Assembly (NCBI GenBank): GCA_029953675.1
Contig: JAMWBK010000006.1
Coordinates: forward strand, 434,001 to 498,000
Reading direction: 5' to 3'
From: Rhodosorus marinus CCMP1338
Taxonomy: Eukaryota > Plantae > Rhodophyta
DNA length: 64,000 nt
Below the pieces are notes generated by a model that ran no database searches, was not told the DNA's origin, and saw only the letters and a list, made by a program, of their open reading frames with translations. The position numbers and the translations under genes are program-made. This document shows positions 1 to 64,000 of the stretch, one piece after another (positions within the stretch are counted from its first letter, which is position 1; every line of letters starts with the position of its first letter).

Positions 1-3000
1 TGCTTCCGGTGGGTTCAAGTAGGTTGCCAATGTACCGTAAGGACGCGACCCTGAACTCTGCAAGAAGTCCAGTATCCCATCCTTCACCGCCGAGTTCCTT
101 TTCATGACCTTCTCGGCTACAGCCAGGTTGAGGAGAAGCACTGCGCAGAGCGCAGCAATGTCATCCGCAGCTTCCCCAGCCAACAGCGCTGAGTTCATCA
201 AATACTGGAGCTCAGCGGTGGTGACCTGCTTCGCCCTGTTCCGTATCCGACGACAAGCGCCTGGGGAGCTTCGTGCCCTTTCCATATGCATTGCAAAATT
301 TACACCGACGTCGGAGCCTATTGAGGTCCTCACAATATCCTCCTGGCGCTCAGACTTGGACTTCAAGTCTGCGAGCACGTCAAAATCACCAGAGCTACTG
401 GCCGCGTTGATGGCACCAAAAACCTGTTATGGACGGGGATCGGAGTGCACCGCAAAAAACAGTGTTGTCAGTCACTCAGATTAATGCTCAGCATGGGCGC
501 TTCTTGCATTAGCATCGTTAACAACTCACCAATTCCCCGGTTGGCTCGTCCCAAATAAAGGAAACATGCATTTGGATCCCGACTAACTTGAAATCAGATA
601 CCATCGGCCCCCTTTCTTTTGACAAGAATAGGGAAAGGGGAAAGTCCAGATAGAGGCATAGTGATGAAAGAGATCTGAAATTATCCGCCGCAAGTAAAAG
701 GCGTGCCTTTCGGATCACGCTGGCGGTTATGGACGGATGCGCTCTGTTCATTGGACTGGCAGATACAATATAGTCATATGATCCAGCCCTACGCGGGGCC
801 GGAGAATTGGACGCGGCTATTTCAGCGTTGTCAAGAAAATGCCTCAGATCAGACGCAAGATCGTAGCAGCCTTCTTCAATCTGATTCGTCAAAGTATGGA
901 ACAGAAGCTTCAATGATCAGGTCGAGTATCAGCGGTAGCACGAAAATTACTGGGCGCTGGGATAGAGATGGTTGGGCTAGATATACTCACCACTCTGTCT
1001 AGCAGTCTCGCAATATGATGCAAGGAACTCAGAAGACCCCACATTTCTTGCAGGACGATCAGAAGACAGGCTGCGCTTCGAAACTGCTTTGACATATAGC
1101 ACATCTCAAGCAAAGCTGCGGGTTCACCGACTTCAGCGAACAGAAGTGGCCACTTCTTAGATTCCATTTTCCTCGCGCAACGAATCACAATATCCTCGTA
1201 TTCACCAAAATAATGTAGCAGTCGCAAGACGCGAGACCGGAATTCCCTCTGCACGAATACCAAAGTTAGACAGAACAGTGACGAATTAGCGTTCTCATCG
1301 ACAACGTGGGAACTACGAGTTCCAGAAATTCCCACCTTTTCGTACGTTCCACCACCTCTGCCGTTGCCGTTTTCCATGTCGTCGCTGACAGCTTCGAATA
1401 GTAGCCACTCAAGCGAATCCACGAACTGAGGTAGGTCAAGGCATTGGTAGGCAAACTTCAGAGCGTCTTTGTCGTCGGAAGTTCTTAGCAGATGACTCAA
1501 CACCCTGAAACAGACAAATATTTGGCAACGTGTGGGCTAAGCGAATTGGTATAAAAGATGAGCTCCCGGGATTCGAAGACATACCGATGGAAGAAAGGCT
1601 GGCCGCGGACGTCAATTGAGCAAAAAGGTACGACTACACCAGCACCCCCAACAACATCCGGTTCCACTTTCTGGGATATTCCAATCATCATTCCAGACCG
1701 CAGGCTAACACCGATCGGATACGCCTCAGGGTCGGGTTCAAACCATTTCTCAACAAAGCCTTCCGCACTTCGGCTCCTTGGATGTTGAGCATGCTCTTGA
1801 AGGAGCTCTTTGAATTCCGAGGCAAAGCATACTTTCACTCCATCGTCGCCCAAAGCCCAGAAAACCGGGCGCGTCTTGCTAGAATCAAAATGCACAGACT
1901 TAGAAGTATAATTGTTCGAGTACCAAAACTGCTCCACATTTCGAAGAAGGGGTACAGACATCATGCTCGACTTGCGGCAGATACAAAGGAGAAGAGCACA
2001 CTTGGAATTCAGTAAACAAAGATCAGCCCCTTGGACGGACACACGTATAATATTATTCACGGGTACAACGGGCGACTCTATGATTTGATTTCGCCTACCA
2101 TGTCCACAAAGATCAGAGTCCCCGTGCTTCGAACCATCATCAACTTCGACGGTCCTGTGATTTCACTGTCCCCATCTAACTCCGGCATGTCTACCGGTGG
2201 AAAAATACGCGCGACGGAAATTCCCCCGCCGGGGATCTTCGAAGAATCTTTGCTAGAGTTTGATTCTCTGGTAGGAAGAATCATCTTTGCATGCTGCATA
2301 CAAGATAAATTCTGTCGTGAGTAAACAACTCCCTCTACCCTACCAGAAATTCCTTGTAAACATTTCTGGCATGGATTTAGGTGTTGCAGCCTACCAGCGT
2401 TACTTGAGTTGTGCGAGAATCTATCTCCAGTCTATACAAGTATAAAAGGGAGTTTTCACAGACCACCAGCAGATAGCCGTCCTCTCGAACGTCAACGAGG
2501 ATTGGTTTCGCGGGAATCGCAACATGCGGTTGTGCTCTTGGGCTAGCGTTGGCCTCCCTCGAAAGGATGTTGAGCTCGTATTTGGTTTCGCCGTTAGCCT
2601 AGACAAGCAGAGCAAGTACCCCATTTTCAGGACCTTTTGGCGTAGATGGCGAGGACAGCGCTTACCCCTGCCGAAATCGAAACAAGCGTCTGGGGTGCAA
2701 GAGTCCAGTCTCTGCAGAACGTACCTCTATTAGTTCGTTAAAAATTAGCAGAGTTTTCCCAATCCAAGCCAACGCACAGCATTTGTTATGACTGCCCGGA
2801 GTTAAGTCCCCAAATATCCTCCACCGACGCGTAGCAATGTTACAAACCGCAACACCTTTGGATGCAGCCACCGCTACCAGCGACCTCTATGAGCAGCAGA
2901 ACCGTGGTTTGAGTGAGTCCAGTACGGTCCCATCTAGAAATTTACTGCTGTGCAGTTACAATTTTCATACCTCATTATTCACAGATATAAATTCAGGTGG

Positions 3001-4870
3001 CCAAGTTGTCCGAAGGTAACTCAGCGGGATGAGCAATTGCTGAAAATCTGAGGACTCTCTACCATTTTCATCTGGATAGCTCAGGATCATGACCTTGTCA
3101 TAGCCAATTAGCGAAGATCGCGTGGATTCGGATTGATCAGCATTGCAAAGAACTCCACTTCGGTAAAGCGCCATCTCGGAAATACAATGACTCAGTTTCA
3201 TCCTCCCAGTGAGAATTGAACTCCACAAGAAGAAGCCTCTGGGTCCCCACTCCAGAGCTATGGATTTTCCTTCCTGACTAAACGGCGTCCACATTCTTTT
3301 TGCGTTGTCACCCTTAAAAGTTGGCCTTGGGCTGTACTGAGTCTGCGCCTCCTTCGATATCCAGAGTATTCTGCAACCGGAAATAGACCATACCTGTACA
3401 CCAGACACACGTAAGCGATATTGATATGAGCGATCGGACGGCCTCTGTACAAAACGACCGAGGTACAGTTCTTCAGTTTCCTACCGCCAGTCCACACTTT
3501 TCCCAGGCGATCGCCAAGGCAGTTCCGTCTCGGGACCATCGAAGTCCTGAAACCGGTCCTGTTTGATCGGGATCAGCTTGCCAGGATTCCAGCGAAACTG
3601 TTTTTAAAAGTGTGCAGGAATCTCCGGGCGTATATCCTATGTGCATGTGGTTTACGTCACCGTTCCTCAAGCCTACGGTGACAAACATTCGTCTAACCGC
3701 AACAGAGAGTTCTTTCGATTAGTGACCCACCAACGGAGAACTGTCCTTCTACACAGTTCAGAATGAGGGATCCTAGACCGCACCTGCTTTCTAGAGCAAG
3801 AGAAGTAACATCTACGCACTCAAGCCAGCGCGTTTGCGACAGCTCTGGTGGGGTGGCAGCCCCGTCTGGGAAGGAGAGAAGAAAAGCCAGGCCATTGCCG
3901 AGCACTACTCCGCAGATTTCCAATTTGTTGTTGAATTCAAGTTTCAAAACTCCTCCGAAGGATTGATTCTCGTCCTGATGCAGGATCTCGCCGGTTGCAA
4001 CGTCGGACGAAGCCACACGCTGAAGGAGGCCCAATTTTCTCACTGTTTCACTCAGTTGCAGAAAATCTGGAATTTTTATCCTCCATATCACCTGATCAGG
4101 GATTTCACACCCGCAAGCTTCCGGTCAGTATGGGGTTGACTATGCCAAGGCTCCCCATAGTCTATTGTACTTACATCTCCATTGAGAGACAGGCACGAAA
4201 ATATTCCACGTGACGTGCCAATCAATAGCCCAGCAGGACAAACAGTCAAAGAGGTAACAAAGTCAACCGCAGTGCCATTGTCGTCCGGGAATCCTGACGC
4301 TACGCGCTCGACTCTCAATTTGAGCCTTGCTGTTTCATCTTTGCTCGCTATGTGCAATGGATTTTGATGATCCACACCCCTGTCACTTATACTCAAACGA
4401 CTGGTTCCCGCAACCTGACAGAGGGAAGGAAGCATTTAGGTGAGTCGATCTAAACCAGCTGGAGCTCAGCCAGCGATCCGAAATTCACAGCTCATTCCCG
4501 AGCTCTTTGACGTGTCAATCATTTGTACTACTTTGAATTTCCTCTTGGCTCGAATCCACAGAGAGGTTCAGCCACGAACGGCGTTTGGACTCACCTCCGA
4601 ATACTTTACAATATACACTTCGCCTTGTCGCGATACGCAGACGATTTGACCCCTAACAAAGCTCCAATCAGCTCCTACCAGTACATCATCATCACAAACA
4701 GAGACGCTGCCCAGAACTACTCTACTTCTGCCTCCATTCCAGACCACTACATTCCGACCACAAACCCCTAACAAATACTTCTCATCCTGGTCGAGCTTGA
4801 GAATACTAGCCGGACCGTCCTCCTCCGGTAGCCGATATTTCTTGGGAAAACCAATCGTAAGATAGGCCAT
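1..4870 (-). CDS. RIC1: RIC1 / RAB6A-GEF complex partner protein 1 (multi-exon, 3' end runs off the window)
   Basis: N-terminus MAYLTIGFPKKYRL resembles the RIC1 start (MY..GWP). WD40-like exons follow, then RIC1-domain motifs LEWLLF, HYFGEYEDIVIRCARKMESKKWPLLF..G.PAALLEMCY..KQFRSAACLLIVLQ and CYDLASDLRHFL. After an intron at about 525-424 the frame stays open to base 1. Confidence 0.85.
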
Positions 4871-5459
4871 CCTCCAAGGAACATTCCGAAACAACGAGCT
4901 TCGTCTACCTTCCCCATTCCCACTCTAACACTCACCCCATGCCCCCCATCCAAACCCGTCCCAATCAAGCCTTCTCCCAAACACCTCACCTTCCCCAAAA
5001 ATTAAGTCTACTGAAAACCTTACAAATTTCTGCCAAATTCAACAAACAATGCTGTACTGTCCCTACCTTTTCATTTCCTTTGCCATTATGGCAGAAAAGG
5101 CAACGATCTTGTATCATTCGCCACGCCAGCCTTCCTTAGCTTTGGCTGGCAAAACTTTTTTTTCTAATTGATAATACACTAATTCTTCGTTTTTGATATC
5201 ATCTTCATGTGTTTTGCCCTAGAAAAGTGGAAAGAAACCCTTGTCTTTCATAAAATAATCAAAATTTTGATGACGGCAAACGCAGGAAAAGGAGGAAGGA
5301 GGCTTCCAACGCTTGCTGGGGATCCGACTACAGGGTGTTTGGCTTTGGTCGCTAGAGCGCTGGAATAGAGTGGGTGTATTTATGACAATTGAGCGGGACC
5401 GATCGTCTGTACAGAACATTTTACTGAGAGCGTCGGGTTCTCCGTGAGCATAGATAGGT

Positions 5460-7934
5460 TCACAGGAGTCCTGGCGTTTTCAAGGAGGGTTCGGGCGATT
5501 TGGGGAGTTCAACTTTCACGGGCGAAGGAGTCCTCATACGTATGATCTCATGTAGAGGAGATGACTCGTCATCAATTGTTTCAGGGCCAGGGGATGTCAC
5601 AGTCGTACTCTCATTCGGCATGGCCTTTAGCAGTGCAGATCTTGCTACAAGCTCGGCTGCAGCTGCACCATCTGCTCGAATTGGTGTTCGTTCTACGGGA
5701 AGGGTCTAGGAGAGCAAAGAAATATTTATGCGTCAGAGATCAACCTCTAAGCAGGTCCAAAGTTTGTCATAAATTGTCGTACAGGTGTCCTATGGACTTC
5801 GCTGTCCACAGATATGGCCACAGGTTCGTACTGCGACCGCATGTCCTTTAAGTCCGGCGGACAGTCTAGATATGATACGGAAAGTCTGTGATTTATGGGA
5901 GTTTCGATAACTGTGCGCATATGATACCTCCTGAACTGGTCCACAGGTCGAGGATGCTTCAACTCCAGCAGATTTTGCCGAGCATCCTTATCTCCCTTCC
6001 CCACTGAGGACCTCACCTCGACAACGCTTCCATACTTCGGAAGTCTTTCGGTCTTCAAAGCCTCAACCAGCTGCTGTTCCTTCCTTGCCAGCGAGCCGAA
6101 ATCGAGCTCGGCGGAGCTCATCGGCTCCGCCTTCACCAGAATATCTACAAACCCCATTCCTTACCAGAGACCAGCCGCACTTATTACAACACTCTAGTTA
6201 GCCCATGCTATCCTGATTTCGTCGCAGAGCACATCAGTGCAAAAGAACTCACATTTACATCCTCGCTCAGCTTCATAGAAATATTCAACAGCCGCATAGA
6301 GACTCTAAATCCACACAAAGCGATGCGAAGACTTTCAAAATCTTGTCGTAACGCCAATGACTCACAATACGCAAACAATTGAAAATTTTCTTGATTGATT
6401 ACAGTCAATTTCTTCTTTACGGAAGTCAGTCTTTTCAAAATTTGATTGCTTTCAGTCATTATGTTAAGTTCGCGAAAACCGTTCAGCGGGGACTTGTTGG
6501 AATGAGATCACTTCAACAACCTTAGCATGCTCAGACTTTGTGGGCTCTGAATAATGCACGATCATCGTCGATAACGGATACTCTGGCGATACTCCCGATC
6601 TGATGGCACGACTTCCATAATAATTGTCTCTAGTCGAGGAAACCTGCCCGTCTCGAACTCAGCTATAGCGTCAGCAACTAGGTTGGTTCAGCAGCTTTGA
6701 CAGTTTGGTTCCAGGAAATGGGAGCTCTCGCTGGCTGTTTCACCTTTGTCGCTTAACTCACTTGGCCCGAATCCGACGCATCTAAATCGTGAATCAGCTG
6801 GTTCTGGGTTGCAACAGTTAGCTTTTGCTGTTGCCCGAGGACTCAATTCGAGGCTATCCTTCCGAGTACTGAACACCTGCGCCCCCCTTCGGAAACAGGT
6901 ATTTGGTCAACTGCCGCTATCAGAATCTGTCTTTTGTCTTGGTCTCATCGATTTTACTCTCAACTTGAGCACCTGACCTCGCGTCAAATGTCTGTCGTAC
7001 AAAATGGTCAGAGTCTTCGGCCCTTGAGGATGGACTGAGTTCCTCGTCCCTCTCCTCCGCAGCTGAATGAGCGTATAGAAATCAGCCACTATCATCATGT
7101 CCGTCCTGTGCAAAAGTTGTCTTGGAGGCAGAAGTTTTCATTTGTTTCTTGTGAATATGTTCAAGGCCCGTTCCATGTGTCCGTTAGGGGCTAATCCACA
7201 TCATGTCCGAAGTACCTCAGATTGCGACAAGCTGTTCAAAGCGACGACCAAGCCGCTCATGCAGCGAGCCGTGGATGCACTTGACACAAGCAGACACGTC
7301 CGTGCCCGTGCAAGGCAGAAACATCACTCAAAATATCAATTTATTCATCCCGAATACTCTCGAAGGCAGGCTACCCTTGCTGCCGTGTTTTATACAAACG
7401 CATGATCCTTGCTCAAGCGCGAAAATAAATGTTCCCTTCTACTGATTTATAAGCAGAACCCCTCTCCACTATATACGACCGTTCATGAAATACTATTACC
7501 GAGGCCTTCAGATTATCTGAGGCACGAAACTCGAAGTAATCCACAAGGCCACCGCCTTAGACTCCTTCGTATCTTTGCCCTCCTGCATTGTCTTCAGATC
7601 CACTGGCTTTGCGCCAGAATATCCCGTCCCAGCTTTCTGCTCGAATGTAAGCGGCATTCTTCCTTGAGCAACCATTGACGACATCCTTTTCACGGTATTC
7701 GTTCTCTATCTCTCCCTGTATCTGGCTCTCTCTTCCTGCAGCGCTTCACAAACTTCTTCACAGGCTCAATCCTAACCTTATGTACCTGTTGATCATCGCC
7801 ATTGCAGCAATTCTTGCCTAATCTCTCAAGAAAGCAACAAATTTGCTCGTGATCATCTCATCTCCTTCAAAACCCCCGGGCAATTCGCTACTTGGCGTCT
7901 TACATCCAAAAGCAAGGATGACACCACTCTCCAT
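5460..7934 (-). CDS. Hypothetical multi-exon protein(s), unresolved
   Basis: Protein-like ORF pieces at 6208-6459 (helical or coiled-coil-like) and 5747-6157, the latter joined by a GT-AG intron (about 5781-5706) to a P/S/T-rich last exon ending TGA at 5460. A C/A-rich leader at about 8200-8330 suggests a minus-strand start near ATG 7934. The full exon chain could not be assembled and may be two genes. Confidence 0.35.
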
Positions 7935-9466
7935 GAAAAAGAAAAGAAAAATCCAAAGACCCCTTGGTTTAGATTCTTTTTCAATGTGATTTGCTGGATC
8001 ATACAAATCACCCTGAATATTAACTTTCTACCTAATAATTTCCCGTATTTCTGGAGGTATCTTTTTCCCCTCCTCAAAGAAACCATTTTCCATGCTGATT
8101 GACTAAGCAATTGAAAAACAAAAAAACAGAGCCCGAGTTCCAAAAAGGGGTAATTGATCAAAATTACCACTGGGGTAGATTGCCTTCTAAATTTTCTCCT
8201 TTATAGTGTTCTCAAATAGATACACCTTTTTTCCCAACACCCCCCTCCCTTCATCCTATTCCCCGCGCGCCCCCCCTCATTCAAAAAAACGACAAAATTA
8301 GATTTCCGTGGACGGGGGGACGAAAAACCAGAACAAATCAGCTGAAATTGAAGATCGGAAGGGCCAATCAATACTGAACGCATGGTGATGGTCTGCCCCA
8401 TCCATAAAATTTATATTTTTCCATTTATAGGGGCTTGCGCCCCTCCGGGGGGGGTATTTTCAGATCACCGTGTGTGTTTTTTTGAACTAATTTCTTCTGA
8501 CTGCAATTTTTTTTGGTGCCGCCTGTTCGTATTTTAGGTTCGATGAAAGGAAATTTAATTTGTTTCAGTAATAAAATCGAAGATACAGTCAATATATGAT
8601 GGAAATCTCGTAATAGTTTTATTATATGAATATAATTTATTTGTTTAGTTGGATAAATTGATGAAATTGACTTATTGAAAGATTCTTTCGATTCGGTTGG
8701 CGTTGTCAAGGTGTTCCACCACTTGGATCAGCTCATTAGCGCTGGGTGAACCACTGCTTATTTGTCATGTCTAGGACTGAATAAAATGGACTATCTAGAG
8801 TCTTGATGGTCTACTAATTCAGTATCAAGGGGTGACACTTAAAATATTGTATTTTTGAGGATGTTGGTGGGGATTTGCAACCGATGGGCTGAGGCGGCTT
8901 GCGTAACTCCTGTCAGGCCCCTCTCTCCGCGAATCCGGAGCACGTTGGAACTCTGTCCAGACGGTGGAGGGTTCTTCCAACTGAAGGGCTTCTGCGCGAC
9001 CTCCTCCAAGAAATACCAGGCAAGCCCAAATCCCTCCAGAGGGCAGAGCTCTTCCATGAATGACATTGCCATCTCGAATATTGAAGACTTTATTCCGTCG
9101 TGGATTCGTGGCACATTGTCTACTTGGCGCAGCTGTAAACACTCCAGAGGACAATTTTCCTAGTGCTAGGCAGCGTCAGACCGCATCTTGGTAGATTCGT
9201 AACTGTTCAACATTTCGTGTGACGACAGCATCATGTGGACTGGGGTTTCCTGTTGTCCAGGTCCTGATCACCGCAGTGGTCAGTTTGGAACAAACGTCAA
9301 GGAATTTCGGATTCAACCGCACCAGCATGGAAGATTTTGCTCCGCTGGTTGAAGTTTCTACATGGCCTCGTGTAGCACGGTCTAAACCGACTTTGTGCTA
9401 GATCCTAGCATAAATGAGGAGGAATCGCATGGTGCAACCGCTGCGCGTGGGTGTCATCCAGGGATC

Positions 9467-10613
9467 CTATAGCCGCGCACCAAATCCCGGCGACCACCTG
9501 TCGTTATAAATCGAGTATCGACGGAAACTCTCTTCTCTAAGCGTCTTCGACACATCACCGAGCCTAGGCCTCTGCTCACTAACATCGAGGATTTCCACAG
9601 ACCCATCAGGACGCTCCAAGTATGCAAGCCAAGGTTGGCCTTCCGCCTTATATACCCAACCTTTCGAAATCCGTTTCAGAAAGTATGATTGCTCGTACTC
9701 TTTCAGCGGCCCACGCAGGTCGTAAGTCTCTACAAATGCGCTGTTTAGCATGACAACTACTCTGTCCTTTCCCTGATGAGCCGAACGGACGAGGGTTTCA
9801 TTCCGGATTGAGAATGGTTGGAAATCAGTACCAACACGGGGAAGAACACGCAAAGCGATGTTTGGCGCTATCGGCACGTACCCCATACTTCGCGCCTCTT
9901 CGCCAATTCTCGGTGGCACCCGGGTCGTTGATTATTATGAGTGCGTCATCGTCTGGTACCTTCCCTCGCTCAACGCGGTCCAAAGCGCATGCCACTTCTA
10001 CGTTCGGGGGTATCCTTGCGTCGGATTTCTTGACGGAATTGCAACAGAGTATCCACACTTTTCGGTCTGGAAAGGCTTCTGCAAGTCGAGACGCCCAATA
10101 AAAGTTCGCAAACTCGATCATGTACCTTTTCACCTTTTTCTCGTCCTCAATTCGAAAGTATCTAGCGATGTCCTCCCCGAACATTGAGTTCAATTTTGTT
10201 CCAAATTTCACCTCGTCCACATTCGGGACAGGGGGAAAGCTGATTTCTAAAGTGCGTGATCCTCCATTGACTGCTGCAACAGCAGTCTCCTGCATTTGCT
10301 TCGCGAGTTCACCATTCTGACTGAACCAGCCATCATATAGCATTGGAATTGCGAACTTGTAGAGATCCTATACGAAATATGCGTATACATTGAGCCGTAC
10401 GCCAGAGCCTTTTGTATTCCTTCCCTTCAGGAAACATACCTGATTCAAAGAACTGTCCGCCTCAGGTGCCTCTGGCTCTCCCCCGGACATGAAAACGCGA
10501 GATCCGTAGTTGGCCTGGGAAGTCTGCTGCCCTGTTTCACAAAATCGAGAGCGGTCACTCCAACTCTTCCTGGGAACCCATCGCTGGGCTCCCAACGCGA
10601 ACACGAACCCCAT
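9467..10613 (-). CDS. Plastid-targeted DUF1995-family (LPA3-like) protein, 3 exons
   Basis: Transit-like N-terminus MGFVFALG..; motifs LEISFPPVPNVDEVKFGT.LN, IEFAN.YWA, Y.LKRISKGWVY and C-terminal NDRWSPGFGARL. Introns at about 10437-10375 and 9880-9775 restore the frame. Confidence 0.75.
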
Positions 10614-12567
10614 GAAGGCCTCAGCACTGCGTAAATCAGTTGTGTCTATTCTCGCTCAATCGTACGATACCAAGCTCATCGGTCTTCACAACACGAAACA
10701 GATAAACCACTGGTTGTCTCATCGAACAACACAGAGAAAGAAAACCAAGCCCTGTCCAGCTCACCCACTGAACTTCTTCAAGGTCAGAACAGACTGTGCG
10801 CGAATACACTTATCCAAACCAATGCACCTCATTGTTGCGTATCTCCTCAGCTCATCTCTTTGCAGCAGCCGGTGAGGCACTTCAGGGTGGAGGATGCCGA
10901 GGGACGCAGCCGTCCGCCATTGGGTGGGGTACAACACGATTGGACCGTGGGTCGATGTTTTTGGTCAATTCAGTCGACTTGTTGTGGGCGAGGAAGGTAT
11001 CCCTTCCCGAGAACCCCCGCAACCTGCATCCTCGGAGGTCGGCGTTTTTCAGGGTGTGGTTCCAGGAAAGGGCATTCACTGACAAACGCGTTTCAAGCTC
11101 GTGAACCAAACGAATCATTCGTTGAACTGTATTTACATTCTCAGCAACGATTCCTATCTTCTAGACTGACCACTCCAAAGCGCTTGGCCGCCAGCTCCAC
11201 AGCCCAACAGGTCAAACTCAAGTATACAAAACAACTAATAGCCAATCAATATCTCAATCATTACTTTCATTAAAATGATTGTGCAGATTTTCCCCGGGCA
11301 ACCTGCTTTCCACCCGAAGGCTGCGGTCAGACATTGTCATGTCGGGAGCAGTACTCATGTCGGTGGTCATATTATCTTTGACATGCCTACAACATTTCCT
11401 GACCATTTGCAGTTCGAAACAACTGGTCTGGACGCGGTGTATTTTGACAGATATGTCGCATGGAGGCAGTCGATCACCTCCAACGCCTCATCGGCTCTAC
11501 GCGATGTTGCGCGAATAGTGAAAATTTTCACGTGGGGTGTGGCCCTTTGTACACGTCGATTTTGGGCGAAGTCAGGATCGAAACTCGTACGCTAGCATTG
11601 CAATGAAGAAGGCCGTCGGAAGTACAACTGCGCGCATTTGAAGAAGGCTGTAGCGAATATATCGCGGATCTTGAAGATGTTAGCTTAGACCTCTTGAAGG
11701 ACCTTGGAGAGATCGCTACACGTTTAGTCCGGCAACGCTAGACTGACGAGCTCTGCACTCGCTATCCCTTTTGATGTACAGGGATGGACGACTTTAGTTC
11801 TTAACCAGCCTCAAGGAGTTTTCCCCAGAGCTGCGGGGAAGACGAACAGGAACCAGTTGTTCGTTCAGAATAAACGAAACTTTTAATCCGGAGACCGAGA
11901 GGCAAGACCCGAACATTGGATACGGGACACCAAAGAGAGTTTCTAGTTTCCAGCGCGTGTGAGTGAGTGAGGCGTACGCAAAAGCCGCTCAAATTGATTG
12001 AAATTGGACTGAACTCCCGGGGTTTGGAATATCAGTCCTTCTCTGCTAAGCGGCGCAGTCTAGCTGTCCATATATAGCATAATTTTCGATTTATTCCTGC
12101 TTTTGCATAAAAGAAATTCCTACGTACCCCGATCAAAATATGATGAACATCCCTGAGTCAGTCAAAATTGTACTGACACTAACTCCCGTTTGTACTAACC
12201 ACGCAAAAATTGTATTAAAAATATTTTCCGGATCTCCATACCTTAGTAAATCCGTCTTAGAATTGTATTGAGTAGGATATTTTTACAACTATGAGAAGCC
12301 CCAAGAGACTTAAGGGGGAGTAGCAATGTCGAGATTCGTTAGTTATTGAATTAAAATATTTTAAAGAACTATCGTGAAGAAAACGGAACATAGAGGTAGG
12401 GGGTTGGATTTTTATTGTATTCCTCAGATATGTTTTTAACGAGTATGAAGGGTTTTTCTACTTTCAATTGGGCACCTGGTTAAGCGGTGGTGTGGAAACT
12501 TACGACATTTAGGGGAAGCTGGAAGTCATCAGGGGGGATAGGTACGGATGGAACGCTATGAGTTGCT

Positions 12568-13969
12568 ATGGTTTTGGGCTATATGAACAATCGGGAAATA
12601 CTGAATAAGAAGCTCAGGAGGGCTAAAACAGGTGTAGTGAATTGGAATGGTGTTCTTCGAGTATTGAGGAGGAGGGGGAGGAGTTTGTGAGTTTTTGAGT
12701 TTTTGGTAGGCGATAGGAAGTGCCACGTGTTTTCGCTGGTAGTATGGCAACTATGGTGGCAAAATCTTTCAGGGAGAGTGAGAAAACAGAACCTTTGCTC
12801 ACTGCAAAGCAGGCATTGGCTGGGGCGCTAGCGGGTGCGACCACATCTTTGATTTTGCACCCGTTGGATACCGCGAAGACATTTCGTCAGACGGATCCTA
12901 AGAGGTATACGGGTGTACTGAAGACGCTCAGACTCATTGCAGCAGAACGTGGCTTCACTTCTCTTTATTGCGGACTACTTCCGGCGATGCTAGGAACGGC
13001 GCCTTCGTCTGCCGTCTATTTCTCAACATATGAGCTTTCGAAAAGAACCCTGGGGAGGCTGAACGACGAACTGGACGCAGGCATTGCCAGAGTTTCGGTC
13101 AACATGTTAGCAGCTGCGTTTGGAAACGTTACGTCAAGTGCACTGTTCGTGCCAAAGGAGGTCATGAAGCAGCGTCTGCAAGTTGGCCTTGGTGGGTCCG
13201 TTCCTGAGGTGAGTCTTTTCAGCTCTATTTTCTCGCTCTCACACTCTCCCGAATGGTCATGCGATCACGAGACGGATGCAGTATGGTTTCGTATCATGTT
13301 TATTCAGCCATATGACTGCCTTCTATTCTCCAGGCTGCAACCATTCTCTATAGGGAAGCGGGTGTTCGAGGATTCTACAGCGGCTACTTTTCAACTCTTA
13401 TGCGCAACATTCCATCAAACGCGCTCAAGTTCATGCTTTATGAGGAGATCAAGCATTTCATACTGTTTCACAGCGATTCAGCAGATCTGTCCACCAAACA
13501 GCATTTGCTCGCTGGAGGTTTAGCGGGTCTTCTTTCCAGCTTCGTCACGACTCCAATGGATGTAGGCCTTGAACCCTACAGTGCTTCTCGCAAATCTTTC
13601 AAACGGGCCGTGCTCTGAACGATGGCGATCTGTGTTTCTCTTTGCTCTTCGCAGGTGATGAAGACGAAATACGCAACTGGAAAGGCAGCTAATTTAAACA
13701 TTGCTGGGCTGGCGAGTAAAATTTTGCGAGAAGAGGGTGTACGTGGCTTATTTGTGGGGCTTAGACCTCGGCTCATGTGGTCTGCTCTGTTTGCTTCGAT
13801 TGGCTTAACATGCTACGAGACTTTCAAGAAACTGCTAACCGGAGATCAGTCGCGCTGGACGGTCAAGCGAATTACTCGAACACCAGCTTCTCGAAAATGC
13901 GCGTTTCAGCCGCAAGTTGTACCAGTCAACGCCAAGTTTTGTCTCGCAAGAAAGTGCGTCATCGAATAA
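12568..13969 (+). CDS. Mitochondrial carrier family (SLC25) protein, SAM-carrier-like; start uncertain (12568 with an intron, or 12744)
   Basis: Three carrier signatures Px[DE]xx[KR]: HPLDTAKT, VPKEVMKQ and TPMDVMKT (across an intron). Also G...L..GL.P motifs and GT-AG introns after 13208 and 13561. Confidence 0.85.
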
Positions 13970-14379
13970 GCTTTCGCGAAGGAGACGTCTCAACTCTGTG
14001 GGAACGCTAGTCCGCGTCCTACTAACATCGAACAGCAACGATTTCAAGTGCTACTTTAGATCTCTCGACGGGCCAGTGCGAACCTGTCGACAGAGGCAAA
14101 CCTGTATCAAATATTCCCGTTGCCCATTGTGTACAGAGGATAATATTCTTTTTAAGTGGAGATTCATAATGGCCTCGACGCCAAGTAAAAATTATGAAGA
14201 AGTTTTACAATGGCATCATGCATCTTGGTCCACACACAAACTTTGCGAGGTACTCGTTGAATGGAAGTTTTTTTTTGTGTCTACTCAAGTTGCAACGGGC
14301 AGCAGCTTCCCGTTGCAGTTAAAAGTTCACCACAGGTAACCACAAGTGACATCCCTGCCTAGCAAGACCCGGAGTTCGT

Positions 14380-14960
14380 AGTAAATTGAATTCGACGTCG
14401 TGGAACGAGTCGCTCTACCCACTGCCAAATCTGGTTGTGGGGGAGGACTATGGATTTGTTCCCACATCCGTTACCAGGGATGCATTGATCCATAAATGTT
14501 TGCAATCCCCCGAACTTAGCCGTACGGAAAGAATCACTCGTATCTGCTCGAGCGCAGGACGACTGGGAGAAAACGAAGGCTCGCGTTCCTCTTTGCAAGA
14601 ATCGATGCACCGGGCTGAGGAATTTCTCCTCAACATTCAACGAGGTGACATGGAAGGCAAGGATCCAAGATCTACAAAATAGCGAAGCTGAGCAATGTCC
14701 ACTACAACAACGAAACATGGTAGTTGGACCCGGATCGCGAAGCTAACAAGTTACCGTCCGAGACTTACCATTCTTAACAAGGAACTATACATCGGGTTGC
14801 CACGCACAACGAGTGCAAAAAATGCCTGGCCGGAACGCCGAAAATAAGAGCAAAGCCCACCCGTTTGGACAGTGACAGTTGCCAAATGTTCGCTGTTCAT
14901 GGCCAACACGGCCGACGACGAGACATGGTTCTCAACGAAGCCAGCCCCCCCACATTTGAT
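14380..14960 (+). mobile_element. Decayed fragment of a REL-endonuclease non-LTR retrotransposon (CRE/NeSL-like), RT thumb to zinc-knuckle region
   Basis: Across frameshifts and stops: RVALPTAKSGCGGGL (LP..GGLG motif), KARV..APG/AEEFLLNI (ARL.S..PGA.AWL), IGLP..THNECKKC and PFGQ*..VRC....TTRHG (DPFGDHAL.C....RH). Motif recognition by eye only. Confidence 0.4.
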
Positions 14961-16437
14961 TGAATACAATCAACTAGAAGAAAACCGTCAACACCCGAAA
15001 AGGAGAAACAGTTGTACTTGCGTGTACTCGTAGAGAAAGACTCCTCCAATGAGCGACAATCGTCTTATTCAGTCATTCACTATTGGACACAGTTTTGAAT
15101 AAATAACGAATCAAGTCTCATCAATCTCCACCCACTGACAACGACGGTTCGTAGTCCGAGGGATCGGAGGACGGCATAAAGATGCTTAGAGGCCTTATTT
15201 AATTTCTGAATACAAGTATTTTCTGTTTCCAGGGCCCTACGTTTGGTCGTAGTGGAGAAACCGGTATCCCCTTTTTGTACGCTAATTCACAAGAGTTCTA
15301 TCCATTCACATGTAAGAAATCTCTCGACGGCAGTGATCGCAGAATTATCATCTAAAATACTGCTATATTAACATAGAATGTGTGAAATAATATGCAGTCT
15401 AATCTATCTGTTGCTCATCTGAGGATTTCATCATCAAACAAAAAGCTTCCACGCGTCGACGGATCCAACCACACAACCAGCCCCCCCCCCTTTCTACCTG
15501 TAACATCTACCTCACCAAGTCCACCTGTTTCCCACCCCCTCAGAAACAAAACGTCCAAACGCTTGCTTTGACTATAAAAAAACCATAATACAAAATCCAC
15601 CCACCGTACAAATTTTTCATCTCGCCCTGGTCAACTCCTTTGGATCAAGCACATCAAAACATAACTGAAAAACAAAAATATCTCCTTCACTTTTATTTCT
15701 AAAAAACAATATTCGCTAACCCCCCTCCGTCCCCGCAATCCTCAAGATCAGCCAAACCCATCCAAAACCGCTTATGCAAAACTCAAAAACGTAAAAAGGC
15801 GAAACCTGTCAAGAACCATTCTCCGCATTTTACCCCCCCTATGCGCCTTGGGTATACTTTTAGAGTATACCTTAAATTGTAGGGTATTGCCACCGGGTTT
15901 AGAAATAATGTAAAAAAAAAAGCTAGTACCCGTCTAAGTTTTTCCGAAGATTCGCAATATCTGAGGGAATCCAGGGGCCCCACGTCGATGTCGTAAGGAC
16001 GCGTGGGATTGTTTCATTTGATTATCGGATTTGAGTAGATTGAATTTTGCTGTTTTAGGGATTGAATACGGGATCGGGTGGAGATGGTTTGTACATCAGA
16101 TGGGATGGGTGGGTTTGGAAGAGGTCGGATAGTAAAATTTTGGGTTTTTGTGGGGGATTTTTTTTTTTTGACGGGTGTGATTTCGTGTTCAGTCGCGTGT
16201 AATTTTTTTGGTTTGTTTTGGGAACTCTGGTTTTTGGATTTTTGCGGTAGGGGGTGCGTATGTTGGTGTTTTTTTTTGGTGTATAAAGGTTGTCTGTTTG
16301 TTGAAGTATGGAAGATCGCGTGACCTATTGAGTGGCGGCTAGGGGGAGGGTTTGGAGGAAGTCAAACTGGGTTGGTAGGTGGGGGAATATAGTTTTGTTA
16401 ACCTGTTGAAAGAGAGTGCTTCTGTGTTTGTGGAAGG

Positions 16438-18775
16438 ATGGATTCTGCTTTTGTACCGACGACTTCTTTCGTGCGTTCTCAGCGCAGCAGTGCGATCTCC
16501 GGCAACAGGAGCGGCTTTTTGGCGCCTGCGGTTGGCAGAGTTGCCAGGCCGGTTCACTCCAACGTGGTGAAGATGGTTGCTCCCGCGGCTGACGGGAAGC
16601 TGGCGCAGACCGGTGACGAGCTCGCCGACAAGTGCATCAACTCGATCAGGTTCCTCGGGATTGACGCCGTCGAGAAGGCCAAGTCCGGACATCCTGGTAT
16701 GGTTATGGGCCTGGCTCCGACCGCCTACGTCCTGTATGATAAGATCATGAAGTTCAACCCCAAGAACCCGAAATTCTTCAACAGGGATCGGTTTGTTCTG
16801 TCGGCTGGACACGGCTCCATGCTTCAGTATGCTCTCATGCATCTTTACGGATACAACTCGGTTTCGCTGGATGATATCAAGCAGTTCCGTCAGCTTGGAT
16901 CTGTCACCCCTGGCCATCCGGAGAACTTTGAGACTGAAGGAATTGAGGTCACCACTGGTCCGCTCGGACAGGGTATCTGCAATGCCGTCGGTCTTGCAGC
17001 CGCGGAGGCTCACCTTGCCGCCACCTACAACAAGCCCGACGCTAAGATCGTTGATCACTATACCTTTGCGATCATGGGTGACGGATGCAACATGGAGGGT
17101 ATCTCTGGTGAGGCGTGCTCGCTTGCGGGCCACTGGGGGCTCGGCAAGCTTATTGCCATCTACGATGACAACCACATTTCCATCGACGGAAGCACTGATA
17201 TTGCCTTCACTGAGGACGTTGGCAAGCGCTTCGAGGCCTACGGCTGGGAGGTGATCAATGTTGTGAACGGAAACACCGATCTGGGTGCAATTGAGGCTGC
17301 TATTGAGCAGGCCAAGAAGACCACTGACAAGCCCACCATGATCAAGGTCACGACTATCATCGGATATGGCTCCCCGAACAAGGCTGACTCGTACGCTGTT
17401 CACGGTGCTGCTCTTGGAGCGGACGAAGTGACCGCCACCAGAGAGAGCCTTGACTGGGACTATCCGGAGTTTGTCGTTCCGGATGAGGCTCAGGAGCAGT
17501 TCGCGAAGAAGACTCCTGAGGGAGCTGCGATTGAGGAGGAGTGGAACGCAAGCTTTGAGGCGTACAAGGAGAAGTACCCTGAGCTCGGTGCTCAGTTCGA
17601 GTCCGTTGTGTTGAAGAACGAGTTGGGCTCTGAATGGGAACCTGCTCTCAAGAAGATGGGAGAGGAAACGCCCAAGGCTGCTACCCGCCAACTGTCGAAC
17701 ATTGCATTGAACACTATTGCACCAGTTGTTCCGAGTTTGATTGGTGGATCTGCAGATCTTGCCTCGTCCAACCTGACGATCATGAAGGGATACGGAGACT
17801 TCCAGAAGGCTACACCGGAGAACAGGAACTTGAGGTTCGGAGTGCGTGAGCACGCCATGGGAGCCATCTGCAACGGCATCGGTCTTCACGGCTCAGGCTT
17901 CATCCCGTACTGCGCAACATTCTTCATCTTCACTGACTACATGCGTGCAGCCATGCGTATGTCTGCCCTGTCCCAGTGTGGTGTAATCTACGTTATGACT
18001 CACGATTCCGTTTTCCTTGGAGAGGATGGGCCTACCCATCAGCCGATTGAGCACCTCGCGTCTTTCCGGGCCATGCCTAACATGAACATGTACCGACCAT
18101 GCGACCCGACTGAGGTAGGCGGATGATGACGTTCACACTGTATGACTTCTTGAAACTGAATCAGAACTTTCCATTCGCTTCATTCAGGTTGCTGCCGCGT
18201 ATGCAGTTGGTGTCGAGTCGAGGACGACCCCGACGACTATCGCGTTGACCCGCCAGGCCACCGCCAAGTACCCGGAAGCGAGCTTTGAGGGTGCCAAGAA
18301 GGGCGGCTACGTGCTGACTGACAATACTCCAGAGGGAGAAACCCCGGACATGATCTTGATGGGAACTGGATCTGAGCTGCCTCTCTGCTATGACGCCGCC
18401 GAGGCAGTTCGGGAGAGTGGAAAGAACGTGAGAGTCGTCTCTCTTCCATGCTGGGAGAAGTAAGTTTTCAATCCTTCCCAATTCGCTTCGCTGAGGAGGA
18501 CGTCATGTGCTGAGAAACGTTGTGAAAATACTTTTTTTTGCTGTATCTTCAGATTCCTTGAGCAGGACGCCGAGTACCAAGAGTCCGTGCTCCCGGCTGC
18601 GGTGCCGATGAGCAAGAGGCTTGCTGTTGAGGCTGGGTCTCCGTTCGGCTGGGGAACGTTCGCCGGCAATACGATCACCATTGACAGGTTCGGAATCTCC
18701 GCTCCAGGCAACGACATCGCGAACTACTTTGGCTTCACAGTTGAGAATGTCACCGAGACTGCCATGAAGTTGTAA
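16438..18775 (+). CDS. TKL: Plastid transketolase, 3 exons (16438-18114, 18188-18459, 18553-18775)
   Basis: [15 protein letters not shown], ThDP motif [24 protein letters not shown] and DRFGISAPG; red-algal-type transit peptide MDSAFV..; introns restore the frame exactly. Confidence 0.97.
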
Positions 18776-18968
18776 TAAACTCGTACAATCAGTAATTTTC
18801 CCTTAACTCAAAATTCTTGCTTCCTACCAAGAACTCGCTCGCCCGTCAACATCGGTAGCCCCACATACTGTTGGACATCTCCCCGTGGACATGAAAGAGA
18901 GTCCTTGTCCTTCTTGACTGTCCCTGATACTCGAACTCCGCATCACTGACGCTCAGTCTACCTCCTGC

Positions 18969-19299
18969 TCAGTCGTCATCGAGCCAAATCTGAAAATCGA
19001 CAAATTGGCTTTCTGACCACAGCTGCCTCCGCACCTCGTCCAGTAGCTGACCAAGTTGGCCTCCCAGGGGTTCCAGGCAATCTAGTGGAACGAGCTTCTC
19101 CGTACCGCCCAAACTGTCTGCAGGTTCCCTATGCAATGTCCAAATCATTTATGCTTTTCTACTGGGTTTGTTCGCAGATTGCAATCAACTCAGCTAGGAT
19201 AGATGAAGCAATCCGAGTGTCCAAGGCGTCAGCAAACTCCGCGGTCAGCAGATCCGATCTCGGAACGTCAGACCTCAGAGCACGCGCTGTGAAAGGCAT
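18969..19299 (-). CDS. Small hypothetical acidic, helical protein (about 95 aa), not in the ORF track
   Basis: MPFTARALRSDVPRSDLLTAEFADALDTRIASSILAELIAICEQT joins EPADSLGGTEKLVPLDCLEPLGGQLGQLLDEVRRQLWSESQFVDFQIWLDDD* in frame through a 34-nt GT-AG intron, which is short for this genome. Confidence 0.3.
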
Positions 19300-19585
19300 G
19301 AGACCGATCGTTCCATCCCCGCGAAAGACGATGCTGGCAGTTCAGGAGCTCATGGTTCATCTCTGTCTCAGTCCGATTGGTGTGCTGCCTTGACTTCAAA
19401 GGCGTGTATATATCCAGAAGACTGTGGTGAGGGGGAAGCGGTGGTGTCGTATAGGTTTGTGAGTTCAGTCGGAAGTTGTACTGAGTAGAGGATGACTGAT
19501 CAGAACCAGCTGAGCGAGTAGACTACGGGCCAGGTTTCGTTTCGGCTGCAAATCCGAGCAGTGGGAAAAGTATTGTGGAAGAAGG

Positions 19586-21753
19586 ATGAGGACAGTTCGG
19601 CGTCTAGTTGGGCCGGTTGTGGCCGTTTCTGGCGCAGCGATCGCCGCTGGTCGATTCAGGCGTGTTGGGTATATGGATGAAACGCCATTGGCATCGTTTG
19701 AGAAGGATGTGGAACTAATAAACTGGTCGAGTACTCACGAGTTGAGTACGAAAAGTCTGTACCAACCAGAGTCTACTGAGGAACTGGTGAATACTCTCAA
19801 ACAGTGCCAAGAAGATGGGCTGAGAATACGTCCCATGGGATCCGGGTTAAGTCCGAATGGAATTGGTTTCGATCAAGAAGGAACCGTGAGTATGGGGTTA
19901 CTGGATAACGTACGGGTCTTCAAGCAAACGGATCCAAAATATTGTTTGTCCATTTTCTTGAAGCTTATTCGTTTGCTCACTTGATCTACAGATACTATCG
20001 GTCAACAAGGAGAAGAAGACAGTCAGAGTGCAAGCAGGGGTAAAAGTCAGCCAACTAGTTGAGTTTCTGAGACCCTATAACCTCACTCTGCAGAACTATG
20101 CATCAATTGCAGAGCAACAGATTGGAGGGTAAGTTGTTTTCTCAGCACTTTGCGCGAATGCTTAGCGTTTGACAGGAACTGTAACGCTGAATCGTGCAGA
20201 CTGTCTCATCTTTCCGTCACAGATTTGTACAAGTTGGAGCACATGGAACTGGCATGGATATCCCACCCGTTGACATGCAGGTCCTCTCGATGAAGGTTCT
20301 AACCCCAGGGCTTGGCATGATCGAACTGAACGAGGAGAAAAACCCAATTCTATTTAAACTCGCACGCGTTGCCCTGGGATCACTCGGTGTTATGGTCGAA
20401 GCCACTATTCAGTGTGTTGATGCTCATCTTTTAAAGGAACATACTTTCGTTTCCACTGCGGAACAGGTTAGATTGGCCCAACCCACTACTTCTGTTAGTT
20501 CTTCTTGGTTTTCAAACAGAGCGGTATTGTTTACTTCTCTTGTCGTCTAGATCCGCGCCAATCATGATGAATGGTTAAGGTCTCATCAACACCTTCGGTA
20601 CATGTGGATTCCGTACTCGGAGTCTGTCATTGTTGTGTGGTCTGATCCCGCAGGAGCGGATGAAGCAGTGGGAGAGTCGACTGTCTTCTCCGAAGAGGAG
20701 GCCCTTGCTGCGCCGAGGGCGTTGCTTCGTTCAGCCCGTCCTGAGATCGAAGATGAGCAGCTCAAAGAATTGTCTTTTACTCAGATCAGGGATGAGCTTA
20801 TTCATCACAAGCCCTTGGACGCGGAGCACATTCGAGAGGTAGTGAATATTCTGTCTTGCTGGGCATTTTCATGCAGACCTGCTCAAAGATGCGCTTCTGT
20901 TCTGGTTGCAAATAGGTGAACCAGGCAGAAGCGGAGTACTGGAGGAAGAAGGAAGGAGTGAGGGTGGACTGGAGCGATAGAATCTTGGGATTCGATTGCG
21001 GTGGGCAGCAGTGGGTGTCTGAGGTAAGCATCCTCAGCTTTGTTCAGATCGCAATGAAGGACATTGCAGTCGGAGCTCAGTATTGTGTCCTTTTGTGCAG
21101 GTTGCTTTCCCATGCGGGAGCAAGGAGAAGCCATCCACTTCAGACCTGGATTTTATCGATGATGTGAAAAAGATCATTGAAGAGGAGAAGATTCCGGCTC
21201 CAGCACCAATTGAACAGCGATGGACATCAGCGTCTAGTAGCTATCTAAGCCCGGTTTGGTGAGCTCTTGCATCTGCTTCGGTGTATCCCGTTCGGATACG
21301 GTCGCTAAGCGTTTCTGGTCATTTTTATTCTGGGATTTATAGGAGCAGTGATTTGGAAAGCGTCTTCTCCTGGGTGGGAATCATCATGTACCTCCCGCCG
21401 GCTGGTGAAGTGGGCGACGAAGAGAGGGGTAGGATTACTGAAGCATTTCAGGGATATCAACAAAAGCTCGAGACTGAACTATGGGAAAGGTACTTTTGGT
21501 TCTCGTGCGAAACATTACGACACGTTCAAGCAAAATATCCGAGCTGAACCCCTTCTCCCTCCCAAAAACCAAACCCAGGTACGGCGCCTTCGAGCACTGG
21601 GCCAAGATCGAGGCCACATCCCCGCTTCTAAAACAGAAAAAGGAACGAATTCAGAGAAGACTACCTATGGTAATGTACGAATCCACAAGGAAACTCCTCG
21701 ATCCCCAACACATTCTGTCAAACAACGCCATCGAAGCGATCCTCTCCGACTGA
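19586..21753 (+). CDS. GLDH: L-galactono-1,4-lactone dehydrogenase (mitochondrial, multi-exon)
   Basis: NWSSTH; IRPMGSGLSPNGIGF with no His, consistent with non-covalent FAD; QIGGFVQVGAHGTG; RILGFDCGGQQWVSE; PAPIEQRW (Glu-Arg pair); HWAKIE; basic mitochondrial-type presequence. Confidence 0.95.
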
Positions 21754-22268
21754 TGAGCCAACCCCCAAGCAAACTTCATTCTTAGTACGTCGTACTATGC
21801 ACTAGCCACCGAACGATTAGACGCCACCGCGAAAATATTATTGAAAATAGATACAATAAACGACAGCTGTCTGTCCTAAATATAGATAATATTTTCTAAT
21901 TAAAGATGTTTCATTGCTTTTTTGTGAATATTTTCTTAAATATGCCACTTTTTCGACCTTGATGTCAACGCTCCCTGTCGATCGCGTTGGTCTCGTTGCA
22001 GAGCATTTTGTCAAGGGCTGGGGGAAAGATGAACTGCGAGAAGGTTGGGAGTTTTCGTATGTATGGACGGCTCCTTTAGAACGATGGATCGTACGTACAA
22101 GAGAGAGAGAATTCAGATGCATTGAACTCCGCTGTTGTTCGTTCTGGGGTTTTTAACTCCTGCGGCGTTCTCGTTTTCTGTGGGATGGGTTGCTGAGTAC
22201 GAGAAAGAACTTTTTCTTTTTTTTTTGTTGGGAGAAGGGAGGAGGGGGAAGATCTCCTGGGTTGAGTT

Positions 22269-23609
22269 ATGAGGGTGACGGAGGTCCTTCTGAGGCACTT
22301 CGGTGCTCAGAAGGGGAAAATCCCGAGAAGTCGAGCGGAATGGGCTCCGAAGCCTGGGCCGAATGCGAAGCAGAGGAAGAGTCATGCGAGGTTCAGATCC
22401 TACGGCCCGAACTTGTTTGCTTCCCCAAATAAGAAGATCTCTTCTGAGATTAAGTTCAAGAGCGAGTCTTGCGTAGAGGATATTAGAAATCCACCTCGAG
22501 CGGATGATGTAAAGCATACATGGAAGGTCCTTCGAGGAGATTATGTACGTTCCAAGATCACCGAGGGCCGCTAGTTTGAGCAAGTCAGGATTACGTCAAA
22601 ATGGTCTTGGCGGATCCTCGTAGCGTCTCAAGGAAGTTTCAGGTTGCTGAAAGTGGAGTACTCCTCTTGCACGTTTTCTCAGGTCGAGGTGATAAAACTC
22701 GGAAACGACTACGGAAAACGAGGAAAGGTTATAGAAGTGCTACGAAGAAGCAATTCTGTGGTTGTCGCAAACGCTGGATTCGTGAAAGCATTCATCTTCA
22801 CACCGAGTGGTGCAACCAAGGAAGTTCTTACTGAGGGGCCTATTCACGTTTCTGACGTTATGTTGGTTTGCCCGAAGACCAAGTAAGGCTTGAAACTACA
22901 AACCGCCTTCGAAAGCCTCTCTGGACTTCTCAGGTCAGCTGCGATTGCTTTTTTTGCCAGGAAACGAACGAAGGTAGATTTCAAGTTCATCGACGGAGTG
23001 ACCAAGGTGCGAGTCGCCAAAGCATCTGGGGCCATTATTCCTAGGCCCGACATCCTCCGTGTGCGGAGAACGCCTCGGCAATGTAAGCATGTTCCAAAAG
23101 CATTCGTATAGCGATAACCCTTTCTTTCCTGCAATGGAAGAGGACACACGCGTAATAGGCTTCCCTAAAAAACGTTTTCATATTCGTTGACTGCAGTTGG
23201 TGAACGCGACACGTCACCGGAGCACGTCCTCAGTTTAACATATAAGGAGCCTGAAATGGTAACGAATGCGAGAAAATGGCTGAAGCAAGAGCTTGTAGAG
23301 CATCAGGAGAAAGTGTTCGCTGCTGCTGAGAAACAATTTGAAAGGCGTGGAGCGGTAGCGATGTTTGAGCAGGAAAACGCTGGTGCTGAAGCGCAGGCGG
23401 ATACTGATCAAATAGAAATGGACGAGATCGAGGAAGAGCAAAGGGAGCGTGCCAGGACGATCCAGGAGAGTAGGGTCCAGCGGCAAATGGAGCTAGACAG
23501 ATTAGATGAGTTAGAGCTGCAGAAGAGACAAGAGATGGAGAGGGCCCGCTTCATTATACCGAACCCCGAAAATCCATCAACTGAGTTGCCCGAAACGGCG
23601 GAACAATGA
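22269..23609 (+). CDS. MRPL24: Mitochondrial ribosomal protein uL24m with N- and C-terminal extensions (4 exons)
   Basis: WKVLRGDY|VEVIKLGNDYGKRGKVIEV (KOW motif), EGPIHVSDVMLVCP, KVRVAKASGAIIPRP, and RDT..EHVL..TY as in eukaryotic uL24m. Confidence 0.85.
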
Positions 23610-24740
23610 ACCTCAGTCAAGTCCTGTTGACTCTCGCACCTACCGCTCTTGCATGCTAACTGGAGAAAGCAGAACAGTAAATAAGCTATGAACGATACCA
23701 ATGCGACTCCCAAAAGGCCACTCCCAGTCATGAAGGAGGATGATTACAAGCAAAAGGCTTGCTGTAAGGCTACTCTAGCAGCCCTTGATCAGCGCAAGGT
23801 GTGACTGGCTTCGCAGTCCTTTTTCCCAACCACCGGCACGCACACAAGTCCTTCATAGCTTGAAAAACTAAGCCTCGTGCTCTGCCAGAGGGGTTACACC
23901 AGTCTGAGCTTACGTTGACATCTGATGACGAGTATCGATCAACAAAAATTTGCAATATCAGGGAGTGCTTACATCAATCTGAGCCTAAGCTGGCATCTTT
24001 TGATGACGAACGATCAGTACGGAGACCAAGAACTAGAACATCCCGGACCTGAGTTTCAATCCCAATCCCTAAAGTCTTTCAAAAATACATATATTGAAAA
24101 ACATCAGTCAATATAAACGCTTATATTGACTGGAAATTTTATTCAATTATACATGTAACTAGGACATGCAGTTAGTGCATATAAGCATAATTATTAAAAT
24201 AAAAGGTTATTTTCCACTAGTTACAATCGCGTTATTACATGTAGTTTATGGGGGTTTACGCTCGAGCTTTAGTCGAGATGGCATACATGTAATTATGTTC
24301 ACGCAATCGAGCAGATGACGTTTTTTTGGTATTAATCAGAGATATTGCGTCACGTAAATAGTGTCCAATACATGCAATTTATATAGATTAAGGAGGAGAA
24401 TGGTGTGTTTTGAGCGGTTATGAAGAGCTCGGAAGTGACGGGAAGGTGGTGAGCGGCGAGCGGAACGGAGGCCGGGAAGACCGTTTAAGGTTGCGTGGCG
24501 TTGAATTGAGAGAGGTAGGATTGGAGAGTATATCGTGAATGGAGCGGTTGCTCCCGCTGAGTTGATTTAAAGAGGAAGGGCTTGGAGTTGACCGGTTTTT
24601 GGATAACTTGAGTTGAGGTTAGCTTCTGGAGTTTTGGATAGATTGTTTTGGGGGTGGGTGGAGGTTTCACTCTTTGAGGGTTGTGAGAAGCGCGGTTAGT
24701 TAACTTTCTTGATTTCAAGCGTTTGAGCTTTGTAGTAAAT

Positions 24741-26150
24741 ATGTGGCTGGAGGACGTTTTGAAGGAATCTTATTTGAAGAAGGCCCGAGAAGATCCCGCG
24801 AGGAATGCAGACTTGTGCAAAGAGTTGTGGTTGGACCGAATGGTAGAGGTGAGGCTCGCACACATCCTTCTCTTTTGGTGTGCAAGGTTGTTGTCAGATT
24901 TTCTTGCGTGGAAGTAGTCTCTATCTGGGAAGGGAATGTGAGGGTTATAGCGCAGTGCTTTCCACTAGTTTGATCTTTTTTTGCCATATCGCTGTGTTTC
25001 TCGTGATAAACTTTACTCGTGCTGTACTGAAAAATCTCTCTTTCCTTTTGAAACCCACGAACAAATAGTTGGATAAACGAGCTCTGGAAAATATATATAC
25101 GTTCACATGGGTATATATTGATCACGGTCCGACAAAGTTTGTGAACAAGAGTTTTGAATTCTACACCAATCATTCTTACGGACAAGGCGGCCTCTACCAC
25201 TATGGATCACATCCGAAGTTTATGCGTTCAGAGAACTACAGATTTTATAAGCATTTGCAAACTCACGCGATCGGCAACGGTCAAGACCCTGATGGAAGCT
25301 TCGAATGATTGCAAGTCAGCTCCAAGACCTAACCAATTGACGCTGGGCTCGATTTCTAGAGCGTTTTTGATAAAATTTGAAGTGAACAAGACAAAGAGCC
25401 TGCTCAATACTCTTTAGGCCCAGGTTTTTAGGATCATTTTTTATCTGAACCTTCTCGATACAGTCTTTGTTTGCCCCTACAAGACGGGGGCTAAGCTCTC
25501 CGAGGCAAGCCTTATCTGTACCAATTGAATGTCCCAGTTTGTTTGGTCTCCGGTCCGACTTGTACAAGAAGCCCCAGAAGTTCAGCATGCGCTCGGCAAC
25601 CCCTACTTTCCTCGAGAGAAACGCCGCGGACTATCTAAGAGCTCGTTCAGCGCCGTGGCTTGTGAACAAGACCACGCGTGAAAATGAACCCTTCTGCGAC
25701 TGCAAGTCGATTGGTGGTACATGGTTTGTTACCTGAGTTGCTATGCTGCACGCCGAGGAACTATAGGCAGTTATCAACAAGAGCGTTTGTTTGCAGCTCG
25801 AAAGCCATTACCCCAAACTCAAGCCAAGGCTAGAGATCTATTGTCCAGGGGCACGGCCCGGGCTTCTCAAAGTCTATGTTCCGATTCTGAAGTCAAAGGA
25901 AGCGTTCTTCAACTCGCAGTTTTGGCAAGGGAGCTAACCATTTGTTCAAAGTAGATCGGCGAGAGATTTCCCTTTCTGACATGTTCTGGATAGACTCAGC
26001 TACTTGTTGAGAAACTCAGGGTGTGATGGAGTGTGGGACATGCTTGTGTACCTGGCAACGTACACCATAGCGGTTGACATATTGGGGAGAGTAGCGAGTC
26101 TTTTCCTTCGCAAGTGCCGAAGAAGCACAAGAAACTTTCGCCTCCGGGAT
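24741..26150 (+). CDS. Hypothetical multi-exon protein (unresolved)
   Basis: G/T-rich leader at 24400-24740, ATG 24741 (MWLEDVLKESYLKK..) followed by a good donor (GAG|gtgagg), and further protein-like open stretches to about 26150. No family recognised and the end is approximate. Confidence 0.35.
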
Positions 26151-27555
26151 TGATTCCTCTGTTATCCAAGCACGTCCACCAGACGCCGGAAGAAAAATGC
26201 TATCCTGGTTACTCTTACAAGATTCGTTAAGCAGCTTCTCGCAAGCGCCGTCGTGTACAGTGTTTGCATGTGTCTACCCTCGTTTAAGATGAGGTATTCG
26301 GTTACCACATAGACTCAAAGCGGGCATAGGCAGGCAAGTTTCTAAAGCGCTATACCCGAGCGTATAGAAATATACATATGTCTATATCCGGCGCAAGTGT
26401 TTGCGAAGGTCTTCCGAGCTGGAAAGAAATGCTCCGCTTTTCGTCCAGCAATAACTACGAAGGTGAATCCTGTCCAATGTGCGTGTAGGAACACAGCACG
26501 TGCGAATGGATTTCTACAGAGAGAAAAATGTTCTGCAAAGGCCATGCGCAGCTTGGCGTCACCGGGGCCGATTGACAAGCGGGCGAATGCTAAGGGACGG
26601 TTTGACCCCCCAGAAAACCACTGCCTCACTCCTATTTTGCACACCGTGCGTTGATCACGCTCACTGTACGAGAGCAAAAAAAGAATCCTTTTCGAAGGAA
26701 TCAAGAAGAGACGCATTACCTCAAAGCATCAACGCGGCTACTTCGAGTCATGCCAACCTACCTCGTCAACTTTCAACCAGCGACAGACGTCAGAGGAAAA
26801 GACCCTACTTTTTCGCGCATTTCTGAATAGGACCTAAAATTCAAACAATTCAATCTACTCGATTCCACAAAATCTTTGAGGGGGTAAAATCAGGACTGTT
26901 CATGAAACAAAATGCGAAATAAATTTATGTTTTAGCATATCTAACTTTGGAGTAGTGAAAATCAGGGGTTTGCGGATGGAAGTAATTTGAATTATATTCA
27001 AAAAAGTATTTCCGATCTGAGATGGAAAGATTTATATGATAATGAACGTTGATCCGGGTACTTTTCTTTTGCCCGTGACTTATTCTTTTTTTTAAAAAAA
27101 GAGGATTGATGAAAATATGGCATCAGTAATTTTGGATGAAGAGGAGTTTGGATTACCTGTCACTCCGGCGAGCGTTTTCCCTCTATTAGTTGGACATGAA
27201 TGAGAGCTATAGCCAATAATAATGGTTAGCGCGTATTTTAAACGAATGAGGTATCAGTATTGATGTCGCACCTCATTGGAGAAGAATTGGTAGATTTTTA
27301 TTAATTTTTCTTCGACCTTTCTTTTTTTAACTGAGGCTTTCGGCGGCTGGTTACCTGTCTTTGCGGGACCGGTGACACCTGTTGATATGTAACTCTTAAC
27401 GAGCTGGGAGTATACATAGCACGAAGATGAAGCTTTTAAAACGGAGCGGAAGAGAGCTTTTTTTTGATGGTTTGGTTGGTGATGACCGCTTTCACGCGCA
27501 GTGTCATGGTTGTTGGCGGCTTTGTTGTCAAGGTATTTAATTTTTGCGAGGCGCG

Positions 27556-29259
27556 ATGGATTTGATGGGTCATTGCTCAACGATTTCAAGACTTCGATCC
27601 CTGGAAATGGACCCGCTTGTAAGCCGAAGAGGTGAGCTCCCTAGTCTTCAATCAAATCGGACACGCCTCGAAGTGTGTGAGCTGAAGGAAGTTGTTGTTT
27701 ACTCCCGGACTTTCTAGCACCGCATCCGCTTCGCAGTAGGCTCCTGGAATTGAAGAGTCCCGACGATTTCTCTGTGAGTTTTCCAGCGTGATCAATATTC
27801 AGGTCAAGTTTTTCCAAGGCTGACTTCCTTTTTCCGTTCGTTTTATCGGACAACAGCGAACGTTTCGGGGCCATGAATCACTTCCAACGCCTCCAATAGC
27901 CACTGCATTCTCAACCCAGGCTCTCGGTGGATGCCTTCTTGGGATAGCAGACGAGGAAGGACAGGTTACTCTTCTGGATTCGAGGAAAAAGTTCGGAAAC
28001 CTGGACTCGGCTGACTCTAGCGGCGTAGACGGCAAATACGCACATACCTACGAAATTCACAGGAATGCTATCTTCGACTTCATGTGGCTGTACGACGATC
28101 TGTCCTTTGCTACGGTATCCGGAGACGGCTCTGCAAAAATCACCGCAGTAAGGGATGGCGAAGCTCTCGGAACCCTTGTGGGCCACTCAGGAAGTGTTAA
28201 GAGTATTCGGTCGATGCCCATGAACCCACACACCCTGTCCACGGCCGGAAGAGACGGAAATATTATGATTTGGGACCTGCGTGTTCATCAGGAGCGCGTC
28301 CTGAAACCTGTCGTAAGAGTGCAAGGGGCACATGCATTTGATAGTAGGGATCTCGCGAAGAGGTGAGTTTCCGGATTTGTCTCCGCTCTTCAAGACATGG
28401 CGACCGCAAAGTACTTACGCGTTCAGCTCTCCAACAACTCTGAACTGCCTAGGAAACAGCGATCTGTTAATCCTGCTTCAGCGAGCAGTGTCACTGCGCT
28501 TACTTTTCTCAACGAGGAAACTCTGCTCAGCGGTGGTGCAGCAGATGGGCGTGTCCTGGCCTGGGACCTGAGAAATATCTCAAGCGGTCACGCTTTCGAA
28601 TTGAACCCCCGTGGCGGCGGAAATACGGACAACTTTGGAGTTTCGTCTCTAGACATCGATCCCTGCGGCAGACGGGTCCTCGCTGGAACGACAGACTCGA
28701 AGATATTCATTTTCAGCTCCTCGTCGCTTGACGAAGGCACGCAGCGTACCCTAGGAGGTCACTTGAGCAGGTCCTTTTACGTGAAGGCCACCTTTGACCC
28801 TACCGGCGACATGGTATTGAGTGGGAGTGACGATTCAAGAGCATACATATGGGACCTCAGCCTTCCTAGCAAGCAGAACGTCGTCGAACAAAACTACTTA
28901 ACCCTCGAGGGTCACTACGGCGGAGAGGTTTCAGATGTTTCTTGGTGCCGAACTGACTGCACGACTATCGCTACCGCGTGCGATGACTGCACAGTTCGAG
29001 TGAGTTTGCCCGCTCCGGGCTACCAAGAGCAGTCCTCGAATGTTTCCTGACTGTGTCTCCGTTCGTTCTCCTGCAGGTTTGGAAAGCTGATCATGAAGAG
29101 CCGTGCCGGGCATCTGCCCGACTTAACCAGAGAGCGTCACAAGACGGAATGGAAGTGGACACGCCTTCCGTTCCCTCGCGAGCTTGCCAGCAGCGTCAAA
29201 CCACTATCACATCTTTCTTTTCCCCAGGCAGAGACAACAGAGTGATGCATGTGAAATGA
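27556..29259 (+). CDS. CDT2: CDT2/DTL WD40 substrate receptor of the CRL4 ubiquitin ligase
   Basis: Exons joined by GT-AG introns give MDLMGHC..APHPLRSRLL..|RTFRGHESLPTPPIATAF..LGIADEEGQVTLLD, HRNAIFDFMW, GHSGSVKSI, AGRDGNIMIWDLR, SFYVKATF, LSGSDDSRAYIWD and ATACDDCTVRVW, which is DTL-like. The C-terminus carries a PIP box. Confidence 0.9.
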
Positions 29260-29530
29260 CGCAGCAGTAGCACGGTAGGCTTATCATGGCGAGAAAAGGC
29301 AAAATGATTGGCCCGCTTGTATAATAGCATCTATCTCAAGCTTCAGAAACCCATTCGCAAGGACTCGTTTAGTTCAGACGCCATGGCAACAACTTGTATT
29401 TGTACATAAAAAAAAAGATGGTTCCCATTTATTTTGTTGCGCAGATGTACCCCACCGCGAGAGAACGGATTCTTATTGTTAGAGAGTTCAAATCATGTTT
29501 ATCGAAGCCCGCCTTGTGGAGACCTGCCTG

Positions 29531-29863
29531 TTACTTCCGTCGCGAGCTCTTAGACGTTCGCTTGGTCCCAACTCCACCAGCTAATACTCCAACGTCGTAC
29601 TTAATTTCATCCAAGTTTAACTCCAGCTGCACCAATTTTCTATGTTGAAGATTCCAAAACGGCAATTCCCTATACGACACCCCACCGGCGCCCCCAACGG
29701 CCTTCTTTCTGCGCTTGAGCCTCTTCTTCGCCGCATGCGTCCTCATTTCCTCATCAGTCTTCAGCCTCAGGAGCTTCGATACGCCTTCACTCTCCGACAG
29801 AAACTCGAGCTCGGACAGGTCGTCCAGGCTCATGCTGGACGCGCTTCCATCACAAACGCACAT
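29531..29863 (-). CDS. Small hypothetical protein (about 110 aa) with an acidic N-half and a basic NLS-like segment
   Basis: Open frame MCVCDGSASSMSLDDLSELEFLSESE..AKKRLKRRKK..YRELPFWNLQHRKLVQLELNLDEIKYD.., preceded by a C/A-rich leader (29870-30400) like other minus-strand genes here. Confidence 0.55.
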   Translation of the reverse strand: MCVCDGSASSMSLDDLSELEFLSESEGVSKLLRLKTDEEMRTHAAKKRLKRRKKAVGGAGGVSYRELPFWNLQHRKLVQLELNLDEIKYDVGVLAGGVGTKRTSKSSRRK

Positions 29864-31101
29864 TGTCTCCACCACACCAACACAAATTTTTTTTCCAAAA
29901 CGCTCTCCACAACCTGCACCCAACAACTTCAAAAAACAAAACACAAGCCACCCACAAACAGCAACAAAGAATACAATACCCTTGTAAACAGCTCCTCTCT
30001 CCCTCACATACTACTCCTTCCCTTTCCTCCTACCATTCCCAACTCCCTTAAAACCCTCTCACCAAAAAAAGAAGTCGTTTCTCCATGAACCCCGCTCACC
30101 TTGCTATGTTGCTATGGCAACAATCACTCTAAGCATTCAAGCTACCCCTCCCCCTCCCCCTATTCCACAGTTATCAACCAAAATAAAAATAAAAATCCCA
30201 CCCAATCCCCCAACCCAAAAAATACCCCCCTTTTCTTCTCTCTTATCCATCCTCTGTATTCATTGGTTTTCATATATTCTTCAGATAGAATTATCGGGTA
30301 AACCAAAAAATAAATAAATTCCAAGCTACTTCCTCACTTTCACACCTCTTCCCCCCGCTTCTTTCCCTCTGTATCATTCGGAAATCCATGGTATCATTTC
30401 ACCGACCGAAAAAAAAAAAATCGGATTAATAAAAAAATATTTTCAAGGAATAATGTACCGCACGACAACCACTTCTTCCAAATCACCCCCCCTTCCCCCG
30501 TCTTTCAAGAAAAAATCTCATCGTACCCCCCTCTGAAAATGAGTGGCTTGCGTGAAAAACTCATTCCTGAGCTGGCGATGAGGCAGGGTTTTTCCCCTGT
30601 TCTTACTCCCGCTAACTGATGTGTACCCTCAAAAAACTTCGCGCAATGCAAATAAAATCCGAAAAATCAAGATTATGGGTTTTTGGGTATTTAAGTGCGG
30701 GTGTCGGAAACCACAAGTATTGCAATAGATAATATACCCGTAGGACGCGCTTGAAAACAGTATGCAAGGCACTTTATCCCCCCCTCCCCGTAGTGCGCAA
30801 GAAAGGCAACCAAACACCTTATTCCTTTTTCCTAGCCCTTTGTACGTCCCGATAAACTCAGAATAGTATATTACATTAACAATATGGACTAATATGAAAA
30901 CACTGTGCTGAGTTTAACGGTCGGGATAAAGTTTTGACTGGTGCAAGATCCGATCGTTCACCCCCGTAGGACGATACCAATATGATCCTGGAGCAATTGT
31001 GAAACCCCCCTCCCCAAAAAAAATTTTGCTCAATCATCCACGACCGAAGCTTTGTTTTCCCAAAATGTTGAAATCAACCGCACCCTGGAGTTATCAGGCC
31101 A

Positions 31102-31133
31102 CCCCCCCCCCCCGGCGTATATATATATATATA
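31102..31133. repeat. C12 homopolymer plus (TA)8 microsatellite in an AT-rich intergenic region
   Basis: Directly visible; a G-run occurs at about 31562-31574. Confidence 0.9.
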
Positions 31134-32097
31134 ACCGTTCAGTCGAATGGGACATAATTAATCACCTCGATTATTTTGTCTTAATTCAATTATCAATCGC
31201 AACTTACTGAATCAAAATTTAGCGAAAGGCGTAAAGAAGTTGTATTCTGAAAAAAAGGTCTAGGTTGTTTCATCACAAATAAAAAAATCTCTCCGGAGCT
31301 TGGTTGACCCTTCATTGGTTAACGAACTATGAAAGAAGGAAACCTTTTCAAGTGATGATGAATTTTCTTCTTAAATGTCACTGCCGCTAAATGTAGTAAT
31401 CTAAATGCTTGTTGATATGTATTGCCGTAGATCGATTAACACAGTAAACTTCCATCGAGAACCAATTACAACGTGATTTAGTCCACATTTATTGTTAATC
31501 ACGATATGAGACACCGTTTATTGTTTACGAAATTTAGAAACGAGATGAGTACCCGCTTCGAGGGGGGGGGGGGGAGTTTGAGAACCCTGTCGTAGGGAAT
31601 ACATAAAAAAAAAGTATTTTGAGGATTATTTCGAAGGCACAATAGAATTGATATGAAGGCAGAGACTTCTTACATCAATTTAATTTCGGAGGGCGATCAA
31701 TTTAAGCAAGTTTTATTGCTTTTTTTGGTCCAGGATCTTGATTTTTACGTACATTTGCGTTCCTGGGGGGCACGCAGGGGAATTTCAAAAAGTTTACTCA
31801 ATACAGTTGTTCGTGTATACGTCGCACAACTCAATTGGACAACTGAGACAGCGAAAAGTATATGATTCTCCATACAATCGAGATGCTCGTTTACTTTTAT
31901 TCAATAATAAAATAAATTCATTAGAAAATAAACAGTCGAGATATCCAATCTTCACGGGCGCACAGGATTTTATCCCGCCAAAACACACCAATCAAACTGG
32001 ACGTTTGGGGCCCTTGCAGCACAATGACGAGCATGGACGCCTCATGCTTTCACGCGGTCTGTCGTTCCACTGAACGCTTGAAGATGGAAATCATACT

Positions 32098-32589
32098 ATG
32101 GCTGGTTATGCGAGTAACCGTTTTATTTTTGCTTCTCCCGGGACTTTGATGTTCCTCTGCTCACGGGGAGAGGTTTGGAGGGGATTGGGCAACGTTCAGC
32201 TTGAGCCCGAATCATGTTCAATCTCCCGCTGGTGCCACTCAAAGCTACAAGAACCCATCTGCTTTTGCTCTGGACTGACGTGGGCGAAAGGATGCGGACC
32301 CTTGAACGTCGCTAGCTTTATTTTCCAAACAGTTCCAACACAGTAGCGTTCGCTAGACGTCCACAATCGTCTCGCGCCTCCGCTGTATAGATGTCAGGGC
32401 GCTTTTAACAGTCCAAAAACCCTCTCATGCGAGATCGAACGAGCTTGTCACCGAAAAAGTTGTACCCAACCCGGTTGCCCCGTGAAGGCCATTCCTTACC
32501 ACTGTTTTCTCGAAGCCGGTAGGTCAACCTGTGTCTCCTGCGAGATAGGCAACGCCGACAACCACTGCACAAATTGTCCTCAAAGTTGA
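32098..32589 (+). other. Cys-rich open frame interrupted by a single in-frame TAG (pseudogene, spliced gene or readthrough)
   Basis: An 82-codon ORF (32098-32346) continues in the same frame for 80 more codons containing 10 Cys, including terminal CVSC and CTNC. Confidence 0.4.
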
Positions 32590-33664
32590 AGGAAAGTTCT
32601 TGATCGCCCTAGCTAGGACACTGGTCCGCGACCGACCTCCCCTCCCGTCAAAGCCGGTTTCGCCACATTGCCATTGTCCTTGCTCAAGGCCCACTTTTAG
32701 TCCTGATACATAGTTGGCCCATATATCAATGTTTATTCAAAATAAAATTGATTTCTCACTCCTGCGGAAAACCCATATCTTTCTATATATAGTCCATGTA
32801 CATAAATCAGGCACAAATGCTCAAAATTATTATATATTGTCTGCTAAAAATAAGTAGTTTTTGGATTGCCTCTAAATTATGAAAGATACGATACGCAAGC
32901 AAATCTCATGCTCGAAGGAAAGGAAACCGATTCGACCCCCATGATAAATATGTATATCATCAGCAGATACTCTTCTAGTTAAAAATAAAACGTCACTACT
33001 TAGACATGCTTAGTTAGCCGATACCTCCCCTTGACTATCATATCCATTTTCTCGACATTTTATCTTATTTCGTTGTTATTTTTTCCTTTATTTGGCGTTT
33101 TGTATCATGATGTGGGACTCTCCGGCATTCAAGCATTGATCAATTGTGAAATGTTAGAGGATCATTTCCTTGTTTTTGAAAAACTTTTCAAAGATTTTGG
33201 TGGAATGTCATGAAAAAGCTCATGTCGTATAAAGACAGGCGGTTGGGATGGAGCTGGGTGTGAGGGCTTTTGAGGGAGGGTGGGGGAGGTGGATGGGTTC
33301 TTAGGAAGCATTTGGAGTAGAGCTGAGTTACACTTGGGAAGAGGGGTGTTTCAAAAGGACGTTTATTTAGTTCGCTATGGGAGGAAGGTGCTGTTTGTTC
33401 GTTCCTGGAGGGACAACGCTTTCGGAAAGGAACAGGGCAGTGGTTAGCACCAAATGCTCTGCAAGAAAGGAGAATGCTGAGCTTGGTAGGGCTTTTGCTG
33501 TGGTATTCTGTTTCGTGGATGTATGACCACCGCTCTAACGACCTATGTGCTGACTTTTTGCGTCGTCCTGTGCAGGTGGTTGGAGAGATTTTAGGTTGCG
33601 CTTGATTGAAAAGGAGGGAGGTAGAGTTGGAGTTAGTTCTAGGTGACTTTTTTACCCGTGTGCT

Positions 33665-34816
33665 ATGCGTCCTTGGCGCACTTCATGGAGTTTTGCGCTG
33701 ACGTTTTATCTGTTTGTTCTTCTCTTGCTCAGGGGTTGGGCTCATGAGGTGAACGTCTTAGAGCCTGGAACCTGCCTGATTTCTAATGTAAACCACCAGT
33801 GGAGCGAAACGCACAAACACCGAAACAAGGCTGTTGTGCTTGTCACCAAAGCCACTGATACAGAATGTACTGGTAAGTTCGTAGAAGAGGCCCGCCTGAA
33901 CAACTTCCGGCCCTAAACAGTATCACAAGTCTTGTTTAGGACTGATGCTGAATAGGGAACTCGGGCAGCACGTACATGACATTCCCAGCATTGAGGTAAG
34001 CGTAGATACTGGCACTCACTGAAAGATGCCGACGATGCTGACCGTGAGGTGTTGATTTACTGTCTTCCCGCAGGCGCGGGTCGGAAGGGAATTTAGAGAC
34101 AATCCTGTACACTTGGGCGGGGACTGCTCTTTGGGTACGATTGAGATGATCCATACTGTGCCGCCGGAGAGGTGCCCAGGAGCAGAGGTGAGGAATCCAT
34201 TGAAACAAACTGGCTGTGGCGGCATTTCACAGAATTCGCTTCGGGAATATCCTATACGAGCGAGCGAACTTGTCGGATTCCGTTTGCGGTTAGTGTGCGG
34301 ACGAGGGGATACGAGATAGAGGGGATCGCTTTGCTATATGTATGTTCTGATCTGAAGCATTCATCCGCTAGGAAATCGTACCAGGACTGTACAAAGGTGG
34401 TTTCAACGCGTCTAGGGAACTAATTCAGGATCGGCGTACGTTGCCAGCTGAAAGTTTTGGGATTATTTTAGACTCATACAGTTCGTGAGATGCTGACACG
34501 GATCCTTTGCCTCTCTTGTTCCAAAGTTGCTGACCCGTCCAGCTTTCGTTTTCTGCTGGGTTACACACAGTGGAAGACTGAAGACCTCAGACGAGAGATT
34601 AAGAACAAAGGTAATGTCGGCGTACCCTTACACGGGTATTGTCGGTGGAAGTTGCGGGCTAGCCGAAACCTCCTCTTACTAGGCCTGGTATTGTGACTCT
34701 CCAACACAGTGTGGCATCAGGTGGCATGCTCAACAGATCTGCTCCTCGCTGGTACTGGGGAACAGTTATGGCACGATGTGCTTTCGCTTGTGGGGCTCCC
34801 AACAGCTGCCGCTTGA
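33665..34816 (+). CDS. DUF179 (YqgE/AlgH-like) protein with an N-terminal hydrophobic signal peptide, multi-exon
   Basis: LEPGTCLIS..KAVVLV, PVHLGG...IEMIH, FRFLLGYTQW...L.REI and VWHQVACSTDLLL...LWHDVL match the DUF179 pattern. Confidence 0.75.
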
Positions 34817-34992
34817 GGATGGAGACACTCGATACGAGAGTTGAGGACCTAGAAATCAGGAGCAACTTTATCCGTGGCCTAATTTCGGGAGAACGTTAGA
34901 CGAAGCTAGTACCAGGGTACGAAGGATATGATCTGCTAGCCTTGCAGATGAGCAATTCCCGATTTCCATTGCAAGAATCCTGCTAACACGCG

Positions 34993-36407
34993 CTAACCGA
35001 AGAACTTGTATATTGTGGTCTGTGTTCGTGTTTCCCCGGGTTGCAGTATGATGCTCGGGAAGTCTGGGAAGTTGGTCGCATCCACAGCGCCGCTGGCTTC
35101 CAGCGCAATCCCGTTCTGATAATAATCGCCATTTCCAGGGCCGGTGAACATTTGGAACCCAATCTGGTCAGACCAAACCTAGGAGAAATGTAAAGGAGCG
35201 GAAAGAGTCAGCGCCAAACGCAGAGAGTACAGAATGACATTTCCGAGTTAATACCTCCAGTTTCTGGCCGCTTGGCGGATGATAAATTGTGACCATCAAC
35301 GACATGTCGGTATTGTCGCCCATGAAAAAGTTGTCGAACCTGTTCGCACGTTTCACGGAGTTCATCACAAGTATGAGGGAGCATCCTTGAACTTATGGTG
35401 AGGATATTCCAAAACTACAAAAGGAAAGGGCTTGTAGTCGAGTCAGTCTCGCACGCAAGCTTACCCTTCAGCATTGAGATCTTTTACAAGCTTGCCGCCC
35501 TCCGTGAAAAAGTCCTCTCCAAGTTTGGTGAGGCCTCCCGTAGGAATCAAGTCTGCGTCAACGTCCATGATGTTTTCGACGCTATCCATTGGATATAAGT
35601 ATGTGGAGATGAGCAATTAGTGCATTGGTACCATCGAATGGTGAATGGTCTGTGCTCCATACCCAAGCTTGAAACCATGTGTCTGAATGACGTTGTCCTT
35701 GCCCTCCGCAAAAGTGAAGTAAGAATGATTGGTCATGTTCACTGGAGTCGCTGCATCGATTCCTGTTGAAGTGTATACAACGGACAGGCTGCTCTCATCA
35801 AGCGTATACCTGTGTAAATCGAGGAATCGACAACGAAACCAGTGAGCGGGAAAATGATGACACGAAAAGCAAGAACAGGATCGAAGCATCAAGCGTACTT
35901 TGCCTTCGCGAGGACAGATCCAGGGAATCCCATCTCACCAGTTGGTGAAATTCGGCTGAATTCAACTTCTAGATTGCCATCTGCATTGAGTCCAACCTTT
36001 TCAATAGCCCAGATCTTTCCATCCCAACCGCCGGGTTTCTCCCCACCATGGAGAGCATGCTGCGCCTTGGTGGTCACAGTATAGGTAACACCGTCCAACA
36101 AGAACTTCGCGTTCTTAATTCTGTTCGTTACACGTCCAATAGAAGCTCCAAGGTAAGCCGGATCGACCTCATATGCTGCCATGTTGTCCAGGGACAAGGT
36201 AAGTTCCTTATCTCCCTTGGTCAGGGTCCGCAGCCGAGCTCCATAGGTCATCAACGTCATTCCCATCGTTCCGTTGTTCAACTCCAAAGCTTCAACTCGA
36301 TCTCCGTCAGATGTCATCCCACACCACGTCCGCTTCATCCACTTCCCTCCTCCAAGATCAACCGGGTCAGCAAGCGCCAACGCGCCAGTAATACTTTCAC
36401 TCGACAT
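34993..36407 (-). CDS. GALM: Aldose 1-epimerase (galactose mutarotase), multi-exon
   Basis: YLGASIGRVTNRIKNAKF, HALHGG, GFPG, TPVNMTNHSYF, and final exon Q.FTG...NGIALEASG..DATNFPDFPSIILQPGE. Confidence 0.92.
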
Positions 36408-36415
36408 CCTTACCC

Positions 36416-36435
36416 CACACACACACACACACACA
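36416..36435. repeat. (CA)10 microsatellite just upstream of the GALM start codon
   Basis: Directly visible; a shorter CA tract lies at about 36497-36509. Confidence 0.9.
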
Positions 36436-37891
36436 GGACAAAATCAATTCTCAATATACCCCTCCCCCCTCCAACAAATCAAAACAAGATCCAACCACAC
36501 ACACACACAAATACAAGCTTCTGCCAATGCCTCTGCTCACACCCTCTTAAGCCCCTCTTCGGATATCAGATCTTCAACCTCTCCTCACCTCTCTCTATCG
36601 CCAGTCCAAGAGGCTCCCTAACCCACCATACACACCACACGATCGGATCAGCAACCCAACAAAAAAAACCACCGGAAAGATACTTTTTTCGATTTTATTG
36701 CCTCCCAATCGACCCTTTTCCATTGTGATTGTTTCATATCGTTTAATTAATACAGTATACCGTTTATTTATACAATAAACAAAAATTATTAGCGGATTAT
36801 TCTCCAGATATTTGATATATATAGTGGGAATTACTCTATAATCTTCAGCTTATCAAATCGATCTCAAGTTTCTTGGATTGACTTCATTCAGTTTTGGGTA
36901 TTCTTGACTGATCTCAATTGCGGTGAGCGGTGGGTTTGGGCGAGTCGGGGACGATCGATTGCATCTGTGCGCTTGTGCGCTGGGCTGGCTTGTTCGGTTT
37001 CCGGCTGTTTCCGGAAGAGGAGTATTGGGGGATCTGCTTTTTCATCTTCGTTGTTCTGGACTAGTGTGATGCTGTCATCCGCCACGCATACCAATTTAGT
37101 GGGATTCATCCGTGTCTTGAGGGTTCCTTCCTGCTCGTTCAGGTGTTCACTGCCTCAATTTCCGCACCCAACCCAAGCACCCTCCTGAAAGCAGAGAGAA
37201 GAGAAGATACGTACAGTATGGCCGAGGTGGGCCCTTCAGCCTGCAAAATTAGCGGAGCTGAATTGCAATAACATGGGTTGCTGGTCTGGACTGACCGGGC
37301 CTGTGGATGCCTTGAGAATCTGCCTGCGCTCGGGTTGGCTGCCTTAGACTGTAGCTTCACTGTTCCAATGGCGCCCAAAGTCACACGAAAAAGCCTCGTT
37401 GCGGCAAAACCGGCCTCGGAAAGAAGGCAAAGTCCCGAGTAGAGCGATCCCCACCGAATAGTTTGTTCTGGAGCGTCTAGTAGCTGCATACTTATGCAAA
37501 CTGTATGCTTATGATCAACTCAAGCTGTGTGAGACGGGAACTTGCAGTGGCCTTCAAGTCCGTCCGATAGCCATCCAATTCTCTTCGTTATGTTGCGGCT
37601 TCCTCGCCCCGCGACGAATACCTCTGATCGAGTGATTTGCAAAGCTATTCTCTGTTCTGGACAACATCACAGCCGAGCGCATGGATTCAATTGAAAAGGT
37701 CAGTTCTCTTTATCAAGTAGAACACCAAGTACATGTAGGGGACCTGAAACGATGAAATGAAAATGTAGAAAGACATGGCTAGTCTGGAAACCAGAAGCTC
37801 GGCTTTTGTTTGTGAGCTTTGGATCTGAGTGCGTCTGTGAATAAGAAAATCGCGTGGCTTCCGATCAACTTGGAAGCGACTAGAAATACCA

Positions 37892-39913
37892 TCAGAGCTG
37901 GTCTTGGTTAACCTTGCACGTGACGGAGTCGCTGGTAGATCCGCGAACCGCCTTGACAGTGATCTCAAAGTCCGTGAATTCGAATTCATCAGCATCAATT
38001 GGGTACTCACAACTGATGAGAACAGTACCAGCAGACTCGGGCAATCGCCGGGCACCCACTTTAAGCACGTCTCTGTCGATACGCATCTTCCCGAAAATCT
38101 GAGAAGGTCGCTGGGGAAGCTTGGGCTCTTCTCCCTGACCGTGAGCACAGGTTGAACCAGAACACGTTAGAGCTTCCAAACATAGGAACTGCGTGACGAA
38201 GACGAAGGCCTCCCCTACCTTCGGCACGCCCGTGCGTCCCCAGACGGCATAGTTGGGACCGCTTGCCTGAATCTTCCAGCCTCTCTCCGCGCTCGGGGCC
38301 CAATCTATCGGTCCAATCTTGATGTAAATCTGAGAGTGGCTTCCTTCCTCAGCTGCAACACGCGCAACGTATCCATTACCGTCGGCTTTCTCTATGTTCA
38401 CAACACTAGCTCTGTTGATTCCAAAGTTCTTCCGAGTCTGTTGAATACCAGAGAACGGATATGAGCTTTCAAGCTGGGAAAAAATGAATGCGACCTTGAG
38501 GCAGATTCTCACCTGAATAAGATCCTTGATCTTATCCTTCAACTTCCAGTCGAAAACGTGGTCCCAGAAGACTGTAGGTACTCCAGGATGAGTAAGAATA
38601 TAAGCATACCCTTCCATAACCTTTTCTGAAGGCCAAGGCCAATGCTGCTGTGAAGATCCAGTATCGTGATTGTCGATGAAAGTCACGGTTTTCTCGGGCC
38701 AAAATCCGAGCAAGCCGCTTGGCTTTCCCCTGCGGTCTTTCAGCCTCCAGTACTCCTGATTCTTCACAGCCTGAACGAAAGAAAATGTACATAGGAAACA
38801 CTAAGTAGGCAGACTCTGCTCGTCGACTTGCAAATGGGAAGTCCCAGGAAACGAGTTCACAAGACATACCTGCATGAGGATACCCTTGGTGGTGAAGTCA
38901 AATGCACTAGATTGCTTGCCGGTGGAATCAATCCATTTACAGATACGAGAACGATGGCTGTCCTGGTTCTCTTTCAGGAACCCTCCATCATAATCTAGCG
39001 CATCCCAGAATTCTCCCACGCAGAGGTAAGGATCAGTTGCATTTATGTATTTTCCAACAAACTCGCCTGAGAACCCTCGAGCGTAATCGATTCTCCAGCC
39101 TTCGAACCCGATCTCCTTAAGCGACTGAAGCCAGTCAATGATATCCTTTTGAACAAACTCTGAATGCCATCACAACGGGAGGGGGAATATTCCTCAGCCA
39201 TTCTGCTACGGTTTCCCATCACACTCGTTCGTGCGCCCTCCTTACCTTGTCTGTGATCGATGTTAGGAGCTATGGTGATGGGTACTCCTGTTGATTGATG
39301 CCCCCTTCCAGGAAATGATGGATCATTGGCAACGATCGCCGTGTCATCCCAAGAATACTTGCCTCCAAACTTGGTCCATGCTCCGTTGGATCCTAGGAGA
39401 GAGATTGAGGATCGTATATCAGAACGTGTTCTAGGAATCCAGTTACTAAGACATGTGGGCGTATACCTTGATACGATGCACATCGATGGTTCAGAACAGT
39501 ATCAGCGATCGGATGGATTCCGGCTTTCTTCAGGCTCGATAACAGCTCTCTCAGATCGCCTTCTGGTCCGTACGCGGACTCAAGCTTGTCCAGCACCCGA
39601 GGTAAATATCCTTCCTTTGAAAGAGAGTCCGTCGGTGGTGGTAGCCATACCATCGTGACACCCATTTCCGCGAGAACCCCGACATTGCTCAGCACTTTCT
39701 TATACCTGTTCGGAGCGCCACAAACTTGCGAATTTAGAAATCAACAGAGAAAAGGAAACGAAAAGAACGAGGCCTTGCTTTTCTCAAGCCACGATCCATC
39801 CCTCCGCAAAGAGAAAAAACCTGATCCGCGACGTACCAATTTCCTGCACTGCCCTTGTACTTGGAAGAGTCCCAATCGAAAGCTTGAAACAATACATCGT
39901 GTTGGAACTTCAT
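37892..39913 (-). CDS. AMY: GH13 alpha-amylase (plant AMY-like), probably cytosolic, with an 80-aa C-terminal extension
   Basis: VLFQAFDWDSS, VWLPPP..S....GYLP, ADTVLNHR, APNIDH, GWRIDYARG, VGEFWD, FDFTTKG and VTFIDNHDTGS. The start is taken as MKFQ (ATG 39913); the upstream ORF at 39928-40143 could not be spliced in frame. Confidence 0.93.
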
Positions 39914-41082
39914 CGCTAGAAAAGAATCTAAAGCACCAGGATCCTAGAAACGTACAGCAGAAGTCCTATGATCAATACCGGAAGATCATAACTACGAACC
40001 CGGCCTGTAGGTCGTCGCCGAAATACTAGCGAGTATCTCATCGGCCCCAAAATATCGTTGCGCAACGACCGTTGCCATCGGAGTGGTGGCGACAACCTGT
40101 GCTCAGGGCAAAGGTTTAGACGGCGTAAAATGCCCATGGTCAATGTTCAACCAGATTCATAGTACCAAGAGGCTTGGTGTTTGATTATGTCATTAGAGTT
40201 TTCGTCTTGTCTTTTCCCGCCGATCTTCCCGCCTACAAGATGCAGATAAAAGGGGCGCCATTCTGACGGCAGTTTGTGCTACTCTGACTGTGCGTGTTAG
40301 TTTTGTCGCAGGTTTATTCACGCCGGGATACATCTGTATGATCGGAGGCCTGTGAGCTTATCTCAGAGCAGTGTACTCTATGTAGGTCGAACATATGTGA
40401 GTGCGGATCATAACTCCTCACTCACGAGTGAAAATTCCGGATGAGTCGTGCGATTTCTATGCATACCATCATCGGAAATTGTCGCAGTTGCACGACAAAC
40501 TTGAGTGCCAGGCATATACCAGCAGATCTTTGATCCTTCACTAGTGCTACAGTCTTGCAGAGCCAAGATGCAAAGCAAACAAATTATAGTACATAGATAG
40601 TTGGAAATAGTACACGCGAAATCAGAGTGGCCCAAACGCAATAGGTTGATAAATTTTATCAATTCAATACATCAAATCTGTTTCGGAACATTCTCATCTA
40701 CTGAAATTCTTGAGAACTTCAAAATAAAAACCGGCGAGCGGAGACGAGATGATGAAGCCGAAGACTGCTGGACCCTGCCCCGCGTCGTTTCCGGCTCTCT
40801 CAAGTACTTTTATGGTGGGTCCAATGATGCTTGTTGTAGAGATTTTTTATTTTTCACATTGGTTCGATGATCATCGAGAGTGATCTTGAGTAAACTGTTC
40901 CGAGATGACATCCCCGGCGGCGAACCCCTCAGGTGCTCCGGTCGTTCTCTCCAACAATGGGACTACAAAACGCCGGCTCCAGTTTATGGCGATTTGTTCA
41001 GAACCTAGCTATTTAGAACATATCAGAGTGAATTCTGACTACAAGCGTCAAGGAACAGCACTGTGCATAGTGTACAATCGTT

Positions 41083-41146
41083 TGCGGAAGGGCTCGAACC
41101 CGCGACCATCAATTGAAACGCTACCGCTTCTGGTCAACTACCATCA
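41083..41146 (-). ncRNA. tRNA-related structured element, copy A (B-box GGTTCGAGCCC)
   Basis: Minus strand TGATGGT-AGTTG-ACCAG-AAGCG-GTAG-CGTTT-CAATT-GATGGTCG-CGGG-TTCGAG-CCCT-TCCGCA; intact Pol III B-box-like T-loop; no canonical D-arm or anticodon arm. Confidence 0.4.
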
Positions 41147-41214
41147 GCCTAGATTCAAACAAGCCTCGCAAAAAATCCTGCGAGGGACTACGAGGGTGGT
41201 GAATAGAAATCCTT

Positions 41215-41277
41215 CGCCATAGGGATCAAACCCTCGACCATCAGATGAAGCGCTCGCACCTCCAGCATCTTACGGCA
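41215..41277 (-). ncRNA. tRNA-related structured element, copy B
   Basis: Minus strand TGCCGTA-AGATG-CTGG-AGGTG-CGAG-CGCTT-CATCT-GATGGTCG-AGGG-TTTGAT-CCCT-ATGGCG. It has the same fold as copy A, with a T6 run about 40 nt downstream on the minus strand. Confidence 0.4.
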
Positions 41278-41719
41278 CCTCTCTATTGGTCCCAGGATGG
41301 GACCCAAAAAACCGTTATTCTCGTTGTCCCAGAATATACCCTTTTCCCTAACAACAACCTTTTTTATTTCTTAATGTGTTAATAAAATATAATGTTGGCT
41401 TTTTTTACAAAGTACGCTGTTATTATTAAAATAATACGAATATATCTGTATTGATTATTAAAATAATTTACGGGATAAAACAAATCAGGAAAAATTAGAA
41501 TATTCAATCACCAGTTTTGTATTTCGGATTTGATGACAACGTAGCTTTCTTACCATGAAAACTTTTTCGTGTTAGTGGTTAGCCTTGAGCGCTACGCAGC
41601 TCGTAATACAAACTAGGGAACGAGGAACAAACGCGTGCAAGCCAATGCGGCAGTAGTGAGGCTCGGCTAGCATGCTGCCATTAAAAGACACTGAGCCGGC
41701 GTAGGAGGACAAGATACTC

Positions 41720-43100
41720 GGCGAGATGGCCACCCGAAACATGCGGGTGGTATGATCCACGTAAAAGCAGCCCCCCAAAAATGTTTTGTTCTCAACTTAC
41801 CCTGCCACGATTCTTTTGTCTCAGCGCGCAGCTCTACAAGTTGGTACAGCCAGTAGGCACAAATTTTTGGCTGGATGTGCGGAGCGAAGTGCTGGAATCC
41901 GAAACCACAGTATTTGGTGCAATTGGAACTCTGGAATATCAGTATCCAAGCCAACTTGCTAGGAGTAGTCAATAGTACCTACTCAACACTCCAACTTTCG
42001 GCGGAGCAAGACCAAGCTTGGCACAGCCAGTGGGTTCGGCAAATTAGAAACCGCAAGTTGATAAACAAGCTTCCGACTCAGGAAACCTGTTCAGTTACAG
42101 GATTTAACCCGTTAGTCAGCGAGCTAGTCGGTTCGGCTTGGCTTCGACACTGTTGTCTCCGTGATGAGAATCGCACGTGTTTCCTCCCTTCGCTGAGCTT
42201 TTAGGCTCACTCCTTCCAACGCCCCATTAGGTGTAGAGGCTCGTTCTCTCTCTTTCGCGTAGTTTCCTCTTCTCAGGGTTGTTGCACTCCCTGAGTAAAC
42301 TATGATTTTATAGTTTACTCTCTGACCAAACTACGTTGACTAGATTCTTGTCCCCGCGTCTTGTTCTTGGGGACACTGTTTTTGGGACGCTTCATCGTGC
42401 AACCTCATGATTCGAATCCTCCATGTCGGATTCTATACTTGAAGAGACTCGACTGGAACAAGGTGGACAAGCCAGTCTATCTTCCCGGGCACTCAAGCGA
42501 GACATGTATGCTCAATGTTTGTCAAGGGATTGAGGTACATATTGTCAGATCTCCTTCGAGCTCCAGCATCCTGGTGGTGGAGCTCCCTCATGATGCTTGC
42601 GCATGCAGCCGGGAGAATACTCTTGGCCTGTGGCTATCGTGGTGTTAGAAGGCAAGCAACATAGCTGGATATGGAATAGGCCATGGGTGATATGCTTTTC
42701 CCCGGAACCGCTTCTGGATTCGGTCAAACTGGCAAAGCCGTGAGGGAGATCGAGCAGATTGGGAAAGCCGTGAGGGAGATCGAGCAGATTGGGAAAGCCG
42801 AGACTTTTCATTTCTTGCGCAGGGTGAGTGTAACAAAAACTCTCAAAGAACGATGCAGATTGGGAAGTCGAGACTTTTCGTTTCTTCCCGAGCATTTCTA
42901 ACAGCGTTTTTGGACACATCTCAAAAACATCTCCATTGTTTCGCGTGAAAGCGGAAATCCTTGGGAAAGTGAAGTGATCTCTGTACGGCGGGAGCTGGGG
43001 GCTGCGCAAGGGCAAAGGTTTCAGCCGTTCATTGTGGAAAGCTTTGGTCATCTTGAGAATTCAAGCTTGGAATGGCTCGCAAATGCTCTACTGGGCACCG
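41720..43100 (+). mobile_element. Decayed REL-endonuclease non-LTR retrotransposon (CRE/NeSL-like), C-terminal half
   Basis: Ordered motifs across frameshifts: PKHAGGMI (P..GGLG), VGSAWL...F..LGV, MLAHAAGRILLACGYRGV, GDMLFPG..GKAV..VSVT (PD..D-like region), and RFQPFIVESFG.L..SSLEWL (typical F.PF.VE.FG end of the REL domain). Confidence 0.6.
42734..42800. repeat. Perfect 30-bp tandem duplication (2.2 copies) inside the retro relic
   Basis: AAAGCCGTGAGGGAGATCGAGCAGATTGGG x2 plus AAAGCCG; a further diverged copy of about 33 bp at about 42855-42886. Confidence 0.95.
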
Positions 43101-44826
43101 CGCCGAGTATCCTGTATTCCTATAACCCGGTTCCGTGTACGGTTTCGTGCTGGAACTGGAGATTCAGTCGTAGGTGTACCTCGCTCAGATACCAGGGCAC
43201 CTATCTCCCCTTGCATTGCTACCTCGCAGAAACGTGGTTCGCTTGAGCTACGCCTAGATACGGCATAAACCGATCGAGAAGAGTACACTATTTCTTTAAC
43301 ACTCCCGTCCTTGGTTGCCATTATGGTCAGTACACAGAATCACAGACTGGGGCTAAGCAATGGCGGTTCCAATGAGCTCGCACCGGGAACGGCGAGTAAA
43401 AACAAATACCGTTTTGGAACCTCCGCAATCGTGCGCTCGCCTCAACCAACGGGTGGGCGCTGCTGAGCAGTACTCGCGCATAAACGGTCGGAATCTTCAG
43501 AAAAGGGAAGAAATAAATGTGTCAAGATTCTCATTCAGTGCAATGAAAACCGAATGACCAGGCCCATCCCGTCCCAAAAAAAGGAAGTGGGCGATCCTTT
43601 TTTTTTGTTGGTCCATCACTGGCGAAGGTAAATTTTTCAAGCAAATGGGAGGTGTTGATACTAAGCCCTGACAACGAAGTCGGACGATATTCCAAGTACA
43701 TACTCTAGGACTGCTGTCAGTCCTCAACGAGAGGGGACTTTAAGTCAAAACTCCTAGACCTAAAGATTGGACGTGGAAGTGCAATCCGTCAATTCTAAGC
43801 ACAATGGAAGCCACTACACAACTCTCTCGACCACTTGGCGGTTTTTTTTCCTCAGCAGAACAACCCTGCTCCCCAACAGGGAGGTGGCTCCCAAAACATT
43901 CTGTCAACTATAGTTAACGGTTTCTGAACCTGAACGTCCCTAGTGCTCGCGACGCACCCAGCTGTGGGTTGTGCGGAAACTGTTTGCTCATTTTTAAGGG
44001 AAGGTACTCCGCAGTTGCGTGTGGTCAGATGAGCAAGCAAGGATGCCTATCAAGCTCTGGAGGACGGCCACTACCAATTACAAACTCAATTCATTTACCC
44101 TCACCACTTTCAAAAAAAAATGGCGAGGGCAATATAATATAAGCCACAAGCTCGTCAACGCAAACGTAGAATGCAAACGTTTGGAAACTAAGAATACAAC
44201 CATGGAGAAGCGATGGAGCACACTACAGATCTCATCTATGCCGGATGATACATTCCTAAGACAATAGCTTTCCCAGTTAACTCCCCTTCCCCCCGGAGGA
44301 CCGTCCTTCACCAAGCCAAGAGATGCGTATTTATCAGACCCTTCCCCCACCCCCTGCTTTTGGTGGCCGACCGACACTGACCAAAATATTCGAAATGATT
44401 CCAATATGAGATTTGCCCTATCCAAAGTCTACAAAAAAAGTAATTTTCTAGTAATGCCTTAGATTTCCTATCATTTTAAGCTGCAAGAGCAAACATCCAA
44501 GCTTTTTCACTCACATCAATTTTTTATAAAACGAAATAAAACAATTTGGAGGAGCCGAATCCTAGTCTTCCAAAACTGTTCGGAAAACAGCGTCGGGAAA
44601 AAGCTCACAAGTACGGAGCGTGTGATGCATTGGGTTGATGATGATGAGATGAGAGATGGCAGGGTGGTAGGGTTTGCAGGTTTGCACATAGGGAAGATGG
44701 TAAGCTAAGATGGTGCTGTGCAATGGTTTGCCGGCTCTCTTTTGGGGGATGAACGGGGGAATCCAATGATTCATATTCGTGCTGCCGCCGCAAGAGAACT
44801 TTCTTGTTTCGCTCAGGCACGAATTA

Positions 44827-44894
44827 TAGATGTCAGGGGGAGCGCAGGGAGGATACTCGAATTTTAGATGGCAGGGGGAGCGCGAGGATACTCG
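44827..44894. repeat. Imperfect direct repeat of about 32 bp
   Basis: TAGATGTCAGGGGGAGCGCAGGGAGGATACTCGA / TAGATGGCAGGGGGAGCGCGAGGATACTCGA. Confidence 0.85.
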
Positions 44895-45549
44895 ATGGCA
44901 AAAACTCACCCTGTGTTCTTATGAGATATCCTTCTTCGTATTAGCGACCTCGACTGTTGTACTATACCTCGCCACACATATGACATGTGAGTCCCCATGG
45001 GCTCATTTTGGGTTAAACGTTACATTAACGCCGCGGTAAATTTACAGCCCGGTTCTCTCGATTTAGGCCATAGCCTCCCCGCAGAGTTATGGTCCATGAA
45101 CCGCATTGATCGTTTAACAGCAGGCTCCGAGATGGGGAGTTGTGGACCAATTTTTGTACCAACGTCAACGTCGCGATGCGAGCAGAGAACCAGGAGCGAA
45201 ACTGAGTAGCTAGTAAACCAAAGGGCTGCCATTCACAAGGCTGCGAAACTGATCGATCCGTATCTAGCTCAATGGACAATCTTACGTTTGTGGGCGCAGA
45301 AACCACTTGAGATGGGCGTTTGGGAGAGCCCGAAAGAGTGTGTTCAAGAATATGATAGGGGTTTCTTAATTGTGCCCAAATCTTCAGTTTTGAGATGGTG
45401 CCGTGCAATGCGTGAGATTCGCACACCCACAAGCCCCTGCGCAACGGGTTAAGACAAAGAAGAAAAAACACAGTCCTTCCCATGCCATCCCCCTGAGGCA
45501 AAGTCAAAACTGGCCTTACAAATAAAAATGCAAACCAACATTTCTCCCC

Positions 45550-47550
45550 CCCCCCGTTTTTTTTTCTCGTGTTGTGGACTTGGCCTTCACCACCTCTCCG
45601 CATGCACATCGTGAGCGATCGGATGGGCCGCAACACAAGGACTCAAAACAAGGACTACCTGGCTGGACGAGCAACAAACAACCTACCACGGTGACCAGAA
45701 AGCCAATGGTGGCGGATCTAAACAGAGAATCAGAAATAGGGAAATGATTGCTTATCAATTCCAAGAGAATATCGGAATGAGAGTTCCGAATCCGACGAGC
45801 CCCTGAAAAGCAAATAAAGTTTACTATATTTGAAATGTTAATGCACAAAATTTTCTAGGGTAGAAAAAAAAAGTCCAGAAAGAAAAAATTTTATGGACTC
45901 CTTCCAAGTTTCGGGTGGACATACTCACTCCACATGACCCTACCACCCCAACGCATTCTGCTGGACTAAATTTTTTTTGTAGGGGGTCCCACCCAGCCAT
46001 GCATCAAAAGTTTACAATAATTCATGCAAGGCCTTTGAGCGCTCTCCGGGCATGTCTCTCCAATCTTCTGTACCTACGGGGGGTGGGGGAGTGGTCCCAG
46101 AACGGGATCAGATTGCGAATCGTGTTCGATTCTGCTTTCCGGTAGACAAAGTAAAATAAACGGTAAAATTCACACTTACTTTGTACAGAGGAAATATTTT
46201 ATCCAAACAAATACCATCACAACACAGGCAAATGAAAACAAGATCAACTCATGACCCCCTTTTTGGAAAGAAAACAAAGGGTCACTTCTGCCGAATCCTT
46301 TTTTGGGGGTTCTTTTTCCGTTAACACCCTTGGTCATCTGAGCTGCAGTTTTTGTTCACGAATAAAAAAAAGAGAACGGATTCATGTTTTTGTTGAAGAA
46401 TTTTTGGACGCCCAATGTTGGATTCGACCATCGGGTTAGCTACGTATAATCTTGAATTCAAAAAAAAATAAGGGCAGAACAGTCCTCTAACGCGGCCACT
46501 TCGGCTAAGATTCAATTGGTTTCGGTGAAAGTTCATTCGCCACTGAAAAGGTAGTTTACGAAACCAAACCAAAAAAGCACGAGCAAACTTCAAAAACTTA
46601 ACGCTTTTTCATACTCGTGCTCGGCGTGGTCTGCTGATCCCACACAAATCTGCACCACCACCGAGTGAGAATTGCCTTTATTTCTTTGTTCAAGCTTTTT
46701 GGGGTTTCGTATGGATTTTTTTATTCGTTTTCTCGTTTGTATATCGAGCCTCTCCGACGCGGAGAAAAAAACGTGGATCGAGATCATGCGGAGGAGGAGC
46801 GTCCATTTGATGAGGCAAATCAACAGGGGTTAACGCCACTTGGACAAACTTGATAAATTTCTCTTCTTCCGTAGCGCGGGCCCAAAACTATTTTGAGAAA
46901 GAGACTTTTCGATTATAATGACTTATTTTCAGTCAAGATGATTTCAAAATGATCTTGGGAAGAGGTATGGTTTCAACAGAATCTACTTCCAGCTTGTTCC
47001 TTGGTCTCATGGGACGACGCATCCAAAATGGCACCATTTTTCCCCCGTGCTTTCTTTCAATAGAAAAACATGCTTACATCGAAGTTCAACCAGGTGCGCA
47101 ATCCAATTCTTCCACATTGCTGAGCGAAAAAAAAAAAAGGCAGGTCGAGGTGTCTCGGCTGTCTTCCAGCGAATTGTCTCTCTCCCCTGCGCAACCTCTT
47201 CCCCCCCCCCCTTTAACACAAAAAAAGCACATGGCAGCTGCTTGGCATCTGTCTCACATGCGCCATCAACATATAATGGGTGCTCGGTTCTTGCATAATA
47301 ATTCCGCATCACATCTTCCTCTATCAAAGGGGGGGTGGGAGGTCCCTAGAACACAACTGAACCAAAAAAGCCAATGGAATTTATTATAGTCGAAACGGTT
47401 TTTGGTCGGTCCGCGCCCCACACAACAGACAGCAAGGTCACTCACCTCCTCAATAGAACTTCGAGCAGAGTGAGACCAACTGTTCTCACGTGGGGCGCAA
47501 GCCTTTCCGTTCTTCGCAATCCCATCTGTTTTTATAAATGAAACAATATC
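45550..47550 (-). mobile_element. Decayed MULE/Mutator-like DDE transposase relic
   Basis: PLYVDGACETDAKQLPCAFFVL (first-D region, D.T..T....LP), KWCHF (C..H), AFLVWFRK..FQWRMNFHR...ANPMVES (W...R..TNN..ES), and a possible SWIM remnant RCAC..KC. Heavily broken by homopolymer frameshifts; no TIRs found. Confidence 0.4.
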
Positions 47551-48364
47551 CAACGCATAGCCAGATGACTGGAAGCGTCACATATTGTTTTGCTGTATTA
47601 AAAACAAATAGGTATAATTTCGAAGCGTCGCTTAGCTCTCTCGGGATAGGCGAAACAATTTTCCCCCTTTTTTCGTCCGTCTTGCCACCCCCTCAAATTG
47701 TTTTTTAATTGGAGTACCAGAAAACCGTTGGAGGCCGACCAATAAAACCGGGGGTACACCCTACCGGTGTGGAACGCGGGCCGCTAAGATAAACAAAGAG
47801 CCTCAAAAGTTTACTAATAATCAATAAACACCACTCGCCGCCTGGTCGCTCGAAAAAAAGAAAAATTCCGGTATACATCAATTCTCACCTTTATTCTTTC
47901 TTTTTTCGCAAGGTTTTTTGGGCGGGGCTCTTCCCCCTTATTTTGGAAGCTCCTTTTCTCAATCGCTCCTGCCTTCCACGGGGTTTCTTCGGCACCCTTT
48001 TTGCAACCCTTAAATTTATTGTATAAAAACAAGTTCGGGTTTTCCGCAAATTAGTTGTTCCGCTTTTTTTTATTAGCAGATGATATCCATCTTTTTTCTA
48101 AAGCTTTGCAAGTCCACGATCTGTTGTGTTGCGTTTTTTTTCTTGTTTTTTATTTCTCTGCTGAGTTTTCGAGGTTTTCGTTTGTCCGTTGTTGTTTTGT
48201 TTTTAGATGCTCTCATTGCCCTGTTGCATTTTTCTTGTGCAATGATGGAAGCTTTCGTGTTTCTTTGGGCCTTTTTTTGTGGAGTTTTTGACATTTTATG
48301 TGAGTGAACCATCCGCTTTAGTACCGTCTGGTATAAAGTAAATTTGGTAGGTGAGGGCAGAGGG

Positions 48365-48837
48365 GGGCGAAGGGGGGAGCGGAGGGTTGAAGGGAAGCGG
48401 CCTCTTGTTGCGGGGGGCGATAGAGAGTGTGCGTCTCTCGAGGTGTGAATCTAGTAGTGTTTGTTTGATTTTGCCTTGTTTCCGCGAACGAAAGAGGGAG
48501 AAAATTCCGTGGTTGTTTTGAGTGCTGTCAAGGTGTGATGTTGTGAAGTTTGACTTTGGATGTGGAGGAATTTTATATAGCACAGAGATGGAGATAAGGG
48601 ATTTACTTTGCAAGGAGACTGAGCCGCTGCCTCTCGATTCCAAGTGGGTTACGAGAAACCTGCTCGGCGAACGGGGAGATGTACATGAGTGGGAGGGAGT
48701 TGGCGAAAGAGCGTTCACGGCCGCGGAGGCTCTGCAGAGGCGGAAACGATCCTATCTGTGCCCCAAGTGCAACCAGTTGTACGGGACAAAAAGCTCTCTG
48801 ACAAGGCATCAGCGGGTCGTGCATAACCACGAGCGCC
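48365..48837 (+). repeat. Left arm of a 473-bp inverted duplication
   Basis: Reverse complement of 50736-51208; no mismatch found by eye; both arms give identical translations in the ORF track. Confidence 0.97.
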
Positions 48838-48980
48838 CGTATGCATGTCCCGTTTGCAACAAACGGTTTTCGTCAAAGAGCTGTGTCAAGAGGCACGCGA
48901 GAATACACGTGGCCTCGAACATGCGGTTTGCACTTCCAACTGTTCAGGTGCATGAAGTAGAACCTGGCAAACTGGCGTAG
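48588..48980 (+). CDS. C2H2 zinc-finger transcription factor (2 fingers, 130 aa)
   Basis: YLCPKCNQLYGTKSSLTRHQRVVH-NHERPY-ACPVCNKRFSSKSCVKRHARIH with a TGEKPY-like linker; N-terminal MEIRDLLC. Confidence 0.92.
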   Translation: MEIRDLLCKETEPLPLDSKWVTRNLLGERGDVHEWEGVGERAFTAAEALQRRKRSYLCPKCNQLYGTKSSLTRHQRVVHNHERPYACPVCNKRFSSKSCVKRHARIHVASNMRFALPTVQVHEVEPGKLA

Positions 48981-49599
48981 TGTCTATAATCGAAGCCAGT
49001 CTATTGACGAGAGATGGGAGGAAAGGTCATTGCATAGTCATTCTTAAAGAGGCGCCTAGTTGCGTAGCGTATTTAGTTCTTATCGTATCCTATGGATACG
49101 CTGGTGAATAGTAGACGTCGTCCCTCCCAATTTGACATCGTATCTCACGAGCAGGTCATCATTGATGGGAACTAGCATTAATAAAGTCGGAGTTGCACAG
49201 TTTGAAGATAAAACGTATCTTAATCAGCTCTCTGAGCTATTAAGCTAGTCTGCCTACCGTTTCACAGCTCGGATCGTATCTCGTCTCCTGCTCATGAGAA
49301 AACGAGATGCCTACCGGTTAAACATTCTATATGACGTCACATGAGTTTTAGGGTCCCCCGGTCTCGGTTTAGCCTATGGCCTCTGTTGAGGGGTGCACTT
49401 TCCAAAGGATTTCCGTCGCGCTTATCTAAAAGGGGAGGAATTTGATATACGTCGGAAACGTCGGTCTGGAAGAAATTTCATCGTTCTTTCGAAGTGAAGT
49501 GACAGGCAGTGGAATGGCAGTGGAATTCTGTGACCGATTTTAGCAAAGGTGATGATGGTAAGGTGGCCTGATGTGGTCACCGATCCATCAGTTGAAAGC

Positions 49600-50580
49600 A
49601 CGGAGCTACCATGGCAGAAGGCTACTGCACGAGCGTTAATCAGGTGTGTTGGAAATCTGTATGAGAACTATCATGCTCGTCTGTACCTCGAACACGCGAC
49701 GCCCGTTAGAAAGGAAAAGGATCGAGGCTTCCAACCGCCAGGCACTTAAAACCAACCCAAGCCAAGCGATTTGCCAAGCCTGGAGTAACAAAAAATGGCC
49801 TAGGAGAGCAAATGCTTCCACTGAGTCGCAGTGTAGTCCAACCCCTATGGCAAACTCAGCTACCATGCCACCGTCAAGAACTGATACTACAAGCCATGAA
49901 ACGAAAGTTATTTTCAACGTTTTCCACGAAGTATCTATTGCAACGCTTACAACACTAGTGCACTTGGACTCGGGGGCGTGAGGCAGTTGCTCAAATCATG
50001 CGCCACCACAAGGAGGTTAAGGAGGCTGTTGTACCAGGTGGCCCTCACGAATTTGAACATCCTGCAAGTCTCATAAACAGGTTTTCCCACAGGCCATGGA
50101 CGAATTCGGGTTCGTTCAGAGTTCAGAAACGGCTTGGCTTCGAGACAGTGCGATCGCGATGAAAATCACTAGCATCTCCTCTCTTCTTCCGTGGCTTTAA
50201 CCTCTGGTGTTCCAATGTGTCTTAGTCCTAGATGCCTGTTCTCTCTGTTTAGCGCAGCACTCCCCCATGGTGGTGATTTCTAAATAAATGAAGATGCATA
50301 CACTCAGCAAAACTGCAGTAACAACGTACTGTTTCATAAAAGTGGACCTGGGGCATGCCCCCCTTGTCCCAACTAAAGCAAGGCATGGACTTCAACCGTT
50401 TTTTGGGACATTGACAAACCATGTCGACGATTTCAACTTGCTAGTCCAGGTTCTTATGCCCCAATACTTGTCCTAATGCTTGATGTGAGGGTTTGCTCTG
50501 TTGCAGAAGGAGCTGAGGAGCTGGTCTGTTGTAGCCTGGAGAAAAGCTTCTGTCATCTCAAGAAGCAGTTCCATCTTTGT
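49600..50580 (+). mobile_element. Possible decayed hAT transposase with a BED finger, in the spacer of the inverted duplication
   Basis: ICMRTIMLVCTSNTRRPLERKR resembles the BED TSNLRRHL..KH motif; SLINRFSHRPWTN (S...D.WT), MHTLSKTAV (HTLNL.V) and VPT../WTST.F (PTRWNST) occur in the expected order but are fragmentary. Confidence 0.3.
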
Positions 50581-50622
50581 CATGAAATTTCAGTATCAAT
50601 AATTCATTTTTTATTAGGGTAT

Positions 50623-50985
50623 TCAATTTATTTTCATTATACGAATGAGTTTCAATATATTGTATTGTAGTTTTATTAAAGCATATGAGCTAAATGAGGC
50701 AAACTTTTTCATGAATATATAAAATAAATACTTCAGGCGCTCGTGGTTATGCACGACCCGCTGATGCCTTGTCAGAGAGCTTTTTGTCCCGTACAACTGG
50801 TTGCACTTGGGGCACAGATAGGATCGTTTCCGCCTCTGCAGAGCCTCCGCGGCCGTGAACGCTCTTTCGCCAACTCCCTCCCACTCATGTACATCTCCCC
50901 GTTCGCCGAGCAGGTTTCTCGTAACCCACTTGGAATCGAGAGGCAGCGGCTCAGTCTCCTTGCAAAGTAAATCCCTTATCTCCAT
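50623..50985 (-). pseudogene. 3'-truncated inverted copy of the C2H2 gene (finger 1 only, then an AT-rich-derived tail)
   Basis: Identical to the 48588 gene up to ..HNHER, then LKYLFYIFMKKF..MKIN* read from non-coding AT-rich DNA. Confidence 0.85.
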
Positions 50986-51208
50986 CTCTGTGCTATATAA
51001 AATTCCTCCACATCCAAAGTCAAACTTCACAACATCACACCTTGACAGCACTCAAAACAACCACGGAATTTTCTCCCTCTTTCGTTCGCGGAAACAAGGC
51101 AAAATCAAACAAACACTACTAGATTCACACCTCGAGAGACGCACACTCTCTATCGCCCCCCGCAACAAGAGGCCGCTTCCCTTCAACCCTCCGCTCCCCC
51201 CTTCGCCC
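50736..51208 (-). repeat. Right arm of the 473-bp inverted duplication
   Basis: Reverse complement of 48365-48837. Confidence 0.97.
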
Positions 51209-51532
51209 GATTGGAAAGTGGTCTGTCTTCCTTGATCTTGGGGCATATTCTGGTGCAGGATTGGGACATTGACGATTAGTAAAACGACATCTTTGTTAGT
51301 ACGGTTTACTGTATGTACTGTTGTGGGTCTTGACTTTCGCTGAGGAGGATGAAAATTTCAAGGACAGCTGTTTGTTGAACTTACGGGGATAGTTAGCGGC
51401 TGCGGTGGGATCGAGGATGACTATCTGTCTGTTCCCACTCTGGAGGTTCTTGGGATCTGATCGTTTTGAAATTTCATTGTACAGTATCCGATTTTCCTTT
51501 ATGTTTCTGAGGATGTTATCTTTTGAATTGCT

Positions 51533-52553
51533 ATGAAGGATCGAAAGTTACCATGGACGTCCGAGGTGGTATCTCGGTTGAGGAGGGTTGGACTGGGCGA
51601 GTTTCTGTTCGTGCTGTTGATATTGACACTGCTGATTGTGACTTTTCGAGGCGTACAATTGAAGAGGATGATCGCGAATAGACCTCGGGCAGCGCATTTT
51701 GCAACACGGGTTATCGGTCGGAAGATGGACGTGCACGCCAGAGTCCCGGGAGCAGAGGTTTTGGCTCAGTCTTATGCCGGTCGAATCATCGTTTCTGAGA
51801 AGCATAAGTTCATCTTCTGCCCGGTCCCAAAGGTCGCTAATTCGAACTGGAAATATCTCATTAGAAAGATTGAAGGCGCAAAGGACTATATGGATCTAAC
51901 ATTGGCTCACGATCAGGACACAAGCGGGCTTCGGTAAGTGTTGGATAGTCGCATCGCAGTTCTGAACAAGGATTCTTAAGCGAAGGCCCTTTTTGTTTTT
52001 CTGCATGTAAAATAGCTATTTGAGCGACTACTCTCCTGAAGAAGTAGAGTATCTTCTGTACAAGTCAGGATATCACAAATTTGTGTTTGTGCGGGACCCC
52101 TATACACGACTTCTGAGTGCGTATATGGACAAATTAGTGAACAAGTATGAGAGCAAGGAGGAGTATCGAATTTGGCTGGGGAAGTTGTACGACTGGAAAC
52201 ACGTACGGGAATCTGATTTCATCAACGATGCTCGCCCGTCATTCCAAGCTTTTGTGGATGAGCTCCTGAAGCAGGATCCAGATCGAATGAATGAACATTG
52301 GATGCCCCAGGCGTATGTTTGCGGGTTTGGCGAGGTCCCATATGACTTCGTGGGTCGGTTTGAAAACATCGAACGGGATGCTAGTCGTGTTCTGCAGAAG
52401 ATAGGAGCTCAGGATGAGGACTTTCCCTCTCAAGAACAGATCGGATTCGCAGCAACAGGCTCAAGTCAACTTGTTGATGAGTTCTACACACTAGATATCA
52501 TGCTCAAGGCCAGAATCCTGTACGATGTGGACTTCACCATCCTTGGCTACTGA
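51533..52553 (+). CDS. Golgi-type carbohydrate sulfotransferase, Sulfotransfer_2 family (CHST8-14/HNK-1ST-like), 2 exons (intron 51934-52015)
   Basis: Type II TM (FLFVLLILTLLIVTF); 5'-PSB IIVSEKHKFIFCPVPKVANSNWK; 3'-PB FVFVRDPYTRLLSAY; HWMPQ...C; YDFVGRFENIERD; LYDVDF.ILGY. Confidence 0.92.
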
Positions 52554-52754
52554 GAACTGGCAGGACCTCGAGCCACACGTACGTCTTCTCAGGAACTGGT
52601 GTCGCAAACTGCCCAACCCCAGGTTTGTGTTTTGATATCAAGAGTCAACTCTTGACTTGACCGTGAGGAATGCCGGAGAGGTCAGATCGTTTGACACTCG
52701 AAAAGAGAATAACTAGCGCCTGAAGACTCAGGCCTTGAACACGCAATTGCCTGA

Positions 52755-53600
52755 TCAATACGATTGGGGCAGAGCAAGAGTCCCGTTGAAATAATAGGGT
52801 TCGTCGCTCAGTGTTTCGGTCAGAATGAAGTTGAAGACAGATATCCGTTCCTTCTCGCCCCAGCGCTTCTCTGCATCCTATCTGGAAGCACTGTCTGCTG
52901 AGGATTCCTGCTCCGTATCGGGCAGTAGAGACGGGACGTGGTACTGGCAGAGCAGCACGGGAGGTCATGAAGACCACAAGCCGTGGTGCTCAAAGCAAAA
53001 CGGCTTTCTCGCGCTCTCAGATGATTTTGCTTAATCTATCCGTTGCTGAGGTCATGACCTGACTCTGTCACTGCTGTACATACAAAGACGAACAAGGGCT
53101 ATGAACTTCCTCACCGTAGTGGGCGATCAACGCGTTAGTTCCGACGAACGCCGTGATCAATCTCCGCCACACATTCTGTTATTTGTAGAACGCAGAAGCG
53201 AAAAGGGCAAAACCGCCAGTGATCTTTGTCCTGTGAGGACGAGGTTCCCATGTAAAGAACAACAAAGCACTAGCATGGATACCTTTTCACCGAATCCGGA
53301 CTCCACATCGTCTACCATGGAAGGGTCGGATCACGCTCGCCCTTGGACGACAGCTAGCATCAACATGTTCACGTTCGTTGGGTTCGTAACTTGAAAATTG
53401 AGATCCACCGTCGAAGAATTCTCTCAACCCACCCGAAGAGAGAAATTATGACATCTCCCGTTGAGCACTTCGTCTTCAATAGGCAGTAATTGATAAATTG
53501 TTGGACTCGGATCGTCGTTGACATCTTCTTCAAAAGAGACAAGCGAACCCATTCTCGTCTTCTTGAGCGGGCAGGGAAGGTTAGGGTGACTGTGATCGTC
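52755..53600 (-). CDS. Possible small multi-exon hypothetical gene
   Basis: Protein-like exon candidates bounded by splice sites: ..SLVSFEEDVNDDPSPTIYQLLPIEDEVLNG.. and ag|DAEKRWGEKERISVFNFILTETLSDEPYYFNGTLALPQSY*. The chain was not resolved. Confidence 0.25.
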
Positions 53601-53727
53601 GTTGACAACTGTGAGGAAGAGACGAGAAACGGAGGGTTTTGCTTTTTGGGAAGGTTGGCTGATGTTTGTTCATTGGAAACTAACCTAGTCTAGAACCGGA
53701 TCGAAGAGCAAGGACTTGAAGTGAGAA

Positions 53728-55140
53728 ATGGTGTGCTTTGCATTCCCAGGTTTGGGATTGAGATCGAGATGTGGGCAGAGGGTGACTATGTGTTCTGGAG
53801 ATGGAGGGGGTCAGAGGTTTGATCTGGTCACTCTCGGCAATGTGGTCGTGGATATATTGGTGCCGATGGTCGAGTTTCCAGTTGTAGCTGGTGGACATCA
53901 GGATCTTAGGGGTGGAGGGGTTGGCTTGTCTCCTGGTGGGGCGAGCAACGCTCTGATTGTGGGTTCGAGGCTTGGAATGCATACGTCCGCGGTAGATTGG
54001 CTTGGTGAAGACGCGTTTGGAGACTTTCTTCTAAACAAGCTGTCGTCTCTTGGAGTGGGGACTGACGGGATTGAGCGGCGGCCGGGGCAGAGTCTTGCAT
54101 GTGTGATCCTTGTCAGCGAAAGCGGAGAGCATACATTCATTGCCAGCAACGAGAAACCCACAGCGCAATTCGATCCGCAGATCAGCAACGATTCCGCTTT
54201 GAAGAGTCTACCCTCCTCTTTTACAAGAACAATATCCAACGCCAACGCATTGCTTGTTGATGGATATGCTCTGGACGATCTCCCGTTCAACACTCTTCTC
54301 GGTGCAGTACGAAATCAAGACCCATCCCCCTTCCCACAGCAACCAAACCAAAAGCCGAAAAAGTACTCTCAGATAGGGATCGATCCAGATCGGGAAAGGA
54401 GCTTCAACTCATAACCTCAATTCATACTTATATACCAAGTTTCGTTTGTTTCTGGCCTCATGTACCCACCAACAACCAACGACGGCTACCTTAACAACAG
54501 ATTCAACTCTCACAAAAGAACGGATGTGAATTCTGGTTCGATCCACAAGCAGCAGCTGGTACCCTCCGGAAGACCAACAAAGACCTAACTGAATTCCTCC
54601 TCAGCTCATCAACCGGTCTCGTCGTTACTGAAGATGAACTTGAAGCCTTCACATCACAATCATCGGCAAGCCAGGTTCTCTCGTCCTATCCAAACATCAA
54701 ATACTGCATTGTCAAGCAGGGATCAAGCGGATGTCAAGTCGCACACCGAAACGAGAAGGATGGCGCTCTGGAACAACACAGCATCCAAGCTTTTGACATC
54801 GGAGACTCTTATAGAGACAGTACTGGAGCCGGCGACAGCTTCATCGCTGGATTCATCACTGGACTGGGGTGAGAGAGGCAGCGGCTAAAAACAGTATACG
54901 CTCCTGACGATAAGCAAGTCTTCCTTGGTCTTCCTAACCCGCCCGCCTTTCGTTGCCTTCCTCATCCTCAGGAAAGGATTGGAGCTACAAGACTGTGCTA
55001 TACTCGCGAACGCAGTCGGTGCAGCGACTTGTATGAACAGCGGAGCCGGAGAGAATGTCGCCGATTTAAACCAGGTCATGTCCGTTCTTGAACAGACCTC
55101 GAATGCCGAGCTGCTGCTACGTAAACTCGGCCATAATTAG
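53728..55140 (+). CDS. pfkB/ribokinase-family carbohydrate kinase, with a probable plastid transit peptide
   Basis: DLVTLGNVVVDI, PGGASNALIVGSRLG, LGEDAFG, signature DSTGAGDSFIAGF and ANAVGAATC; N-terminus MVCFAFPGLGLRSRC. Confidence 0.9.
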
Positions 55141-56976
55141 ATCGGACGACTTGCCTTTTGTCTCCGGGAAGAACTTCACCGTGAACAGAGTGAAAAAGCC
55201 CAGGAAAATCGCGAATGGGAGGAAGGAGAAGTTTCCCAACAGCTCAGCGAGCGGCAAGTAGATCAAGCCGATGATGAAATTGGATCCCCAATTCGATGCA
55301 CAGGCGATAGAGGCCGCGGATGCCACCGCGTTGGTAGGAAAGAGTTCTGCAAGTAGAAGCCATGGTATTGGTCCCAGACCTGTTTGTGGATGCAAATGGC
55401 GATCAGACGAACGTGGAAATAAGATACACAAAGAAGGAAACGACGAAGAAGTCCTTGCTGCTAAGTCCGGCAAGAAATGAAAAAGATACGAGCCGCTTAC
55501 CGATGGCAAAGGAGACCACGAAGAACACCAGGAATAGTGCCGAAAACTTGTCGGCATGAGTGCAAAACGCGATGACAATCAGCACGGACGACAAAGTCAT
55601 ACAACTGGAGCTCCAGAGAAGTAGCGGTTTACGTCCAAGTCGATCGATTAGGTAGGTAGCAACCATCACGGCGACGATGTTGATGCCAGATAGCGTCAGG
55701 CTTAGTAGCTGGGCGACGCTCTGAGAATTGAAGACTTTGATGAAGATCGGTGTTGAGTACTAAAACAAGGAAAACAAGAGCGGCGAAAGAAATGCTTTTT
55801 CGGGTTTGGTTTCCTGTGGTACAAGTTCTCCTCTTCGAGGAACTCTGTTGGTGTCGAACAAGGTAAAGAGACTATGAAGGCGGCCTTTGCTCACGTAGAA
55901 GACAACGTTGATGCCGGAGAACTGCTGACTGATGTGGAGAACACACGCGATAAGGACTAGAACTTTCAATCCGTAAGGGGCGTTGAACAACAGCGACGAC
56001 ATGGAGTATTGGGTTCCCTTGGATGTCTCGGAGACACCCTCAACGAGTTCATCTAGTTCGATCTCAGCTGCGCTGAAGTCTCGCAGCTGTTGAAGTGAGC
56101 TTCTCGCTTGGTTTTCGTTCCCTTTCATGACCAAGTACCTGAATAGGTATTTAGCAAAGTTCAGCCGGGGTCGTAAGCTTGGAAGGTGTAGAGACCAAGC
56201 ACACTGGTCATCTGTGGCTGCGAACACAAGTAACGCACCTCGGGGACTCAGGTATGAGGTACAGAAGAACAAGCTGGAAGATTGACACCGCGGCAGTGAT
56301 GAACAGGAGCAACCTCCAGACGAACGTTTTCGCCAATGCGATGCCAGCCAGCTGGCTCGCAAGGATGCCGACGTTGATTACCATCTGATTGAGGGTACCA
56401 ATACCGCCTCGTCTGGACGGTGGTGCGATTTCTCCGAGGTAGAGTGGGACAACTGCCGTTGACGCTCCACAGGCAAAGCCGACGATCAGTCGTCCGATTA
56501 CAAGGAAGGCGACATTGTTTGAAATCATGAGAACGCAACCAGCAATTATGAAGATGCAGGCGACGATCTTGGATGTCCCTCTCCGGCCATATCGATCAGC
56601 CATTTGGGCTCCAATAATCCCTCCAGCGAGTCCACCAACGCAAAATGCAGAGACAACCACTCCCCACATCACATCTGACATTGCTACGCAGCTCTTCAGT
56701 CCCGTAGTGGTTCTATTCAGACAAAAAAGAGGGTAGAAAAGCATCAAATGGATATTCAGACGAAAGCCTAATGGACTTCAAGATCGATGAACAGAGTCGA
56801 TGTCAACGGCATGGCACCACATACTCCAGATGGTGAGGCTCCTCGGGACAATTCTGAATCGCGACTTTCGCATTGTTCATTACTCCTACGTTCCACCCAT
56901 ATCCGAACGAACCGAAAAGGATTGTCGTTACAGGCAAGATCAACTTCCTCGTGGATTGTCTTTCATTTTCATCCAT
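55117..56976 (-). CDS. MFS sugar porter (GLUT/SLC2-like hexose transporter), multi-exon
   Basis: FGSFGYGWNVGVMN, ADRYGRR, VVPLYLGEIAP..RGGIGTLNQ, PESPR, SQQFSGINVVFY, IDRLGRKPLL, GLGPIPWLLLAELFP, SNWGSNFIIG and PETKGKS. Confidence 0.93.
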
Positions 56977-57794
56977 TCCAAACGCAAAAGAGCAGATACA
57001 GATGAACTGCATCAATCCATCCGCTCTACTCTCTCAAAGAACAGCTCTCTTGCACAGACCCAATAAACGAAAGAACAAAAAACCAGAAGATCCTTCTCTT
57101 AACAGGAAGAAGCAATGGAAAAAAGAAGAAGGGGACGATAAAGCCGCGCTTCCAACAGAATCGTTCTTCATCAATAGGAAGCAACCATCACGTTCTCCAT
57201 TCTCATCATACCATACCAAAACGAACAAAAAAATGGCTTGTCTAAAAGTTTCCATAATATAAATCCTACCACATAATTTCCTCGTTCTCTCGTGTTTTAA
57301 ATTTTACTGAATATCATTATTTATCTGTGTAACGATCACCAATTAAAATCACGCTTCATTTCATACAGAGAGTAAATTTTAAAGTTTTATGTTCTAAAAT
57401 ATAATATGAATAATATAAATAGATAAGAACAAAGACGAAGGTCGAAATAATTTCGTTTTTTATTATATTTTTGCAAGCTTTCACTGGAGAACGTTTTTCG
57501 GTCTAGCATACAGTCGAGAGTGACGATGACTTGTTCTCCATCGGAGCAAGGACAGGTCCGTATCAATCTACAGATATGCTCTTCTGCATCACTTTCTGAT
57601 CTACCCGGTGAATGCCTCACATTATTTCCGTCCCGGGTGGTTCTCAAAAGCTCGTTGCGCTCATCTCACGAGGGAGGAGGTTCCGGAACTGACCGGTGGC
57701 GTTTGCGCAAGCGGGCCGGGGTTCCGCAGAAGATCAGAAGGTCGGGCTCAGGTGAAATGGAGTTAGGATCACCAAGCTGCGTTTACGGCTTTGC

Positions 57795-59498
57795 CTAATT
57801 CCATCTCTTGAAGAGCTCCAGGGATTTCTGCCCAGCGACTGTCAACGGAAGGCCATAAACCCAGGGCGACCAACGGTAAAAACAGAACACCGTGCCGACG
57901 ATAATAACCGCGCCAACGTTGGTTTTCACAACTCTCGGCAAGTGATTCATCAACAGTCCTGCCAACAAAATGGCATAGTAAAGTCCAGGTATGTAGTGGT
58001 AGATGAATGCTGCTCGCTGGACGAAGATGAAGGGAAGCAAGTTGAGCCAGTAGGTCAAAAGCAAGATCATTGCAGGCCCCAACCAGTCAAATGGCAGCTC
58101 GATCTTGTACTGGTCCAGTGGGTGCTTCTCTTTCGGCTTCCGCCGCAGTCTTACTCGGTTTACGTTGTACAGAACAATTAACATCACGCAGACGACAACA
58201 CTGGCCGCGACAAGCAGCACCGCAGGGTTGCCAATTAGGTAGATTTTCCGCTCTTGACCCCCCGCACTGTTGTTCCAGTACAAAATTCCTCTCATATCCA
58301 GGATCCACTCGTACCATTTGGACTCCCAAGGGTGTCGGACTTTTATACTCTTATTGCTCCTGAACATTTGCACATTTTTGGTTAAGAAGAGGTCCGGAAA
58401 GAAGGGTTTTCTCTTCGCACTAGCGTCGAAGTGCTTGTTACCAATCAACGTCGCCTGGTAGTGAGGTGGCAGGAAAGGATCTCCCATTCCAGAGTAAACA
58501 GATAGTGCAAAGTGCACCCAATCCGCAAAAATGTAAATAGAAAGCCCGGAAGCCGCTGCAGCCACGCATTCAATAATTGACAGTCGTGACGTTGGTAGGA
58601 AAAGACCGAAGAACGATACAATCGCGATGATACCAGGCGTCGCGAGTGTTGTCCACTTAATGCCAAGGGCACAGCCGGCGAAGAACCCAGTGACCAAGAC
58701 CATGAACCAACGGGATGTGGTTTTCGGCGGCTGTTTCCACAAATAAAGGGCACTAAGAAGTGCCATTTGAGAGAAGAAAAGAACTTGCGAATCCACCAGC
58801 ACAAACCGCGATTCGATTAAGATCATGGTTTCACATAGTACCATAGTACCAGTGGTGAACGAAGAAACGAAGTCACATCCTAACGCTCGTGAAGTCAGGT
58901 AAGTCAGGGCGGGGTGGAAGACACCAAAGAACGCTGAGGTTTGACGAAGCGAAACAAAAGATTCCGTCGAAGGATAGACCTTCCCTATCTATAATAGTAG
59001 ACGACGAGAGGTTGAGAACAACAAACTGAGTGTTGTAGTGAGCCCCAACAACTAGTATTGTGGCAGCAGCATAGAAGCTTCAGTGGTTTCTAGGTGGTGG
59101 GTAGCTGTTCATACCTTATCCGCACCGAAGTCTCCGGGTTGAAATCCACCCATGTAGCCACCCAGAAGCAGCAGAAGCTTTCCGAGGGGGGGATGAATAT
59201 CGAACAAGTGCGTTTTCCTCCAATACATCGCAATGAAATCCCAGAAATGGTACTCGTCGAATACGACGGCTGCTGGCTCCGCGATCTTGTAAAACCGGGT
59301 GATGAATGATGACACGAGCAAAATAACCACCAAAGTAACGTCGATCCAATTCACACTACCAAGTAACTTCGTCAACGCCGCGATCATCGCCGGCTTCTTA
59401 ACCCGTGGCTCATCCGCAGTCTCATCCGGCGCTGATTTTGTCTGCAAAGTTTGGTGTTGCTTTATAGCCCGCTTCCTCGCTCCCGTAAGCTTCGCCAT
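57795..59498 (-). CDS. PMT: Dolichyl-phosphate-mannose:protein O-mannosyltransferase (GT39/PMT), lacking the MIR domain; 2 exons (intron 58989-59114), about 525 aa
   Basis: TRFYKI.EP..VVFDEYHF (DE motif), FDIHPPLGKLL, IESRFVLVD, LGIKW, HF....SG.GD.F....YQATLIG, HPWESKW..W....RGI.YW, IYLIGNP, and RAAFIYHYIP.LY. Confidence 0.93.
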
Positions 59499-60726
59499 AG
59501 CTCAGGCGAGGAAACCAATAGGCACAAAACCAAGACGTTACTGTTCCACAAAAAAACACCAAACTACGACACACCGCCCTTTCCACCAAGTTAAACCACA
59601 CCCTGCATCAACCTCCCCACTTAAAAACTAGTCCATCTCCTGAACTACCAACAAGACAAAGCAAAGAAAACTAAGTATCAAATACCTCTCCAAAGACGCT
59701 ACAAAGACAATCCTAAGACGCTCCTAAGCTCATGAAACGCTCCTCAGATGCTCTTAAGACGCACATCGCCCTCTGACGAGCTCTCCAAGATCGGCTGGGC
59801 CGAATTCCTCCGGTAAGCCAGCAAAAAGACAGGACAATAAGGATATTTCCTTTCCCTTCTTAAAGCGTCATCTATATTCAATCTTTTTAAATGACTGAAC
59901 ATATTTGTTTCATGAATAATATATTTAAAGTCATAATATAGATTGAAATTAGGAGTGACACTTATCTAGGTTCCATACGCAATCTGGCTAGCGATCATGA
60001 AAGCGTCATAAGTATTCAGTCTATATGAGCTCATAGTTTTCATATAATATATTAAACAACACGAAACAGATTGAATTTGTAGATGACGCTTATCTAGACA
60101 ACAAAGATTTGTTTTTCCGTACCTGATTACAGCTGCACAACGGACTATCAAAAAAGCAGAAAGTCAAAAAAATAAAGATATCTGAGAAAGCTAGTTTAGT
60201 ACTTGAAATATAGTGTACAATAAAATACGAAAGTATGTCACGGTCGGCGACGTGGGTGACGAATAAAAACTATTTAAACCTACTAATTGTATTTTCCAAG
60301 TAAATATCAAGTTGCTTTGTGGTATTCAGTTTATGCAATTATTTCTATTCTAACGTAAAAATATATAAACATCAATATTTTGACGAAAAAAAATTGAAAT
60401 TATCTCACAAAGAGACAATAATCAAAATAATGAAAATTATTAGAAGATGGCCAAAATTTCAATAAATTCAATAATACGGGTTTCATGGGAGACGTTTTGT
60501 AAATACGGTTAGAACAAGAACTGTTGATGCAGGAATTTTGTTTTTTTTTCTTGAATTTTTTAGTCAGAGTGGGAGTTGCTCTTCTTAGTGTCGTAAGAGG
60601 CGGTTGGGACGGGAGTGACGGACTTGGTTGGAGTGCGTTGGTTAGGGGTTGACCGATTGATGGTATGTACGATTTTGTTTTTATTCGTAGACTTGTGTAG
60701 AAGTATATAAACAGGATTTAATACCA

Positions 60727-62515
60727 ATGATAAGTGAAGATCCACCTCTATTCTCTGTGGATAGAGCTGGGAGCGGCGACAAGTCCGAGAAGCCGATCTC
60801 GAGCAAGACGCATGAAGAGCGGCTGTTGGAGGAGGAGGTTTTTGGGCTTGGAGATTCTGCGATTTTTGTTGAAAATGATAAGGAAAAGGACGTAGTAAAG
60901 GAGCCAAAAAGGGCTTCGGTTTGGGAGGATGAGGATGACGAAGGTCTCGCAGTCGATGTCTCATCCAACAAGCGGCTGCGCAAGCTGCGCAAGACTACGG
61001 AGGACAAGGTATTATCAAGCGCTGACTATGGAGCAAGACTGAAGGAATTTCACAGAAGAGTAGCTGGTACAAAAGGCGCCTGGGCTAGTCTGAAACCGAA
61101 GCGAGTACAAGGTCATGGAGGTACGGAGCTGAGCGAAGACGAGTCGGACAATGAAGAACTACAAAAGCTGAAACAATCCACGCAAGTAAGCTGGAAGCAA
61201 GACAATTCAAACGCCAAGAACCTTAGACTTCAAACCGCTAACTGGATTTCCGACTTTCCTGACGTCTTTCTAGTCGATCATGAAGAAATCTGCGCATGGT
61301 CCACCTCCTCAAGGAGTTCTCGACATACGTCGACTTCGAAACGCAAACGCAGAAGACCCGTGCCGGTCTATTGTGACGACACTCCAGTTTCACCGCGACG
61401 GAAACGTCCTGATCGTTGGCGGGTTGGATAAAACTCTGCGCATCTTCAGCATTGACGGTGAAACGAATCCCAGGAAGCACGGAATCTTCCTCAGAGATCT
61501 TCCAATCCACACTGCAAAGTTTACAAAAGGAGGAGACGAGATCGTTGTTGCTGGCGAGAGGAAATACTTTTACCAGTTTGACATACAGAGCTCCGCGGTT
61601 CAGAAAATCTCTACACTCACTGATGGAGATGAGAAGGGTTTCAGGAAGTTCACCACCTCGTCAGACGGCCAGAAACTTGCTTTTCTGGGTTACAATGGAC
61701 GTATCCAGCTGCTATCTGCAGGTAGCAAACAGAAGATTGGCTTGGTCAAGATGAATGCGCATGTGAAAGATGCGGTCTTCTCTAATGAGGACAAGGAACT
61801 TTTGTCCGTTGGGGGTGAGAAAATAGTTCTCCAGACCAGCGTCTTTGTTGGTGTATCTACTAACTTGCGAAACCTCACATTTTGGTAATACGCTAGGTGA
61901 CGGAAACGTCTATCGCTGGGACGTCAGAACACAGAAATGCATTGAGCGACATCGCGACGAAGGGTGCGTTAGGGGTACAACTATTGGATCATCAATGAGA
62001 AAAGGACTATATGCGTGCGGTTCAGACTCTGGCGTGCTCAACCTCTACGAACGCGGAAATCCGACCCCGAGAAAGTCCTTTTTGAACCTGACAACACCGC
62101 TGGATGGCATCGAGTTCAGCTCTGATGGGGAGATTTGTGCGTTCTTCTCGAACACCCTGAAAAGTGCGTTCAGGTAAGGCAATCTGGAATCTTGACGATC
62201 GGCTTTCCAGTCGACTTCCCTCGCAGTTCAATGTTCTCCCCTCTTTTTTTGCTGGTCTCGGGAACGGTTAGTTAGAAACCGCTCCTGGTTGGGAATGTGA
62301 AGCGTGCTGACCCTCGTCTTTCCGGAACGGCTATTCTCTCTTCTAGGGTCGCCCACGTTGGTTCTGGAACTGTATTTTCGAACTGGCCAACGGAGGCTAC
62401 AAACTTGCGGAGAACGTTTTGTGCTGATTTTAGCCCGGGGAATGGATTCCTTGCGACAGGAAATGACAAAGGCAACGTTTGTTTGTTCAGACTGCATCAC
62501 TATGCTCCTCGCTAA
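60727..62515 (+). CDS. UTP18: U3 snoRNA-associated protein 18 (WD40), multi-exon
   Basis: VWEDEDDEG..V....KRLRKLRK...LS..DY..RL; RLRNANAE; LQFH....LIVGGLDKTLRIFSIDG.TN; IFLRDLPI; RKYFY.FDI; C-terminal GKV.LFRLHHY-type motif. Confidence 0.9.
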
Positions 62516-62858
62516 GACGAGTCCTGAGTGTTCCCTGACAAGAAACGGTACCTGGAGTCTTGAGGCAGTGTTAATATTGGTGTAGGGGAAGGTCTTCCAA
62601 AGCGGGAATGTGTAATAATACTAACTTATGGCTAATAAACCCCACGATCACGGATGGCCCTTCAAGCTCCTAGGTGGCGGCAGCCGCACAGCAAGGGAAG
62701 CTGCTCTATTATCTACGTCCGACCTCTGGCTAGCATTATTGCTAGCTGCCCGTCTTTTCCGCAGACATGGCCTCTATAAATGGGGTTGTTTCATTCCTGA
62801 TTTCCAGATCCTTTGCTTCTACGAAATCAAGACGTTTAATCTGGTTATATTCACATGC

Positions 62859-63893
62859 CTACTGTGCCTGTGACTTGGCCTCAATGATCTGATCGACTAG
62901 ACCATACTCTCTAGCCTGGTATGATGACATAAAGTTGTCTCGGTCCATATCCTGCAGCAGATTTTCGTACTCTTGACCAGTCATACGTGCATACTCGTGG
63001 GTCAGGTTCTCTCGAATTCGCAAGATCTGCTGGGCTTCGACCTGGATGTCCGACGCTTGTCCCTGGGCTCCTCCCATCGGCTGATGAATCATCACTCGCG
63101 AGTGTGGAAGTGCAAATCGTTTTCCCTATCAATCGAACATTGAGGTCGTACTTTAGAACGCTCTTTGAACTCCGATAAGGTCTAGCACTGTGACATGGTT
63201 ACCTTCGATCCTGCAGCGAGGAGGAATGAGGCCATAGAAGCGGCAAGTCCAACGTTGATTGTTACAATCTCAGACTTAATATGTTGCATGGTGTCAAAGA
63301 TCGCCATTCCTGCGATCACAGATCCTCCCGGAGAATTGATATACAGGTAAATGGGCTTCTCGCTGTCCTCCGATTCGAGATACAGCATAACTGCAATGAT
63401 CTGATTCGCGATCTGGCCAGAGAGAAAGAAGAGTTAAGCATGCACGTCGAGCCAAGTCAAGCTAACTGATTAGCACAGCTACCTCATCGTCAATCTCCTG
63501 TCCCAAAAAGATGATTCGCTCGCGGTACAGACGGTTGTAAATATCCACCCACTCAGCCTGTTGCCCTCCAGGCACACGATAAGCGACCTTGGGTACACCA
63601 ATAGGCATCATAGTCCATCGTGCTCTGCTAGCGCTGCTAAAACCAAGCAGCCCCATCAAAAGCAAGTCAGCACCACATATCCATTCAAAAAGAAACTCTC
63701 AAAGTGCAAAACCGCCATTGCACAGCCGAATTCGAAAGGAAAACCAAAACAAACGAAAAAAACAACTTCCAACTCACCTCTTCACCTCAGCGGTCGCGAA
63801 AACCTCCCCGTGAAACCCAGATCCCTGCATCCTACCGCAGAACGAGCTTGTGCTCGACCGCAAAGTACCCACTCCAGTCCCTACAAACGCCAT
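62859..63893 (-). CDS. clpP: Nuclear-encoded plastid ClpP protease subunit (ClpP1/cyanobacterial ClpP3-like), multi-exon
   Basis: Transit peptide [21 protein letters not shown].., then [30 protein letters not shown] and YINSPGG, with a complete triad: AASMAS (Ser), MIHQP (His), DMDRD (Asp). Confidence 0.95.
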
Positions 63894-64000
63894 TTCTCTC
63901 CCGCCCAAGATCTCACAAATCGCCCTCAATCCCCTCCCAAAAAGCTCTCCTTAATTCCCTCTTGTGACGATGAGGTTAGTAACCCAAACTCCTTTGATCC

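Follow-up and report, generated by a model that had tools for sequence, protein, structure and literature searches.

Background

The locus examined here raises the question of how an exact inverted copy of the 5' part of a zinc-finger gene came to lie downstream of its parent in a red alga, and whether the pair functions as a self-silencing hairpin or a source of a one-finger competitor protein, as suggested in an earlier note on the same DNA, or represents a scar of DNA repair or an artefact of the assembly. Inverted gene repeats born by rearrangement are known as natural silencers and include the Arabidopsis PAI1-PAI4, maize Mu killer, rice Lgc1 and soybean CHS I loci and the Drosophila hpRNA genes. 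In these systems the hairpin RNA formed on read-through silences the parent gene or its paralogues, and the evidence includes read-through from a promoter close by, small RNAs or methylation, and a phenotype. To our knowledge, RNA silencing has never been studied in the Stylonematophyceae red algae. All positions given below are those of the window, i.e. the whole 64-kb stretch of DNA that was analysed.

Geometry and content of the inverted repeat

The inverted repeat and the DNA that it encloses comprise the following features.

48365-48837, plus strand: left arm, the original, with 223 nt of 5'UTR and codons 1-83, which encode the N-terminal region and the first C2H2 finger
48838-50735, plus strand: single-copy spacer with finger 2 and the stop codon, followed by 3'UTR or intergenic DNA, oriented as in relatives
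50736-51208, minus strand: right arm, a derived inverted duplicate identified by repeat search, corresponding to about +12/+21 to about +485/+494 of the mRNA and unannotated as a gene

Repeat search and string comparison identified the two arms as exact reverse complements over 473 nt (100% identity) with 1898 nt between them, and the coordinates, spacer length and absence of mismatches reported in the earlier note were all reproduced on recomputation. The pair is the sole direct or inverted repeat of at least 40 nt in the whole 64-kb window, and a chance origin of a perfect 473-nt match is ruled out (about 4^-473 per position pair). Each arm consists of a 223 nt G/T-rich leader, the ATG (48588; mirror 50985) and codons 1-83, which include the complete first C2H2 finger, and the copied block stops just after HNHER, one base into the linker's Pro codon; sequence and translation thus bear out the arm content and the break at the linker described previously. 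The borders of the arms are sharp, as the outer 20 nt (TGGTAGGTGAGGGCAGAGGG vs AGACAGACCACTTTCCAATC) and the inner 20 nt beyond the arms (CGTATGCATGTCCCGTTTGC vs TGAAGTATTTATTTTATATA) are dissimilar. Comparison of the flanks (...GGCAGAGG / GATTGGAA...), which share no bases, revealed no target-site duplication around the arm pair, in agreement with the previous observation. The structure has the look of a real, discrete inverted copy of the 5' portion of the C2H2 gene.

The parent gene and its transcript

The features associated with the parent gene are listed below.

48332-48337, plus strand: TATAAA motif in the T-rich upstream region, found by motif scan, outside the copied block and 33 nt before the arm start
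48588-48980, plus strand: intact single-exon gene encoding a protein of 130 aa with a pair of C2H2 zinc fingers (two zf-C2H2 stretches in Pfam, E=5.8e-11)
48981-49250, plus strand: strongly conserved proximal 3'UTR block with AATAAA at 49180, defined by comparison with L002 and L003

The gene for the 130-aa protein is annotated in GCA_029953675.1, and homologues with 94% and 86% identity were confined to transcriptomes of Rhodosorus and a Logan assembly, suggesting a two-finger C2H2 protein that is so far known from Rhodosorus only. The coding sequence differs from that of L002, a sequence from a related lineage, by 20 synonymous and 9 non-synonymous codon differences, and the parent gene is intact, conserved and, by this measure, under purifying selection. 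Identity to L002 and to L003, a transcript from another relative, is 92% and 87%, respectively, in the coding sequence and 85% and 82% in the proximal 3'UTR (48981-49250). A conserved RNA structure in the latter was rejected, since RNAalifold provided no structural support (covariation term 0).

Upstream of the gene, the composition shifts at about 48340 from a T-rich region with GC 0.30-0.38 to a region with GC 0.56-0.66. Transcripts of the relatives begin at the window-equivalents of 48344 and about 48352, upstream of 48365, and the copied block, judged by these 5' ends, begins 12-21 nt inside the mRNA, so that the copy lacks the promoter and the TATAAA motif. The earlier suggestion of convergent transcription of the two arms, based on the copying of the leader, is thus weakened, as the copied leader is transcribed 5'UTR and the T-rich region with its TATAAA motif was left behind.

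The right arm as the derived copy

L002, L003 and L005, which come from related lineages, align collinearly with the left arm and the spacer and run unbroken across the equivalents of the borders at 48365 and 48837; the right arm has novel junctions at both ends in comparison with the relatives. The collinearity of these three contigs or transcripts across the borders indicates that the left arm is ancestral and that the spacer is not inverted; the view of the right arm as the derived copy is hence upheld. An inversion with staggered breaks, which leaves inverted duplications at the inversion ends, was rejected on the same grounds, the spacer being oriented as in these three sequences. L003 is collinear with 48344-49350, 49723-49838 and 50095-50296 and on to 50429; this transcript covers at least 84% of the spacer and ends 306 nt short of the equivalent of the right arm. 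The two blocks missing from it look more like GT-AG introns of the plus strand than of the minus strand.

The surroundings of the right arm include three further features.

50536-50735, no strand assigned: AT-rich island with GC of about 0.22, adjoining the inner right junction (composition and motif scan)
50623-50985, minus strand: truncated ORF of 120 aa, made up of residues 1-83 and a 37-aa tail from the AT-rich island
51533-52553, plus strand: sulfotransferase gene of 312 aa with one intron (L001 annotation; Pfam Sulfotransfer_2)

Plus-strand AATAAA occurs in the island at 50723-50728, 12 nt before the inner right junction, and minus-strand AATAAA at 50610, 50627 and 50672. Eight comparable AT-rich islands, this one included, occur in the 64-kb window, which argues for native DNA rather than filler; the island is a likely terminator region and the insertion site of the copy. 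There was no need to explain the AT-rich block 50570-50735 as captured foreign or organellar DNA, in view of the 8 similar islands and of the lack of a significant match to the block elsewhere in the window. Scans of the spacer for Rfam families and for tRNA were empty, and a hidden RNA gene or tRNA within it was dropped as a candidate. No Pfam domain, and hence no transposase or recombinase domain, was detected in the 10 ORFs of the spacer and the arms.

Since the promoter was not copied, the right arm would need one from its new surroundings. The sulfotransferase gene is divergent from the right arm, and the 325-bp upstream region between them is the only candidate promoter source. The prediction of a truncated one-finger protein was sustained in part: a 120-aa ORF is indeed present on the right arm; however, it is unannotated, its exact sequence is absent from a collection of 15 billion proteins, and its single zf-C2H2 match (23.2 bits) falls below the Pfam cut-off of 25.2 bits. 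The best reading of the right arm is that of a promoter-less gene fragment, in effect a piece of a pseudogene.

Probable origin of the copy

The arrangement probably arose as a young interstitial inverted duplication through fold-back or templated-insertion repair, which left the promoter-less fragment behind. In this process, a 473-bp piece that includes codons 1-83 and the greater part of the 5'UTR but lacks the promoter would have been copied in reverse orientation and inserted 1.9 kb further downstream, on the far side of the AT-rich island in which the parent's own transcription unit ends. The trigger was most likely a break or a stalled fork at this island, followed by repair, either by fold-back or template-switch synthesis on the resected strand, with 48837 to 48365 being copied and the end then rejoined at 51209, or by capture of a locally derived fragment through end joining. 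A fragment beside a functional parent would by default be neutral or slightly deleterious, and neutrality is assumed here. If termination at the AATAAA at 50723 fails, both arms would be part of one transcript and form a perfect 473-bp hairpin, in which the transcript's 5'UTR and start codon would be concealed and which would serve as a Dicer substrate if the alga has RNAi.

Fold-back duplications and templated inverted insertions (PMC3907307; PMC11724301; PMC10622511) likewise consist of an original and an inverted copy separated by a short spacer of normal copy number. In 21 sequenced human cases of fold-back inverted duplication, the spacers measure 766-70,466 bp with a median of 3,428 bp (PMC3907307), a range which includes the 1,898 bp found here. 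The orientation of the copy is that predicted by intrastrand priming on a resected end, the borders are similarly sharp and devoid of target-site duplication, and the original arm lies in its native context with the inverted copy nearby on the same chromosome, as in the fold-back class. However, classical fold-back events are of kb-to-Mb size and accompanied by terminal deletion, whereas the present duplication of 473 bp is interstitial and retains both flanks. Templated insertions in yeast, on the other hand, are mostly of 5-34 bp, in comparison with 473 bp here.

The borders of the copy lie near transcript landmarks, one close to the start of the mRNA and the other close to the probable poly(A) site. 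Random break repair does not predict such borders, and an RNA- or transcription-linked origin is hence possible. RNA back-priming with run-off copying could explain both borders with low probability; it is disfavoured by the start of the relatives' transcripts 12-21 nt upstream of the arm start.

The identity of the arms was previously taken to mean a very recent event. Although this is the most economical interpretation, the identity could also be due to gene conversion between the arms or, to a lesser extent, to short-read polishing (three rounds of Pilon). The nearest relatives' sequences end at 50429 or diverge too far to show the junction before the event. Fold-back priming is marked by inverted microhomology of 2-8 bp or by inserted bases where spacer and copy meet, and any such microhomology would by now have become part of the arms. 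An empty-site comparison through P0007/L004, the sole homologue of the sulfotransferase, was abandoned, as this adapter-capped RNA-seq contig has 59% identity and is too divergent upstream.

The event is of an ordinary kind and of modest interest. If confirmed in reads, it would provide a clean and datable example of a small inverted duplication born beside its parent gene, with perfect arms, sharp junctions and an intact parent as its notable traits. Such structures are the proposed raw material of hairpin-RNA and microRNA genes and are almost never caught before they decay, and small RNAs from the arms would offer a simple test of dsRNA processing in Rhodosorus and the Stylonematophyceae. 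If it is only a neutral scar or a mutation of the culture line, the locus would serve mainly as a strain marker and a caution for annotation, and the 120-aa truncated ORF should then not be called a gene.

Possible read-through and self-silencing

An unlikely alternative is that the parent mRNA, with a 3'UTR extending across the spacer, regularly reads into the right arm, or that the right arm is transcribed from the sulfotransferase side, yielding about 470 bp of dsRNA and siRNAs that lower the level of the transcription factor; this would make the locus a nascent, cis-acting hairpin-RNA or proto-microRNA gene. The expectation of about 470 bp of dsRNA on read-through was supported by folding, in which all 473 bases of the arms of the predicted read-through RNA pair in a perfect duplex (minimum free energy -1573.9 kcal/mol with the right arm and -718.0 without it). 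The relative's transcript, by spanning at least 84% of the spacer and ending only 306 nt before the right-arm equivalent, also suggests that a single transcript with both arms would need only modest read-through. However, the promoter was left out of the copy, and an AATAAA 12 nt before the junction, in a terminator-like AT-rich island immediately preceding the right arm, implies that normal termination would exclude this arm. The 473-bp hairpin would be formed only on read-through.

The loss of Dicer-like and Argonaute genes is reported specifically for the Cyanidiophyceae, implying that other red algae keep them (PMC9812998); no literature on RNAi or Argonaute in Rhodosorus was found. Moreover, lowering a conserved gene that is under purifying selection is likelier to be harmful than adaptive, and the event seems too young for selection to have acted. 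The natural silencers named above share with the present locus their nature as rearrangement-born inverted gene repeats; here, in contrast, the arrangement is known from sequence alone and a poly(A) signal lies ahead of the second arm.

The inverted-duplication model of how plant MIR genes arise (Allen et al. 2004), as relayed in PMC3237417, begins with exactly such structures, in that inverted duplication of a segment of a protein-coding gene creates a long and initially perfect foldback. The foldback arms here derive from and are complementary to a protein-coding gene (5'UTR and codons 1-83, 100% identity), so that full complementarity to the founder gene is common to both, and the locus would correspond to the earliest stage of the model. 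In the model as relayed there, however, the copies form a separate pair, whereas here the functional founder gene itself makes up one of the arms, and the model was framed for plants and not for a unicellular red alga.

Possibility of an assembly artefact

A small probability is assigned to the inverted 473-bp block being absent from the cells and having been created from chimeric or fold-back ONT reads, by NextDenovo or through local reassembly by Pilon, with the identity of the arms a result of copying by software. The sequence derives from a single ONT/NextDenovo assembly, polished three times by Pilon with 100-bp reads from a 550-bp Illumina insert, and the searched collections contain no independent assembly of the strain; the arms are perfectly identical, and the junction adjoins a very AT-rich stretch of the kind in which Illumina coverage is often poor. 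Against this, the structure lies about 482-485 kb into a contig of 2,472,615 bp, in its interior and not at an end, and ONT reads size-selected at 6 kb would span the full 2.8-kb structure. ONT template-complement chimeras are spacer-less palindromes of whole reads, unlike a 473-bp copy behind a 1.9-kb unique spacer. As the 473-bp arm is shorter than the 550-bp insert, most read pairs would be anchored in unique DNA. Further, the borders fall at biologically meaningful spots (close to where the mRNA starts and directly downstream of a poly(A) signal) that software errors would not favour. In the protein collections, the exact 130-aa protein was found only from the NCBI contig and its 90% cluster has no fragment members; the control ORFs at 16438-18126 and 36048-36728 had no record in these collections and are therefore uninformative.

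A possible hairpin at stage zero and a possible invertible switch

A more speculative and improbable reading is a new-born self-targeting hairpin at stage zero, in which the long 3'UTR would read into the inverted 5' copy and leaky termination would set the level of the cis-hairpin. Translation would be blocked in cis, with feedback in trans if Dicer is present; recombination between the arms might flip the spacer and thereby swap the full-length and one-finger products, and the borders could signify an RNA- or transcription-coupled origin instead of random break repair.

A flip-flop or competitor function, in which recombination between the arms inverts the spacer, the native promoter drives the 120-aa product and the full coding sequence becomes promoter-less, is very improbable. 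It would provide an on/off or dominant-negative control, with the arms kept identical by conversion. The location of finger 2 and the stop codon within the invertible spacer, the same 5'UTR and ATG in both arms and their perfect identity, as concerted evolution would maintain, are consistent with such a switch. However, the spacer ORFs carry no Pfam domain indicative of a recombinase, and the called neighbours (amylase, sulfotransferase, PfkB kinase, MFS transporter and PMT) do not include one; the assembly shows one orientation only and the relatives give no sign of the arrangement, while the single finger is under the Pfam threshold and the 37-aa tail is merely translated AT-rich intergenic DNA.

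A transposon or foldback element with 473-bp terminal inverted repeats that happen to include gene sequence, formally suggested by long inverted repeats around a 1.9-kb core, is effectively refuted and has next to no probability, as there is no target-site duplication, no transposase or other domain in the core and no additional copy within the 64-kb window; what would be the left terminal repeat, together with the bulk of the core, is the native gene with its 3'UTR and aligns collinearly with relatives.

Invertible segments and at-risk inverted-repeat motifs (PMC10164571) resemble the present locus in having identical inverted arms around a short unique segment; here, in contrast to invertible segments, no recombinase was found and a single orientation is represented in the assembly. 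Like at-risk motifs, the arms could undergo inversion by homologous recombination and form hairpins in single-stranded DNA. According to the same paper, a wide spacer lowers the formation of secondary structure.

Structure of the inverted duplication

The principal features of the locus are as follows:
48365-48837, plus strand: left arm
48588-48980, plus strand: zinc-finger gene, to which the left arm belongs
48838-50735: spacer
50736-51208, minus strand: right arm
50985-50623, minus strand: truncated ORF of 120 aa (83 native residues and 37 from an AT-rich island)

The repeat search identified two arms of 473 nt each, 100% complementary and separated by a spacer of 1,898 nt, and a script comparison found the arm strings to be exact reverse complements. 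The arm pair is the sole direct or inverted repeat of at least 40 nt in the 64-kb window, and the match is not attributable to chance. The arm borders are sharp, the 20 nt outside every arm end sharing no similarity, and comparison of the flanks revealed no target-site duplication around the arms. The observations of the earlier note, namely an exact inverted repeat lacking a target-site duplication, are thus confirmed, although its interpretation is only partly supported.

The zinc-finger gene and the derived arm

The zinc-finger gene is annotated with one exon on GCA_029953675.1, contig JAMWBK010000006.1 (2,472,615 bp), in which window position 1 is record position ~434,001. Its 130-aa product contains a pair of C2H2 fingers (Pfam zf-C2H2, E=5.8e-11, two stretches); no Pfam family matched the N-terminal 55 residues, and the relatives found among 5.8 billion protein clusters are from Rhodosorus only (94% and 86% identity). 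The protein appears to be a small C2H2 protein restricted to this genus. Codon differences from L002, the contig of the nearest relative, are 20 synonymous and 9 non-synonymous, which shows that the gene is real and under purifying selection.

Sequences from related lineages, L002 (Logan sample SRR32518360) and L003 and L005 (JGI sample 3300016967), are collinear in the alignment with the left arm and onward into the spacer. The equivalent of the 48837/48838 border is crossed unbroken by all three and that of the 48364/48365 border by L003 and L005, and L003 reaches the equivalent of 50429 with its orientation unchanged. This collinearity marks both the left arm and the spacer as ancestral, with no inversion of the spacer, and identifies the right arm as derived.

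The spacer opens with finger 2 and the stop codon of the zinc-finger gene, beyond which no protein domains were found in 10 ORFs; searches of the spacer also found no Rfam families and no tRNA. Two spacer blocks (49367-49719 and 49836-50092) are missing from the L003 transcript contig, the first being present at least partly in L002, and the edges of both match plus-strand GT-AG introns better than minus-strand ones. The 3'UTR of the zinc-finger mRNA may therefore be very long and contain two introns, or the blocks may be lineage-specific indels.

The copied block and its insertion site

The 5' ends of L003 and L005, at the equivalents of 48344 and ~48352, place the start of the zinc-finger mRNA upstream of the first arm base (48365) by at least 12-21 nt, and a TATAAA at 48332 and a T-rich upstream region also lie outside the arm. 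The block comprises 223 nt of 5'UTR and codons 1-83 (the N-terminal region and the whole of finger 1) and, as previously proposed and borne out by the ORF and domain reading, stops in the finger linker after HNHER. The upstream position of the mRNA start, the TATAAA and the T-rich region shows that only transcribed sequence was copied, without the promoter. The earlier argument, which took the copying of the leader as a reason why both arms might be transcribed, is weakened, as the copied leader is 5'UTR and the promoter was left behind.

The copy was joined to a ~200-bp AT-rich island (GC ~0.22) at the island's distal edge; this inner right junction (50735/50736) is 12 nt past an AATAAA (50723-50728). 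The island is native intergenic DNA, probably a terminator, rather than captured filler, being one of eight comparable islands in the window:
8498-8712: AT-rich island 1
24050-24249: AT-rich island 2
36676-36895: AT-rich island 3
41305-41577: AT-rich island 4
50536-50756: AT-rich island 5
57241-57523: AT-rich island 6
59823-59972: AT-rich island 7
60246-60566: AT-rich island 8

The outer junction (51208/51209) is 325 bp upstream of a divergently oriented sulfotransferase gene.

Origin and age of the duplication

The geometry fits fold-back or template switching as the likely origin. A 3' end at 50735 would prime on its own strand at 48837, the primed synthesis would copy down to 48365 and the copied end would finally be rejoined at 51209; a local fragment captured by end joining would leave the identical arrangement. 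Structurally, the locus belongs with fold-back or templated inverted duplications, as a small and interstitial example. Its 1.9-kb single-copy spacer is within the range published for sequenced fold-back duplications (766-70,466 bp, median 3,428 bp; PMC3907307), and yeast provides documented cases of short templated inverted insertions at breaks (PMC11724301). A staggered-break inversion was ruled out because the spacer is collinear with the relatives. The borders of the copy fall almost at the 5' end of the mRNA and at the likely poly(A) site, a placement that random breakage does not predict and that may reflect breakage at transcription-linked fragile sites or an RNA-linked route. The duplication is probably a repair scar, neutral or slightly deleterious.

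The arms do not differ at any of their 473 bp, whereas the nearest available lineages are 16-23% divergent, so a recent event, as claimed earlier from the near-perfect identity, is the simplest reading. Gene conversion between the arms could also have kept them identical, and short-read polishing could have masked a few differences. The latter risk is limited: with a 550-bp insert, longer than the arm, most read pairs were anchored in unique DNA.

Potential for a hairpin transcript and alternative explanations

Predicted folding of a hypothetical transcript of 48365-51208 pairs all 473 arm bases, with a minimum free energy of -1573.9 kcal/mol with the right arm and -718.0 kcal/mol without it. 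This RNA could not be translated and, if the alga has RNAi, would serve as a substrate for Dicer. RNA spanning both arms is conceivable because the zinc-finger transcript contig of a relative covers most of the spacer and its gaps fit plus-strand introns; however, the right arm has no promoter of its own and lies behind both the AATAAA and the AT-rich island, and a functional self-silencing hairpin is unlikely. In potential, the locus is similar to inverted-repeat silencers known from nature, among them PAI1-PAI4, Mu killer, Lgc1 and the Drosophila hpRNA genes. It is likewise similar to the starting stage of MIR gene birth under the inverted-duplication model (PMC3237417). Both kinds of system are defined by a both-arm transcript, small RNAs and a target effect, and the locus, which resembles them only in potential, is not classed with them. 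Loss of Dicer-like and Argonaute genes is reported for Cyanidiophyceae only (PMC9812998), and a literature search found no publication on Dicer, Argonaute or RNAi in Rhodosorus.

It is quite unlikely that an assembly or polishing artefact made the inverted block, which sits far within a large contig and not at its end. For the nuclear genome of R. marinus CCMP1338, a unicellular red alga, ONT GridION reads with 6-kb size selection were assembled with NextDenovo, and three rounds of Pilon polishing used paired 100-bp Illumina reads (550-bp library; PMC10250338). An improbable reading is a stage-zero cis-hairpin autoregulator, or a flip-flop, in an unstudied red-algal lineage. Very improbable is a recombinational flip-flop or one-finger competitor; the 120-aa ORF could encode the truncated one-finger protein envisaged in the earlier note, but it is unannotated in the assembly, has no entry in a 15-billion-protein collection and its lone finger scores under the Pfam cut-off. 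The probability of a mobile element is negligible, a transposon being ruled out because the spacer lacks domains, target-site duplication is absent and the 'element' is of native origin.

Additional observations

The AT-rich islands (150-320 bp, GC 0.19-0.27, ~1 per 8 kb; region mean 47% GC) lie, in some cases at least, directly beyond gene 3' ends and may act as terminators or nucleosome-free elements. GC content in the window peaks at 16339-18126 (0.50-0.55), where long ORFs of 562 aa (plus) and 516 aa (minus) overlap on opposite strands; no gene-product record was found for the plus-strand ORF as read. The Logan SRR22824282 contig (L004), with a 59%-identical homologue of the sulfotransferase, begins with an Illumina adapter remnant, CAGACGTGTGCTCTTCCGATCT (L004:1-22), so the public assembly retained adapter sequence.

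The first ~270 nt of the zinc-finger 3'UTR (48981-49250; 85% and 82% identity between Rhodosorus lineages) are nearly as conserved as the CDS (92% and 87%), with some invariant blocks of >25 nt such as GGTCATTGCATAGTCATTC and AGCGTATTTAGTTCTTATC; conservation falls to 69% farther downstream. L003 and L005, two full-length zinc-finger transcript versions from one transcriptome sample, share just 88% identity across 906 nt spanning 5'UTR to 3'UTR. They could represent a pair of paralogues, a pair of divergent haplotypes or a mixed culture; in CCMP1338 a single copy of the gene is annotated.
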